Positions 1 through 43,513 of a stretch of 43,513 bases of DNA are shown here, piece by piece (within the stretch, counting starts at the first letter, position 1; the number at the start of each line of letters is the position of its first letter). Both the position numbers and the translations under genes were made by a program. Origin of the DNA: a virus; IMG/VR virus record IMGVR_UViG_3300025112_004324; one strand, 5' to 3'. The notes below the pieces were generated by a model. The model did not search any database and was not told where the DNA came from. It worked only from the letters and a program-made list of their open reading frames with translations.

Positions 1-1
1 T

Positions 2-739
2 GTAACAACTCTTGACCATTTAGATAATGTAACAAGATTACTTGGTACTAAAAAATCTATGTCAACATTCACTCGAATGGGTAAAGACTCTCAGTTAGCT
101 AAAGGAAAGGGTATTCAGACTGAAGGTGGAGTTGTATTTTGGTTAGAAGGAACTTTATTAGCAAGAAAATATATTGATATGCAAAGTGAACTCGATAAAA
201 CAGGTCGTAGATGGATATCTTCACTAATAGTTTTCGGTAGGGAAAAACAGCTGGTGCCATTTAACGCCGCAAAAAGAAAGAAGATACCTGACCGTGATGA
301 ATGGCAAGATTATGAGTGGGAAGTAAAAGATAAACTGATGAAAAAATATGGTGGTGGTGCAGATAATATCAAAGAATATGAAGCGGAAGTTAAAAAAGTA
401 TTAAATAAAAGGGCAAATGAAATAATTACTGCCTATATTACTTTGTCAAATAATTTGTTGAAAAAACATAAAAAATTAGTAAAGAAAAATCTTTCAACAC
501 CATCCAGAAAAGGTTCTTCTTGGTGGAATGAAATTTTGATATATAATGCAAAGATTAAAGAAATATTTGTAATGAGTAGAGCATCTAAAAAAGATTTGGA
601 GTGGGGGGATAGCAAACAAAAAGCCAGTCTTGAAAAACTTATTTCGACTGCAACAGGTGATAACCCAATCACTATTGGAACTCCAGCAAAATATCGTAAG
701 TGGTATACGGATAGAAAAGGAAAGCTTGATGTTTATTAA
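2..739 (+). CDS. Hypothetical phage protein, 5'-truncated by the window edge
   Basis: The frame of the 59..739 ORF is open from position 2 (VTTLDHLDNVTRLLGTKKSM...), so the gene begins before the window. No family motif recognised. Confidence 0.7.
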   Translation, partial: VTTLDHLDNVTRLLGTKKSMSTFTRMGKDSQLAKGKGIQTEGGVVFWLEGTLLARKYIDMQSELDKTGRRWISSLIVFGREKQLVPFNAAKRKKIPDRDEWQDYEWEVKDKLMKKYGGGADNIKEYEAEVKKVLNKRANEIITAYITLSNNLLKKHKKLVKKNLSTPSRKGSSWWNEILIYNAKIKEIFVMSRASKKDLEWGDSKQKASLEKLISTATGDNPITIGTPAKYRKWYTDRKGKLDVY

Positions 740-788
740 GGAGTGGAATAAATTATTATGAGAACTCAATTTATGGTTGGAGAATATT

Positions 789-1214
789 ATGACTAAAACA
801 CAATTGTTGTGTACTTTCACCCGTAGAAACAGACTACACGACACAGTTGATGTAATTATTGAGTGTAATGAAATAGTATTTAGCAAAATTTATGTGTTTC
901 AAAATGAAAAAGATTATCATCAGTTAATTTGCACATACAATATAGAGTATTCAGATGATTTCATGGAAAATGTTAAAGATACAATTTCTCTACATAGGAA
1001 GAAACAGACAAATACTCTTTATACAATAAATGCACTTAATGAAGTTATCAGATCACTAAACGAAGGTATTCTTGACAAGACATTTTCAGTACCCTGGGAA
1101 GAATATAAAAATTCATTACTTCTCACAAATGAAGATGGATTAAATATAATACCGACAAGAATTTATTCAATAATAGATGTTAATACGTGGGATAGAAATT
1201 TAGAGGGAAATTAA
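789..1214 (+). CDS. Hypothetical phage protein (MTKTQLLCTFT...HRKKQTNTLYTINALNE)
   Basis: GGAG at 779-782 favours ATG 789 over the TTG at 777 used in the ORF track. Function unknown. Confidence 0.75.
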   Translation: MTKTQLLCTFTRRNRLHDTVDVIIECNEIVFSKIYVFQNEKDYHQLICTYNIEYSDDFMENVKDTISLHRKKQTNTLYTINALNEVIRSLNEGILDKTFSVPWEEYKNSLLLTNEDGLNIIPTRIYSIIDVNTWDRNLEGN

Positions 1215-1216
1215 TA

Positions 1217-1468
1217 GTGGAAACTTTAGCTAAGTTGGTTGCTTTAATTTTGGGTTTGATGGGATTGAGTTCTAAAGCAACATCAATAAAAAAATCCAAA
1301 GTTAAGAAAATAGATGTTAAGAAAGAAGAACTTGAGAAACAAGTTAAAAAGGTTGATAAGGAACTGAAACGGGTTAAGAAAGCACAAGCTAAAGCTAAGA
1401 ACCCTATTAAGAGAAAGAAGATAAAAGACGCTGCTAAGTTTTTGAAGGATTTTGCGAAGAAGAAATGA
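1217..1468 (+). CDS. Small N-terminally membrane-anchored, Lys-rich coiled-coil protein
   Basis: GTG start after GAGG; hydrophobic residues about 4-18 (LAKLVALILGLMGL); very basic helical remainder. Confidence 0.7.
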   Translation: METLAKLVALILGLMGLSSKATSIKKSKVKKIDVKKEELEKQVKKVDKELKRVKKAQAKAKNPIKRKKIKDAAKFLKDFAKKK

Positions 1469-1794
1469 AGAAACTAATAATTGTTTTAATATTATCATTT
1501 GGGTTTTCCCAAACAACTTTAACTAAAGAACAGGCGGATGAACTTGCCAAAAATATACAAGAATTACAAGTTAGAGCCGATTCTCTATCTATTTCAGATA
1601 GCTTAAAAACTTTAGAAATAGATTTACTTAATCAGAAGGTTGCATCGTTAGAAGAAGATTTAACTATTACAGAAAAGAAAGCTAAGTTAGTTAAGGCAAG
1701 TTGGTATGAGAACAAATGGTTATATTTTGGATACGGGGGAATTTTATCATACGCCTTAGTAACAGCTTTAAATGCACTGGACAACTTTTTTTAA
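1465..1794 (+). CDS. Exported or membrane coiled-coil protein (signal peptide, heptad region, C-terminal hydrophobic helix)
   Basis: MKKLIIVLILSFGFSQ signal-like N-terminus; WLYFGYGGILSYALVTAL C-terminal TM; ATGA overlap with the upstream gene. Confidence 0.7.
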   Translation: MKKLIIVLILSFGFSQTTLTKEQADELAKNIQELQVRADSLSISDSLKTLEIDLLNQKVASLEEDLTITEKKAKLVKASWYENKWLYFGYGGILSYALVTALNALDNFF

Positions 1795-1813
1795 TGATTA
1801 AAAAAAAATCACG

Positions 1814-1842
1814 TTTTGGCGTTTTTGGTTTATATATATAAT
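1814..1842 (+). promoter_or_regulatory. Putative promoter for the non-coding region
   Basis: Perfect TATAAT at 1837-1842 inside a TA-repeat tract; weak -35 (TTTTGG/TTGGCG) 15-17 nt upstream. Confidence 0.45.
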
Positions 1843-1846
1843 ATCA

Positions 1847-1877
1847 GTCTATAGTAATAGACAACAGTTTTTTGACA
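1847..1877 (+). promoter_or_regulatory. 5' hairpin plus boxA-like element (rrn-style antitermination leader)
   Basis: Hairpin GTCTAT-AGTA-ATAGAC (1847-1862), then AGTTTTTTGACA (1866-1877), which matches 8/12 positions of E. coli rrn boxA TGCTCTTTAACA. Confidence 0.4.
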
Positions 1878-1892
1878 TTTGAAATTGGCAAA

Positions 1893-2320
1893 GCAGAAAG
1901 GCCGTACACCTTTCTGTGGGGTTGACTGAACAACAGGTTTTGATAAAGGCTTGTAATGTATCCCAATCCTCTATGGTAGAGAATCAGCACCTAAATGTTG
2001 GTGTTTTTAGGATGACAGTCCGTGCGGGAGTTTGAGTCAACACTACTTGAGAAAGTAAACCAACTTTTTCGCTTCATTGGGAGTACCCGAAAGGAAATCT
2101 CCCTGAGAACTGGCTGAATAAATCTTCTTTGAGGATTAAAGCAATCGGTTAGAAATTGTATTCGCCTCAACGATGTTTAATAGCATTGAGAGAGAATCGA
2201 AGTAACTTTCGGAAACGAGATATGAAGTAATCTATCAAAGTGGCTCAATGTGAAATGGTATTTTCACACCCCCAAAAATTTCAAAATTTTAAAGTAGTTC
2301 GTTATTTTCAGTCTCCACCA
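1893..2320 (+). ncRNA. Candidate large, highly structured non-coding RNA (family unassigned; boundaries approximate)
   Basis: No ORF of 60 aa or more; GC visibly higher than the flanks; many local hairpins including GNRA loops (TACTT-GAGA-AAGTA 2044-2057; CC-GAAA-GG 2087-2094); several 7-11 bp long-range complementarities; flanked by a promoter and a terminator. Confidence 0.65.
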
Positions 2321-2358
2321 TACCACCAGACGTGAAAACGATGAGCTACTTTTTTTTT
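2291..2358 (+). terminator. Long hairpin followed by T9; probable intrinsic terminator
   Basis: 2291-2314 pairs with 2328-2352 (about 23 bp with one mismatch and one bulge); 13-nt loop CCACCATACCACC; T run at 2350-2358. Confidence 0.65.
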
Positions 2359-2368
2359 ACAAAAAAAC

Positions 2369-2423
2369 TTGGATGGTTTTAGAATCTGGCTGATATATAT
2401 TACAGAATGATGGTTACATCATT
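2369..2423 (+). promoter_or_regulatory. Putative promoter and 5' hairpin of the SSB/recombination operon
   Basis: TG-A-TATATA (2391-2399) resembles an extended -10; hairpin AATGATG-GTTA-CATCATT at 2406-2423; RBS GGAG at 2448-2451. Confidence 0.4.
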
Positions 2424-2459
2424 ACTAATTAATAAATGAAATGTATAGGAGAATAAAAA

Positions 2460-3218
2460 ATGGATATTGATGCAATTCGTAAGAAATTAGAACAACTTCA
2501 AACAACAAACACCAGAACAACAAATCTTTGGAAACCACAGCCTGGTAAAACTCAAATAAGGATAGTACCTTATAAGTACAATAAATCAATTCCGTTCATT
2601 GAGTTATTTTTTCATTATGACTTGGGCGGAAAGAGTTATTTGTCACCTATCAGTTTTGGTCGTCCAGACCCGATTGAAGAGTTCGCAGATAAACTAAAAT
2701 CTTCCGGAAATAGGGAAGATTGGAGACTTGGTAAAAAGTTAGAAGCCAAGATGAGAACTTTTGCTCCCGTTGTAGTAAAAAGCGAAGAAGGAGAGGGTGT
2801 TAAATTCTGGGGTTTTGGTAAGACAGTTTATCAAGAACTTTTAAGTATTATAGCAGACCCTGATTATGGTGATATTAGTGATCCCGTAAATGGTCGTGAT
2901 GTAGTAGTAGAGTTCAAGACAGCTGAAGAAGTTGGATCTTCATTTCCAAAAACAAATATTCGTGTAAAACCAAATCAAACTCCTGTAACTGAAAATAAGG
3001 CAGTATTTGAAAGTATTCTTGAAAATCAAAAGAACATCACAGAAATCTATCAGGAACAGTCTTATGATGAACTTGCAGAAGTTTTACAAAATTGGTTAAG
3101 TCCCTCTGATGACGAGACAACTACAAAAGAAAGTGATTCAGCTACAGAAGCCACTTTGGAACAGACAACAACTGTAACAAATGCATCTGAAGCATTTGAT
3201 GAATTATTTAATAAGTAG
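2460..3218 (+). CDS. T4 gp32-like single-stranded DNA-binding protein
   Basis: WKPQPGKTQIRIVP, FFHY, DPIEEF, FWGFGKTVY and DPDYGDISDPVNGRD motifs; acidic tail ending DAFDELFNK. Confidence 0.85.
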   Translation: MDIDAIRKKLEQLQTTNTRTTNLWKPQPGKTQIRIVPYKYNKSIPFIELFFHYDLGGKSYLSPISFGRPDPIEEFADKLKSSGNREDWRLGKKLEAKMRTFAPVVVKSEEGEGVKFWGFGKTVYQELLSIIADPDYGDISDPVNGRDVVVEFKTAEEVGSSFPKTNIRVKPNQTPVTENKAVFESILENQKNITEIYQEQSYDELAEVLQNWLSPSDDETTTKESDSATEATLEQTTTVTNASEAFDELFNK

Positions 3219-3230
3219 GGGGAGTGTAAT

Positions 3231-4322
3231 ATGTCAGTCAGAGATGAATTGGCAGATGTTCTCGCTGAAAAGTTAAATAACCAATTCAAAGATTATAAGG
3301 TAGCTTATTTTCTAGACGGCTCAGACCCGACTCCAACAGACATTAAGGAATTTGTATCTACAGGTTCTACTGTGTTGGATTTGGCTATTTCAAACAAACC
3401 TAACGGTGGAGTTGCAGTTGGCCGAATTACTGAAATCAATGGATTGGAGTCAAGTGGTAAATCTTTGCTCGGTTCTCATATTTTAGCTGAAACACAGAGA
3501 AAAGGTGGAGTTGCTGTTTATATTGACACAGAAACTTCCGTCAGTAGAGAATTTCTCGAAGCAATTGGAATCGAAATTCAGAACTTATTGTATCTTCATT
3601 TGGAAACAGTTGAAGATGTATTTGAGGCTATTGTAGAAATAGTTGCAAAAGTTCGTGAGTCAGATAAAGATAGACTTGTAACAATTTTGGTTGACAGTTT
3701 AGCAGGAGCTTCTACAAAAGGTGAATTAGACGGCGATTTTGATAAAGAAGGTTGGGCGACTGATAAAGCTATTATCACAAGTAAAGCTATGAGAAAGATT
3801 ACTCAGATGATAGGAAAACAGAGAGTTGCCCTTATCTTTACAAATCAACTCAGAACCAGACTTGGAGTAATGTTTGGTGATCCTTGGACAACAAGTGGTG
3901 GTAAGGCATTACCATTTCACGCTTCCACTCGTATCAGATTAAAAAATCTCGGTCAAATTAAAGATGTTAAAAAGAATACTATTGGTATGAAAATGAAAGC
4001 TCAAGTCATTAAAAATAGACTTGGACCCCCAATGAGACATGCCGATTTCAATCTTTACTTTGAAAGTGGACTAGATAATGATGGAAGTTGGTTACAGGTG
4101 TTAAAAGACCATAAATTAGTGAAACAAAGTGGAGCATGGTATTCTATGGAAAACCATGAAGGAGAAGAATTAAAGTTTCAGTCTAAGGATTGGTCAGAAC
4201 AGCTGGAAGACGAGGGATTTAAATCTCATTGTTATGATTTGATTTGCGACAAAGCAATTTTGAAATATGACAAGAACTTTGGAATTGACGAAATTACAAT
4301 CTCAGAGGAGTCTGATGAGTAA
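3231..4322 (+). CDS. uvsX: RecA/UvsX-like recombinase
   Basis: Walker A GLESSGKS; YIDTE; ILVDSLA; FTNQLR; TTSGGKALPFHASTRIRL; KNRLGPP. Confidence 0.93.
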   Translation: MSVRDELADVLAEKLNNQFKDYKVAYFLDGSDPTPTDIKEFVSTGSTVLDLAISNKPNGGVAVGRITEINGLESSGKSLLGSHILAETQRKGGVAVYIDTETSVSREFLEAIGIEIQNLLYLHLETVEDVFEAIVEIVAKVRESDKDRLVTILVDSLAGASTKGELDGDFDKEGWATDKAIITSKAMRKITQMIGKQRVALIFTNQLRTRLGVMFGDPWTTSGGKALPFHASTRIRLKNLGQIKDVKKNTIGMKMKAQVIKNRLGPPMRHADFNLYFESGLDNDGSWLQVLKDHKLVKQSGAWYSMENHEGEELKFQSKDWSEQLEDEGFKSHCYDLICDKAILKYDKNFGIDEITISEESDE

Positions 4323-5346
4323 TGAACGATATTTATCTATTCTTGAAGAAATAAAGAAACACGGCGGCGATGTAGATGTAGGCAAGCCAAATGATAAGGT
4401 ATTGATAATAGATGGCCTGAATACTTTTATACGAGTATTCAGTGTTATACCAACTACCAATGATGATGGAGTTCATGTTGGTGGAATAGTTGGTTTTCTC
4501 AAATCAATCGGTTACTCTATAAAGATGCTTGGACCCACCCGTTGTATTGTTATTTTTGACGGTAAAGGTGGTTCTACTCGTCGCCGAAAAATTTATCCAG
4601 AATATAAGCAAAAACGAAAAACTAAAGTTCGTTTGAATAGATCATATGATTTTAGTTCTATGGAAGACGAACGCCATTCTATGTTAATGCAGTTGAGTAG
4701 ATGTGTGGAATACCTTGAAAAATTGCCTCTAACAGTCTTGTCGGTAGACAGCGTAGAAGCTGACGATGTTATTGCGTATATTACAGAACAAGTGCTCACA
4801 GAGAGTAAGGTTACAATAATGTCTACCGATAAAGATTTTTTACAACTCGTTGATGATCGAGTTTCAGTTTGGAGTCCAACCAAGAAAAAGTTATATACTC
4901 CAGAAAGTGTAAAAGAAGAATACGAAATTGCATCGTCTAATTTTATTATGTATAGAGTTTTAGATGGTGATAAGTCGGATAATATTTCTGGGATAAAGGG
5001 ATTTGGATTAAAAACCATTATTAAAAAATTTCCACTTCTTTTAGAAAACAAAGAGATAGATATAGATGAGTTAAAAGATTATGCAAGAAATAACGAGGTT
5101 GTACTTGAAGACGATGTTATAAATAGAAATTATAAATTAATGCAACTGAAAGAAGTTGATATATCAGCCAATGCAAAACTAAAAATTAGCACAAATGTTA
5201 ATAAATCAATACCACCAACTGCCAAGATGCAATTTGAAAAAATGTTTATCGAGGATAGATTATTTTCTACATTTCCAAATCTTAATAGTTGGTTATTGAC
5301 AACTTGGACTCAGTTGAATAGATACGCTGAAATGACAAATGGGTAG
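4315..5346 (+). CDS. 5'-3' exonuclease / flap endonuclease (T4 RNase H-like)
   Basis: IIDGLNTFIR, FDGKGG, YPEYK, EADD, STDKDFLQ and GDKSDNISGIKGFGLKT (H3TH) motifs. ATG 4315 follows GAGGAG. Confidence 0.9.
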   Translation: MSNERYLSILEEIKKHGGDVDVGKPNDKVLIIDGLNTFIRVFSVIPTTNDDGVHVGGIVGFLKSIGYSIKMLGPTRCIVIFDGKGGSTRRRKIYPEYKQKRKTKVRLNRSYDFSSMEDERHSMLMQLSRCVEYLEKLPLTVLSVDSVEADDVIAYITEQVLTESKVTIMSTDKDFLQLVDDRVSVWSPTKKKLYTPESVKEEYEIASSNFIMYRVLDGDKSDNISGIKGFGLKTIIKKFPLLLENKEIDIDELKDYARNNEVVLEDDVINRNYKLMQLKEVDISANAKLKISTNVNKSIPPTAKMQFEKMFIEDRLFSTFPNLNSWLLTTWTQLNRYAEMTNG

Positions 5347-5518
5347 AAAACGAAAATATTTTACAGAAGAAGAACAACAAGATGCTCAAAGGAGATGGCA
5401 GATGGAGCATTATGAACGCAACAAAGAAAAAATTCTGAGGAAAGCCCGAGACCGATATAGACAGAGGAAGTTGAAGGAGACACGGGAAAAAAATAGAAAA
5501 GAATTATATGGAGAGTAA
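5339..5518 (+). CDS. Small basic helical protein (59 aa, absent from the ORF track)
   Basis: Manual translation MGRKRKYFTEEEQQDAQRRWQMEHYERNKEKILRKARDRYRQRKLKETREKNRKELYGE*. It overlaps the upstream stop and exactly fills the gap before the helicase. Confidence 0.7.
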   Translation: MGRKRKYFTEEEQQDAQRRWQMEHYERNKEKILRKARDRYRQRKLKETREKNRKELYGE

Positions 5519-5527
5519 ATTTATACT

Positions 5528-6886
5528 ATGAGTGAGAATTTAACTAGCTTTGGTCCTACTTTTCAAATGAAAGTTATAGCTTCTCTATTAGAAGATCCTG
5601 TTTTTACACAAACAGTATTAGATATTTTAAAGCCAATATACTTTGAGTCAGATGCCAATAGATGGATAGTAGATACAATCGTTTCGTATTTTATGGAATA
5701 TAAAACCAATGCTACATTGGAAGTATTGAAAGTTAAGATAGATGAAATTGAAAATGATATATTGAAAGCGGGAGTTGTAGAAAATCTGAAGGAAGCTTGG
5801 CGAAATATTGAATCTCCTGACTTAGAGTTCATAAAAGAAGAAACTCTCAATTTTTGTAAGAACCAGGTCTTGAAAAATGCCATTGTACAGTCAGTTGACT
5901 TATTGGAAATTAAGGATTATGATGGAATCAAAAAATTGATAGATGACGCGATGAGATCTGGTGCAGAAAGAAATTTAGGACACGATTATATTATTGGAAT
6001 AGAAGAAAGACTTACTAAAAATGCAAGGGAAACTATAAAGTCGCCGTGGGATGTTGTAAATGAAATTATGGATGGTGGATTAGGTACAGGAGAATTGGGA
6101 GTTATTGTTGCACCAGCGGGAATTGGTAAAACTTGGTGTTTACAGTCTATTGCGGCAGGGGCAGTTAGAGATGGATTGTCAGTAATCCATTATACATTAG
6201 AATTGAATCAGGCTTATGTTGGATTACGATATGATACTGTTTTTAGTGGAGTTACTACTACTAATATAAAATTTCATAAAGAAAAAGTTGAAAAAATAAT
6301 AAGTGAGTTGGAAGGAAAATTGTTAATAAAATATTATCCAACAAAATCAGCTTCAGTTCAGACTCTTTCATCTCATCTTAAACAATCAGAAATACAAGGA
6401 ATTAAACCTGATTTAGTAATAGTAGATTATGCAGATATTTTGGTTGGAGTGGGAAGTGAAAGGAGATTTGTTTTAGAAAATGTATATGAGGAGTTAAGAG
6501 GACTGGCTGGTGAGTTTGACGTTCCAATTTGGACAGCATCACAAGCCAACAGAAGTGCACTTGAGGAACATATTATAGATGCAACAAAAGTTGCTGAGGC
6601 TTACGCAAAAGTTATGATTGCAGATTTTGTAATGAGTATGAGTAGGAAAGTTGAAGATAAAATTTCGAATACAGGCAGGTTTCATGTGATTAAAAATCGG
6701 TTTGGACCAGATGGAATTACATTTCCATCTACAGTTAATACTAATATAGGTAATATTCAAGTTTATGAAGAGACTACTAAAGGTGGAAAGATAGCACAAG
6801 GTAAAATGGACAATTCAAAAGAATATGAAAGAAAAATGTTATCAAAAAAATATGATGATATGAATAAAGTTGATGGATTTGAGTAA
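5528..6886 (+). CDS. DnaB-like replicative helicase (T4 gp41-like)
   Basis: Walker A APAGIGKT; YTLEL; IVDYADI; WTASQANR; KNRFGPDG. Confidence 0.92.
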   Translation: MSENLTSFGPTFQMKVIASLLEDPVFTQTVLDILKPIYFESDANRWIVDTIVSYFMEYKTNATLEVLKVKIDEIENDILKAGVVENLKEAWRNIESPDLEFIKEETLNFCKNQVLKNAIVQSVDLLEIKDYDGIKKLIDDAMRSGAERNLGHDYIIGIEERLTKNARETIKSPWDVVNEIMDGGLGTGELGVIVAPAGIGKTWCLQSIAAGAVRDGLSVIHYTLELNQAYVGLRYDTVFSGVTTTNIKFHKEKVEKIISELEGKLLIKYYPTKSASVQTLSSHLKQSEIQGIKPDLVIVDYADILVGVGSERRFVLENVYEELRGLAGEFDVPIWTASQANRSALEEHIIDATKVAEAYAKVMIADFVMSMSRKVEDKISNTGRFHVIKNRFGPDGITFPSTVNTNIGNIQVYEETTKGGKIAQGKMDNSKEYERKMLSKKYDDMNKVDGFE

Positions 6887-6971
6887 TAGAATGCAATATA
6901 TATTATACTTATGGATGTATTGGAATGAATGTTGTACTAAAATTAATTTTATTTGAAGAGGGATAGTTTAT

Positions 6972-8939
6972 ATGGAAAAATTCAAGTTATCAGATAATTT
7001 CATAGATAAATACAAGCGAAAAAGACCCCCATTTGGATTTAACGGACTCGGAGAATTAGTTTATATGAGAACTTATTCTCGCATCAAGGAAGATGGAAAA
7101 AACGAGCAATGGTGGGAAACTGTTCAAAGGGTTGTAGAGGGCACTTACTCAATGCAAATGAATTGGATTGATTCTCATCAACTTGGTTGGAATCCTTGGC
7201 AAGCACAGCGGTCAGCTCAAGAAATGTATGATAAGATATTCAATATGAAGTTTTTACCACCCGGCCGAGGTCTTTGGGCAATGGGAACTCCACTTACAGA
7301 AGAAAAAGGTCTTTATGCAGCACTGAACAATTGTGCATTTGTATCCACATCTACTATTAAAGACGATTATGCAAAACCATTTTGTTTTTTGATGGACGCA
7401 TCAATGTTGGGGGTAGGAGTTGGGTTTGATACAAAAGGTGCAAATCAAATCCTAATTAAAGGCCCCAATAAAAATAGAAATTCAGAATTATATGTAATTC
7501 CAGACACTCGGGAGGGTTGGATAGAATCTTTAAGGTTATTGTTAGAGAGTTATTTTCATGGAACATCACCTATAAAGTTTAATTATAATAAAATAAGAAA
7601 AGAGGGAGAACCAATTAAAGGTTTTGGTGGTCTTTCAAGTGGCCACAAACCATTAGAAGAGTCACACACAGGTATAAGAAAGGTTCTTGATGAAAACGTT
7701 GGATCTCCAATTAGTTCTACGGTTATTGTTGATATTATGAATCTTGTAGGTAAATGTGTAGTTGCGGGCAATGTTCGTAGAACAGCAGAGATTGTATTTG
7801 GTGATCCAAGTGATGAAGAGTATCTAAATCTCAAAAACTATAAAAAGAATCCACATAGAGAACAATATGGTTGGACTTCTAATAATTCAGTATTTGCAGA
7901 ACTTGGAATGGATTATACAGAGTCTTGTAAAAGAATTACAGACAACGGTGAACCTGGGTTTGCATGGTTAGAAAATATGAGAAGTTATGGTAGAATGTGT
8001 GATGAACCAAATGGTTATGATACACGAGCAGCAGGTGGCAATCCGTGTTTAGAACAGACATTAGAGTCATATGAGTTATGTTGTCTTGTAGAAACATTTC
8101 CGTTTCGTCATGAAAATTTGGAAGAGTTTAAAAGAACACTTAAATATGCCTATTTGTATGCTAAGACAGTAACACTCGGAAAGACTCATTGGCCAGAAAC
8201 TAATCGTGTTATGTTAAGAAATCGTAGAATTGGTTGTAGTGTTAGTGGTATTGCACAATTTATAACTTACAAAGGAATAGATGAACTGAAAACGTGGTTA
8301 ATGGATGGATATAATGTAATTCAAGATTGGGACAAGGTTTATAGTGAGTGGTTCGCAACCCCCCGTTCTATTAAGACTACTTCCGTAAAACCAAGTGGTA
8401 CTGTTTCACTATTAGCAGGTGCTACTCCAGGACTACATTATCCAGAAAGTAGATTATATATTAGACGAATAAGATTATCAAAATACAGTCCTTTACTTAA
8501 ACCACTTGAGGCCTCTGGATATAAGATAGAACCAGCATTTGGTTCAGAGGATACTACGGTAGTGGTGGAAGTTCCAGTCGATGTTGGTAAAGGAATAAGA
8601 ACTTCTAAGGAATTATCAGTATGGGAACAATTTAGTTTGGCAGCTTTTATGCAAAAGTATTGGGCAGACAATCAAGTTAGTTGTACTGTTACTTTTGATC
8701 CAGAAACAGAGAAAAGAGACTTGTCTCATGTTTTGGATATTTATCAGTATCAATTAAAGGGGATTTCTCTATTACCGAGAAGGAATGGAGGGGCTTATGC
8801 ACAAATGCCATATGAAGAAGTGGACAAGAAAAAATATGACACGATGATGTCAAAACTTAAATATTTATCTTTTAGACAGATTAAGGGAAGTGAGGCAGTG
8901 GTTGAAAAATTTTGTAATAATGATGTATGTGAAATTTAG
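6972..8939 (+). CDS. nrdJ: Class II (adenosylcobalamin-dependent) ribonucleotide reductase, monomeric RTPR type
   Basis: FLPPGRGLW, ALNNC, active-site NPCLE, ELCCLVE, TSVKPSGTVS and C-terminal CxxxxC (CNNDVC); no beta subunit nearby. Confidence 0.9.
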   Translation: MEKFKLSDNFIDKYKRKRPPFGFNGLGELVYMRTYSRIKEDGKNEQWWETVQRVVEGTYSMQMNWIDSHQLGWNPWQAQRSAQEMYDKIFNMKFLPPGRGLWAMGTPLTEEKGLYAALNNCAFVSTSTIKDDYAKPFCFLMDASMLGVGVGFDTKGANQILIKGPNKNRNSELYVIPDTREGWIESLRLLLESYFHGTSPIKFNYNKIRKEGEPIKGFGGLSSGHKPLEESHTGIRKVLDENVGSPISSTVIVDIMNLVGKCVVAGNVRRTAEIVFGDPSDEEYLNLKNYKKNPHREQYGWTSNNSVFAELGMDYTESCKRITDNGEPGFAWLENMRSYGRMCDEPNGYDTRAAGGNPCLEQTLESYELCCLVETFPFRHENLEEFKRTLKYAYLYAKTVTLGKTHWPETNRVMLRNRRIGCSVSGIAQFITYKGIDELKTWLMDGYNVIQDWDKVYSEWFATPRSIKTTSVKPSGTVSLLAGATPGLHYPESRLYIRRIRLSKYSPLLKPLEASGYKIEPAFGSEDTTVVVEVPVDVGKGIRTSKELSVWEQFSLAAFMQKYWADNQVSCTVTFDPETEKRDLSHVLDIYQYQLKGISLLPRRNGGAYAQMPYEEVDKKKYDTMMSKLKYLSFRQIKGSEAVVEKFCNNDVCEI

Positions 8940-8954
8940 AAATATCGTGGGAAA

Positions 8955-8990
8955 AACAGGCAGTTGACGCACCTGTTGAAAAATGCGTCA
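8955..8990 (+). promoter_or_regulatory. H-type RNA pseudoknot in the 5' leader of the TonB-dependent receptor gene
   Basis: Stem 1 AACAGG(8955-60)/CCTGTT(8972-77); stem 2 TGACGCA(8965-71)/TGCGTCA(8984-90); loop 1 CAGT; loop 3 GAAAAA. All 13 pairs are Watson-Crick. Confidence 0.6.
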
Positions 8991-9018
8991 TTTCAATAAA
9001 ACAATGAAGGAGACGATT

Positions 9019-11811
9019 ATGAAGAATCGTAACTTAATTTCTACATTGGCGGTGTTTTTTATGCCGATTGTTCTTTGGGGACAATCAGTTGCGGGAACAG
9101 TTACCGATGCAGAAACGAGTAAACCCCTAGTTGGAGCTAATGTTGTAGTAGAAGGAACTGATTTGGGTGCCGCTGCAGACGCAGATGGTGCTTATTCTAT
9201 CAAGGTAGATGCAGGTTCTTATACACTTACAGCTTCTTCAATTGGATATGCATCTCTTTCAGTAGAGGTTGATGTAGCGGAGGGGAAAGCGGTAAGTGCC
9301 GTAGACTTCTCCCTTTCAGTATCTGCATTAGAGATGTCTGCACTTGAGGTTTTGGCTTCGAGGGCAGATGAAAAAACACCTGTTGCTTATACTACGGTAG
9401 GAAAGGAAGAGATTGAATTTCGTCTTGGTTCACAAGACTTACCAATGTCTCTTAATCTTACTCCGAGTGTATATGCAACTCAACAGGGTGGTGGAGCAGG
9501 AGATGCACGTATCAATGTTCGTGGGTTTAACCAACGGAATATTGCGGTAATGATTAACGGAGTTCCACAGAATGATATGGAAAATGGTTGGGTCTATTGG
9601 TCTAACTGGGATGGTGTAGCAGATGTTGCACAATCCATCCAGATGCAACGTGGATTAAGTGCTGTTAATTTAGCTGCACCTTCTATTGGTGGAACTATGA
9701 ACATCATAACAGATCCTGCTGCTCTTGAAAAGGGTGGTAAATACAAACAGGAAGTTGGAGCAGGTGGATTCCTGAAATCAACTTTCAATTACAACACTGG
9801 GTTGGTAGCGGACAAGTTCGCTTTCAGTTTTACTGGTGTTAGAAAGACAGGTGATGGTGTCATAGACAAGACGTGGACAGATGCTTGGGCATATTACTTT
9901 GGTGCAAGTTACGCACTGAATGAAAAGAACCGATTCGAATTATATGCAGTCGGTGCACCACAACGTCATGGTCAGAATCTATACAAACAGAATCTTGGCG
10001 CATACGATGCCGAGTTTGCTGAAAGTGTAGAAGGATATGACGCTACAGCTCTTGGTGAAGATGGTCAGTTCAAAGATGTTGGACGAACATTTAACCAGAA
10101 CTGGTCACCAATTGACCCGTCTTATGAGGGTAAACAATATTGGTATATGTATGGAGCCAATACAGTTGCTAGACACGATCCTAACTATCTAAATGAAAGA
10201 GAGAACTTCTTTCACAAACCATTGGTTAACCTTAACCATTTCTTAACTATCAATGACAAAACAAGACTGAGTTCAGTCTTTTATTGGAGTGGTGGTTCAG
10301 GAGGTGGAACTGGTACTTATGGTAGGATTCCTACCTTAGATGCTGATGGTAACTTAGGTGATGATGATTATAAGTTCTATTATGGTCGTGGTCCCTGGAC
10401 TCGTGATTGGAATGCTCTTGTTGCTATGAACTCTGGCACAGATTCAGTAGTATATGTTGATAAGAGAGCTATTAGTAGAGAATCTGGTCAATCAGTAGGT
10501 ATTTTGAGGAACAGTATTAATCGTCAAAATACGATTGGTGTTATTTCTAAACTCAACTTAGATTTAAGTGATGCACTTAAATTACAGGCGGGTATAGATT
10601 GGCGTACTGCAGGTATAGAACATGCACGTGAAGTTCGTGATTTACTTGGTGGTGATTTCTATGTGGATTTTGCTGATGATAATGCACCTGATGGTAAAAA
10701 TGTTGAGTTAGGTGATATTATTGCTTATCACAATGAAACTACAGTTGATTGGTTAGGTGGATTCTTACAAGGATCATATTCCTCAGGTCCACTTTCAGCA
10801 TATGGTATGGGTGGAGTATCGAGCATTGCTTATACTTACCAAGACCATTTCACTGTTGCAGATGAAGTTATAGATCACGGTGATCCTATTATTACTACTC
10901 AGTTCAAAGGTGGAGCAATGTATGATGTTGCAGATAACGTTAGTGTTTTCGGTAACTTCGGTATTGTGGAAAAACCACCTATTATGGATAACGTGATTTA
11001 CTTTGATGGAACAGTTGCTTCAGACCCGGCAAATGAACAGTTTGTCAGTTCAGAAGCTGGAGTGAATTACAGTGCTAGAAATCTGGCAGTTAAAGTCAGT
11101 GCATACAATACAGATTGGAAAGATAGAAACCTTACCAAAGCTGTAACGAGTGGACAAGGTAGTTCAGGTGATACTGATGTTATCTTCTTATCTGGTATAA
11201 ACCAGAATCATAAAGGTGTTGAAGTAGAGGCATCTACTAATGTTACCAATATGGTTCGTTTGGATGCCGCAGTAAGTCTTGGAAACTGGACTTTTGTTGG
11301 TGATGCAGATGGTAATTATCAGGAAGATGAGTATAATGAACAAGGTCAGGTTGTTGGACAGACAACCACTCCATATTCTTACGCACTTGATGGTTTGTTT
11401 GTAGGTGATATGCCTCAGACAGCTTATGTTGTAGGTGTTACAGTAACACCAATAAAAGGACTTAGATTGCAATCTTCGTTCAATGTGTATGATGACAATT
11501 ATGCAGATTGGAGTCCTAATGCAAGAGAGTATGATGGTTCAGACGCAGACGCTGATAGAGAACAAGTATGGCAGGCACCTGGATTTTCTAGGATGGACTT
11601 ACATGCTACATACGATTTGCCAAAAATCGGTGGGTTGAATCTACAGGCATTTGCTCATATGTTTAACGCATTAGATGCTGTATATGTGCAGGATGCAGTA
11701 GATCACAGTCAATACAATAGTTACGGAGATAAAACTCACGCAGCTCATAACGCAGAAGTATTTCTTGGAATACCAAGATACTTTAATGCAGGTATTACTG
11801 TAAATTTCTAA
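9019..11811 (+). CDS. TonB-dependent outer-membrane receptor with N-terminal carboxypeptidase-regulatory-like domain
   Basis: Signal peptide MKNRNLISTLAVFFMPIVLWGQ; GTVTDAETSKPLVGANVVVEGT domain; plug motif INVRGFNQRNIAVMINGVPQND; beta-strand-rich barrel; terminal Phe (GITVNF). RBS AAGGAG favours ATG 9019. Confidence 0.9.
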   Translation: MKNRNLISTLAVFFMPIVLWGQSVAGTVTDAETSKPLVGANVVVEGTDLGAAADADGAYSIKVDAGSYTLTASSIGYASLSVEVDVAEGKAVSAVDFSLSVSALEMSALEVLASRADEKTPVAYTTVGKEEIEFRLGSQDLPMSLNLTPSVYATQQGGGAGDARINVRGFNQRNIAVMINGVPQNDMENGWVYWSNWDGVADVAQSIQMQRGLSAVNLAAPSIGGTMNIITDPAALEKGGKYKQEVGAGGFLKSTFNYNTGLVADKFAFSFTGVRKTGDGVIDKTWTDAWAYYFGASYALNEKNRFELYAVGAPQRHGQNLYKQNLGAYDAEFAESVEGYDATALGEDGQFKDVGRTFNQNWSPIDPSYEGKQYWYMYGANTVARHDPNYLNERENFFHKPLVNLNHFLTINDKTRLSSVFYWSGGSGGGTGTYGRIPTLDADGNLGDDDYKFYYGRGPWTRDWNALVAMNSGTDSVVYVDKRAISRESGQSVGILRNSINRQNTIGVISKLNLDLSDALKLQAGIDWRTAGIEHAREVRDLLGGDFYVDFADDNAPDGKNVELGDIIAYHNETTVDWLGGFLQGSYSSGPLSAYGMGGVSSIAYTYQDHFTVADEVIDHGDPIITTQFKGGAMYDVADNVSVFGNFGIVEKPPIMDNVIYFDGTVASDPANEQFVSSEAGVNYSARNLAVKVSAYNTDWKDRNLTKAVTSGQGSSGDTDVIFLSGINQNHKGVEVEASTNVTNMVRLDAAVSLGNWTFVGDADGNYQEDEYNEQGQVVGQTTTPYSYALDGLFVGDMPQTAYVVGVTVTPIKGLRLQSSFNVYDDNYADWSPNAREYDGSDADADREQVWQAPGFSRMDLHATYDLPKIGGLNLQAFAHMFNALDAVYVQDAVDHSQYNSYGDKTHAAHNAEVFLGIPRYFNAGITVNF

Positions 11812-11822
11812 CAAGCAAAAAG

Positions 11823-11874
11823 AAATGAAATGTAACAGGGGAAGTAGAAATATTTCCCCTGTGTTTCATTTTTT
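11823..11874 (+). terminator. Intrinsic terminator after the receptor gene (possibly bidirectional)
   Basis: ACAGGGGAAGTA-GAAA-TATTTCCCCTGT 12-bp stem with GNRA loop, extended by AAATGAAA/TTTCATTT and followed by a T run. Confidence 0.8.
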
Positions 11875-11894
11875 AATCTATATTTAGGTTATAG

Positions 11895-14408
11895 ATGTAT
11901 CAGAATATTTATTTCGATAATTTCAGAAAAAAAATACATATTTGGGATGATAAAAAAGGCTATCTTGTTTTGCCACACAAGAGGTATGCTTATGTGAAAA
12001 ATTCAAATGGAAGATATGTTTCATTATATGGTGATAGATTAAATAAAGTTTATAAGTGGGATAATGACCAGCCAGGACTTCACGAGAGTGATGTTAATGC
12101 AGAGATAAGGGCGTTAGTAGATATATATACAGATTCGGATGAAGTTTCAGAAGGACATAGAGTTGCTTTTATAGATATAGAAGTTGAAGTTACAGAGGGG
12201 TTTCCAAATGTTAGTAAGGCGGAAAACAAGATTACTTCAATAGCATTTTATGATAAAATTATGGATGAATATAGTTGTTTTGTATTAGATCCAGACAATA
12301 AATTAAATATAGATGTTCAAGAAAATAGAATTATAGAAACATTTAAAACTGAAGAAGAATTATTATCTGGGTTTTTTAGAAAATACCTTGAAGTATCTCC
12401 TACAATTCTTTCTGGATGGAATATAGATTTTTTTGATATTCCATATCTTTATAATAGAGCAATTCAAGTTCTTGGAAATGAATTTGCAAATTTATTATCT
12501 CCTATAAGAGAGGTACATTGGAGTAAGTATAAAAATAGATATTTGATAGCAGGAGTATCGTGTCTTGATTATTTAAGTCTTTATAAGAAGTTTACATTTG
12601 GAGGAAAACCTTCCTATAGATTAGATGATATAGGTGAGAACGAAGTTGGTGTAAAGAAAATTCCATATTCTGGAACATTAAATGATTTATATGAAAATGA
12701 TTTAAAGAAGTTTGTTGAATATAATATTAATGATGTTGAAATTATTAAGAAGTTAGATGATAAGTTAGATTTTATAGAAATTTGTAGAGGTATATGTCAT
12801 ATGGGGCACTGTCCGTATGAAGACATTTATCATAGTAGTCGATATTTGGAAGGGGCGATTTTAACTTATCTTAAAAGATTGGATATCGTAGCACCAAATA
12901 AAGATCCAAAGGGCAGAGAAAAAATGGATACAGGGGTTAAGTTTGTTGGTGCTTATGTACAAGAGCCACAGAAAGGAAAACACGATTGGATTTATGATTT
13001 AGATGTTACTTCAATGTATCCATCTACAATTATGAGTTTGAATATATCTCCAGAAACTAAAATTGGTAAAGTGAAAGGGTGGAATGCTAAACAATTTATT
13101 AGGGGTGAGAAAAAAACATATACAGCACATACTAAAGATGGTAAATTAAAAGGAAGTACAAGTGAATCTAAATTAAAAAAATATTTAGATGACAATAAGA
13201 TTTCAATTTCTACGAATGGAATTCTTTACAGAACAGACAAGAGAGGATTGATACCAGCATTATTAGAAACTTGGTTTGATCAGAGAGTGGAATATCGAAA
13301 ATTAATGAAAAAATTTGCAGAAAAAGAAGATAATGAAAAGTATTTATATTTTAATCGGAGACAACACTTACAAAAGATTTTATTAAATTCTATGTATGGA
13401 GTATTGGGATTGCCCGTTTTTAGGTTTTACGATTTAGATAATGCAGCTGCTACAACTGAAACCGGCCAATCTCTTATTAAATACAGTAAGGAAATTGTGA
13501 ATTTCTATTACAATAAAGAACTTGGAACATCTAAGGACTATGTAATTTATATAGATACTGATAGTATTTTTGCTCCAGCATTACCATTAATAGAAAAAAA
13601 ATATCCAACTGTCGGTATTAAAAGTGATGTTATGATTTCAGAGAAAATTTTAGATGTTGCAGAAAATGTTCAGGAGTTTATAAATGATTCTTACAATCAT
13701 TTCGCCAAAAACTTTTGTAATTTGGACACACACAGATTTCAAATTAAACAAGAGGTCATAGCTAAGAGTGGATTGTTTGTTACTAAGAAACGATATGGGA
13801 TGAGAATAATAAATGATAATGGAGTTAAAGTAAATAAAATTCTTGTAAAGGGATTGGATACAGTTAGGAGTAATTTTCCACCCGCTCTTAGAAAATTATT
13901 ATCTGATGTTTTAGAAGATATTTTGGCAGATGTACCGAAAGATAAAATAGATGATAGAATTATTAATTTTAAGAAAAGTATGAAATTAATGAATATAGAT
14001 AAGATAGCAACTCCAACTGGTGTAAAAGGACTTAGGAAGTATGCTAGAAAAGGAGAAGAAAACGGATCTATTCTCACAATCTTTAAGAAAGGAGCTCCAG
14101 TTCACGTCAAAGCAGCAGTCAGATATAATGATTTGTTAAAACATTACAAAAGAGATGATAAATATATGTTCATAAATAACGGAGATAAAATTCGGTGGTC
14201 ATATATGAAGAATAATGAACTTGGAATTGAAGTGGTTGCTTATAGGGGGCATGAAGATCCACCAGAAATTATAAAGTTCATCAAAGAAAATATAGATTAT
14301 AATAAAATTTATAAACAATCGTTAAAGAAAAAAATTGATATGTTCTATAAAAGTTTGAAATGGGGCGACCCAGTAGATAAACAGCAAACAATAGAAAGAT
14401 TTTTTTGA
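11895..14408 (+). CDS. Family B DNA polymerase (T4 gp43-like)
   Basis: Exonuclease motifs DIE, GWNIDFFDIPYL and YNINDV; polymerase motifs DLDVTSMYP, KILLNSMYG, YIDTDS and KKRY. Confidence 0.96.
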   Translation: MYQNIYFDNFRKKIHIWDDKKGYLVLPHKRYAYVKNSNGRYVSLYGDRLNKVYKWDNDQPGLHESDVNAEIRALVDIYTDSDEVSEGHRVAFIDIEVEVTEGFPNVSKAENKITSIAFYDKIMDEYSCFVLDPDNKLNIDVQENRIIETFKTEEELLSGFFRKYLEVSPTILSGWNIDFFDIPYLYNRAIQVLGNEFANLLSPIREVHWSKYKNRYLIAGVSCLDYLSLYKKFTFGGKPSYRLDDIGENEVGVKKIPYSGTLNDLYENDLKKFVEYNINDVEIIKKLDDKLDFIEICRGICHMGHCPYEDIYHSSRYLEGAILTYLKRLDIVAPNKDPKGREKMDTGVKFVGAYVQEPQKGKHDWIYDLDVTSMYPSTIMSLNISPETKIGKVKGWNAKQFIRGEKKTYTAHTKDGKLKGSTSESKLKKYLDDNKISISTNGILYRTDKRGLIPALLETWFDQRVEYRKLMKKFAEKEDNEKYLYFNRRQHLQKILLNSMYGVLGLPVFRFYDLDNAAATTETGQSLIKYSKEIVNFYYNKELGTSKDYVIYIDTDSIFAPALPLIEKKYPTVGIKSDVMISEKILDVAENVQEFINDSYNHFAKNFCNLDTHRFQIKQEVIAKSGLFVTKKRYGMRIINDNGVKVNKILVKGLDTVRSNFPPALRKLLSDVLEDILADVPKDKIDDRIINFKKSMKLMNIDKIATPTGVKGLRKYARKGEENGSILTIFKKGAPVHVKAAVRYNDLLKHYKRDDKYMFINNGDKIRWSYMKNNELGIEVVAYRGHEDPPEIIKFIKENIDYNKIYKQSLKKKIDMFYKSLKWGDPVDKQQTIERFF

Positions 14409-14442
14409 TTTTAGAAACCCCAACCAATATATATGTATATAT
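14405..14442 (+). promoter_or_regulatory. Putative promoter/operator containing the quasi-palindrome ATATATATGTATATAT
   Basis: TTGATT-N17-TATATA; the 16-mer at 14427-14442 recurs identically at 22350-22365. Confidence 0.5.
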
Positions 14443-14465
14443 GGTTATAATTAAGGAGAATGGTT

Positions 14466-15185
14466 ATGGATAAAAATACATTTACAAGATTCATTGACAA
14501 ATATCATTTGAGTGGAAATGTAAATTCAGTTGTATTGGAAATTAGTGATAATACATTGTCGACCAGATTTATAACAGGAGATAAATCTTTACTCGGCGAA
14601 TTAACTTTGGAAAATTGGAATTTTGGTAACAGCGAATTTGGAGTATACAATACAGATCAATTGGTTAGGTTACTGGGAGTTCTCTCAGATAATATTACAT
14701 TAGAACATAAAGAATCTGGAGATAAGGTAGTATCTTTAAAGGTGTCTGATGACAATGCTTCAGTTAATTTTATGTTATCTGATTTGTCTGTTATAAACAG
14801 ACCACCCGATCTTAAAAAATTGCCTGAGTTTCAAGTTCAAATTAAAGTGGATTCAACTTTTATAAACAAGTTTATTGCAGGAAAGAATGCATTACCAGAC
14901 ACAGATTATTTTGCTGTTCTTACAGATGATGTTGGTGTAAAACTTGTGATTGGATATGCCGAAATTAATACAAATCATGTTACACTACCGGTTTCAACAG
15001 AGACTTATGATGTAATAGATACGATATTTTTTAATGCAGACCTTTTTAGAGAAGTTCTTTCAGCTAATAAGGAATGTGAGAGTGCAACTTTTGAAGTTAG
15101 TGACCAGGGACTATCTCGAATAAATTTCAAAGTCGATGATTATGATGTAACTTATTATTTGGTGGCGATTCAGGATCCAGTTTAA
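14466..15185 (+). CDS. Sliding clamp (T4 gp45-like)
   Basis: About 240 aa, two similar alpha/beta halves, located between the polymerase and the clamp loader. AAGGAG spacing favours ATG 14466. Confidence 0.75.
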   Translation: MDKNTFTRFIDKYHLSGNVNSVVLEISDNTLSTRFITGDKSLLGELTLENWNFGNSEFGVYNTDQLVRLLGVLSDNITLEHKESGDKVVSLKVSDDNASVNFMLSDLSVINRPPDLKKLPEFQVQIKVDSTFINKFIAGKNALPDTDYFAVLTDDVGVKLVIGYAEINTNHVTLPVSTETYDVIDTIFFNADLFREVLSANKECESATFEVSDQGLSRINFKVDDYDVTYYLVAIQDPV

Positions 15186-16396
15186 TGTATTTAACATATT
15201 TCGATAAATTTAGAAATATGGAGCCTTACATTTATATTGATGAAGAAGAGTGGAATTATATAAAAAAGAATTTCGAGAGACACGACATACAAGATTCACT
15301 TGTAGAAATTTTGGCTGACTATGAACCACCGTATCAAGTAATATCTAAAAAACAGGCTTACAATGATTTCATGAAATTGAAAGCAACTCATTGGTATGAT
15401 GTTACAATTGAAAGTGAGTGGTTTGCTAGGTCTGATTATAAATGGCCTCTTGGTAATAAGATAGTTAGGCGAATCAACACTGGAAATAGTGCGAGTAATT
15501 ATTTTCAACAAGAAAATAGATGGTCTGTTGATGGTACAATTTCACCAGGACCTCTTAGAACTTGGAACAATCCGAAGTTTATGTATACATTGTTAGGTTC
15601 ACTCTTTACATTGGAAGTAGAAAGAGTAAGTAGAGGAACTTTAAGGTCTTGTATTGCACTTCGTAAGTATATTTGTTCTCAATTCAAACCAAATGTTGCC
15701 AAGGCAATTTATGATTTTTATGAAGCAAGAAATATTCTTGATTTTAGTATGGGTTGGGGAGATAGGTTGGCTGGATTTTACGCATCTAATACTGGGAAGT
15801 ATTATCTTGGTATTGACCCGAGAGAAGAGAACCATCCTATATACGAAGAACAGGCCGAGTTTTACAATAAACATTTAGGATTTTTTGAAGAACCTAAAAA
15901 GTCAGATTTTATGTGTGAACCAGCAGAGGATGTAGATTTGAGTAAATATGAAAGTTTCTTTGATTTAGTATTCACAAGTCCACCATATTTTAATGTTGAG
16001 AGATACAGTTATGATAAAACTCAGAGTTGGGTTAGGTATAAAGATATAGAAAGTTGGAATGAATTGTTTTTACATAAAGCATTAAAAAATATTTGGAAAA
16101 CTTTGAAGCCAGGTGGATATTTATTAGTCAATATCAGTGATGTAAATGCAGCCAGTAAAGGTAGAAAAAAAGGATGGTTGTCTATTTGTGATCCAATGAA
16201 TGATTTTTTAGATACATTTCCTGACAGTCAATATGACGATTGTATAGGTTATGAGATGGCAAAAAGACCCAATTGTATTGGAGTTGGGACTGCAAAAGTA
16301 ACAGAAGTAGCCAATAGAAAACCCGAATATATATTGCCTGATAGAGCGGGGTTATTTGGAGAACCAACGTGGATTTGGAGAAAGAGGAATGACTGA
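15185..16396 (+). CDS. Putative amino-(N4C/N6A) DNA methyltransferase
   Basis: Motif I LDFSMGWGD; YLGID; motif IV FTSPPYF; LKPGGYLLVN. The target is not demonstrable from sequence. Confidence 0.7.
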   Translation: MYLTYFDKFRNMEPYIYIDEEEWNYIKKNFERHDIQDSLVEILADYEPPYQVISKKQAYNDFMKLKATHWYDVTIESEWFARSDYKWPLGNKIVRRINTGNSASNYFQQENRWSVDGTISPGPLRTWNNPKFMYTLLGSLFTLEVERVSRGTLRSCIALRKYICSQFKPNVAKAIYDFYEARNILDFSMGWGDRLAGFYASNTGKYYLGIDPREENHPIYEEQAEFYNKHLGFFEEPKKSDFMCEPAEDVDLSKYESFFDLVFTSPPYFNVERYSYDKTQSWVRYKDIESWNELFLHKALKNIWKTLKPGGYLLVNISDVNAASKGRKKGWLSICDPMNDFLDTFPDSQYDDCIGYEMAKRPNCIGVGTAKVTEVANRKPEYILPDRAGLFGEPTWIWRKRND

Positions 16397-17315
16397 TAAA
16401 TTATCCCATTATTTGTGGGTTGAAAAGTATCGACCTTCCACTTTAGATACTTATATTGGGAACGAGCATCTTAAGAGTAAGGTGTCTTTGTATCTTAAGA
16501 ATGGTGACTTACCACATCTTTTGTTTTATGGAAAACCAGGTACAGGCAAAACCACTATTGCTAAAATACTTGTTAATCATATTGAATGTGATTCTATTTA
16601 TATTAATGCGAGTGATGAAAATAATGTAGATACAATCAGAAATAAAGTAAAGATGTTTGCGTCAACACTTGGGTTTAAAGAATTGAAGATTGTAATTCTT
16701 GATGAGTGTGATTATATAACTCCTAATGCACAAGCTGCACTAAGGAACTTAATGGAAACATTTAGTAGACACTGTAGGTTCATTTTAACTTGTAATTTTG
16801 TTGAGAGAATTATTGATCCCATTCAGAGTAGGTGTCAGTTGTTTCAGACAACACCACCATCTAAACCAGATGTTGCGAAAAGATTGGTAGAAATTCTGGG
16901 AGAAGAAAGTGTAGGATATGAACTTGAGGATTTGAAATTGGTGATTGATTCAGGTTATCCAGATATTCGTAGAGTAATTAATTCTGCTCAACGACAGGTA
17001 GTAGATGGAGTTGTTAAGATAGATAAAGAGAGTTTGTTAGAGAGGGATTATAAATTAAAAGTACTTGAAATATTAAAGACACAAGATAAGAAGAACGCTT
17101 TTAGAAATACAAGACAATTGTTAGCAGACAATCAAGTTAAAGATTTTGCAGATTTATTTAGGTTGTTATATGATAAGGTAGATGAATATGGTAAGGGTCA
17201 TGTAGCAGAATGTATTTTAATAATTGCCAGGTATGAATTATCAGATGCACAAGTTGTGGATAAAGAGATTAATGCTATGGCTATGATTATAGAACTATTA
17301 GGAGCAATAAAATGA
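16389..17315 (+). CDS. Clamp loader AAA+ subunit (RFC small / T4 gp44-like)
   Basis: WVEKYRP, GKPGTGKTT, NASDE, ILDECD, FILTCN and SRC motifs. ATG 16389 follows GAGG. Confidence 0.93.
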   Translation: MTDKLSHYLWVEKYRPSTLDTYIGNEHLKSKVSLYLKNGDLPHLLFYGKPGTGKTTIAKILVNHIECDSIYINASDENNVDTIRNKVKMFASTLGFKELKIVILDECDYITPNAQAALRNLMETFSRHCRFILTCNFVERIIDPIQSRCQLFQTTPPSKPDVAKRLVEILGEESVGYELEDLKLVIDSGYPDIRRVINSAQRQVVDGVVKIDKESLLERDYKLKVLEILKTQDKKNAFRNTRQLLADNQVKDFADLFRLLYDKVDEYGKGHVAECILIIARYELSDAQVVDKEINAMAMIIELLGAIK

Positions 17316-17908
17316 AAGAATATTGGGGAGAAAAAAATCCGGCACCAAAGAAAAATGTAAAACCAGGTGAAGAAAAACATATTTCAGTTTATGAAAATAA
17401 AATATATTATTATTCTGGAGTGAATAGAGAAACGGTAGTTGAATTAAATCACAAACTTAGTGAATTAGAAGCAAAACATCTTACAGTATCTAATGTATTA
17501 GAAATTGATCCACCACCAATTAGATTATTTATAAATTCAGGTGGAGGTTCAATCACTGCTGGTATTGCATCTATGGATACAATTTCAAGATGTAATGTTC
17601 CTGTATACACTTTTGTAGATGGATTTTGTGCAAGTGCAGCTACATTTCTTTCAGTAGTAGGCAAGAAAAGATTTATGAGTAAAAATTCATATATGTTAAT
17701 TCATCAATTATCTTCACAATTGTGGGGAAAGTATTCTGAAATAGAGGATGAGAAAAAGAATTTAGATTTGATGATGGAAACTATTAGAACTGTATATACA
17801 GAACATACTAAAGTTCCAACAGAAGAATTAGATGAAATATTGAAACATGATTTACTTTGGGATGCCAAAAAGTGTCTTGAATATGGATTAGTAGATGAAA
17901 TTATATAG
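17312..17908 (+). CDS. ClpP-like serine protease subunit
   Basis: LFINSGGGS, CASAA (catalytic Ser), MLIHQ (catalytic His), WDAKKCLEYGLVDEI. Confidence 0.85.
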   Translation: MKEYWGEKNPAPKKNVKPGEEKHISVYENKIYYYSGVNRETVVELNHKLSELEAKHLTVSNVLEIDPPPIRLFINSGGGSITAGIASMDTISRCNVPVYTFVDGFCASAATFLSVVGKKRFMSKNSYMLIHQLSSQLWGKYSEIEDEKKNLDLMMETIRTVYTEHTKVPTEELDEILKHDLLWDAKKCLEYGLVDEII

Positions 17909-17917
17909 AGGAATGCA

Positions 17918-18184
17918 ATGAGTAATTATCAAACAGTAAAAAATGAATTTGAACGGTTATTTGAAGTATATAGTATACCGAAACCTAAAACAATACGAGA
18001 AGCATTACCAACAGACCCTTGTGATGTAACAGATCCACCAGGTGAAGTTAGAATAAATGATCTAGACTGTGATGATGTTTATCAAGCCCGACATTTATTC
18101 GGGCATTATTTAGCTGATTTACATGCAATAGATGATGAGAAGTCAGATTTGGTTGCGGATACCATTGCTGATATGATTAAATAA
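17918..18184 (+). CDS. Hypothetical protein
   Basis: 88 aa ORF with GAGG RBS, in the operon; no motif recognised. Confidence 0.6.
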   Translation: MSNYQTVKNEFERLFEVYSIPKPKTIREALPTDPCDVTDPPGEVRINDLDCDDVYQARHLFGHYLADLHAIDDEKSDLVADTIADMIK

Positions 18185-18208
18185 TTTAAGAGATGAGGTA
18201 ATAAAATA

Positions 18209-18457
18209 ATGCAGAAATTAACACAATCATCAAACTCTGAAGTTAATGTAGATATATCTAAGGCAGAGACTTTGGAATGTAAAAAGTGCAATAACAATGT
18301 ATTTCTTCTTACATATATTATTAAGAGAATATCGCCAATAATGTCACCGACAGGACAAGAAGCTGTAGTTCCAGTTCAAGTTTATTCTTGTGGTAGTTGT
18401 GGAGAAATTATGGAGATATATAAAAATCTAGTGGAGACTGAGGATGCCGATTTATGA
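18209..18457 (+). CDS. Small zinc-ribbon protein
   Basis: CKKC...CGSC pairs; GAGG RBS. Confidence 0.7.
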   Translation: MQKLTQSSNSEVNVDISKAETLECKKCNNNVFLLTYIIKRISPIMSPTGQEAVVPVQVYSCGSCGEIMEIYKNLVETEDADL

Positions 18458-18752
18458 GTATGTTTGTCCTAATTGTGGACACGAAGAAGAAGTTTTACAG
18501 AAAGTAGATGATAAGGCTCCAGACTGCCCTGATTGTGTAGAGTTAAAAAGTTTACCATTTTATAGTATTGAAAGAGTGGTAACTGAAATGAGAAGGAAAA
18601 TTTCAAAACCCGCAGTTATATTTAAAGGAACAGGATTTTATGAAACCGATTACAAGAAAAAACCAGAACCGAAGGAAGATAAACCAAAAAAAGAAGATAA
18701 AAAGCAAGAATCTGTTTCATCACCTAAAAAATCTGACGGAGATTCAGAATAA
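18444..18752 (+). CDS. FmdB-family zinc-ribbon protein
   Basis: MPIYEYVCPNCG...CPDC...FKGTGFYETDY signature; low-complexity charged tail. Confidence 0.85.
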   Translation: MPIYEYVCPNCGHEEEVLQKVDDKAPDCPDCVELKSLPFYSIERVVTEMRRKISKPAVIFKGTGFYETDYKKKPEPKEDKPKKEDKKQESVSSPKKSDGDSE

Positions 18753-19140
18753 AAATTATTGGGAATTTCTAACAGAAGGAGATAAGAAAACTTGGTCAAA
18801 TTATATGATAAATCGTTTCTTATCTATGAAGGTGGAATGGGTAGATTTTGTAAATGAAATTCAGAAATATCCAATATCACCAAAAGATTTATATAGATTG
18901 TATATTGATATTTTACCAAAAGGGAAGCAGTGGCTTCGTTATGTTAAAGGGAGAAAAGAGATGGAATATCCACAGTGGTTGCTTGAATTAGTTTCAAAAC
19001 ATTTTAGCGTCAGTAATTTAGAATCAGAAGAATATGTTGATAGATATTATATGACCGAACAGGGAAAGGCTGAGTTATATTCTCTTCTTGAAAGTTATGG
19101 AACTGATCCAAGACAAATTGAAACTTTACATTTGAGATGA
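18640..19140 (+). CDS. Probable clamp loader small subunit (gp62-like); start uncertain
   Basis: WSNYMINRFLSM and LPKGKQWLRYVK-type helical protein near the gp44/gp45 homologues. The call is mainly from context. Confidence 0.5.
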   Translation: MKPITRKNQNRRKINQKKKIKSKNLFHHLKNLTEIQNKNYWEFLTEGDKKTWSNYMINRFLSMKVEWVDFVNEIQKYPISPKDLYRLYIDILPKGKQWLRYVKGRKEMEYPQWLLELVSKHFSVSNLESEEYVDRYYMTEQGKAELYSLLESYGTDPRQIETLHLR

Positions 19141-20225
19141 AACAAGTTGATTATGAAGTTCTATCTAAATTTACAGAGTATGATAAAGAAGATTTAGAAT
19201 TTTATAAGGTTACAAATAATATAAATACTATAAATATAGATTATGGTGTTGAAGTAATCTTTGATTATTATCGAAGGCATGGATTCCCACATTACAGTAT
19301 AACAGAACAAGAAAAGCATCAACACATGAAGAAACTTAGGAAGTTTGATGTTAATACTATTTTTATAGATAATCAAATTATTCAGACTATGCACTGTTTA
19401 AGATTAGCTTGGTCATATTTTCCATTTTTTTGGGAAATTAGATGTGGTGACGCAATGAAATCACCAATGGAAACTTTTAATGATGATGATAAATTTAAAT
19501 CTACAATTAGGAAGGCCTGGAAGTGGCAAATGAAACATGGTAATGATGAAGAGGAAGAAGTGGAAAGAAATATATTTCGTGAAAATAGGTTACGACAATC
19601 ACTTAAAATATATACAGGCACTCAATCAGTATCTAATTTTAGACCAACAGCAGCCAAACTAATATATGAGAAGTATGGTGGTGGTGGAGTTATAAGAGAT
19701 ATGTCAAGTGGTTGGGGCGGACGGTTATTGGGGTTTTTAGCATCATCAAATACTAAACATTATATTGGAACTGAACCTGCCACGAGGACATATAATGGGT
19801 TATTAGAAATGAAAAAAGATTTTACATATCTAAATAAGAAAGTTGATATTTATATGAAAGGAAGTGAAGATTTTGTTTCTGAAAAAGAATCACTCGATTT
19901 ATGTTTTACTTCACCACCTTATTTCGATACGGAAAAGTATTCCGATGAGCTCACACAAAGTTATATTAAGTATCCATCAGAAGATAAGTGGGAGAATGGA
20001 TTTTTAAGAAAGACTATAGAGAATTGTTATTATGGATTAAAAAAAGGTGGTTATATGTTATATAATATCGCAAATACACCTAAGTATAAATTTATAGAAG
20101 ATGCAACTGTTAAAATTTCTAAAGAATTAGGATTTAAACAAGAAGAAACTCTCCAATTAACTTTATCTTCAGTTATGGGAGCTGGATATAAATATGAGCC
20201 AATTTTTGTTTTTAAAAAGGAGTAA
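19137..20225 (+). CDS. Second putative amino-DNA methyltransferase, paralog of 15185..16396
   Basis: FRPTAAKLIY; motif I DMSSGWGG; YIGTE; motif IV FTSPPYF; LKKGGYMLYN. Confidence 0.7.
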   Translation: MKQVDYEVLSKFTEYDKEDLEFYKVTNNINTINIDYGVEVIFDYYRRHGFPHYSITEQEKHQHMKKLRKFDVNTIFIDNQIIQTMHCLRLAWSYFPFFWEIRCGDAMKSPMETFNDDDKFKSTIRKAWKWQMKHGNDEEEEVERNIFRENRLRQSLKIYTGTQSVSNFRPTAAKLIYEKYGGGGVIRDMSSGWGGRLLGFLASSNTKHYIGTEPATRTYNGLLEMKKDFTYLNKKVDIYMKGSEDFVSEKESLDLCFTSPPYFDTEKYSDELTQSYIKYPSEDKWENGFLRKTIENCYYGLKKGGYMLYNIANTPKYKFIEDATVKISKELGFKQEETLQLTLSSVMGAGYKYEPIFVFKKE

Positions 20226-20228
20226 ATA

Positions 20229-20630
20229 GTGAAAGTTATAAAAGAAAGTAGTAAGAAGAAATCTTATCCGAAAAAGAAAGTCAAAAAGGAAAATTTAAGT
20301 CCAGCAGAACATTTGGAATTACATTATCCAATAATGACTCGTGAGTTTAAGAGATTACAACAGGAGGATTACGACTTGTTTTGTAAAAAACAATATGATT
20401 ACGGTCCTTCAAATATTGCAATGGGTACTACATTAGAAAATGAAGAAGATGTTAAATTGTCTACAACTGGGTTGGTAGTACGAATAAATGATAAGGTTAA
20501 TAGATTAATAAATTTAACTGTGAAGTCAGATAGAGAAGGAGTTACGGAATCTGTGAAGGATTCATTTCAAGATTTAACAAATTATAGTATTATGGCAAGA
20601 GTAGTTAGAAACGGAAAATGGGGAAAGTAA
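20229..20630 (+). CDS. DUF1599 / nucleotide-modification-associated domain protein
   Basis: KKQYDYG...RINDKVNRL...DSFQDLTNYSIM...GKW pattern. Confidence 0.75.
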   Translation: MKVIKESSKKKSYPKKKVKKENLSPAEHLELHYPIMTREFKRLQQEDYDLFCKKQYDYGPSNIAMGTTLENEEDVKLSTTGLVVRINDKVNRLINLTVKSDREGVTESVKDSFQDLTNYSIMARVVRNGKWGK

Positions 20631-21493
20631 TATCATATAGCCAATTTTCACAATGGGCTGCATGTCCTTATCGATGGAAACTGAATTACATAGATGAGCG
20701 CAGGGAGTTTGCTGGAAATATACATACTTTATTTGGAACAAGTATGCATGAAGTATTACAGAAATATCTTACTGTTATGTATACAGAAACTGCAAAGAAA
20801 GCAGACAGTTTAAATTTAGAGTCTATGTTAGAAGATAGAATGAAGGTGAATTTTTTGAAAATTAAAGAGGAGTCTGGAGAAGAATGTTGTAATAGACAAG
20901 ATATGGCAGAATTTTATTCAGATGGAATATCCTTTTTAAAATGGTTTGTTAGCCGTAGGGGGCAGTATTTTCAAAAAAGGGGTTATGAATTACTTGGAAC
21001 AGAAATAGCTATTAATTATGATTTGCCTGGAAATATAAGATTTAGAGGGTTTATAGATTTAATTTTATTTGATTCAACTGAAAGTAGATTGAAAATTTAT
21101 GATATAAAAACTTCTACTATGGGGTGGAATAAATATATAAAAAAAGATAGGAACAAAACAGATCAATTATTATTATACAAACAGTTTTATTCAAAACAAT
21201 TTGATTTTCCTATTAATAGAATTGATGTGGAGTTTTTTATAGTAAAGAGAAAATTATATGAGAATGTATCTTTTCCACAAAAAAGAGTTCAACAATTTTC
21301 ACCAGCAAGTGGAACTCCAAGTTTAAATAAGGTATCATTGAGATTAAGTGAATTTATTAAAGAGTGTTTTACTGACGATGGACAATATAATATGGAACAT
21401 ATTTATAGAAAAGAAGCATCTAAGAAAAATTGTAGGTTTTGTGAGTTTAGAGAAATGCCAGAGTTATGTGATGCGAATTATAATAGGAGATAG
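20618..21493 (+). CDS. PD-(D/E)XK nuclease, Cas4/AddB-like with probable Fe-S cysteines
   Basis: SYSQ..W..CP; FGTSMHE; GFIDL; YDIKT; QLLLY; C-terminal CRFCEFREMPELC. Confidence 0.85.
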   Translation: MGKVISYSQFSQWAACPYRWKLNYIDERREFAGNIHTLFGTSMHEVLQKYLTVMYTETAKKADSLNLESMLEDRMKVNFLKIKEESGEECCNRQDMAEFYSDGISFLKWFVSRRGQYFQKRGYELLGTEIAINYDLPGNIRFRGFIDLILFDSTESRLKIYDIKTSTMGWNKYIKKDRNKTDQLLLYKQFYSKQFDFPINRIDVEFFIVKRKLYENVSFPQKRVQQFSPASGTPSLNKVSLRLSEFIKECFTDDGQYNMEHIYRKEASKKNCRFCEFREMPELCDANYNRR

Positions 21494-21495
21494 TT

Positions 21496-21969
21496 ATGTA
21501 TCGAAACTTCAATAGTCACGTGAAATTATCTGTCAGATTGAAATTATCAGATTTTATTGGAACTGAAAAAGAAGAAGACGTTATGAATAAGATAAGTTCA
21601 ATTTGGGACGATTTACATTTTCCATTTATGTTATACCTGTGGTATGAAGAAGACAAAGATATTTCACACGATATTTTGAAAAAATTTATAAAGAAGTGGG
21701 AAGGGAGTTTACATTATAAAACAAAGATTAAACCAGCCAATACTCAAACGTATAATGAATTTACGTGGTTTAATATTGTAAATTCTTGGGATGCCGATCC
21801 AAAACACAATTTTAGATTTCAGTATATCTATGCTGAAAATGATGTAGATGATTTGTTGAACGGCTTGGAAGAATTTTATAAAGCTGCTAAATTTTCAATA
21901 TCACCGAAACCATCCAAAAAAGTTCAGAAGAGGAATGATTATGAAGAAAGTCGGCATAGTAGGCAGTAG
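21496..21969 (+). CDS. Hypothetical protein
   Basis: 157 aa ORF with GGAG RBS; no motif recognised. Confidence 0.65.
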   Translation: MYRNFNSHVKLSVRLKLSDFIGTEKEEDVMNKISSIWDDLHFPFMLYLWYEEDKDISHDILKKFIKKWEGSLHYKTKIKPANTQTYNEFTWFNIVNSWDADPKHNFRFQYIYAENDVDDLLNGLEEFYKAAKFSISPKPSKKVQKRNDYEESRHSRQ

Positions 21970-22345
21970 AAAATATACTAATAAAAGAAAGATAAAGGAT
22001 TTCATCTTCGACTTAAAGGAAAAGTTTGGAGACGAGGTAGAAGTTGTGAGTGGTGGTCAACCATTAGGAGCAGATGGTTACGCTAAGAAGTTTGCACTTG
22101 AATTTGGAGTTACATATAGAGAATTTCCACCAGCTCATTATTCTTATAATATGCATTGTGTATTGAACGAGAAAAATTATGGAAAACGGTATTATGTAAG
22201 TAATTTTTTTACAAGAAACAAACAGATAGCAGAATATAGTGATGTTATTGTTGCATTCATTCCAACGGGAGAGGAATCTAGGGGAACTATGAATACAGTT
22301 GGACATGCTAAGCGAATGAATAAAAAAGTTGTAATAATGGATTAA
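21941..22345 (+). CDS. SLOG superfamily (DprA/YspA-like) nucleotide-binding protein
   Basis: GIVGSR, VVSGG..GAD, RNKQIA.YSD and SRGT motifs. Confidence 0.75.
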   Translation: MKKVGIVGSRKYTNKRKIKDFIFDLKEKFGDEVEVVSGGQPLGADGYAKKFALEFGVTYREFPPAHYSYNMHCVLNEKNYGKRYYVSNFFTRNKQIAEYSDVIVAFIPTGEESRGTMNTVGHAKRMNKKVVIMD

Positions 22346-22348
22346 ATA

Positions 22349-22366
22349 GATATATATGTATATATC
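22349..22366 (+). promoter_or_regulatory. Inverted repeat GATATATA-TG-TATATATC (promoter/operator candidate)
   Basis: Perfect 8-bp arms around a 2-nt centre, just upstream of the GGAG RBS of 22380; core identical to 14427-14442. Confidence 0.5.
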
Positions 22367-22379
22367 GGAGACTTAAAAT

Positions 22380-22574
22380 ATGGATATTACTAAGCTAACT
22401 ACGGTTAAGGTTTTAGAAGAGTTATATAAGAACTTTAAATCTGTTGGGCTAACATATGAATTTACTCTCCAAAAACTTGTCAATAGAACTATGGATTTAT
22501 ATGTTAAAGACAAAGAGTATAGAGAGAAAATTCACGAATATGATAATTTGACAGCTAGTGGCAGTAGGTTTTAA
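22380..22574 (+). CDS. Small putative ribbon-helix-helix DNA-binding protein
   Basis: Alternating beta-strand LTTVKV, then helices EELYKNFK and LQKLVNRTMDLYV. Confidence 0.55.
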   Translation: MDITKLTTVKVLEELYKNFKSVGLTYEFTLQKLVNRTMDLYVKDKEYREKIHEYDNLTASGSRF

Positions 22575-22591
22575 TTGAAATGGATGGAGCT

Positions 22592-22735
22592 ATGAAGAAT
22601 ACTGGAAGTATGACAAACAATAAAAATGTTGAGAGATTATTAAATAATATACTTAGAGTATTGATTAGAATTGAAAAACATCTACTCAAGGATGAACCTA
22701 AAAAAGAAGATACTAAACAGTTATTAATTGATTAA
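22592..22735 (+). CDS. Small hypothetical protein (47 aa, absent from the ORF track)
   Basis: GGAG RBS; MKNTGSMTNNKNVERLLNIILRVLIRIEKHLLKDEPKKEDTKQLLID*; fills the gap. Confidence 0.5.
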   Translation: MKNTGSMTNNKNVERLLNNILRVLIRIEKHLLKDEPKKEDTKQLLID

Positions 22736-22749
22736 ATAAAGAGGTTTTT

Positions 22750-24153
22750 ATGGCAAAACGGAAAATTTTGTTGATGTCAGATGATTTAAGAATGTCATCT
22801 GGAGTTGGAACAGTTTCACGAGAGGTTGTATTTGGAACATTAGATCATTACGATTGGTTTCAGGTCGGTGGGGCTATAAATCATCCAGAAGAAGGCAAGC
22901 TTGTTGATTTAAGTGAAGAACTCCAAAAAGACACAGGAATAAAAGATGCTTATTTGAAGATATTTCCTGTTAGTGGTTATGGCAATCAAGAACTTGCACG
23001 AGATATAATTGCGGAAGAAAAACCAGATGCAATTCTACATTACACCGACCCAAGATTTTGGGGTTGGTTGTATCAAATGGAACATGAAATTAGGCAGCAG
23101 ATGCCTATTTTTTATTATAATGTATGGGATGATTTACCGTATCCAAGATATAATGAATTCTTTTATGAGTCATGTGATTTGATTATGAATTTATCTAAAC
23201 AAACTTGGAACATAGTTAATAATTGTGCAGTAAAGAAACCAAGAACAGATTGGGATTGTACTTATATTCCACACGGAATAAATGATACCCAGTTTTACAA
23301 AATTTCAGAGTTACACGATGAGTGGGATGAGTTTGAAAATTTTAGAAATAATGCACTTAAGGATATGGATATAAATTTTATTGTTTTGTGGAATAGTAGA
23401 AATATTCGTAGAAAAGTACCAGGTGATGTAGTATTAGCTTATAAAACATTTTGTGATATGTTACCAAAAGAAGATGCAGACAAATGTGCATTAGTTATGC
23501 ACACTCAGCCTGTTGATGAAAATGGAACTGATTTACCTGCACTTGTTTCTGCTGTGTGTTCTGATTATAAAGTTTTCTTTTCGGAAGATAAGTTAGATAA
23601 TAAACATATGAATTTTCTTTATAATATGGCAGATGTTACTATGTTAATTTCATCTAATGAAGGATTTGGATTAAGTCCTGCAGAATCTCATATGGCAGAA
23701 ACTCCAACTATATTGAATGTTACAGGTGGACCACAAGACCAATGTGGTTTTAGATTGAAAGGTGAATTGTTATTAGAGAAACATTATAGTGAAATCCATT
23801 CTTTACACGATGATAGAAAGTGGAAGAATAATCCAGATTTAACTCACGGAGATTGGGTAAAGCCAGTTTGGCCTTCAAATAGATCTCTTGTAGGTTCAGT
23901 TCCAACACCATACATTTTTGATGACAGGTGTAGATTTGATGATGTAGCGGATAGACTTAAAGAATGGTATGATACATCAATAGAAGAAAGAGAACGGTGT
24001 GGAGCACTTGCAAGAGAATTTGTAATGGATCCAAAAGTCGGACAATCAGTTGGAGAAATGTGTAGGAGATTTAAAGCTGATATGGACAGAGTATTTGATA
24101 AATGGAAGCCGAGAAAAAGGTTTACCTTATTTGGAACACAGGAGATAATATGA
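22750..24153 (+). CDS. GT-B (GT4-like) glycosyltransferase
   Basis: SDDLRMSSGVGT; IPHGI; RNIRRK; SNEGFGLSPAE. Confidence 0.85.
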   Translation: MAKRKILLMSDDLRMSSGVGTVSREVVFGTLDHYDWFQVGGAINHPEEGKLVDLSEELQKDTGIKDAYLKIFPVSGYGNQELARDIIAEEKPDAILHYTDPRFWGWLYQMEHEIRQQMPIFYYNVWDDLPYPRYNEFFYESCDLIMNLSKQTWNIVNNCAVKKPRTDWDCTYIPHGINDTQFYKISELHDEWDEFENFRNNALKDMDINFIVLWNSRNIRRKVPGDVVLAYKTFCDMLPKEDADKCALVMHTQPVDENGTDLPALVSAVCSDYKVFFSEDKLDNKHMNFLYNMADVTMLISSNEGFGLSPAESHMAETPTILNVTGGPQDQCGFRLKGELLLEKHYSEIHSLHDDRKWKNNPDLTHGDWVKPVWPSNRSLVGSVPTPYIFDDRCRFDDVADRLKEWYDTSIEERERCGALAREFVMDPKVGQSVGEMCRRFKADMDRVFDKWKPRKRFTLFGTQEII

Positions 24154-25478
24154 GTGATAAACCGTTAGTTTTAGTTACAGCACCAGTTGCTACGAGAAGT
24201 GGTTATGGTTCACACAGTAGAGATATTGTTCGTTCATTAATTGCAATGGATAAGTATGATATAAAGATTTTCCCGGTCAGGTGGGGAGCTACACCGATGA
24301 ATGCTTTGAACAAAAAGGATCCTAATGATAAAGTTATTATTGATAGATTATTAGAGAATCCTAATTTACCTAAACAACCTGACATTCATATTCACATTGT
24401 AATTCCAAATGAATTCGGTCCAATAGGAAAATACAATATCGGAATTACAGCTGGAATAGAAACTAATATATGTATTCCGCAGTGGATTGAAGGTATGAAT
24501 AGAATGGATTTAGTTATAGTTCCATCTAAGTTTACTAAAGAAGTTTTGGAATCAACATCGTATGAACAACGAGATAAAGAAACAAATCAAAAAGTTGGAG
24601 ATTTAACTTGTCAAAAGCCCATTGAAGTTTTGTTTGAAGGAACAGATACTAATATTTATAAAAAGACTGATGAATTTTCTAAGGAGTTGGTTACTGAGTT
24701 GGATAAAATACCAGAGGATTTTGTGTTTTTATATGTTGGACATTGGTTAAATGGAACATTAGGACAAGATAGAAAAGATGTTGGTATGTTGATAAAGACG
24801 TTCTTGGAAACATTTAAGAATAAATCAAAACAACCAGCACTATTACTAAAGACAAGTGGGGCCAGTTTTTCAGTTTTGGATAGAGAAGATATTTTGAATA
24901 AAATAGAACAAATCAAAGTTACAGTTAAGGGTGATTTACCTAGTATTTATCTTTTACACGGCGATTTAACTGATGAAGAAATGAATGGATTATATAACCA
25001 CCCTAAAGTTAAAGTTCATACTTCATTTACAAAGGGAGAAGGATTTGGGAGGCCATTGTTGGAAGCAACTTTAAGTGAAAAACCAGTAATGGCGTCTAAT
25101 TGGAGTGGACATTTAGATTTTCTATCAAAGGATTTGGCTATTCTTTTACCAGGTGAGTTGACTGAGGTTCATAAATCAGCACTTAATGAAGATTTTATGG
25201 TAGAAAAGTCGAAATGGTTTAGTGTTAATTATCCATATGCATCTAAAATATTATTTGAAGTTTATAAGAATTATAAGAAATACAGACTTAACGCAAAGAA
25301 ACTAGCTGTTGCGAATAGAGGTAACTTTTCATTAAAGGCTATGACTAAAAAATTTGAGAAAATCTTGAATGATTATGTTCCAGAGTTTCCGAAGGAAGTG
25401 AAGCTTAATCTTCCCAAGTTAAAGAAGACAGGGAAAACAACAAGTGGAATTAAACTACCAAAATTAAAAAGAGTGTAG
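24150..25478 (+). CDS. GT-B (GT4-like) glycosyltransferase
   Basis: SGYG; FLYVG; RKDV; KGEGFGRPLLEA; SNWSGHLDF. ATG 24150 follows GGAG. Confidence 0.85.
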   Translation: MSDKPLVLVTAPVATRSGYGSHSRDIVRSLIAMDKYDIKIFPVRWGATPMNALNKKDPNDKVIIDRLLENPNLPKQPDIHIHIVIPNEFGPIGKYNIGITAGIETNICIPQWIEGMNRMDLVIVPSKFTKEVLESTSYEQRDKETNQKVGDLTCQKPIEVLFEGTDTNIYKKTDEFSKELVTELDKIPEDFVFLYVGHWLNGTLGQDRKDVGMLIKTFLETFKNKSKQPALLLKTSGASFSVLDREDILNKIEQIKVTVKGDLPSIYLLHGDLTDEEMNGLYNHPKVKVHTSFTKGEGFGRPLLEATLSEKPVMASNWSGHLDFLSKDLAILLPGELTEVHKSALNEDFMVEKSKWFSVNYPYASKILFEVYKNYKKYRLNAKKLAVANRGNFSLKAMTKKFEKILNDYVPEFPKEVKLNLPKLKKTGKTTSGIKLPKLKRV

Positions 25479-25480
25479 TT

Positions 25481-25693
25481 ATGAAAGAATCATTAAAGAA
25501 AAAGTTAATATCTATTTTCGATTGGGATAGAAATAAAAAAATAGATTGGTATGAAATACTCTTTCCAATACCAGATATAAATAGAAATAAAAAAGTTGAT
25601 TGGTGGGAAGCTTTGTCAGCTATAATAGTACTAATAGTATTTTATGGGTCAATACTATGTGGATTACTGGTGGTACAGAATATAATAAGATAA
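25481..25693 (+). CDS. Small membrane protein with two EF-hand-like loops
   Basis: DWDRNKKIDWYE and DINRNKKVDWWE, followed by a hydrophobic stretch of about 22 aa. Confidence 0.65.
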   Translation: MKESLKKKLISIFDWDRNKKIDWYEILFPIPDINRNKKVDWWEALSAIIVLIVFYGSILCGLLVVQNIIR

Positions 25694-25702
25694 GGATTAG
25701 AT

Positions 25703-26224
25703 ATGGAAATTAAAATTAGTTGTCCTGTTTGTAATATGCACACAGCGTTTCAAACTACAGAACAAAATATAGAAAGTTATTTATGTTTCACGTGTGGTTA
25801 TACTTCTAATTCTCTTTTTACAGAAGAGTCTGAAAAGTTAGCAGCACTATTAAAAACTACATCTGAATTGATTAAGGATTTAAAAGTATTTGATACTGTA
25901 CGAGAAATATATTGGTTTCCTTCTGTAATCAATATGGGCAAACTTGGAATAATTTATCCAGAAGGGACACTTGAAGATTGGAAGTGGAAGTATGCTAGAG
26001 TAGTTGATGTTGGTAAAGATGAAGAGATGAAATATCGTATTCCAGACAAACCAGGAGAATATTATGAAACCAAACTTGATGTTGATAATGCTGAAATATT
26101 TGGACGATTAGAGTTTCTTCAGGCGTGTAAAGCAATGGGAATAGCGAGAGAAGTTGGTGGTGAGGATAGTGCTTTAAATGACTTTCTAAGATCAAATACA
26201 CAAGTTAAAATGGAGAAGAACTAG
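25703..26224 (+). CDS. Hypothetical protein with N-terminal zinc ribbon
   Basis: CPVC...CFTCG. Confidence 0.7.
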   Translation: MEIKISCPVCNMHTAFQTTEQNIESYLCFTCGYTSNSLFTEESEKLAALLKTTSELIKDLKVFDTVREIYWFPSVINMGKLGIIYPEGTLEDWKWKYARVVDVGKDEEMKYRIPDKPGEYYETKLDVDNAEIFGRLEFLQACKAMGIAREVGGEDSALNDFLRSNTQVKMEKN

Positions 26225-26775
26225 TGGCAAAATTGGCTACAACTTGGAACAAAATTCAGGCGGGTGATGTTATTTCTTTTAGGTATCAACCAACTGATAA
26301 ATCCAAACCACTGAGAACTCATACCGTTCTAGTACTAAATCCAAAATTTCCAAAGGCTTTAAAAGATGGAACTAAAAAATTCTATATAAATACTCTTAAA
26401 TTAGAAGAATCTAATAGAAGTATTTTTACGAATAAAAACCAAGCTTGGCAGTTGTTAAAAGAATTGGGGTGGATCTCTATAAGGTCTTTAAAAAATGAAA
26501 TTTATTCAGTAGAAATTAATCCAACTTTTATTGGAACATATGGAGCAAAAGAAAAATTGTATAAAATGTTGCAACGAACTCCAGTTGGAAAAAAAGCAGA
26601 ATATAGAACTTATTTATGGGAAGTAGCAAAAAAGAACTCTTGTTTTTATGAACCAATAAAACTTCCAAAAGATAAAATAATGATGTTAGAAAATCAACGA
26701 CATGAAAAATTAACAGGAAATAAATTATGGAAAAATGTTGGTTCTGGAGATCCTGAAATAGGTTTAAATGAATGA
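26224..26775 (+). CDS. Hypothetical protein
   Basis: GTG start overlapping the upstream stop; basic 183 aa ORF; no confident family. Confidence 0.65.
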   Translation: MAKLATTWNKIQAGDVISFRYQPTDKSKPLRTHTVLVLNPKFPKALKDGTKKFYINTLKLEESNRSIFTNKNQAWQLLKELGWISIRSLKNEIYSVEINPTFIGTYGAKEKLYKMLQRTPVGKKAEYRTYLWEVAKKNSCFYEPIKLPKDKIMMLENQRHEKLTGNKLWKNVGSGDPEIGLNE

Positions 26776-27398
26776 AAATTTCATATACAATACTTACTCA
26801 CAATGAAACCGATAGTTTATCTAAACTATTAGAATTTGTCTTTGAACATAAAAAAGAAGATGATGAAATAGTTGTGGTAGATGATTATTCTAAAAAGCCA
26901 ACAAGAGAGATTCTTTATTTATATTCAGAAAGAGACGATTTTAGGTATTATCAAAGAAAGTTAAAGAAAGATTTTGCAGCCCAACACAATTATGCAAATT
27001 CATTATGTAGGGGGGATTATATTTTCAGTTTTGATGCTGATGAAGTACCTCACGAATTTTTGATTGACAATGTACACGAATTACTTGAAAATGAAGTTGA
27101 ATTGATTTGGGTGCCAAGAGTTAATACTGTGGAAGGTTTGACAGAAAAGCATATACAACAGTGGGGATGGAGAGTTAATGATAAAGGATGGATTAATTAT
27201 CCAGATTATCAAGCTAGAATTTACAAACACGTTTCTCATATTAAATGGATAAGACCAGTTCATGAATATGTTACAGGTCCTAAATCTTATGCACATTTAC
27301 CACCACAGGAAGAATTTAGTATATATCATCCAAAGGTTATAGACAAACAAGAATCCCAAAATGAACTTTACACTGAAATAGCAGAGAAAAATAGATAA
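26772..27398 (+). CDS. GT2-family (GT-A) glycosyltransferase
   Basis: ILTHNE; VVDDYS; FAAQHN; FSFDADE (DxD); PDYQARIY; VHE. Confidence 0.85.
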   Translation: MKISYTILTHNETDSLSKLLEFVFEHKKEDDEIVVVDDYSKKPTREILYLYSERDDFRYYQRKLKKDFAAQHNYANSLCRGDYIFSFDADEVPHEFLIDNVHELLENEVELIWVPRVNTVEGLTEKHIQQWGWRVNDKGWINYPDYQARIYKHVSHIKWIRPVHEYVTGPKSYAHLPPQEEFSIYHPKVIDKQESQNELYTEIAEKNR

Positions 27399-28366
27399 TG
27401 AAAAATGTATTGGTTACAGGAGGTACTGGATTTTTAGGGGCAAATTTAACGAAGAGGTTATTGAAATTAGACCAGAGCCCACTTCGAGATGTAGAGACCA
27501 TTATTATTCCTACTACTAGGATTAGAACCAATACTGCTCTACATTTATTGGGAGTGAAATCAAATAAAATCAATTTTGTTCAAGGTGATATTAGAGATTT
27601 TGAATTTCTTAAACTTCTTTTTAATGACTACGAATTCGATACAGTTTTTCATCTTGGAGCTCAGTCAGAAGTTAGAAAATGTCAGAGAGATGCTAAATTG
27701 GCATTTGATGTTAATATTAATGGAACTATAAATGTACTTGAAGCTTGTAGACTTTATAGTAATGTAGAAGCAATTGCGGTTAGTAGTTCAGTTACAGCGT
27801 ATGGTGTAGGAGAGTTACCATACCGTGAAGAAACCCCTTTAAATGGGAAAGCAATATATGAAGTATCTAAATCGTGTGTAGATTTAGTTGCAAGAGCATA
27901 TGCAAATAATTGTGGAGTTCCAATTGTAGTAACACGTTGCACAAATTTATATGGACCAGGTGATAACAATCTCAGTCGAGTAATACCAAATAATATACGG
28001 AAAATTTTGATAGGAAAATCTCCTATGGTTTGGAAAGGAAGTGAAGCAGTAATAAGGGAATTTTTATATGTTGAAGATGCGGCTGATGCTTACTTTTCGT
28101 TAATTGAAAATATAAATACAGTAAAAGGAAATGTTTATAATATTGGAAGTGGAGAAAGATTAACAATTGGAGAATTAGTTCAAAAGTTAATAGATAAAAT
28201 AAATCCGAGTCTTGAAATATCATATCCTGAAAAAGATTTTCCAGAAATAACTCATCAATATTCAGATTGTACTAAAATTAAAAATGATATTAATTGGAAT
28301 CCAAAAACTATGGTAGATGATGGACTGGACAAAACAATAAAGTTTTATAGGGAGCTTTACAAATGA
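27398..28366 (+). CDS. NAD-dependent NDP-sugar epimerase/dehydratase
   Basis: VTGGTGFLG; FHLGAQ; SSS; YEVSK (YxxxK); NLYGPGD. Confidence 0.9.
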   Translation: MKNVLVTGGTGFLGANLTKRLLKLDQSPLRDVETIIIPTTRIRTNTALHLLGVKSNKINFVQGDIRDFEFLKLLFNDYEFDTVFHLGAQSEVRKCQRDAKLAFDVNINGTINVLEACRLYSNVEAIAVSSSVTAYGVGELPYREETPLNGKAIYEVSKSCVDLVARAYANNCGVPIVVTRCTNLYGPGDNNLSRVIPNNIRKILIGKSPMVWKGSEAVIREFLYVEDAADAYFSLIENINTVKGNVYNIGSGERLTIGELVQKLIDKINPSLEISYPEKDFPEITHQYSDCTKIKNDINWNPKTMVDDGLDKTIKFYRELYK

Positions 28367-28542
28367 CGAAGTATAAAAATAAAGATGGTATTGAATTAAG
28401 TTATGATGGACATGAAAATGATTATCACGCTAATTTAGTTAAAGAAGTAGTTCGAGAAGGATTAAAACTTTTAGAGGAAAACTTTCTGAGCGGAGATGTT
28501 AAAAAATGTAAGGAGTTTTTTGAAGTAAATTTTTCATTATGA
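28363..28542 (+). CDS. Small hypothetical protein (59 aa, absent from the ORF track)
   Basis: ATGA overlaps at both ends; MTKYKNKDGIELSYDGHENDYH...EVNFSL*. Confidence 0.6.
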   Translation: MTKYKNKDGIELSYDGHENDYHANLVKEVVREGLKLLEENFLSGDVKKCKEFFEVNFSL

Positions 28543-29561
28543 TTAAGATTAAACTGGCTGAATTAGATAAACATAGAAATGAAACAACTTTCAGACCGTA
28601 TATTTTAATTCAGGATCAATTAAGGGACATAGGAATTGAATTAACTCACTCTGATGATTGTGATTTTATCTTTGTTGGACAAGCAAGTATAATTGACAAG
28701 AAAGTTTCATTAGAGAAATCTATTGAAATGGGGTTAGAATTTCTTAGTACGCTTGGCAATGACTATTTTATTGTAGATGGACAAGATGCGACTTCTCTTA
28801 TTGGAACAGTTGATGTATTTAGAGAGTCTAAGGCTCTCTTTTTTTTAAAGAACTGTTATTTAAAGGACTTCTCTTTATACAAGAACAAATATGCAAATGG
28901 TAGAATATATTGGGGAGAGGGAAATTATTCAGTAGATGATATTGACAGTTTAAAGGATAAGATGAAATTGTCTGGAGTCAATTGGTTGAATACGGTCAAT
29001 CCAAATTGGCAGGATTATACTCCAAATAAACCTTATGATGTATCTTGTATGTTTGGATATCCAACTGAAGAACCTGTTTATGAACACGAACTTTGTCAGA
29101 CTGATTATTATGATCCTCATAGAAAAGCTCTTTTAGATAAATTAGAAAATACCAATTATAAAGTGGCAAAACTTGTAGATGGTAAAAGAATTTCACAACA
29201 AGAATATATGCAAAATATGTACAATTCAAAAATTATTATGGCACCATTAGGATATGGAGAAGCAGCAGTGAGAGATATTGAAGCAGCAATGTTAGGTTCA
29301 GTTTTAATGAAACCAGATATGAGTTACATTAATACAACTCCAGACATATATGTAGATGACGAGACATATATAGCTGTAAAATATGATTGGTCTAATCTTA
29401 TAGAAAAAATAGATTATGTTTTAGATAATTATGACTCATTACAAGGTCATTTAGTTGAAGGTATGAGATGGAAATTTGTTGAGGAAGCAAAACCAGAAAA
29501 AACAGCACAACACTTATATAATATTTTGTCAGAGACAGAAGGAGTTGAAGTTGAATCCTAA
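28539..29561 (+). CDS. GT-B-like glycosyltransferase
   Basis: C-terminal YMQNMYNSKIIMAPLGYGEAAVRDIEAAMLGSVLMKP donor-binding-type pattern. Confidence 0.7.
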   Translation: MIKIKLAELDKHRNETTFRPYILIQDQLRDIGIELTHSDDCDFIFVGQASIIDKKVSLEKSIEMGLEFLSTLGNDYFIVDGQDATSLIGTVDVFRESKALFFLKNCYLKDFSLYKNKYANGRIYWGEGNYSVDDIDSLKDKMKLSGVNWLNTVNPNWQDYTPNKPYDVSCMFGYPTEEPVYEHELCQTDYYDPHRKALLDKLENTNYKVAKLVDGKRISQQEYMQNMYNSKIIMAPLGYGEAAVRDIEAAMLGSVLMKPDMSYINTTPDIYVDDETYIAVKYDWSNLIEKIDYVLDNYDSLQGHLVEGMRWKFVEEAKPEKTAQHLYNILSETEGVEVES

Positions 29562-30549
29562 CATTATAGTTTTTGGACCTTGGGTAGGAGAATTCACATT
29601 TGAAATAAGTTGGTGGGCTCCTGAAATCCGTCTATTAAGAAATACTAAGTATCAGGCTTACAAAGCAATTCATGTTGGTTATATTGGTAGGAGTGGAATA
29701 TATAAAGATTTTGTTGATGAGTATATTCCGTTTACACAAGAATTACACGACAGTATAGATTCTCCAGATTGTTATTTAGTAAGAAATGAAGATGATGAGA
29801 GAAGCGGAATTCAGATGCCACGAAATATTTGGTCGTTTTATGAAGACATAGTAAATAGTTATAAACAGAAATTATATATGGTTAAAACTTATACTCCAAT
29901 GGACAATCCGATTGATTTTAACAGAGGTCGAGCACAGAACCCGATTGGGGAATATAAACACCTTTCTCCAACTGAAGAAGTTGATATGAGAGTAAAAACA
30001 GAACTTCAGCAGAGATTTGATAATGATAGAGATACAATAGCTATAAATGCAAGGTCAAGGTATAGAAGAGATGAAGATGAAAGTGGAAATTTTTCATCTG
30101 ACGGAGAAGATTGGAATCCCGATCATTGGGAAGTTTTTATAGATAGAATTATTAATGAAATGAAATTAAATGTTGCCTTGTTTGGAATACCAAGACGGGG
30201 ACTTTACCCAGGCTCATTGGATATGAAACAAAATCCATATTTGAAATCATTTGTATCTGAAGGTGAAGATTCTGTTGATTATCAGTTGGCATTGTTAAAG
30301 AATACTAAGTGTAGTATATATGGAGCGACAGGCGCAGTTACATTGACATTTTTTGCTAATACTCCAGTGTTTACTCAGCAGTCAGAGGACAATGGAAATA
30401 GGTTGAACTTTGAGTGGCAGAGAAAGTTGACGGACAATCATAAAAATGTTAGAATATTTAACAAGTATCCAATGGGACAATTATATGATTCTCCTGTGGA
30501 TGAACTATTTCAAGAATTTAAGAAGTTTTATAACCGGGTGGGAAGATGA
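29551..30549 (+). CDS. Putative glycosyltransferase (GT9-like C-terminal pattern)
   Basis: TTG start after GGAG; N-terminal GPWVGEF; C-terminal NW/HW..F, LALL and G..G pattern loosely like heptosyltransferases. Confidence 0.45.
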   Translation: MNPNIIVFGPWVGEFTFEISWWAPEIRLLRNTKYQAYKAIHVGYIGRSGIYKDFVDEYIPFTQELHDSIDSPDCYLVRNEDDERSGIQMPRNIWSFYEDIVNSYKQKLYMVKTYTPMDNPIDFNRGRAQNPIGEYKHLSPTEEVDMRVKTELQQRFDNDRDTIAINARSRYRRDEDESGNFSSDGEDWNPDHWEVFIDRIINEMKLNVALFGIPRRGLYPGSLDMKQNPYLKSFVSEGEDSVDYQLALLKNTKCSIYGATGAVTLTFFANTPVFTQQSEDNGNRLNFEWQRKLTDNHKNVRIFNKYPMGQLYDSPVDELFQEFKKFYNRVGR

Positions 30550-31475
30550 AGAAAAGTCATTATGACCCTAATGATAATTATTTGGAAATGAGAGATAAAG
30601 ACTACCTTGAAGAGCGTACAAAAATAGGAATTATAGGTAGGGGATTTGTTGGTTCTGCGGTAGAGTTCGGATTTTCAGCCCAAACAGGGTGTGATGCCGA
30701 AGTTAGAATATATGATGTAGATCCAACCAAGAGTTTGAATTCATTATCGGAAACGGTGAATGAATCTAAATTTATATTCCTTTCAGTTCCAACTCCAGCT
30801 AAAGAGGATGGTTCTGTTTGTTTGGATATTGTATATGAGGCAGTTGAAAGTATAGATAAATGTAATGAAAGTAGAGATAATGTTATATTATTAAGGTCAA
30901 CAGTAGTGCCAGGAACAACGAGAAAATTACAGAACAAATTTCCTAAATTGAATATTGTATTTAATCCTGAGTTTTTAACTGAAAGGTCTGCTAAATATGA
31001 TTTCATAAACCAGTCAAGATTTATTATTGGGGGATCTGGTAAAGCAGCAAATCACTCAGCGAAAGAAGTATCAAAACTGTTTCAGTGGAGATTTGGAGAA
31101 TCAGTTCCTATAATTTTAACTAACTATGAAACAGCAGAATTGATAAAATATATGAACAACTGTTTCTTTGCAACTAAAGTATCTTTTCTAAATGAAATGA
31201 AATTAATAGCAGACAAGTGTGGAGTAGATTGGGAGATGGCACTTGACGGATTTGTCAGAGATGGTAGAGTTGGACATTCTCATATGAATATACCAGGACC
31301 AGATGGCAAGTTAGGATTTGGAGGTAGTTGTTTTCCAAAAGACATTCAGGCAATTATCAATTTTGGAGAATCATTGGGATTAGATATGGATACATTAAAT
31401 GGAGTATGGGAGACTAATTTAAAAGTAAGACCCGAGAAAGATTGGGAGAAACTAAAAGGGAGAGCAATATCATGA
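30546..31475 (+). CDS. UDP-glucose/GDP-mannose dehydrogenase family protein, short form
   Basis: GIIGRGFVG; SVPTP; RSTVVPGT; NPEFL; AELIKY; GFGGSCFPKD. It ends before the usual C-terminal UDP-binding domain. Confidence 0.85.
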   Translation: MKKSHYDPNDNYLEMRDKDYLEERTKIGIIGRGFVGSAVEFGFSAQTGCDAEVRIYDVDPTKSLNSLSETVNESKFIFLSVPTPAKEDGSVCLDIVYEAVESIDKCNESRDNVILLRSTVVPGTTRKLQNKFPKLNIVFNPEFLTERSAKYDFINQSRFIIGGSGKAANHSAKEVSKLFQWRFGESVPIILTNYETAELIKYMNNCFFATKVSFLNEMKLIADKCGVDWEMALDGFVRDGRVGHSHMNIPGPDGKLGFGGSCFPKDIQAIINFGESLGLDMDTLNGVWETNLKVRPEKDWEKLKGRAIS

Positions 31476-31702
31476 GAAGTAAAAATGAATTTGAAGATGA
31501 ATCAGGAGCATGCACAGTAGCTACTGTTTTTTCAACAATACAAGAGTGGAGAATTCAGGCATCAAGTGCACACAATGATGGTTGGACACAGAATTTCTAT
31601 AGAGAGAAATTAAATATGGTTTACGATCTAGTAAGGGATGTACCAAAAAAATTCAAATTTTACGGAAGTAATGATACGTCAGTTAACGTTGAAATGAATT
31701 GA
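31472..31702 (+). CDS. Hypothetical protein
   Basis: ATGA overlap with the upstream stop; about 76 aa. Confidence 0.55.
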   Translation: MRSKNEFEDESGACTVATVFSTIQEWRIQASSAHNDGWTQNFYREKLNMVYDLVRDVPKKFKFYGSNDTSVNVEMN

Positions 31703-31709
31703 AGTTAAA

Positions 31710-32879
31710 ATGAAAAACGAAATACCATTATTTAAAGTTTTTATGTCAGATACGGCAGGTGATGTAGCCAAAGAAGTTTTATATTCTGGCTATATAGGTC
31801 AAGGTCCTAAGTCAGTAGAATTTGAAGATGAGTTGAAAGGGTTTCTTTCCAATGATCTAGTATTATTGGTCAATACGGCTACATCAGCTGAACATCTAGC
31901 AATTCATTTATTGAAGAAACCATTTGAAACATATTATAATAATGAACATCATAAGTGGCCAGGTATACAAGATGGAGATGAAGTGTTATCTCCGCCATTA
32001 AGTTGTACAGCAACCAATTTTCCAACACTAGCAAATAACTTGAAAATAAAATGGGTTGATATTGACCCGACAACTCTAAATATGGATTTGGATGACCTTG
32101 CACGTAAAGTAACTCCAAAGACAAAAGTGATTATGGTAGTTCATTGGGCAGGATACCCAGTCGATTTAGATAAACTTAGAAAAATTCAAGAACACGCTAA
32201 AAAGATGTATGGATTTAAACCGGCGGTTATTGAAGATTGTGCTCATGCATTTGGAGCCACTTATAAGAGAAAAAAGTTAGGAAATCACGGAAATATATGC
32301 ACTTATAGTTTTGGTGCAATTAAACATTTAACTTCTATTGAAGGTGGTCTTTTGGTTCTTCCACATCTTGAGTTATATAGACGAGCCAAACTTCTGAGGT
32401 GGTATGGAATAGACAGAGAAAGTAACAGGCAGGATTTTAGATGTGAGACTGATATTCCAGAGTGGGGATTTAAGTTTAATATAAGTGATGTTAATTCTGC
32501 TGTTGGAATTGAAAACTTGAAACATATGAAACAGATACTTGCTACATACAGAGATAACGCAAAGTATTACGATAAAGAACTAAAGGGAGTTGATGGAGTT
32601 ACTTTATTGAATTATAAAAAAGACAGACAGGCCTCATATTGGATATACAGTATGTTAGTTGAAAGAAAAGATGATTTTATGAGGTGTATGAAAGATTGGG
32701 GAATAGTGACCAGTCAGGTACACGAAAGAAATGATATTCATAGTTGTGTAAGTGAATTTAGAAGTCAATTGCCAGTTTTGGATAAAGTCATTCCAAAGAC
32801 AGTTTCCATTCCCGTTGGGTGGTGGGTTACAGAAGAAGATAGGGAATATATAGTGAATTGTATAAAAAAGGGTTGGTAA
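31710..32879 (+). CDS. DegT/DnrJ/EryC1/StrS PLP-dependent sugar aminotransferase
   Basis: VHWAG; IEDCAHA; SFGAIKHLTSIEGG (PLP lysine); RWYG. Confidence 0.92.
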   Translation: MKNEIPLFKVFMSDTAGDVAKEVLYSGYIGQGPKSVEFEDELKGFLSNDLVLLVNTATSAEHLAIHLLKKPFETYYNNEHHKWPGIQDGDEVLSPPLSCTATNFPTLANNLKIKWVDIDPTTLNMDLDDLARKVTPKTKVIMVVHWAGYPVDLDKLRKIQEHAKKMYGFKPAVIEDCAHAFGATYKRKKLGNHGNICTYSFGAIKHLTSIEGGLLVLPHLELYRRAKLLRWYGIDRESNRQDFRCETDIPEWGFKFNISDVNSAVGIENLKHMKQILATYRDNAKYYDKELKGVDGVTLLNYKKDRQASYWIYSMLVERKDDFMRCMKDWGIVTSQVHERNDIHSCVSEFRSQLPVLDKVIPKTVSIPVGWWVTEEDREYIVNCIKKGW

Positions 32880-33440
32880 ATGTATAAAGAACCAAATGTA
32901 TATTCTTCATATAAAAAAAATAATATAGGCAAAACTATTTATGATATTGTTTTAGAATACAAACCGATTAAGATAGTAGAGATTGGAGTATTAGACGGAT
33001 ATTCTATTATCTGTATGGCACAGGCAATAAGGGATTTAAATAATGGCGGTCTTGTTTATGCATATGATTTATTTGGAAATTATGATTATAATAGTTCTAC
33101 TATGAAACAGGTGGTGAATAATGCTTCTGATCACGGAGTAGTTCAATATATAACTGTGAAAATGATGGGGCTAGAAGATTGGTTAAAAACCCCAGAGGAA
33201 TTTGATTTAATGCATTTAGATGTTTCTAATACAGGAGATATTATTGAATTGGTATATAAAACTGTGGCTGAATGGAAGAATACAGGACCAATATTATTTG
33301 AAGGTGGGACGGAAGAAAGAGATAAGGTAGATTGGATGATAAAATATGATAAAACTCCAATTTTTCCATTAAAGGATGAAATTGGATATGAGATTTTAGA
33401 TGATAGGTTTCCAGGACTATCAATTATAAGGGAGAGTTGA
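32880..33440 (+). CDS. Class I SAM-dependent methyltransferase
   Basis: IVEIGVLDGYS; YAYD; MHLD. Confidence 0.75.
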   Translation: MYKEPNVYSSYKKNNIGKTIYDIVLEYKPIKIVEIGVLDGYSIICMAQAIRDLNNGGLVYAYDLFGNYDYNSSTMKQVVNNASDHGVVQYITVKMMGLEDWLKTPEEFDLMHLDVSNTGDIIELVYKTVAEWKNTGPILFEGGTEERDKVDWMIKYDKTPIFPLKDEIGYEILDDRFPGLSIIRES

Positions 33441-34285
33441 TGTATTTAGACCAATATAAAATAGAAGGAACTGTTAATTTAGACCATCATGCTTGTTTTG
33501 AAATTCCAAATACAGATCCAGATTTTCAACGAAATTTAGAAAATATGAAGTATGTATTGGAAAAGGAAGTAGATGAAAAGTCTTGTAAAAGTTTTTATAA
33601 GTTCGGAGATGGAGATTATCATTTTTTCAGAAATACACAACTTGGGAGTTCTGAGCCAGGAAGAAGAGATGTAGAAAACTATAATAATGTTGATTTTAAT
33701 GAGTTTTATAATGGAGTTCTCAAGAATGATTATTTTTCGGTTGATATATATCCAGAAAATAAACAGATGTTTAAAGAGTTGTGGCCACATTCTCCGATAC
33801 ATTTTCATTCGGAGTTCATATATGGATTGGTTGCGAACAGATGGATATTTAGTAATTTTAATGGTAAAGTGGGGTTGATTGGAGCCGATACCAAACTTAA
33901 TATTATTAAAAATTTAATGAACTTTAATGTATATAGGGATTATATTGGAGTTGAAAGGTTTAATGATTATATTGGAATACCACAAAAGTTTGCATGTAAT
34001 AAAGTTGATGAAATAGAGGAAGATATTTCAAACCAACTGATAGAATCTACAAGTGATATTTTCTTGGTGGGAATTGGATTGGTACATTCTGCTTTACTAT
34101 ATAGATTTAAGAAATATACGGATGCTGTGTTCTTTGAAATTGGAAGTGGAATTTGTGCACTTGCTGGAGTTCAAGATTATTTAAGACCATATTTCGGAGA
34201 CTGGATCAATTTTCGGTTAAAGGATTATGATTATTCGGAAGTTGAAGTTTGGAGAGATAGATATGATAAGGTTGTTGTATTATGA
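33437..34285 (+). CDS. GT-D fold (DUF1792-like) glycosyltransferase
   Basis: SFYKFGDGD (compare the GT-D RFGDGE motif); DIFLVGIG; FFEIGS. Confidence 0.55.
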   Translation: MMYLDQYKIEGTVNLDHHACFEIPNTDPDFQRNLENMKYVLEKEVDEKSCKSFYKFGDGDYHFFRNTQLGSSEPGRRDVENYNNVDFNEFYNGVLKNDYFSVDIYPENKQMFKELWPHSPIHFHSEFIYGLVANRWIFSNFNGKVGLIGADTKLNIIKNLMNFNVYRDYIGVERFNDYIGIPQKFACNKVDEIEEDISNQLIESTSDIFLVGIGLVHSALLYRFKKYTDAVFFEIGSGICALAGVQDYLRPYFGDWINFRLKDYDYSEVEVWRDRYDKVVVL

Positions 34286-35034
34286 ATGATTTAAATATCT
34301 ATGTTTCAACATCAGATGGCCATTTACATGCTATAAAACCATTTCAGTTTTTATTCAATAAATTTTGGGGTGAAGATCAGAATGTTACTATTTTGGGATA
34401 CAGACCACCAGATATTGAACTGAATAATAATTTTAAATTTGTTTCCTTAAGAGAAGAGCAAGGTCCAGTAGAAGAATGGGCTATAGATTTAAGACAGTTT
34501 TTTGAATCAATAGACGATGAATATTTTATTTATTGTATGGAAGACCATTTTATAATGGACCCTGTAGATTTTGATGTATTATCGGTTTTATTTTCTTATA
34601 TAGGACACGAAACATTTTCAATATTAACTGGAAAAACATCTAAAATAGGAAGAATTGGTTTAACAAATGATATTCAGTATATTCATGGAAAACAATATGA
34701 GCCATTTGAAACTAAGAATGAAATTAAAGTCATCAATAAAACTCCTACGGCAGAATATAGAATATCTACTCAGTTTTCCGTGTGGAGTAAAGAATATATG
34801 CTCAGGTATTTGTTACCAGGAATAACACCCTGGGAATTTGAATTAGAAGGTTCGGAGGCCGCTTTGAATGATGGATATTTGATTTTGTCAACAGAAGATA
34901 GACATGCTATAAAACATGCACAGGCAATAAGAAAGGGAGATACAAGTAAGTTTGATTTTACTTTTGTTAATGATTATGATAAATCTTTAGACCCAACCAC
35001 ATTAAAAGAAATGCAAATTAAAGGAATTATATAG
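34282..35034 (+). CDS. Putative GT-A-like glycosyltransferase
   Basis: YFIYCMEDHF (DxD-like); STQFSVW; TPWEFE; glycan-cluster context. Confidence 0.5.
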   Translation: MNDLNIYVSTSDGHLHAIKPFQFLFNKFWGEDQNVTILGYRPPDIELNNNFKFVSLREEQGPVEEWAIDLRQFFESIDDEYFIYCMEDHFIMDPVDFDVLSVLFSYIGHETFSILTGKTSKIGRIGLTNDIQYIHGKQYEPFETKNEIKVINKTPTAEYRISTQFSVWSKEYMLRYLLPGITPWEFELEGSEAALNDGYLILSTEDRHAIKHAQAIRKGDTSKFDFTFVNDYDKSLDPTTLKEMQIKGII

Positions 35035-35675
35035 TGGAGTTTACTCTTGGAATAATAACAGGTGGAAATAGTTTTGATTTACTTAATGAAGTTTTTAAAT
35101 CTATTCAAGATCAATATATAGACAAAAGTAAATTTGAAGTTGTTATTGTTGGTGGAGAAGAAGTTGAAGGAGAAAATGTAACTCACGTTCCATTTGATGA
35201 GAGTTCAGGTAAATATACCGCAAAAAAGAATTTAATAACTAAGTTTGCCAAGTTTGAAAATGTTGTATATTTGCATGATTATATGGCATTGTGTGATGGT
35301 TGGTATGAAGGATATGTAAAGTTTGGAAATGATTGGGATATTTGTATGAATGTAGTAGAAAATTCAGATGGAAGTAGATTCAGAGATTGGTGTGCATGGG
35401 ACGATCCTGAATTGTGTTATCCTGATGGAGTTCATAATATTGCATTACCATCGTATGATTACAATAAAACTCATTATATGTATATCTCAGGAAATTATTG
35501 GGTTTCGAAGAAAAGAGTTATGGAAGAAGAACCATTAAATGAAGATTTAGATTGGGGTGAGGCTGAAGATGTAGAGTGGTCAAATCGAATCCGAGATAAA
35601 TATCAATATGTAATGAATACACATTCTAAAGTTAAGTGTCTTAAAGACAAGAAACTATCAGCGAGATATGTTTAA
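35034..35675 (+). CDS. GT2-like (GT-A) glycosyltransferase
   Basis: GIITG; KKNLIT; VYLHDY; EDVEWS. Confidence 0.65.
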   Translation: MEFTLGIITGGNSFDLLNEVFKSIQDQYIDKSKFEVVIVGGEEVEGENVTHVPFDESSGKYTAKKNLITKFAKFENVVYLHDYMALCDGWYEGYVKFGNDWDICMNVVENSDGSRFRDWCAWDDPELCYPDGVHNIALPSYDYNKTHYMYISGNYWVSKKRVMEEEPLNEDLDWGEAEDVEWSNRIRDKYQYVMNTHSKVKCLKDKKLSARYV

Positions 35676-37060
35676 TGATTAAACTTATAATTTTTGATTT
35701 AGATGGAGTGTTAGTTGATGCAAGAGAGTTACATTACGAGGCACTTAATAGAGCTTTAAAAAGTATCGGTGAAGAATATGTTATAAAAAGAGAAGAACAC
35801 TTATCTACTTATGATGGATTACCTACTAATAAGAAACTCAACATGCTGAGTAAGAAAAAAGGCCTTCCAAAAGAATTGCACGATGAAGTTTGGAAGTTGA
35901 AACAAGAAATGACTCGTAAAATCATAGATGAAGAAATGACTTATGACGAAAAAATGAGAGGTATTCTTAGAAGGTTTAAGTCAGAGGGATACAGAATTTG
36001 TGTAGCTTCAAACTCTATTCGAGAGTCTTGTAAGATGATGTTGGTTAGAAAAGGGTTAATTGATTATATTGAATTTTTCTATTCTAACCAAGATGTAAAA
36101 AATCCAAAACCAAACACGGAAATGTATTTGAAGTGTATGATAAAAGCGGAGGTGAATCCAAATGAAACGGTTATTGTTGAAGATTCAGATGTGGGTAGAA
36201 AATCTGCTACTGCGTCTGGAGCAGTTCTTTGCGCGGTAGAAGATACTGATGATGTTTCTTATGAGAAAGTTAGAAGAGTTGTAAATGAAGCAGACAGAGA
36301 AGAAGAAATTAAACCAAAATGGCAAGGGGGTAATATGAATGTACTTATACCGATGGCTGGTGCCGGAAAGAGATTTGAAGAAGTAGGATATACTTTTCCA
36401 AAACCGTTAATTGATGTTTCTGGAAAACCTATGATTCAACTTGTAGTTGAAAATTTGAACATAGAAGCTAAGCATGTTTTTGTAGTTCAGAAAGAACATT
36501 ATGAGAAATACAATCTCAAACATATGTTGAATCTTGTATCACCGAATTGCGAAGTTGTACAAGTTGAAGAATTAACAGAGGGAGCAGCCTGCACTACTTT
36601 ATTGGCAGAAGAGTATATTGATAATGATGAACCACTCTTATTAGCAAATTCAGACCAATATCTTGATTGGAACAGTAACGAGTTTATGTATTCTATGATA
36701 GCAGATGATATAGATGGTGGGATATTAACATTTACAGCAACACACCCTAAATGGAGTTTTGCGAAACTGGATGACAGTGGATTTGTTGAACGTGTTGCAG
36801 AGAAAGACCCTATTAGTGATGTAGCAACAGTTGGTTTATATTTTTGGACTCGCGGCTCGGATTATGTGAAGTATGCCAAACAAATGATAGAAAAGGATAT
36901 AAGAACTAACAATGAATTTTATGTTTGTCCAGTATATAATGAAGCTATAGCAGATGGAAAGAAAATTAAGACATATCACATTGATAGAAAACAAATGTGG
37001 GGTTTAGGAACTCCAGAAGATTTGGACACTTTTACAAAGGAGAAACGAAATGGAGCATAA
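35675..37060 (+). CDS. HAD-family phosphatase fused to a nucleotidyltransferase (NTP-transferase family)
   Basis: N-terminal FDLDGVLVD, KP and VEDS; C-terminal IPMAGAGKRF, PKPLI, NSDQ, VAEK and GLGTPEDL. Confidence 0.85.
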   Translation: MIKLIIFDLDGVLVDARELHYEALNRALKSIGEEYVIKREEHLSTYDGLPTNKKLNMLSKKKGLPKELHDEVWKLKQEMTRKIIDEEMTYDEKMRGILRRFKSEGYRICVASNSIRESCKMMLVRKGLIDYIEFFYSNQDVKNPKPNTEMYLKCMIKAEVNPNETVIVEDSDVGRKSATASGAVLCAVEDTDDVSYEKVRRVVNEADREEEIKPKWQGGNMNVLIPMAGAGKRFEEVGYTFPKPLIDVSGKPMIQLVVENLNIEAKHVFVVQKEHYEKYNLKHMLNLVSPNCEVVQVEELTEGAACTTLLAEEYIDNDEPLLLANSDQYLDWNSNEFMYSMIADDIDGGILTFTATHPKWSFAKLDDSGFVERVAEKDPISDVATVGLYFWTRGSDYVKYAKQMIEKDIRTNNEFYVCPVYNEAIADGKKIKTYHIDRKQMWGLGTPEDLDTFTKEKRNGA

Positions 37061-38021
37061 AGGATTAGTTGCATTTGGGGGGGTCTGGCCAAATTCTCAT
37101 CAAGAAAATTTTGAAGCAGAGTGTGATAGAATTCTCGCTAGTACTGCTCTTGAATTTGGAATATCTGGGTTTAAAGGTGAAGCTGAATCTGAATTTACAC
37201 GAATTGTAGGAATGTCAACGGCTGGAACTAAAGGTGAGGATTATGTAAAAGCAATTAATGAAATAGACCCAGAATTGTTTGATTATATTGATAAATTTAG
37301 AGAGAATGATAAATGTGGAGATCCAATATTAAAAGATTTTGGTGAAGTGGAAGCAACTGTTTCTGGATCCATAACATATAAGACTTTAATAGAAGCAAGT
37401 AGAGATGAAAGTGGAAACCCAGTATTAAAAGATTTTAGTAAATTAGGCAAGATATCTGCAAATACATTACGCTATGTTATGACTTTAGCTTTTTTAAGAA
37501 AACATTTTTCAACCAAGTTAGATAATATGACATTTGTGGAAATTGGCGGTGGTTATGGTGGTTTATGTAAAGTTATATCTTGTGTTGTTGATTTTAAATC
37601 TTATACTTTAATTGATTTACCATCAGTAGTTCGATTACAAAGAAAATATTTAGAAATATTGGGATTTGATAAAGACGATCCTGATACACCAGTACGAGTA
37701 GTTCATTTTTATGATTCAGAAAATATAGATGTTGATAAAGAATATGATATATGCATAAGTGAATATTGTATATCAGAATTTGATATTCCTGGACAAGAAT
37801 TTTATATTGATAATGTGATAGGAAAAAGTAAAAATGCATATCTTTTAATTAATTTTCATCATAGTGGTGGGTATAATCATCCAGATGTTACTACACCATT
37901 TATGGATAAGCTAAAAAATTATTTTGATATAGTAGAGTTAATTGAAGATCCAGAGTTTCCTTCAATTGATAAAGTTAAAGATGGTAAATATATAATATGT
38001 AAGGATAATAAAAATTTGTAA
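37050..38021 (+). CDS. Putative sugar O-methyltransferase
   Basis: TLRY; VEIGGGYGGL; LIDLP..LQ.KYL; ISEYCISE. Confidence 0.75.
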   Translation: MEHKGLVAFGGVWPNSHQENFEAECDRILASTALEFGISGFKGEAESEFTRIVGMSTAGTKGEDYVKAINEIDPELFDYIDKFRENDKCGDPILKDFGEVEATVSGSITYKTLIEASRDESGNPVLKDFSKLGKISANTLRYVMTLAFLRKHFSTKLDNMTFVEIGGGYGGLCKVISCVVDFKSYTLIDLPSVVRLQRKYLEILGFDKDDPDTPVRVVHFYDSENIDVDKEYDICISEYCISEFDIPGQEFYIDNVIGKSKNAYLLINFHHSGGYNHPDVTTPFMDKLKNYFDIVELIEDPEFPSIDKVKDGKYIICKDNKNL

Positions 38022-38848
38022 TGTTAAGTAAAAATCAATATGAAGATAAAAATAGGTGTTTCATTTTAGGAACGGGACCGAGTCTTGCACAAATAGATTT
38101 AGAACCACTTAAAAATGAAATAACAATTGGAGTTAATTCTATACTTTTAGTGGATGTTTTTTCATCAGATGCTGGTTCTATACATACGAGAAAATTAATT
38201 CCAAATGTATTAGTAATGGGAGATACATTACATATTAATGAAATTGCTGATTTAATTTTTATCCCAGAAATGAAAGACAGCGATTATGTTTTATGTGGTG
38301 GATGTAAAATGGATACTTGTGATAGGTCAGCAGGTTCTACTTGTCATTTGCCACCGCAACTTCTCGAACATATCAATCTATTAAATCAACATAATAATAA
38401 TGTAAGATTTGTTTATCATTATGAAAAGAGTGGATGGCACAATCACTTAGCAGATGGAACTGAACTTCCCTTTGAAAAATCAACTGAGTTTGTAAGGGAG
38501 AATTTTTACATTGATGATGATTTAAATACATTTAGTACTTATGGTGGTGGTGTGATTAATGATTTGGCATTTTCTACGGCAGTATATTTAGGATTTAAAA
38601 AGATATATTTACTTGGATGTGATGGTGGATTTGATCATTTTGTTGAAACAGGAAGAGACCATATTGATACTAGAATTGGTTACAATATTAGAAAGCATGG
38701 TGCAAAAAGACCAAATGTTCACTATGGAGTATTAAGAGAAAAATTAAATAAAAGGGGAATTGAAGTATTTAATTGTTCTCCAACAAACGCACATTCAGAT
38801 TTAGAATATAGAGATTACAAGGAGATAATAAATGAAGAAAGTAATTAA
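38021..38848 (+). CDS. DUF115 / Maf / MptE-like protein (putative CMP-sugar transferase)
   Basis: CFILGTGPSL; TIGVN; LGFKKIYLLGCD. Confidence 0.65.
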   Translation: MLSKNQYEDKNRCFILGTGPSLAQIDLEPLKNEITIGVNSILLVDVFSSDAGSIHTRKLIPNVLVMGDTLHINEIADLIFIPEMKDSDYVLCGGCKMDTCDRSAGSTCHLPPQLLEHINLLNQHNNNVRFVYHYEKSGWHNHLADGTELPFEKSTEFVRENFYIDDDLNTFSTYGGGVINDLAFSTAVYLGFKKIYLLGCDGGFDHFVETGRDHIDTRIGYNIRKHGAKRPNVHYGVLREKLNKRGIEVFNCSPTNAHSDLEYRDYKEIINEESN

Positions 38849-39287
38849 TATAGAGACATTTAAATTATTCACAGACATTACTGGAACGGTTCAAAATATG
38901 GCGAGGGATTGGGCAAAGAGTGGATTGGTACATATTTTTTCAACCCACACTACAGGTTGCGTAAGAGTATTAGAAAATGAAATTTTATCATATGCAGATA
39001 TTCGTTTTTGGTTAGATAAATATACACCAAAAGATAAACCAGAAAATAGAAGATATTTACATGACTTGATTTCTTTGAGAGAGGATGTCGATCAAGATGA
39101 GAGGATAAATGGATTTGCTCATATGAGAAGTTTATTTTTTAATACTTCAGAAACGATTCCAGTTGCAGAGGGACGAATTGTTTTAGGAAAATGGCAATCA
39201 ATTGTATTTGTAGAATTAGACCCAGGAGATGGAGAGAAAGTCAAGTTAAAAGCCAGAGAGTTAATTGTTACATTTATTGAAGAATAA
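38832..39287 (+). CDS. yjbQ: YjbQ (UPF0047) family protein
   Basis: HTT; ENE; YLHD; NGFAHMRS; LGKWQSIVFVELD; RE. Confidence 0.8.
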   Translation: MKKVINIETFKLFTDITGTVQNMARDWAKSGLVHIFSTHTTGCVRVLENEILSYADIRFWLDKYTPKDKPENRRYLHDLISLREDVDQDERINGFAHMRSLFFNTSETIPVAEGRIVLGKWQSIVFVELDPGDGEKVKLKARELIVTFIEE

Positions 39288-39297
39288 AAGTTAGATA

Positions 39298-39663
39298 ATG
39301 AGTAAAATAAACGGTAAAAAAGCAGAAGATTGGATTGAAGAAAATCATCCAGAGAATGGAATATTCAGAGTTTATTGGAAAGATCCGGTGCCCCGTGAAA
39401 CTCGCAACAGTGGAGGATATACAACCTATGATGGTGGAGCAACTTTTGATCCAGAAGAAGGTGAAGGATTGAGGTATGAGTGGTATTATGAAAAAGGACA
39501 CCGAGCAGACGGTCTCTCTAGAAGTTGGTGGCCCAATGGTAATTTAAAACAAACAGTAACTTGGCAAAACGGGAAAAGATATGGATGGTGGACTCAATGG
39601 TATGAGAATGGGCAGAAGAAGTGGGCAGGTCCTCGTTTTGATGGCCAATATGAACCCGATTGA
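39298..39663 (+). CDS. MORN-variant repeat protein (YwqK-like)
   Basis: WYYEKG, SWWPNG and QWYENGQKK repeats. Confidence 0.7.
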   Translation: MSKINGKKAEDWIEENHPENGIFRVYWKDPVPRETRNSGGYTTYDGGATFDPEEGEGLRYEWYYEKGHRADGLSRSWWPNGNLKQTVTWQNGKRYGWWTQWYENGQKKWAGPRFDGQYEPD

Positions 39664-39678
39664 TCTCCGGAATGAAGA

Positions 39679-40350
39679 ATGAAATTTTTTACTATTATTA
39701 AAGAACATTCTGAAAGGCTTCCAAATAAAAACTTTTTAGACTTGGGTGGCCTTCCAATTTATAAACACCTTTTGTATGAATTAAGAGGGAAGGAAGTATA
39801 TTTGGATACAGATAGTAAGAAAGTAATTAAAGAGTGTCATGAAGATAAAAATTTACATCACGTGATAGCTTACAAAAGAAGAAAGAAATTTATAGATTTG
39901 GAAAATAGTGGAGAATTTGGAGCAAGTCCGGCGTTGCTAATGATAGAAAATTTTTTAAATAAGTATGTTGAAGATGATGATGAAATAATAATAACACCTC
40001 ACGTAACATCGCCATTTATAAAGATGAAAACAATTAAGAAAGCAGTTAAGAAATTAGGAGATAAATTTGACAGTGTTTGTTCAGTTACTATGCACAAAGA
40101 ATTTGCTTGGTTAAAATACAAGAATGGTGAATATTCTGCCATTAATTTTAATCCAGGCATAGTGGAAAAGACACAGAATTTGCCTCCAATTATAATGGGA
40201 AATGGGGCTTTCTTTATATTCACGAAGAGGACATTTATAAAATACAATAATAGATTAGGAAAGAACCCGTATTATTTTGTTTTATCTATGCCAGAAAGTA
40301 TAGAAATAGATTATCAAGAAGATTATGAACTAGCACAAAAATATAGTTAG
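39679..40350 (+). CDS. Acylneuraminate/ulosonate cytidylyltransferase (CMP-NeuAc synthetase family)
   Basis: SERLPNKN; DTDS; TSPF; DSV; NGAF; IEIDYQED. Confidence 0.85.
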   Translation: MKFFTIIKEHSERLPNKNFLDLGGLPIYKHLLYELRGKEVYLDTDSKKVIKECHEDKNLHHVIAYKRRKKFIDLENSGEFGASPALLMIENFLNKYVEDDDEIIITPHVTSPFIKMKTIKKAVKKLGDKFDSVCSVTMHKEFAWLKYKNGEYSAINFNPGIVEKTQNLPPIIMGNGAFFIFTKRTFIKYNNRLGKNPYYFVLSMPESIEIDYQEDYELAQKYS

Positions 40351-40359
40351 GGGAATATT

Positions 40360-41331
40360 ATGAAAGAAATTCAAATAATTGATGTAACATTAAGAGACGG
40401 TGGTCATATGGTAGATTTTGATTGGCCTATGGAATTCGCTCAAGAGTATTATAGTTTAATGACAAGACTACGGGGAGTAGAATTAGTAGAATTGGGTTAT
40501 TGGAAACAGACCGAAAAAAGTGAAAACCCATTTTATAATTTGAACCAAGATGTAGTAGAAGAAGTTACAGGAGGAAGGGGCAGAAGAAATGTATCTGTAA
40601 TGGTAGATTATCATTATTGTAGCCATGAATTAGATGATTATCCTACAAATTTACAGAGAGAAATAGGTTTGATACGATTGACTTGTAGGAAAGACCATTT
40701 GGATGATGGATTAGAGTTTGCTTCTGCACTTAAAAAACACACTAAACTTCCTGTTTCATTCAATATTTTTAATATAAGTAACTATAATAAAAGAGAATTT
40801 ACTCGTGTGTGTAGAAAAGTTATAAAACGTGATTTTGATTATATTTACACTGCTGATACTCACGGTAATATAAACTTTACGCTAACTTTGGCGACATTCT
40901 TTTTAAATTGGGAAAGATTAAAGACCGCAGGTAAGAAGGTTGGGATGCATCTCCACGATCATACAGGTAAAGCTTATTTTAATTATGGAATTTGTCAATA
41001 CAATCCTTTCATTGATTCTGTAGATACTTCTATTAGAGGGATGGGAAAGGGAGCTGGAAATCTTCAATTAGAGCATGTCTTGCCAGATAAAGATGCATTT
41101 AAAGTTTTAGAATTTATTCACAAATACAAAGATAAATTTGAGAGACCGTTTGATCCATACTGCACTGTTACAGGAAGATTTAGTATTACTGACAATTATG
41201 CAAAACAAGCAGTTCAACTTGGAGTGTCAGTAGGAGATTTTGTAGAGTTTTGTAGAACTGTAGCGAAAATAGAGAAGGATTCTTTTAACAATCAATTACT
41301 AATAGATTGGAAGGATAAATATTTAATATGA
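40360..41331 (+). CDS. DRE-TIM (HMGL-like) metallo-aldolase, 4-hydroxy-2-oxovalerate aldolase-like
   Basis: DVTLRDGG; ADT.G; GMHLHDH; GMGKGAGN. Confidence 0.8.
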   Translation: MKEIQIIDVTLRDGGHMVDFDWPMEFAQEYYSLMTRLRGVELVELGYWKQTEKSENPFYNLNQDVVEEVTGGRGRRNVSVMVDYHYCSHELDDYPTNLQREIGLIRLTCRKDHLDDGLEFASALKKHTKLPVSFNIFNISNYNKREFTRVCRKVIKRDFDYIYTADTHGNINFTLTLATFFLNWERLKTAGKKVGMHLHDHTGKAYFNYGICQYNPFIDSVDTSIRGMGKGAGNLQLEHVLPDKDAFKVLEFIHKYKDKFERPFDPYCTVTGRFSITDNYAKQAVQLGVSVGDFVEFCRTVAKIEKDSFNNQLLIDWKDKYLI

Positions 41332-42023
41332 AGAATGCATTAATTACAGGAATAAGTGCTGGGTTAGGAAAGGCACTTGCTGAAACATATAAAGAATTTG
41401 GATATGAAGTATATGGTTTAAGTAGAAGAAAAGTTGAAGGGTATAAACATATTGAATGTGATCTTATATGGAAACATCAAATTCCTGAAAAATTACGACA
41501 GGTGTTAACGGATGTAAGTGAAATTGATGTGGTTATTTTTAACGCTGGTGTTCTCGGTCAAATTGAATTTTCAAATAAAGTAGTTTTACCCGAACTAGAA
41601 AGAGTACTTGATATTAATACATTATCTAATAAAATGATACTTGATTATTTAATTAATAAAAAAGTTAAAGTAGAACAAGTAGTAGCAATATCTTCTGGAG
41701 CGTCAATTAGTACTTATCCTGGATGGGGAGCTTATTCTATTTCTAAGGCAGCACTTAATATGATGATGAAAGTTTATGCAGTAGAAAATCCCAAAACACA
41801 TTTTTTATCACTTTCTCCAGGACCAGTAAATACTTCAATGCAGGATTTTATATGTGAAGAGATAGATGGAGAGAAATTTGAATGGAAGGAGAAGTTTGTT
41901 GAGTTAAGAGAAAATGCTGGTGCCCCTTCTCCAGAGAATACTGCAGATAAAATTTATGGATTATTACCACGATTAAAGGACGAACTTGAAAGTGGTAGTT
42001 TTGTAGATATAAGGAAGTTATAA
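41328..42023 (+). CDS. Short-chain dehydrogenase/reductase
   Basis: TGISAGLG; NAG; SS; YSISK (YxxxK); PG.V.T. Confidence 0.9.
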   Translation: MKNALITGISAGLGKALAETYKEFGYEVYGLSRRKVEGYKHIECDLIWKHQIPEKLRQVLTDVSEIDVVIFNAGVLGQIEFSNKVVLPELERVLDINTLSNKMILDYLINKKVKVEQVVAISSGASISTYPGWGAYSISKAALNMMMKVYAVENPKTHFLSLSPGPVNTSMQDFICEEIDGEKFEWKEKFVELRENAGAPSPENTADKIYGLLPRLKDELESGSFVDIRKL

Positions 42024-42026
42024 TAT

Positions 42027-42974
42027 TTGAAAGAAGTTACAATCAATTATCTTGGCCACGACAGATCTCATTATTTTAATACTATATTTGGCCAACTCGT
42101 TAATATCAAACCAGAAAATAAAGAATTGATTGAAGTCAATATATTTGTTTCATATGAAGTCAATCCACTTATCAACTTAAATTTATTATTAGACAATGGA
42201 ATTGATGCTCAAATTATTTATGATCCAGTACAAGGTAGACACTATATGTCTAAAGTGGAAAGGGCAGTAGAAATATCAAAAGAGTATAGTGTTTCATTAG
42301 ATGAAGATGTTTTTATAAACAATCATATTTGGGATTTTCTAATTGAGAATAGAAATGAGTTAGACCGAGAAGATGTTCTATTGATGTGTCCTTTATTATC
42401 TACTGGACTTCCAATGGTAGATTGGTTTGTAGAACAATTTTTTGATGACGATACGATAAGTTATATTCATAATTTATTTAAAAATATAAAATTTGAGCCG
42501 AGATCTTATGCTCCCCCTGGATGTGAAGTCTTAAATAAATGTACAATGGAAGCTGATGAGTGGGATTATGAAAATTTTTATAGTGAAGTACATAAGATGG
42601 ATACTTATTACAAAGGAATTCATCCAGTTAGATTTTCAGGTGATATTCAAGAGAAACTTTTACTGCAGGTCTTGAATAATAAGAGAAAATTGTTTGAAAA
42701 GTTTGACTATAGTATTTTTTCTGGAAAGGATAGACCATATTTTTGTAATAATATGTTTATGATGAAGACAGAAAACTGGAGAAAATTTGTTTTTGATACG
42801 ACACTTTTTGTTGATAGGTTTGAAGAAGTTCCTTTGAATAGATTTAGAGATATGCATGATTTAGATATGTTATATATTAATAATGCATTCGGAGTACATC
42901 CAGCATATAACTGGATGGGAATGGATAGATATAGAGAAATGTCAGATTGGTTTTTTCATGATATCAGTACGTGA
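42027..42974 (+). CDS. Hypothetical protein, possibly GT-A-like
   Basis: TTG start; VSLDEDVF (DxD-like); glycan-cluster context. Confidence 0.5.
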   Translation: MKEVTINYLGHDRSHYFNTIFGQLVNIKPENKELIEVNIFVSYEVNPLINLNLLLDNGIDAQIIYDPVQGRHYMSKVERAVEISKEYSVSLDEDVFINNHIWDFLIENRNELDREDVLLMCPLLSTGLPMVDWFVEQFFDDDTISYIHNLFKNIKFEPRSYAPPGCEVLNKCTMEADEWDYENFYSEVHKMDTYYKGIHPVRFSGDIQEKLLLQVLNNKRKLFEKFDYSIFSGKDRPYFCNNMFMMKTENWRKFVFDTTLFVDRFEEVPLNRFRDMHDLDMLYINNAFGVHPAYNWMGMDRYREMSDWFFHDIST

Positions 42975-43014
42975 TTTTACATTAGATAGAGTATTAGAAT
43001 ACAAGGAGATAGAG

Positions 43015-43513
43015 GTGGAAGTAACTTCTGGTGATTTAAATGTAAATTGGAGTGGAAGTGAGGATATTACAGGCTCTTTAAATGAAAAAGCATTTTATGG
43101 ATTTAAGGATAAACATAAAGATAAGGAAGCTATTTTATTTTGTACAGGTCCGAGTTTAGCTCATTATGAGAAATTGGAAAATGAAGATGAAATGATTAGA
43201 GTAGGAGTGAACGGGACTATATTGAATAATGAAATAGCTTTTGCTCCACACCCAAAACTATCTGATAATAGGAGCCATCTGCTAGAACAGTCGGAAACCT
43301 CCAGATGTCAAAAATGTGGATATGAAGAAGGAGATAGTGTTTTACAGTATTGTCCATTAATAGAACACACTTTGGATTATTATTTTTTCGGAGATGACAG
43401 AAATCAAAATTCATATCTTGTAGCCAAACCAGGTACAGATGAACGTGAAGAAGATATAAAATTAATGGGGGATAGATTTGATGCTGGAGGTGGACAATCT
43501 TTCGGAATTGGAG
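43015..43513 (+). CDS. Second DUF115/Maf-like protein, 3'-truncated by the window edge (absent from the ORF track)
   Basis: AAGGAG + GTG at 43015 (alternative ATG 42958); open to the window end; FKDKHKDKEAILFCTGPSL...GVN...LDYYFFGD. Confidence 0.65.
   Translation, partial: MEVTSGDLNVNWSGSEDITGSLNEKAFYGFKDKHKDKEAILFCTGPSLAHYEKLENEDEMIRVGVNGTILNNEIAFAPHPKLSDNRSHLLEQSETSRCQKCGYEEGDSVLQYCPLIEHTLDYYFFGDDRNQNSYLVAKPGTDEREEDIKLMGDRFDAGGGQSFGIG

What the first reader, a model, noticed from the sequence alone, without database searches (positions are those of the whole stretch)
1893..2320. Candidate large ornate ncRNA upstream of the SSB/recombination operon
Seen: about 430 nt with no ORF of 60 aa or more, packed with pairings. 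Local stems: 1893-1901/1909-1917 (9 bp), 2044-48/2053-57 (GAGA loop), 2079-83/2099-2103 (with GAAA loop), 2121-27/2131-37, 2166-70/2186-90 and 2249-55/2262-68. Long-range, partly crossing pairings: GTGGGGTTGACT 1916-27 with AGTCAACACTAC 2035-46 (11/12); TTTTGATA 1938-45 with TATCAAAG 2233-40; GTATCCCAAT 1958-67 with ATTGGGA(G)TAC 2076-86; CATTGAG 2184-90 with CTCAATG 2244-50. Some helices are mutually exclusive, which suggests switching or intermolecular pairing. Known: phages carry large multi-pseudoknot RNAs of unknown function (GOLLD and ROOL classes). Inference: a member of such a class or an undescribed one. This is the strongest candidate for a new element in the window.
Basis: partly seen in the sequence, partly recalled or inferred. 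Interest (0 to 1): 0.85.

Follow-up and report, generated by a model that had tools for sequence, protein, structure and literature searches.

The report
Fused double manA phage RNA
A large marine phage carries a ~390-base non-coding RNA gene made of two copies of the cage-forming "manA" RNA fused into one chain, with their helix strands swapped so that the two halves lock onto each other, a natural covalent dimer not described before that suggests manA's self-assembly contacts matter in nature.

Summary
It is not GOLLD, ROOL or tmRNA. It is a tandem duplication of manA (Rfam RF01745) under one closing helix (1918-1922/2268-2272). 207 distinct full-length homologues occur in marine T4-type phages. 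26 base pairs covary above a tree-based null. The second repeat passes the manA cut-off in 15 of 25 relatives; the first matches weakly. The P8 strands are exchanged between repeats: unswapped pairing scores at chance. Two strongly covarying kissing loops, plus one backed by a single double change, correspond to the contacts that join separate manA molecules in recent cryo-EM rings and cages. The gene has its own promoter-like site, boxA-like leader, leader-trailer helix and terminator, and changes neighbours, so it looks free-standing rather than a switch for the SSB gene. Most likely it is a self-assembling RNA scaffold; its cellular role, and whether it is expressed, are untested. This scan noted a look-alike once in another genome, without identifying it.

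The parts
1814..1842 (+). Promoter-like site: T-rich upstream element plus alternating TA run
   Evidence: Motif within 130 nt upstream in 169 of 195 homologues vs 10 of 295 random windows. The same kind of motif lies directly before SSB in related phages that lack the RNA. Function inferred.
1867..1881 (+). boxA-like leader element (resembles the NusB/NusE site of rRNA leaders)
   Evidence: Present in 188 of 208 homologues; single copy in the 216-kb genome of a relative, at this RNA. Likeness to boxA rests on my recall of the consensus; binding not tested.
1878..2285 (+). Leader-trailer helix P0 (1878-1886 with 2277-2285) enclosing the whole RNA
   Evidence: 9 bp in the window. Own-partner duplex 8.18 vs 7.21+-0.13 for permuted partners (max 7.51 of 200) and 5.24 for shuffled trailers.
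1893..2272 (+). Conserved core: fused double manA RNA
   Evidence: 207 distinct full-length homologues; covariation; manA model hits on both halves.
1893..1917 (+). P1 hairpin; loop 1902-1908 carries a 4-nt palindrome (candidate self-kissing L1-L1 contact)
   Evidence: Stem pairs covary, 11-13 compensatory events each. Loops across homologues are mostly palindromes of several different sequences, otherwise mainly tetraloops.
1918..1922 (+). P2 5' strand; pairs with 2268-2272, the single closing helix for both repeats
   Evidence: Three compensated variants in 63, 13 and 9 of 89 representatives.
1923..2029 (+). Unit I core: P3a/P3b and P4 four-way junction with P5, P6, P7 (first manA core motif at 1923-1933)
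   Evidence: Covarying pairs 1925-1959, 1967-2027, 1987-2004, 2011-2019 and others; weak manA hit, up to 39.9 bits in relatives.
2032..2039 (+). Swapped P8 helix X: repeat-1 5' strand pairs with repeat-2 3' strand 2241-2248
   Evidence: Own 7.69 vs permuted 4.53; unswapped alternative 3.09, equal to chance; 10-11 compensatory events.
2059..2062 (+). Kissing strand pairing with loop L9 at 2256-2259 (L8-L9 type contact)
   Evidence: 2060-2258 always paired, 9 compensatory events; 5.08 vs 3.82 permuted.
2071..2077 (+). Swapped P8 helix Y: repeat-1 3' strand pairs with repeat-2 5' strand 2222-2228
   Evidence: 2073-2226, 2075-2224, 2076-2223 covary; recovered independently by RNAalifold; 6.63 vs 4.89 permuted.
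2079..2103 (+). P9 of repeat 1, joined by a short linker straight to the second core in place of P2 and P1
   Evidence: 4.97 vs 4.07 permuted; same flanking motifs as the final P9.
2111..2218 (+). Unit II core: P3a/P3b and P4 junction with P5, P6, P7 (second manA core motif at 2111-2121)
   Evidence: manA hit 39.8 bits, E 1e-8 in the window; up to 73 bits in relatives; a model of this half finds canonical manA.
2127..2132 (+). Loop L3 of unit II kissing 2235-2240 (L3-L8 type contact)
   Evidence: 2130-2237 always paired, 9 compensatory events; 2129-2238, 7 events; 5.92 vs 4.06 permuted.
2155..2160 (+). Loop L5 of unit II; 2157-2159 predicted to pair with loop L7 of unit I (2015-2017)
   Evidence: One double change, G-C to A-U at 2158:2016, in one clade of 4 representatives; otherwise near-invariant. 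Weaker support than the other contacts.
2250..2267 (+). Final P9 hairpin
   Evidence: 2252-2265 and 2253-2264 with 14 and 13 compensatory events.
2291..2358 (+). Long terminator-like hairpin plus 9-U run; its loop holds the CCA that looks like a tRNA end
   Evidence: Fold -22.7 kcal/mol; hairpin plus U run downstream in 166 of 200 homologues vs 22 of 295 control windows. Missed, whose scan allows loops of 3-8 nt only.
2392..2402 (+). Second promoter-like TA-rich site, for the SSB operon
   Evidence: Sequence; like the motif before SSB in RNA-free relatives. Inferred.
2460..3218 (+). gp32-like single-strand DNA binding protein gene (neighbour, not part of the RNA)
   Evidence: Pfam PF08804 E 2e-12; PHROG SSB.

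Best explanation
A free-standing phage RNA gene encoding a covalent, strand-exchanged dimer of manA. It arose by tandem duplication with loss of the inner P2-P1 junction. Each P8 5' strand now pairs with the other repeat's 3' strand, so unit II sits as a circularly permuted manA inside the L8 loop of unit I (shown by covariation). The two units keep the kissing contacts that join neighbouring molecules in manA rings: L3-L8, L8-L9 and probably L5-L7 (pairings shown or partly shown; equivalence to the ring interface inferred). The free L5 of unit I, L7 of unit II and the palindromic L1 loop would link chains into a closed RNA-only assembly with alternating units, hence even-numbered rings (inferred). 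The RNA is probably made from its own promoter with an rRNA-like leader and terminated before SSB (inferred from conserved motifs), and acts in trans as a stable multivalent scaffold or decoy during infection. What it binds is not known.
For: Both halves match manA: (3' half above cut-off in 15 of 25 records with a hit; second 5' hit in 7, up to 39.9 bits, E 1e-10). A model of repeat 2 finds canonical manA at E 1e-7 to 1e-5; a model of repeat 1 hits repeat 2 at its exact start, 16.3 bits, E 0.002 in the window. 28 column pairs exceed the largest of 30 tree-based null simulations; 26 are base pairs with 4-17 compensatory events. Swapped P8 scores 7.7 and 6.6 vs unswapped 3.1 and 3.0, the latter at chance. 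The cryo-EM preprint 10.64898/2026.07.01.735769 names L5-L7, L3-L8, L8-L9 and L1-L1 as intermolecular contacts of manA. Promoter, boxA-like, leader-trailer and terminator statistics. 18 different non-SSB gene clusters follow the RNA in 55 homologues; RNA-free relatives keep the SSB promoter.
Against: Covariation cannot tell pairing within one chain from pairing between chains. Which L8 strand belongs to which unit is my geometric reading. L5(II)-L7(I) rests on one evolutionary event; L5(I)-L7(II) shows no covariation. Sequence-only profiles of the two halves do not detect each other, and the repeat-1 model misses canonical manA. manA cages are known only from in vitro refolding at high concentration, in a preprint. 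SSB is the next gene in 118 of 208 homologues.
Confidence: 0.6

Rival explanations
1. Same architecture, but the fused dimer is a self-contained monomeric particle: fusion satisfies the contacts inside one chain and the RNA acts singly, for example as a ligand- or protein-binding decoy or a ribozyme.
For: All covarying tertiary contacts could form within one chain. The second predicted interface L5(I)-L7(II) has no covariation. About 13 of 89 representatives have a tetraloop rather than a palindrome at L1. The invariant core motif is kept in both units, as expected of a binding or active site.
Against: L5(I) and L7(II) loops stay highly conserved and unpaired in the model. Several unrelated palindromes recur at L1, and L1-L1 is an assembly contact in manA_A0F1. 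All five single manA RNAs studied oligomerised.
Confidence: 0.2
2. A cis-regulatory leader (tandem riboswitch-like element, or a gp32 autoregulatory site as in T4) that controls the SSB-RecA operon through the downstream terminator.
For: manA was proposed as a riboswitch candidate (PMC2864571). SSB is the next gene in 118 of 208 homologues. [quoted passage not shown] Tandem aptamers are a known riboswitch arrangement (own knowledge).
Against: A terminator and a second promoter-like site separate RNA and SSB, and the start codon is about 190 nt away. RNA-free relatives have the promoter directly before SSB. 18 other gene clusters follow the RNA.
Confidence: 0.12
3. A degenerate tmRNA or tRNA-like decoy, read from the G-rich 5' end at 1918 to the CCA at 2318-2320.
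Against: No ARAGORN or Rfam tmRNA hit. The G run pairs with 2268-2272 with compensation. The CCA lies in the terminator loop and is not kept in most homologues. A close relative has a separate true tmRNA, 77.5 bits.
Confidence: 0.02

Closest known systems
manA RNA motif (Rfam RF01745; Weinberg et al. 2010, PMC2864571; structures in bioRxiv 10.64898/2026.07.01.735769)
   Same: Core motif after P2, P3a/P3b, P4-P5-P6-P7 four-way junction, P8, P9, closing P2; kissing loops L5-L7, L3-L8, L8-L9; marine T4-type phage origin.
   Different: Twice the length (about 380 vs 190 nt); two cores under one P1 and one P2; P8 strands exchanged between repeats; both the L3-L8 and the L8-L9 contact types in one RNA, whereas each solved manA uses one; the window itself scores below the cut-off (39.8 vs 55.2 bits); own terminator rather than a 5' UTR position.
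ROOL and GOLLD RNAs (Kretsch et al. 2025, PMC12286853)
   Same: Large phage ncRNAs of unknown function whose covarying kissing loops turned out to be intermolecular bridges of RNA-only cages.
   Different: No Rfam match; shorter (659 nt and over 800 nt for the solved ones); unrelated fold; rarely next to tRNA genes (18 of 334 loci hold any).
EGFOA strand-exchanged dimer (RF02955; same preprint)
   Same: Two units joined by exchange of helix strands.
   Different: That exchange is between separate molecules at the 3' end; here it is fixed inside one chain by duplication and divergence. Different family.
rRNA operon leader: boxA and leader-trailer helix (PMC10250234, PMC8632103)
   Same: A boxA-like element shortly after the promoter, followed by a leader strand that pairs with a trailer after the RNA.
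   Different: Helix of only about 9 bp; no boxB or boxC identified; Nus-factor binding and processing untested.

Membership tests
manA (RF01745) | Score at or above the gathering cut-off of 55.2 bits | tested here: inconclusive
   Window 3' half 39.8 bits, below cut-off; the 3' half of 15 of 25 relatives is above it, up to 73 bits; the 5' half never exceeds 39.9.
manA (RF01745) | Core motif with P3a/P3b and P4-P5-P6-P7 junction | tested here: met
   Present twice, with covariation in each copy.
manA (RF01745) | Single ~190-nt unit, one core closed by its own P2 | tested here: not met
   Two cores share one P2 across 355 nt; no single-unit version among 378 profile hits, apart from contig-edge or adapter truncations.
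manA (RF01745) | P8 formed as a local hairpin within the unit | tested here: not met
   Unswapped pairing scores at chance; swapped pairing covaries.
manA (RF01745) | Kissing loops L5-L7 and L8 with L3 or L9 | tested here: met
   L3-L8 and L8-L9 strongly; L5-L7 by one double change.
manA (RF01745) | Location in the potential 5' UTR of the next gene | tested here: not met
   Terminator-like hairpin after 166 of 200 homologues; varied downstream genes.
manA (RF01745) | Assembly into closed oligomers in vitro | not testable with these tools
   Needs mass photometry or cryo-EM.
GOLLD / ROOL | Match to the Rfam models | tested here: not met
   No hit even at E up to 10.
GOLLD / ROOL | Often beside tRNA islands | tested here: not met
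   tRNA genes in 18 of 334 loci; the tRNA cluster of the complete relative is about 15 kb away.
tmRNA | Alanine acceptor stem joining both ends, T arm, tag frame | tested here: not met
   the 5' G run is P2; the CCA is in the terminator loop.
Riboswitch / cis leader | Conserved alternative fold overlapping a terminator or ribosome site | tested here: not met
   Candidate alternative helices do not covary.
Riboswitch / cis leader | Ligand-dependent structural change | not testable with these tools
   Needs in-line probing.

The most novel reading that the evidence does not exclude
An RNA counterpart of gene duplication turning a homo-oligomer into a pseudo-symmetric heteromer: a fused, domain-swapped manA dimer, transcribed like an rRNA through a host Nus antitermination signal, that builds even-membered rings or cages different from the pentamer-based ones, and whose cross-unit covariation shows that the cage interfaces are under selection in vivo.
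Probability: 0.35. Interest if true: 0.85.

Novelty: new variant of a known kind. Interest (0 to 1): 0.68.

Why it matters
manA has been an unexplained riboswitch candidate since 2010 and was recently shown to form rings and a 60-subunit cage in vitro, with no evidence that this happens in cells. In single manA RNAs covariation cannot say which partner a loop pairs with. Here the two units have diverged, and the contacts covary across units while the alternative pairings sit at chance, so a natural experiment points to the subunit interface being selected. The fused form gives a sharp structural prediction (alternating units, even-numbered rings), a ready cryo-EM target with over 200 natural variants, and a case for reading manA as a free-standing phage RNA gene. 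It also shows that databases annotate only half of this RNA.

Tried and rejected
Rfam at gathering threshold: nothing; only the E-value search showed manA. tmRNA/tRNA-like reading rejected. Hidden small protein rejected: core lengths fall evenly in the three frames and the longest stop-free stretch has a median of 56 aa. Unswapped P8 rejected. Other loop pairings tried without support: L3(I) with L9(II), L3(I) with either L8 strand, L9(II) with either L8 strand, L5(I) with L7. L5(I) with L6(II) is complementary in the main group but absent in the window's subgroup, so left open. Pairing of L5(I) with the conserved loop of the terminator hairpin: no compensation seen in the variants. Sequence-only half-versus-half profiles were not significant. 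A scan for other tandem manA families found only this family, single manA RNAs and chance hits. No relative in cultured phages. Host not identified: the one GTDB hit is a contig with the same phage genes in a Pelagibacter MAG, probably a mis-binned phage contig. Fragments of this RNA may be among the 30-151 nt candidates of PMC10690425; its supplements are not held.

Full report
Setting. The window is part of a 53-kb IMG/VR virus fragment. The stretch lies between a 109-aa ORF ending at 1794 and a gp32-like SSB gene at 2460, which is followed by RecA, a 5'-3' exonuclease, a DnaB-like helicase, a B12-dependent ribonucleotide reductase, a TonB-dependent receptor and a family B polymerase. A complete 216-kb relative has a T4-type gp23 capsid gene, no sigma-70 region 2 match, five tRNAs and its own tmRNA. 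The host is unknown.

Observation. The listed pairings exist in the sequence, and the + strand folds better than all shuffles (z -3.1). Rfam gives nothing at gathering level. At E-value level it gives manA at 2079-2272 (39.8 bits, E 1e-8, cut-off 55.2) and a second faint manA hit at 1894-2049. There is no GOLLD, ROOL, tmRNA, RNase P or intron hit.

Homologues. Loci were gathered through SSB and, independently of gene context, through DNA patterns in viral and metagenome contigs. They gave 207 distinct full-length copies, mean identity 70%, 89 representatives at 95%. All partial hits are at contig edges or an adapter, so the two halves always travel together. Conservation runs from about 1867 to 2285.

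Two manA units. In relatives the 3' half passes the manA cut-off in 15 of 25 records with a hit (up to 73 bits), and 7 records give a second hit on the 5' half (19-40 bits, best E 1e-10). A covariance model of repeat 2 finds three canonical manA RNAs at E 1e-7 to 1e-5. A model of repeat 1 hits repeat 2 weakly but at its exact start, best in the window itself (16.3 bits, E 0.002), and misses canonical manA. Sequence-only profiles do not link the halves. Repeat 1 is thus the more diverged, and the duplication is old. The order of elements is P1, P2 5' strand, P3, P4 junction, P8 5', loop, P8 3', P9, then directly P3, P4 junction, P8 5', loop, P8 3', P9, P2 3' strand. That is a tandem duplication that lost the inner P2 and P1.

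Structure. A de novo G-test with APC against alignments simulated on the tree gave 28 column pairs above the largest null value; 26 are base pairs, 82-100% paired, with 4-17 compensatory events each by parsimony. RNAalifold found 65 pairs, 53 with double changes. One P2 closes the whole RNA, with three compensated variants. The P8 strands are exchanged: 2032-2039 pairs with 2241-2248 and 2071-2077 with 2222-2228. These score 7.69 and 6.63 against 4.53 and 4.89 for permuted partners, while the unswapped pairings score 3.09 and 3.02, the same as permuted. The result holds separately in the main group and, more weakly, in the window's subgroup. Unit II is therefore a circularly permuted manA inserted in the L8 loop of unit I.

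Tertiary contacts. Two kissing pairs covary strongly: 2127-2132 with 2235-2240, and 2059-2062 with 2256-2259 (9 compensatory events at the best column of each). A third, L5 of unit II with L7 of unit I, is backed by one double change in one clade. The cryo-EM preprint 10.64898/2026.07.01.735769 reports that single manA RNAs form tetramer and pentamer rings, octamers, decamers and a 60-mer, through L5-L7 plus either L3-L8 or L8-L9, with L1-L1 in the 60-mer. If each L8 strand is assigned to the helix it stacks on, all three contacts run from unit II to unit I with the polarity of the published interface. That assignment is my inference. L1 loops are mostly palindromes of several different sequences, otherwise mainly tetraloops, which fits a self-kissing contact. 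Covariation cannot say whether any contact is inside one chain or between chains.

None of the four covaries in either group. They are near misses: 2233-2240 pairs with the L3 loop of the second unit, not the first. The evidence for switching falls away.

Transcription unit. A promoter-like motif precedes 169 of 195 homologues (control 10 of 295), a boxA-like element opens 188 of 208, and a hairpin with a U run follows 166 of 200 (control 22 of 295; shuffled 19 of 86). A leader-trailer helix pairs better with its own partner than in any of 200 permutations. SSB is the next gene in 118 of 208, but 55 homologues are followed by 18 other gene clusters and upstream genes fall in 39 clusters. Related phages without the RNA have the same kind of promoter directly before SSB. 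The RNA behaves as a self-contained cassette. boxA plus a leader-trailer helix is how rRNA operons are arranged (PMC10250234, PMC8632103); the boxA likeness rests on my recall of the consensus and is untested. No reads could be examined, so expression is inferred.

Mechanism. Shown: a conserved RNA structure, two manA-derived units, one closing helix, swapped P8, two kissing loops. Inferred: independent transcription; one ring interface built into the chain; the remaining loops joining chains into closed assemblies with alternating units, hence even-numbered rings; a role in trans as a stable scaffold or decoy during infection, by analogy with the proposals for ROOL and GOLLD (PMC12286853). 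I put the architecture at about 0.9, free-standing transcription at about 0.8, and the whole explanation including assembly at 0.6. Rivals are a monomeric self-contained dimer (0.2), a cis leader for SSB (0.12) and a tmRNA-like decoy (0.02).

Novelty. The building block is known, and Rfam would annotate the 3' half of many relatives as ordinary manA. I found no description of a tandem, fused or strand-swapped manA in the searchable literature, which lacks most subscription papers. A pattern scan found no other tandem manA family. It works like manA and descends from it, but fails the single-unit, local-P8 and 5' UTR features, so I file it as a new variant of a known kind. Earlier notes of this scan record one look-alike without identification and two free-standing single manA genes. 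Interest 0.68.

Noticed in passing
window 2291-2358 and homologues: The terminator-like hairpin has a conserved inner stem and loop start in 145 of 200 homologues and occurs almost only after this RNA. It may be a 3' domain or a protein-binding site rather than a plain terminator.
   Followed up: partly
window 8983-11811: 942-aa TonB-dependent outer-membrane receptor gene, annotated in cluster members as a cobalamin receptor, directly after a B12-dependent ribonucleotide reductase: a phage may be supplying B12 uptake for its own enzyme.
   Followed up: no
L460:3170-3607 (complete relative G076): A phage-encoded tmRNA of about 438 nt, found by Rfam (77.5 bits) but missed by ARAGORN, 2.6 kb before five tRNA genes.
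   Followed up: no
L434, L438, L450: Canonical single manA RNAs in viral contigs start right after a sigma-70-like promoter and end in a U run, again like free-standing genes.
   Followed up: partly
window 1867-1881: The Rfam DUF2693 model begins with a similar element, so boxA-like leaders may be common before phage ncRNAs and be built into some Rfam models.
   Followed up: no
L427 (NHJA01000041.1): A contig in a Pelagibacter MAG carries this RNA with the phage SSB and RecA genes; probably a mis-binned phage contig.
   Followed up: partly
L018, L315, L016, L189, upstream of the RNA: In some homologues a further conserved hairpin-rich stretch lies between the promoter motif and the boxA-like element; it may be another small RNA. 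A tRNA-Gly or tRNA-His sits about 150 nt upstream in a few others.
   Followed up: no
L116, L159, L184: Chance pattern hits share an ORF-poor stretch with inverted repeats in host-associated phage or provirus contigs, unrelated to manA.
   Followed up: no

What the first reader, a model, noticed from the sequence alone, without database searches (positions are those of the whole stretch)
6972..11811. B12-dependent RNR directly followed by a TonB-dependent receptor: possible cofactor-supply module
Seen: nrdJ and the receptor gene are adjacent (79 nt apart) with no terminator between them, and a strong terminator follows the receptor. Known: class II RNR strictly needs adenosylcobalamin, and Gram-negative bacteria import cobalamin through TonB-dependent BtuB. 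Inference: the phage may boost B12 (or another nutrient) uptake to fuel dNTP synthesis. Caveats: the receptor is not recognisably BtuB by eye, and no cobalamin riboswitch is visible.
Basis: inference. Interest (0 to 1): 0.7.

Follow-up and report, generated by a model that had tools for sequence, protein, structure and literature searches.

The report
Phage-borne SAR406 outer-membrane importer gene
An uncultured marine T4-like phage carries an intact copy of an outer-membrane nutrient importer taken from SAR406 (Marinimicrobia) bacteria, sitting right after its vitamin-B12-dependent ribonucleotide reductase; the adjacency is real and widespread, but the evidence says it is not the B12 importer.

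Summary
nrdJ (6972-8939, monomeric B12-dependent RTPR type) is followed after 79 nt by an intact 930-aa TonB-dependent transporter (TBDT, 9019-11811). No terminator lies between them and a strong one follows. The B12-supply reading is not supported.

- **Host B12 importer is a different gene.** The receptor's cellular orthologues are a conserved Marinimicrobia gene beside dnaG with no cobalamin riboswitch. Three of five host-phylum genomes put their single cobalamin riboswitch in front of an unrelated ~685-aa BtuB-like TBDT.
- **The pairing is not obligatory.** Three complete nrdJ phage genomes lack the receptor, as do 55 of 59 informative nrdJ loci. Eleven IMG/VR contigs and five metagenome loci carry it in another context (after HSP20).
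- **The fold does not name a cargo.** It is a generic TBDT; E. coli BtuB tops one aligner's list but is about tied with siderophore receptors.

The phage copies form one clade nested in Marinimicrobia. They are under purifying selection (dN/dS ~0.18), have the same plug and TonB box as the host gene, and have phage-like third-codon GC. They travel with a covarying pseudoknot leader.

Best reading: a self-contained, host-derived uptake gene that uses host TonB to import an unknown, probably non-B12 nutrient. Earlier reports of this scan reached the same reading on other DNA.

The parts
6972..8939 (+). nrdJ: monomeric class II (adenosylcobalamin-dependent) ribonucleoside-triphosphate reductase, 655 aa, with no intein
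   Evidence: Pfam RNR_Alpha, RNR-II_ins_dom and Ribonuc_red_lgC. TIGR02505 scores 344.3 bits against a cut-off of 340.05. phrog_367 matches.
8940..9018 (+). 79-nt spacer between nrdJ and the receptor; it holds the leader and no terminator
   Evidence: Sequence read. No terminator-like site in the scan. No Rfam match at E <= 10.
8955..8990 (+). H-type pseudoknot leader: stem 1 is 8955-8960 with 8972-8977, stem 2 is 8965-8971 with 8984-8990, and the A-rich loop is 8978-8983
   Evidence: It lies about 24-39 nt before the ATG in both phage contexts. On 59 distinct leaders, 8 of 12 pairs show double-sided changes and 0 of 500 shuffles reach the observed covariation score. It occurs once in the window. 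No consistent counterpart is found before the cellular orthologues.
9007..9012 (+). Shine-Dalgarno AAGGAG, 6 nt before the ATG
   Evidence: Sequence. GGAG is nearly invariant in the leader alignment A2.
9019..11811 (+). TonB-dependent transporter, 930 aa. Signal peptide residues 1-22; CarboxypepD_reg extension about 24-107; TonB-box-like SALEVLAS 107-114; plug about 118-226; barrel about 239-930; C-terminal Phe.
   Evidence: Pfam domains. AF2 model with pLDDT 75.9 and pTM 0.72. Foldseek best E 4.5e-25 to TBDTs. VIA-align Z 20-26 to about 30 TBDTs. Median dN/dS among phage copies is 0.18. Invariant TonB-box and plug residues are listed.
11821..11873 (+). Intrinsic terminator closing the receptor cassette
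   Evidence: 12-bp stem with 5 GC pairs, followed by a T run; dG -31.4 kcal/mol, z -7.46.
11895..14408 (+). Family B DNA polymerase. In receptor-less relatives it follows nrdJ directly.
   Evidence: Pfam DNA_pol_B and DNA_pol_B_exo1. L190, L193, L198 and L208/L209 have polB starting about 60-80 nt after nrdJ.

Best explanation
The receptor is a self-contained, host-derived gene cassette made of a pseudoknot leader, a ribosome-binding site, the TBDT ORF and a terminator. An ancestor of these T4-like marine phages captured it once from a Marinimicrobia (SAR406) bacterium. In this phage it sits in the variable nrdJ-polB junction of the replication module. During infection the protein is probably exported by the host Sec and BAM machinery into the outer membrane and energised by the host's TonB-ExbBD through its conserved TonB box. 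There it would add to, or replace, the host's own copy of the same importer, so that the infected cell keeps importing that importer's substrate while the phage replicates. The substrate is unknown and is probably not cobalamin. Shown here: the anatomy, the single origin nested in Marinimicrobia, purifying selection, conservation of the TonB box and plug, independence from nrdJ, and the existence of a separate B12 locus in the host phylum. Inferred: expression, membrane insertion, use of host TonB, the benefit to the phage, and the host assignment.
For: - **Intact TBDT:** the gene has every TBDT part.
- **Host source:** close cellular relatives (52-77% identity) lie almost only in Marinimicrobia/Fidelibacterota genomes, and 40 of the 68 cellular copies classified sit in a conserved 309-aa-ORF/dnaG/cvpA/yqeY neighbourhood.
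- **Single capture:** phage copies form one clade (support 100), nested among cellular copies when rooted on a paralogue.
- **Selection:** median dN/dS among phage copies is 0.18. No residue is near-fixed differently between phage and cell copies. Plug residues 151-225 have near-zero entropy in both groups, and the TonB box is invariant or nearly so.
- **Long residence:** GC3 of the gene is 0.25, like its neighbours at 0.20-0.25, so the GC bump comes from amino-acid composition.
- **Travels as a cassette:** the same covarying pseudoknot leader precedes it in both the nrdJ context and the HSP20 context, and a strong terminator follows.
- **Insertion into a junction:** receptor-less relatives have nrdJ followed directly by polB.
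- **Dependence on host TonB:** no TonB_C domain is found in five phage records.
- **Spread:** 316 IMG/VR contigs encode a relative.
Against: - No expression, localisation or transport data exist.
- The substrate is unknown. Neighbouring genes in cells give no clue (SRAP, HhH-GPD, AbiEii, peptidase U32).
- The host assignment rests on this one gene.
- All phage records that carry the receptor are fragments (13-63% complete by CheckV).
- The plug is modelled with low confidence (pLDDT below 50 for residues 132-221).
- Outer-membrane proteins are long-lived, so the need to replace one during infection is not obvious.
Confidence: 0.6

Rival explanations
1. Cofactor-supply module: the receptor imports cobalamin to feed the adjacent adenosylcobalamin-dependent NrdJ, and the two genes are co-transcribed.
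For: - The adjacency is conserved: 65 of 80 IMG/VR contigs have nrdJ upstream of the receptor.
- No terminator lies between the two genes.
- NrdJ is a B12-dependent RTPR.
- E. coli BtuB (1nqe) is the top VIA-align match (Z 26.1) and B. thetaiotaomicron BtuB3 is third (Z 25.1).
- JGI labels some relatives 'outer membrane cobalamin receptor'. I take this to be an automatic, generic label (my own assumption, not checked).
Against: - There is no BtuB family hit (TIGR01779, NF007926) at E <= 0.001 and no cobalamin riboswitch.
- In three Marinimicrobia genomes the only cobalamin riboswitch lies 62-77 nt before a different ~685-aa TBDT, whose best NCBIfam hit is TonB-B12. That protein has no significant similarity to the phage protein (E 0.17). 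In one genome it lies 220 kb from the phage gene's orthologue on the same contig.
- The VIA-align ranking is flat, with about 30 TBDTs of many cargoes at Z 20-26. Foldseek ranks Fiu, PqqU and FhuA first, with no BtuB in the 40-odd rows shown.
- Three 97-100% complete nrdJ phages lack the receptor, as do 55 of 59 informative nrdJ loci.
- The receptor also sits in an HSP20 context, on records of 25-70 kb that hold no RNR.
Confidence: 0.08
2. Iron or haem acquisition: the importer brings in an iron source for the phage's iron-demanding enzymes and Fe-S proteins.
For: - In the HSP20-context phages L006-L008 the same gene island carries SufE, SufBD, ferredoxins, BolA and a haem oxygenase 3-9 kb upstream of the receptor. 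L014 has the haem oxygenase too.
- Most top fold matches are siderophore or haem receptors.
- The plug region has a weak NCBIfam match to the haemoglobin/transferrin receptor family.
Against: - Solved TBDT structures are mostly iron transporters, so the fold ranking is biased and flat.
- The family hit covers the plug only (38 bits against a cut-off of 324).
- I did not see the FRAP/NPNL haem-receptor motifs when reading the sequence (by eye).
- The Suf and haem-oxygenase genes are absent from this window and are not adjacent to the receptor.
- No iron regulator or siderophore gene lies beside the cellular orthologues.
Confidence: 0.1
3. Surface remodelling rather than nutrition: the phage copy changes the cell surface, for example by diluting or replacing the host receptor to block superinfection, or by acting as a decoy. 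TBDTs are common phage receptors.
For: - TBDTs such as FhuA and BtuB are classic phage and colicin receptors. Structures of FhuA with the T5 protein pb5 and with the exclusion lipoprotein Llp are among the fold matches.
- The gene shows mosaic exchange among phages: 100% nucleotide identity up to about 9560, then about 85%, with the two contexts intermixed on the tree.
Against: - No residue distinguishes phage copies from host copies (0 near-fixed differences).
- Phage copies are less variable than cellular ones in nearly every segment, the exposed loops included (mean entropy 0.72 against 0.96). This is not what an arms-race surface would show.
- The TonB box and plug are fully conserved, which argues that transport itself is under selection.
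Confidence: 0.12
4. Neutral passenger or assembly artefact: the receptor is host DNA carried along, or wrongly joined to a phage contig.
For: One mosaic breakpoint lies inside the gene when this window is compared with L002, and it could be an assembly chimera. Metagenome assemblers can join contigs at conserved segments (general knowledge).
Against: - The same nrdJ-receptor-polB order appears in dozens of contigs from many samples, with receptor identity running from 63 to 89%.
- All 71 full-length phage copies examined are intact, and dN/dS is 0.18.
- GC3 is phage-like.
- The phage clade is separated from all cellular copies by a branch with support 100.
Confidence: 0.03

Closest known systems
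Chromosomal orthologue in Marinimicrobia/SAR406 (Fidelibacterota): an uncharacterised ~910-1000-aa CarboxypepD_reg-Plug-barrel TBDT, usually beside a 309-aa ORF, dnaG, cvpA and yqeY
   Same: It is 52-77% identical over the full length, with the same domain order and the same TonB box. The plug is nearly identical, and no residue is fixed differently.
   Different: The cellular genes lack the pseudoknot leader and sit among housekeeping genes. The phage copies form their own clade. The function of the cellular gene is itself unknown.
SusC-like TonB-dependent receptor reported as an auxiliary gene of the marine megaphage Mar_Mega_1 and of LR745206 (PMC9723777)
   Same: It is a phage-encoded TBDT of the FCB-group type, proposed to raise nutrient uptake during infection.
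   Different: Only the plug region aligns with the megaphage records LR745206 and LR756501-3 (14-23% of the query, 28-32% identity). That is a different phage group and a different TBDT clade. This protein fails the SusC/RagA model cut-off (59 against 368 bits) and has no SusD partner.
BtuB, the cobalamin TBDT (E. coli 1nqe; Bacteroides BtuB1-3 with BtuG, PMC10404256 and PMC6143338)
   Same: It has the 22-strand barrel-and-plug fold. 1nqe is the top VIA-align match (Z 26.1, 491 residues aligned, 13% identity).
   Different: There is no BtuB family hit and no cobalamin riboswitch. The protein is about 330 residues longer and has an N-terminal extension. Host-phylum genomes have a separate riboswitch-linked BtuB-like gene. 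The structural ranking is about tied with FyuA, PiuA and others.
Nutrient-uptake auxiliary genes of marine phages, such as cyanophage pstS (own knowledge, not checked here)
   Same: A host transport component copied into a T4-like marine phage and kept under selection, presumably to sustain uptake during infection.
   Different: pstS encodes a periplasmic binding protein of known cargo. This gene encodes an outer-membrane, TonB-energised channel of unknown cargo, with its own RNA leader.

Membership tests
TonB-dependent transporter (TBDT) | N-terminal signal peptide and a C-terminal aromatic residue (beta-signal) | tested here: met
   The protein begins MKNRNLISTLAVFFMPIVLWGQ|S and ends ...GITVNF. 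F930 is kept in at least 90% of 95 sequences.
TonB-dependent transporter (TBDT) | Plug domain (PF07715) | tested here: met
   Plug scores 50 bits against a cut-off of 23.9. Residues 151-225 are almost invariant across phage and cell copies.
TonB-dependent transporter (TBDT) | TonB box before the plug | tested here: inconclusive
   The motif SALEVLAS (107-114) lies where a TonB box is expected. E110, A113 and S114 are invariant and S107, V111 and L112 nearly so. Its identity as a TonB box rests on resemblance to known boxes (own knowledge), not on a binding test.
TonB-dependent transporter (TBDT) | 22-strand beta-barrel enclosing the plug | tested here: met
   The AF2 barrel has pLDDT of about 80-90. 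Foldseek gives E 4.5e-25 to Fiu with probability 1.0. VIA-align gives Z 20-26 to about 30 TBDTs across residues 110-930.
BtuB (cobalamin TBDT) | Match to the BtuB equivalog models TIGR01779 or NF007926 | tested here: not met
   Neither model is listed at E <= 0.001 for the phage protein. The riboswitch-linked Marinimicrobia TBDTs do hit both models, though below the cut-off.
BtuB (cobalamin TBDT) | Cobalamin riboswitch in the leader, as is usual for btuB (own knowledge) | tested here: not met
   RF00174 is absent from the window and from L002-L004, L006 and L009 at the gathering score. Nothing matches 8930-9030 at E <= 10. The same tool finds RF00174 elsewhere in three host-phylum genomes.
BtuB (cobalamin TBDT) | Orthology to the B12-regulated TBDT of the host lineage | tested here: not met
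   BLASTP against the riboswitch-linked TBDT gives E 0.17. The phage gene's orthologues are the dnaG-linked TBDTs.
BtuB (cobalamin TBDT) | Structure closer to BtuB than to other TBDTs | tested here: inconclusive
   1nqe ranks first by VIA-align (Z 26.1) but is about tied with FyuA (25.8), BtuB3 (25.1) and PiuA (24.2). Foldseek ranks Fiu, PqqU and FhuA first.
BtuB (cobalamin TBDT) | Binds and transports cobalamin | not testable with these tools
   This needs a binding or complementation assay.
SusC/RagA TBDT | TIGR04056 above its cut-off, and an adjacent SusD-like lipoprotein gene | tested here: not met
   TIGR04056 scores 59 bits against 368, over the N-terminal extension and plug only. The downstream gene is polB in the phage. 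The cellular neighbours tested carry no SusD family.
Class II monomeric ribonucleotide reductase (RTPR, NrdJ) | TIGR02505 above its cut-off, with the RNR_Alpha and class II insertion domains | tested here: met
   344.3 bits against 340.05. PF17975 at 1.6e-43 and PF21995 at 5.7e-12.
Phage auxiliary metabolic gene | Host-derived gene inside a bona fide phage genome, kept under purifying selection | tested here: met
   It is flanked by gp32-like (PF08804 on the identical gene of L002), RecA-like, 5'-3' exonuclease, DnaB-like, NrdJ and PolB genes, all on one strand. The phage clade is nested in Marinimicrobia. dN/dS is 0.18.
Phage auxiliary metabolic gene | Expressed and functional during infection | not testable with these tools
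   No transcript or protein data are available here.

The most novel reading that the evidence does not exclude
The receptor with its 36-nt pseudoknot leader is a mobile, recombining module that moves between genome positions and between at least two lineages of SAR406 phages. The pseudoknot would be a new small riboswitch or protein operator that couples importer synthesis to the level of the imported nutrient, or to phage replication state as gp32 does at its own mRNA leader in T4.
Probability: 0.12. Interest if true: 0.8.

Novelty: new member of a known kind. Interest (0 to 1): 0.5.

Why it matters
[quoted passage not shown] A gene nested within Marinimicrobia diversity gives a host for a large group of uncultured T4-like phages (316 IMG/VR contigs).
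- **A new layer of uptake genes.** It shows that ocean phages carry outer-membrane, TonB-energised importers, not only periplasmic or cytoplasmic uptake genes.
- **A pointer to what limits infection.** The phage has kept this one host importer for a very long time. That marks it as a candidate for whatever limits phage production in SAR406, so it is a good target for finding its cargo.
- **A caution about synteny.** Conserved adjacency in a T4-like replication module can simply be inherited and need not mean a functional link.

Tried and rejected
- **Known RNA in the spacer:** a cobalamin riboswitch or any other Rfam family was not found, at the gathering scores or at E <= 10.
- **Deposited phage genomes:** megablast of the locus found nothing. 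tblastn gave at best 30% identity, to human-gut contigs and to the plug region of megaphages.
- **Family libraries:** PHROGs gave only a weak hit to a family of unknown function. NCBIfam gave only partial hits, all below their cut-offs.
- **Cargo from cellular neighbours:** the genes beside the cellular orthologues are unrelated housekeeping or defence genes.
- **Cargo from fold:** the ranking is flat, and BtuB, FyuA, PiuA, FoxA-like and other transporters are about tied.
- **RNR class of the HSP20-context phages:** no RNR of any class lies on those 25-70 kb fragments, so this is inconclusive.
- **Both contexts in one genome:** the 131.8-kb record G011 has the nrdJ context and no hsp20, 291-aa-ORF or pdf genes. 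The 69.5-kb record G006 has the reverse. Both are fragments, so this stays unresolved.
- **Phage-encoded TonB:** none was found.
- **Literature:** no paper describes a phage TBDT of this clade or SAR406 phages. Only the Mar_Mega_1 SusC mention turned up.
- **DUF5074 as BtuG-like:** I considered calling the DUF5074 protein beside one host BtuB-like gene BtuG-like and dropped it for lack of support.
- **Promoter for the receptor:** the sigma-70-type scan gives no more sites than chance (45 found, 45.5 expected).
Full report
**Observation**

All ORFs of at least 100 aa outside other ORFs lie on the + strand, and GC is about 0.31. The window is 43.5 kb of a 53-kb IMG/VR virus record.

Around the finding the gene order is gp32-like, RecA-like, 5'-3' exonuclease, DnaB-like helicase, NrdJ, TonB-dependent receptor, family B DNA polymerase. 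This is a T4-like replication module.

- **NrdJ (6972-8939).** It passes the curated cut-off of TIGR02505, the monomeric adenosylcobalamin-dependent ribonucleoside-triphosphate reductase (344.3 against 340.05 bits).
- **Receptor start.** The ORF is open from 8983. All relatives start at the ATG equivalent to 9019 (MKNRNL...), and AAGGAG lies 6 nt upstream.
- **Receptor anatomy.** The protein has a signal peptide, a CarboxypepD_reg N-terminal extension, a TonB-box-like SALEVLAS, a Plug, a barrel and a terminal Phe.
- **Terminators.** The scan finds none in the spacer. It finds a 12-bp hairpin with a T run after the stop (dG -31.4 kcal/mol, z -7.5).

**What the receptor is**

An AF2 model built on 95 homologues (pLDDT 75.9; barrel 80-90, plug poorly modelled) matches solved TonB-dependent transporters.

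- **Foldseek:** E 4.5e-25, with Fiu, PqqU and FhuA first.
- **VIA-align:** Z 26.1 for E. coli BtuB, 25.8 for FyuA, 25.1 for Bacteroides BtuB3 and 24.2 for PiuA, continuing down to Z 20 over about 30 transporters of many cargoes.

The fold is therefore a TBDT, and the ranking is too flat to name a cargo. NCBIfam gives only partial hits below their cut-offs, and none to the BtuB models.

**Where it comes from**

Close relatives (74-89% identity among the 120 best listed) are abundant in metagenomes.

- **Cellular relatives.** In one-genome-per-species GTDB contigs, 79 of the 80 best loci look cellular, almost all of them Marinimicrobia/Neomarinimicrobiota/Fidelibacterota MAGs and SAGs at 52-77% identity. 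The remaining one (L124) is a phage contig binned into a Flavobacteriales MAG.
- **Conserved position.** In 40 of the 68 cellular copies classified, the gene lies next to a 309-aa ORF, dnaG, cvpA and yqeY. This neighbourhood is conserved down to about 40% DnaG identity.
- **Trees.** Phage and cellular copies are separated by a branch with support 100. Rooted on a neighbouring paralogue, the single phage clade nests inside cellular diversity (FastTree with 131 rows; IQ-TREE with 50 rows, SH-aLRT 100). The rooting rests on one close paralogue and on fast methods.
- **Selection and residence.** Median dN/dS among phage copies is 0.18. No position is near-fixed differently between phage and cell. 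The plug has near-zero entropy in both groups. GC3 of the gene (0.25) equals that of its neighbours, so the GC bump comes from codon positions 1 and 2.

Together this points to an old capture that has been kept working.

**Is it tied to nrdJ?**

The adjacency is widespread. 316 IMG/VR contigs encode a relative. Of the 80 fetched, 65 have nrdJ upstream of the receptor (about 90-150 nt away in nearly all), and 4 more are cut at the receptor but have polB after it. Three results argue that this is inheritance rather than a functional pair.

1. **A second context.** Eleven IMG/VR contigs and five metagenome loci carry the receptor in a different context: HSP20, small ORFs, a 291-aa membrane protein, then the receptor. 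Peptide deformylase, 7-deazaguanine genes, a tmRNA or Suf and haem-oxygenase genes lie nearby. On the receptor tree the two contexts are intermixed, with at least 7 switches forced by well-supported branches.
2. **nrdJ without the receptor.** Equally similar nrdJ genes (73-78% identity) in the same dnaB-nrdJ-polB module lack the receptor in 55 of 59 loci with enough flanking sequence, often with polB only 60-130 nt downstream. Three 97-100% complete nrdJ phage genomes have no receptor anywhere. The same query found the gene in the window's own record.
3. **Its own control elements.** The receptor brings its own leader and terminator in both contexts (next section).

**The leader**

Following a lead from earlier notes of this scan, I tested the spacer. 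Positions 8955-8990 can form an H-type pseudoknot, with stems of 6 and 7 bp and an A-rich loop.

- It recurs about 24-39 nt before the ATG in both phage contexts.
- On 59 distinct leaders, 8 of 12 pairs show double-sided changes. Examples are CG to UA at one pair of stem 1 and AU to GC in 21 sequences at one pair of stem 2.
- 90% of cells are paired, against 18-58% when partners are slid. None of 500 shuffles reaches the observed covariation score.
- It is unique in the window, matches no Rfam family, and has no consistent counterpart before the cellular genes.

What it does is open. It makes the receptor a self-contained cassette.

**The direct B12 test**

Rfam's cobalamin riboswitch is absent from the phage loci. 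It is present once in each of 3 of 5 Marinimicrobia genomes.

- **A separate B12 locus.** Each time the riboswitch lies 62-77 nt upstream of a different ~685-aa TBDT. The best NCBIfam hits of that TBDT are the BtuB models, although below their cut-offs.
- **Unrelated to the phage protein.** BLASTP between the two gives E 0.17.
- **Far from the orthologue.** In one genome the B12 locus lies 220 kb from the phage gene's orthologue on the same contig.

So the host phylum has its own B12-regulated importer, and the phage copied a different one. Cobalamin binding itself remains untested, and I leave about 8% for the B12 reading.

**Mechanism proposed**

The phage transcript, read through from nrdJ or started from a promoter I could not identify, is translated under control of the leader. 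The protein would use the host's Sec, BAM and TonB-ExbBD machinery; no TonB_C domain is found in five phage records. It would then add importer capacity for the orthologue's cargo during infection.

The cargo is unknown. The Suf and haem-oxygenase neighbours in some relatives hint weakly at iron. A role in surface remodelling is less likely, because phage copies are not distinguishable from host copies and are less variable than they are.

**Caveats**

- Every record that carries the receptor is a fragment.
- Compared with contig L002, the window is 100% identical in nucleotide sequence from 2160 to about 9560. It is then only about 85% identical inside the receptor and unrelated after the stop. 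This is either real recombination in the highly conserved plug-coding stretch or an assembly chimera in one of the two contigs.
- Some apparent context switches could have the same cause.
- The host assignment rests on one gene.

**Novelty**

A SusC-like receptor has been mentioned as an auxiliary gene of the marine megaphage Mar_Mega_1 (PMC9723777). Only the plug region aligns with the related megaphage records LR745206 and LR756501-3.

I found no paper on this clade or on SAR406 phages. Earlier reports of this scan reached the same reading on other DNA.

I class it as a new member of a known kind, a phage nutrient-uptake auxiliary gene. The B12-module idea is not supported.

Noticed in passing
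window 2160-11811 compared with L002:1-9649: The two contigs are 100% identical in nucleotide sequence for 7.4 kb (gp32-like gene through nrdJ, the leader and the first ~540 nt of the receptor). Identity then drops abruptly to about 85% at about 9560, inside the highly conserved plug-coding region, and the sequences are unrelated after the stop. This is either recombination within the receptor gene or an assembly chimera.
   Followed up: partly
L021:7966-8987 (also L022, L060, L255-L257, L261): In several relatives nrdJ is interrupted in frame at residue ~360, right after GGNPC, by a ~340-aa insert that begins CIVGE, ends ...HNC and contains an HNH-like motif. It looks like an intein. L056 and L060 have an insert near residue 260-270, and L060 carries both. 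The window's nrdJ has none.
   Followed up: partly
L003:12494-12935: A full-length tmRNA gene (RF00023, 70 bits) lies on an HSP20-context phage contig, near 7-deazaguanine (QueC, QueD-like, radical-SAM, GTP cyclohydrolase I) genes and a peptide deformylase.
   Followed up: no
L006:1140-5657 (also L007, L008, L014): HSP20-context phages carry an iron-sulfur and haem gene island (SufE, SufBD, two ferredoxins, BolA, haem oxygenase) 3-9 kb upstream of the receptor.
   Followed up: no
L002:9705-9778 and L009:12908-12981: In these relatives a tRNA gene lies directly after the receptor. In the window the terminator and polB lie there instead.
   Followed up: no
L173:5946-8271, L174:4249-6550, L175:105-2358: Marinimicrobia genomes have a single cobalamin riboswitch, 62-77 nt before a ~685-aa BtuB-like TBDT. 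In L174 a DUF5074 protein with a T9SS sorting tail follows it.
   Followed up: partly
L194, L195, L203, L207, L214, L223 (between nrdJ and polB): The nrdJ-polB junction of receptor-less relatives holds other inserts of 1.6-3.7 kb. The junction looks like a general hotspot for insertions. The content of these inserts was not examined.
   Followed up: no
L124 (NZWA01000089.1) and L138 (JAFMFP010000048.1): L124 is a phage contig with nrdJ-receptor-polB that was binned into a 'Flavobacteriales' MAG. L138 is a 4.3-kb contig in a Marinimicrobia MAG that carries a phage-clade receptor. Both are likely binning carry-over of phage DNA.
   Followed up: partly
L049, L067, L069: These three contigs show nrdJ-receptor followed by the genes that follow the receptor in the HSP20 context (a 227-aa ORF and/or peptide deformylase) instead of polB. 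They are hybrids of the two contexts, either real or chimeric.
   Followed up: no

What the first reader, a model, noticed from the sequence alone, without database searches (positions are those of the whole stretch)
8955..8990. Perfect H-type pseudoknot in the receptor leader: candidate riboswitch or regulatory motif
Seen: stem 1 of 6 bp, loop 1 of 4 nt, stem 2 of 7 bp, no loop 2, and an A-rich 6-nt loop 3, all Watson-Crick, ending 28 nt before the ATG. This is canonical geometry for A-minor-stabilised pseudoknots. Known: several small riboswitches (preQ1-I, SAM-II, SAM-V, guanidine-III) are compact H-type pseudoknots, and transporter genes are typical targets. The sequence does not match those consensus motifs as I recall them. 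Inference: a new ligand-sensing, protein-binding or nuclease-blocking RNA element. At DNA level it is also an inverted repeat, TGACGCA-N12-TGCGTCA, which could be an operator.
Basis: partly seen in the sequence, partly recalled or inferred. Interest (0 to 1): 0.75.

Follow-up and report, generated by a model that had tools for sequence, protein, structure and literature searches.

The report
Pseudoknot leader of phage TonB receptor
A 34-base RNA pseudoknot just upstream of an outer-membrane importer gene in uncultured marine T4-like phages is real, conserved with compensating base changes in every relative examined, and absent from the RNA family catalogue, so it is a new gene-control element whose trigger is still unknown.

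Summary
The reported pseudoknot is present exactly as described (8955-8990). On its own it is not beyond chance: about 0.9 perfect knots of this size are expected per window. Comparison with relatives makes it real. All 77 phage relatives of the downstream TonB-dependent receptor (TBDR) that have upstream sequence carry the motif. Over 107 distinct copies, 97.5% of core pair cells pair, and 6 of 11 pairs show double compensatory changes. The conserved core is 5 + 6 bp (8956-8960/8972-8976 and 8966-8971/8984-8989); the window's sixth and seventh pairs are private.

There is no Rfam match. The motif occurs once per phage record and always before the TBDR. It is absent from eight cellular-type TBDR homologue leaders. 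A strict pattern scan of 185,579 species genomes found it only on four phage-like contigs.

No alternative helix, terminator or conserved uORF links the knot to the Shine-Dalgarno site, which lies behind a G-poor, variable linker.

I favour a translation-control module built like the T4 gene 32 operator (0.45) over a metabolite riboswitch (0.25) or an RNA-decay barrier (0.18). The scan has already found this motif on other DNA, with the same open outcome.

The parts
8955..8990 (+).
   Evidence: outer pairs unpaired in 49 of 55 relatives
8956..8960 (+). Stem 1, 5' strand (ACAGG); pairs with 8972-8976
   Evidence: pairs 2-5 are never broken in 107 sequences. C-G changes to U-A in 11, and A-U changes to U-A in 17. 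The two G-C pairs at the junction are invariant.
8961..8965 (+). Loop 1 (CAGTT): C, A and G are each kept in at least 90% of copies, and the last two bases are free
8966..8971 (+). Stem 2, 5' strand (GACGCA); pairs with 8984-8989 and abuts stem 1's 3' strand with no loop 2
   Evidence: 99.4% of cells are paired, and A-U/G-C swaps occur at three pairs (33, 14 and 5 sequences). RNAalifold finds this helix independently.
8972..8976 (+). Stem 1, 3' strand (CCTGT)
8977..8983 (+). Loop 3 (TGAAAAA): two free bases followed by a run of five A (last four invariant, first in at least 90% of copies)
8984..8989 (+). Stem 2, 3' strand (TGCGTC). Its ATG (8983-8985) is not a conserved start codon.
8990..9006 (+). 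Single-stranded linker, A/C-rich and G-poor, of variable length in relatives
   Evidence: 11-26 nt long, with A 53%, T 22%, C 18%, G 6.6%, against window G 20.7% and C 11.9%. No conserved pairing.
9007..9012 (+). Shine-Dalgarno AAGGAG, 6 nt before the ATG at 9019
   Evidence: GGAG conserved in the relatives aligned
9019..11811 (+). TonB-dependent receptor gene (CarboxypepD_reg, Plug and barrel; 930 aa), the gene the element always precedes
11835..11862 (+). Intrinsic terminator (12-bp stem plus T run) that closes the receptor cassette
6972..8939 (+). Upstream gene: adenosylcobalamin-dependent ribonucleoside-triphosphate reductase. Its stop codon lies 16 nt before the conserved stem 1.

Best explanation
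The element is a compact H-type RNA pseudoknot on the plus-strand mRNA, between the phage's B12-dependent ribonucleotide reductase gene and its TonB-dependent receptor gene. I put the probability that it is a real, selected RNA structure at about 0.9.

I think it most likely works as the structured boundary of a translation-control module built like the T4 gene 32 operator. That module has three parts: a rigid knot, then a deliberately unstructured G-poor landing strip of 11-26 nt, then a strong Shine-Dalgarno site. In this reading the knot is held by loop-helix contacts. These would be the A run in the minor groove of stem 1, and the conserved CAG of loop 1 in the major groove of stem 2, next to the invariant junction pairs.

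The knot would insulate the receptor's ribosome-loading zone from the upstream cistron. It would also offer a fixed nucleation or docking point, either for a single-strand-binding repressor such as the phage's own gp32 homologue, or for the 30S subunit or protein S1 as a standby site. Receptor synthesis would then be set independently of the reductase on the same transcript.

Shown: the fold, its conservation, its exclusive link to the receptor gene, the unstructured linker, and the lack of any alternative pairing. Inferred: the tertiary contacts, the level of action (translation) and the identity of the partner.
For: Fold and selection:
- All 77 relatives found by receptor protein homology alone that have upstream sequence carry the motif.
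- In 107 distinct copies, 97.5% of core pair cells pair. There are 84 compensatory cells against 17.8 in shuffles (0 of 500 shuffles reach this), and at most 23 in slid controls (for the unbiased set of 55).
- All 8 intermediates in the three covarying stem 2 pairs are G.U; the 4 unpaired cells at the distal pair were not resolved by type.

Module architecture:
- The linker has 6.6% G against 20.7% in the window and varies in length.
- RNAalifold on 32 leaders finds only stem 2 and no helix touching the SD or the AUG.
- GGAG is conserved.

Cassette behaviour:
- The knot stays with the receptor gene when the upstream gene differs.
- It is followed by the gene and then a strong terminator.
- There is one copy per phage record, even when 3 mismatches are allowed.

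Intercistronic position: the upstream stop codon is 5-38 nt from stem 1 in nearly all copies, median 17.

Phage context: the phage has a T4-type polymerase and a gp32 homologue at 2460-3218.

Phage-only distribution: the motif is absent from 8 cellular-type homologue leaders. A strict pattern scan of 185,579 species genomes found it only on 4 phage-like contigs. This fits an element that arose in the phage.
Against: - No binding partner is identified.
- The receptor is not an RNA-binding protein, so the autogenous logic of gene 32 does not carry over.
- The phage's own gp32 gene leader has a plain hairpin plus an AU tract, not this knot. That weakens gp32 as the partner.
- The knot is often not at an mRNA 5' end but a few bases after the upstream stop codon, unlike the gene 32 operator.
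- Fourteen invariant positions are more than simple insulation needs. They would also fit a specific small-molecule pocket.
- No expression data could be obtained.
Confidence: 0.45

Rival explanations
1. The element is a new small-molecule riboswitch. The knot would be an aptamer with its pocket at the stem 1/stem 2 junction. Ligand binding would alter ribosome loading, or Rho access, on the adjacent C-rich, G-poor linker. The ligand could be something tied to the neighbouring genes, such as a cobamide or a nucleotide.
For: - The size and topology are those of the compact pseudoknot aptamers, with an A-rich loop 3 and invariant bases concentrated at the helical junction and in both loops.
- It sits before a transporter gene.
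- It is self-contained, single-copy and travels with the cargo gene.
- The two hairpins are each only moderately stable alone, at -4.4 and -7.4 kcal/mol.
- The linker has C above G, as rut sites do.
Against: - No expression platform was found. There is no alternative helix with the SD or AUG, no terminator after the knot, and the SD is 11-26 nt away with variable spacing.
- The motif matches no known riboswitch model.
- The strict pattern scan found it in no cellular genome context. It is also absent from the leaders of the nearest cellular-type homologues, which carry no Rfam riboswitch either. To my knowledge, riboswitch classes found in phages also occur in bacteria.
- It is confined to one gene family in one phage clade.
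Confidence: 0.25
2. The element is a constitutive RNA-decay or processing barrier. A very compact, triplex-stabilised knot would block exonucleases, or define an RNase cut in the AU/CA-rich linker. The reductase and receptor segments of one transcript would then have different lifetimes.
For: - Its position is intercistronic, a few bases after the upstream stop codon.
- A single-stranded A-rich linker lies next to a stable fold.
- The invariant bases could be explained by folding alone.
- There is no alternative structure.
Against: - A plain GC-rich hairpin would serve the same purpose. Nothing requires a pseudoknot with this much sequence constraint.
- The knot follows the receptor gene rather than the upstream gene when the two are separated.
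- No transcript-end data are available.
Confidence: 0.18
3. The element is a DNA-level operator. The inverted repeat GACRCA-N12-TGYGTC would be bound by a dimeric transcription factor.
For: The repeat exists and is conserved. A second conserved motif, TTTCACATAC, lies upstream in about two thirds of relatives and could be a protein site or a promoter element.
Against: - Half-sites of operators are conserved rather than compensating. Here two interleaved repeats both covary.
- G.U intermediates are tolerated at the covarying stem 2 pairs: all 8 intermediates there are G.U.
- The loops are asymmetric and strand-specific (A run).
- In a third of relatives there is hardly any intergenic DNA for a promoter.
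Confidence: 0.03
4. The element is a recoding signal or an upstream-ORF device. The knot would stimulate frameshifting or readthrough at the end of the reductase gene, or its invariant AUG would start a leader peptide coupled to the receptor start.
For: - H-type knots with an A-rich loop 3 are classic frameshift stimulators.
- The knot lies 5-38 nt after a stop codon.
- The AUG at 8983 is in frame with the receptor in this window.
- In 29 of 112 leaders an ORF from it ends in an ATGA overlap with the receptor start.
Against: - The frame of that AUG relative to the receptor start is close to random, 38 of 112 leaders stop after a few codons, and no SD precedes it.
- The distance from the upstream stop is variable, and the upstream gene is not always the reductase.
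- The receptor has its own conserved SD and start.
Confidence: 0.02

Closest known systems
Translational operator of gene 32 mRNA in T4-type phages (H-type pseudoknot, unstructured tract, then ribosome-binding site); from established knowledge, not retrieved here
   Same: Both occur in a T4-type phage. Both have a compact H-type pseudoknot followed by a structure-free, G-poor tract that runs into the ribosome-binding site, with no alternative pairing needed.
   Different: This element precedes an outer-membrane receptor gene, not the SSB gene. The phage's own gp32 leader lacks this knot. The knot is intercistronic and close to an upstream stop codon rather than at the mRNA 5' end. The linker is CA-rich rather than AU-rich and shorter. 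No binding partner is known.
preQ1-I riboswitch (Rfam RF00522)
   Same: Both are about 34 nt with H-type topology, a 5-bp first stem ending in G-C pairs, and an A-rich 3' loop lying along that stem.
   Different: This element gives no hit to the model even at E = 10 in three divergent leaders. Its second stem is 6 bp rather than 3-4. It has no loop 2, so no unpaired C to pair with the ligand. Its SD is not part of the knot. It is never associated with queuosine genes.
SAM-II / SAM-V riboswitches (RF00521, RF01826) and guanidine-III (RF01763)
   Same: All are classic H-type pseudoknots in which a loop lies in a helix groove. All sit upstream of metabolic or transport genes, and SAM-V is common in marine metagenomes.
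   Different: This element matches none of these models. In those classes the SD is next to or inside the knot. The gene association and conserved bases also differ.
Frameshift-stimulating pseudoknots of luteoviruses and retroviruses
   Same: Both have two short coaxial stems, no inter-stem loop, and an A-rich loop in the minor groove of stem 1.
   Different: Here there is no slippery site at a fixed distance, no overlapping ORF, and variable spacing to the upstream stop codon. The element lies in a 5' leader with its own SD and start.

Membership tests
preQ1-I riboswitch (RF00522) | Scores against the family covariance model | tested here: not met
   No PreQ1 hit at E <= 10 in the window leader or in two divergent relatives, and none at gathering score in the whole window
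preQ1-I riboswitch (RF00522) | Unpaired loop-2 cytosine next to stem 1's 3' strand that pairs with the ligand | tested here: not met
   Loop 2 has length 0 in all 107 copies; stem 2's 5' strand abuts stem 1's 3' strand
preQ1-I riboswitch (RF00522) | Association with queuosine synthesis or transport genes | tested here: not met
   103 of 118 pattern matches in viral contigs have the TonB receptor downstream. Twelve of the other 15 are contig ends, two are gene remnants and one is a chance hit.
SAM-II / SAM-V / guanidine-III / other catalogued pseudoknot riboswitches | Scores against the family covariance models of Rfam 15 | tested here: not met
   No such family appears among matches at E <= 10, and no family recurs across three leaders
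Riboswitch (generic) | Conserved structured aptamer supported by covariation | tested here: met
Riboswitch (generic) | Expression platform: alternative pairing with the SD or start codon, or a terminator | tested here: not met
   RNAalifold on 32 leaders finds only stem 2. There is no terminator after the knot. The SD is 11-26 nt away with variable spacing. Rho-dependent or steric platforms cannot be excluded.
Riboswitch (generic) | Direct, selective ligand binding | not testable with these tools
   Needs in-line probing, ITC or SHAPE
T4 gene 32-type translational operator | H-type pseudoknot followed by an unstructured tract reaching the ribosome-binding site | tested here: met
T4 gene 32-type translational operator | Lies in the leader of the SSB gene itself (autogenous control) | tested here: not met
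   The gp32 homologue is at 2460-3218. Its leader has a hairpin, not this knot. The single knot copy is at the receptor gene.
T4 gene 32-type translational operator | Cooperative binding of gp32 nucleated at the knot | not testable with these tools
   Needs gel shift or toeprinting with the purified protein
Programmed frameshift or readthrough pseudoknot | Fixed short spacing from a slippery site or stop codon, and an overlapping downstream frame | tested here: not met
   Spacing to the upstream stop is 5-100 nt, the upstream gene varies, and frames are random

The most novel reading that the evidence does not exclude
The knot is a riboswitch class that arose inside a phage lineage and exists nowhere in cellular genomes. 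It would sense a metabolite linked to the reductase-receptor pair, such as a cobamide or a nucleotide. It would act without a conventional SD-sequestering platform, for instance by changing 30S standby binding or Rho loading on the C-rich, G-poor linker.
Probability: 0.22. Interest if true: 0.9.

Novelty: new variant of a known kind. Interest (0 to 1): 0.6.

Why it matters
Structured leader RNAs with this degree of covariation and base invariance are usually functional. This one heads a very abundant auxiliary gene of ocean phages: thousands of receptor homologues exist in metagenomes.

If a factor gates it, that would show how a virus meters an imported nutrient transporter separately from its DNA-precursor enzyme on one transcript. 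If a metabolite is the trigger, it would be, to my knowledge, the first riboswitch class known only from viruses.

Even as a constitutive element, it is a small natural pseudoknot with apparent triplex contacts. That makes it a convenient model and a possible part for expression control.

Tried and rejected
1. Single-sequence significance was rejected. Perfect 6/7-bp knots occur about 0.9 times per shuffled window.
2. No Rfam family fits. Nothing appeared at gathering score, and nothing recurred at E <= 10 in three leaders.
3. The invariant AUG in the knot does not start a uORF. Frames are random and early stops are common.
4. Alternative pairing of the knot strands with the SD region was considered. 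CGTCT/AGACG occurs in some leaders but does not covary, and RNAalifold finds none.
5. The upstream motif TTTCACATAC is not a repeated phage promoter. It occurs zero to two times per 70-130 kb record and is absent from a third of leaders.
6. Pairing of that motif with the reductase's Cys-Glu-Ile codons was considered. Complementarity of 8 bp or more exists in many relatives, but the motif persists where the upstream gene is not the reductase and does not track codon changes. This is left as an observation.
7. A host origin of the knot was not supported. Eight cellular-type homologues at 39-54% identity lack it. The genome-wide pattern scan found only phage-like contigs binned into MAGs.
8. A multi-gene regulon was not supported. 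There is one copy per record even at 3 mismatches.
10. The literature searches (one search was rejected as malformed) and the papers I opened gave no description of the motif. One paper notes TonB-dependent receptors in marine megaphages (PMC9723777).
11. No RegA homologue was found in the window.

Full report
**What is in the sequence.** The region reads AACAGG CAGT TGACGCA CCTGTT GAAAAA TGCGTCA at 8955-8990. It ends 28 nt before the ATG at 9019, which is preceded by AAGGAG at 9007-9012.

The gene downstream (9019-11811) encodes a 930-aa TonB-dependent receptor with CarboxypepD_reg and Plug domains. The gene upstream (6972-8939) encodes an adenosylcobalamin-dependent ribonucleoside-triphosphate reductase. 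A T4-type family B DNA polymerase follows. A 12-bp terminator at 11835-11862 closes the receptor cassette. The window is part of a 53-kb IMG/VR virus record estimated at 15% complete.

**Is it more than chance?** In this sequence alone, it is not.
- A script that looks for perfect 6/7-bp H-type knots with similar loops finds this one and another on the minus strand (5726-5769).
- Block-shuffled windows give 0.88 on average, and 62 of 150 shuffles have at least one.
- The nested fold of the leader is ordinary (z = -0.58).

**Comparative evidence.** A search of viral contigs for relatives of the receptor protein found 316 loci, and 80 were kept, at 64-83% amino-acid identity. Every one of the 77 that has upstream sequence carries the motif at the same place. 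Because these were chosen by protein similarity only, the following counts are unbiased.
- In 55 distinct leaders, 14 positions are invariant.
- The ten inner pairs are never broken. The fifth stem 1 pair (8956/8976) is paired in 40 of 55. The outermost pair of each stem is unpaired in 49 of 55.

A pattern scan added more copies. Over 107 distinct sequences:
- 97.5% of core pair cells pair.
- 6 of 11 pairs show changes on both sides.
- There are 84 compensatory cells, against 17.8 in shuffles (0 of 500 reach this) and at most 23 when partners are slid by 1-3 columns.

In stem 1, C-G becomes U-A in 11 sequences and A-U becomes U-A in 17. In stem 2, three pairs swap between A-U and G-C (33, 14 and 5 sequences). 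At those three pairs all 8 intermediates are G.U; the 4 unpaired cells at the distal pair were not resolved by type. This points to the plus-strand RNA. RNAalifold recovers stem 2 on its own.

The conserved element is therefore:
- S1: 8956-8960 / 8972-8976
- L1: 8961-8965, consensus CAGNN
- S2: 8966-8971 / 8984-8989
- L3: 8977-8983, consensus NNAAAAA

The window's extra pair on each stem is private.

**Distribution.**
- No Rfam family matches at gathering score. None recurs at E <= 10 in three divergent leaders.
- Of 118 matches to a relaxed pattern in viral contigs, 103 have the receptor gene downstream and 12 are cut by contig ends. One is a chance hit. Two retain the leader and only about the first 15 receptor codons, the rest of the gene having been lost.
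- Each of five phage records of 53-132 kb has exactly one copy, even with three mismatches allowed.
- A scan of one genome per 185,579 prokaryote species gave 55 pattern matches. Only four have full pairing and the typical leader. All four have the same receptor start and phage synteny, and they sit in MAGs of mutually inconsistent taxonomy.
- Eight loci, carrying seven distinct representatives of the nearest non-phage receptor clusters (39-54% identity; several in clearly cellular contexts), have neither the knot nor any Rfam riboswitch upstream.

The element therefore appears to have arisen in this phage clade and belongs to the receptor cassette. It stays with the receptor where the upstream gene is not the reductase.

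**Anatomy of the leader.**
- The upstream ORF's stop codon lies 5-38 nt from stem 1 in nearly all copies, median 17. The knot is thus intercistronic, and many leaders leave no room for a promoter.
- About two thirds of leaders carry TTTCACATAC at 0-22 nt before the knot. It is not a repeated promoter. This window lacks it on the plus strand.
- After the knot comes an 11-26 nt linker with A 53%, T 22%, C 18% and G 6.6%. The window as a whole has G 20.7% and C 11.9%. A conserved GGAG follows.
- No conserved helix involves the SD or the start codon, and no terminator follows the knot.
- The invariant AUG inside stem 2 (8983) is in frame with the receptor here, which is why the ORF list starts there. 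Across 112 leaders, however, its frame is close to random and 38 stop after a few codons. It is not a start codon.
- The two hairpins alone are worth about -4.4 and -7.4 kcal/mol.

**How it probably works.** Invariance is concentrated at the helical junction: both G-C pairs of S1, three S2 pairs (the two nearest the junction and C20-G39), the conserved CAG of L1 and the A run of L3. The distal pairs covary freely. This pattern fits a precise three-dimensional fold with loop-groove contacts. I infer the contacts; they are not shown. Such a fold can be required for its own sake, for a protein, or for a ligand.

Three facts argue against a conventional riboswitch: there is no expression platform, the element is restricted to phages, and it is tied to a single gene family. 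The G-depleted, length-variable linker running into a strong SD is exactly the layout of the gene 32 operator of T4-type phages. This phage is T4-type and has a gp32 homologue.

I therefore favour a translation-control module in which the knot is the fixed structured boundary and docking point, and the linker is the loading strip for either a repressor or the 30S subunit (0.45). Three points weigh against this reading. The receptor cannot autoregulate. The gp32 gene's own leader lacks this knot. The knot is not at a 5' end.

The rivals are a metabolite riboswitch with an unconventional platform (0.25), a decay or processing barrier (0.18), a DNA operator (0.03) and recoding or a uORF (0.02).

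**Relation to earlier notes of this scan.** The same motif has been followed up on other DNA at least four times, with the same outcome: real, uncatalogued, trigger unknown, and closest analogue the gene 32 operator. My tests agree. They also add:
- the chance estimate for the single sequence;
- the strand-specific G.U intermediates;
- the rejection of the uORF reading;
- the single-copy result at three mismatches;
- the spacing to the upstream stop codon;
- the absence of the knot from the nearest cellular-type homologues.

**Verdict.** It is a new family of a known kind, the pseudoknot leader element.

Noticed in passing
window 8925-8935 (minus strand); relatives such as L001:2910-2920: About two thirds of relatives carry a conserved TTTCACATAC 0-22 nt before the knot. 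In this window the exact 11-mer ATTTCACATAC occurs only as its reverse complement, inside the reductase's last codons (Val-Cys-Glu-Ile). In relatives those codons (TGTGARAT), about 50 nt upstream, are complementary to the motif over 8 bp or more, so a long-range stem enclosing the reductase's C-terminal tail is possible. The motif persists where the upstream gene is not the reductase.
   Followed up: partly
L015, L072, L077, L151, L103, L182 and others, in the linker just after the knot: A subset of leaders (17 of 125) has a 12-base palindrome in the linker. It is either TTCATTAATGAA (8), TTCGTTAACGAA (8) or TTCATGAATGAA (1). The first two differ by a compensatory change, so this may be a small extra hairpin or a protein site. 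It is absent from this window.
   Followed up: partly
L235:5100-5320 and L248: In two contigs the knot, linker, SD and about the first 15 codons of the receptor gene are retained, but the rest of the gene is gone and a different 483-aa ORF follows. This is a natural deletion of the cassette's cargo.
   Followed up: partly
window 2400-2459: The leader of the gp32-type SSB gene (2460-3218) has a 7-bp hairpin (AATGATG-GTTA-CATCATT) followed by an AU-rich tract and AGGAG. This layout is reminiscent of an autoregulatory gene 32 operator but has a hairpin instead of a knot.
   Followed up: no
L093, L103, L121, L133 (genome contigs): Phage contigs with this cassette are binned into MAGs labelled Methanobacteriota, Candidatus Pelagibacter, Flavobacteriales and 'uncultured bacterium'. 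One protein homologue is labelled Marinimicrobia. The labels disagree with one another, so they say little about the host.
   Followed up: no
window 5726-5769, minus strand: A second perfect 6/7-bp H-type pseudoknot pattern (loops 7, 2 and 9) lies inside the helicase gene on the opposite strand. It is consistent with the chance expectation of about one per window.
   Followed up: no
window 6972-11811 and relatives: The B12-dependent reductase and the TonB receptor are adjacent in most relatives. JGI's automatic name for several homologues is 'outer membrane cobalamin receptor'. However, NCBIfam gives no BtuB assignment, and cellular homologues have no cobalamin riboswitch.
   Followed up: partly
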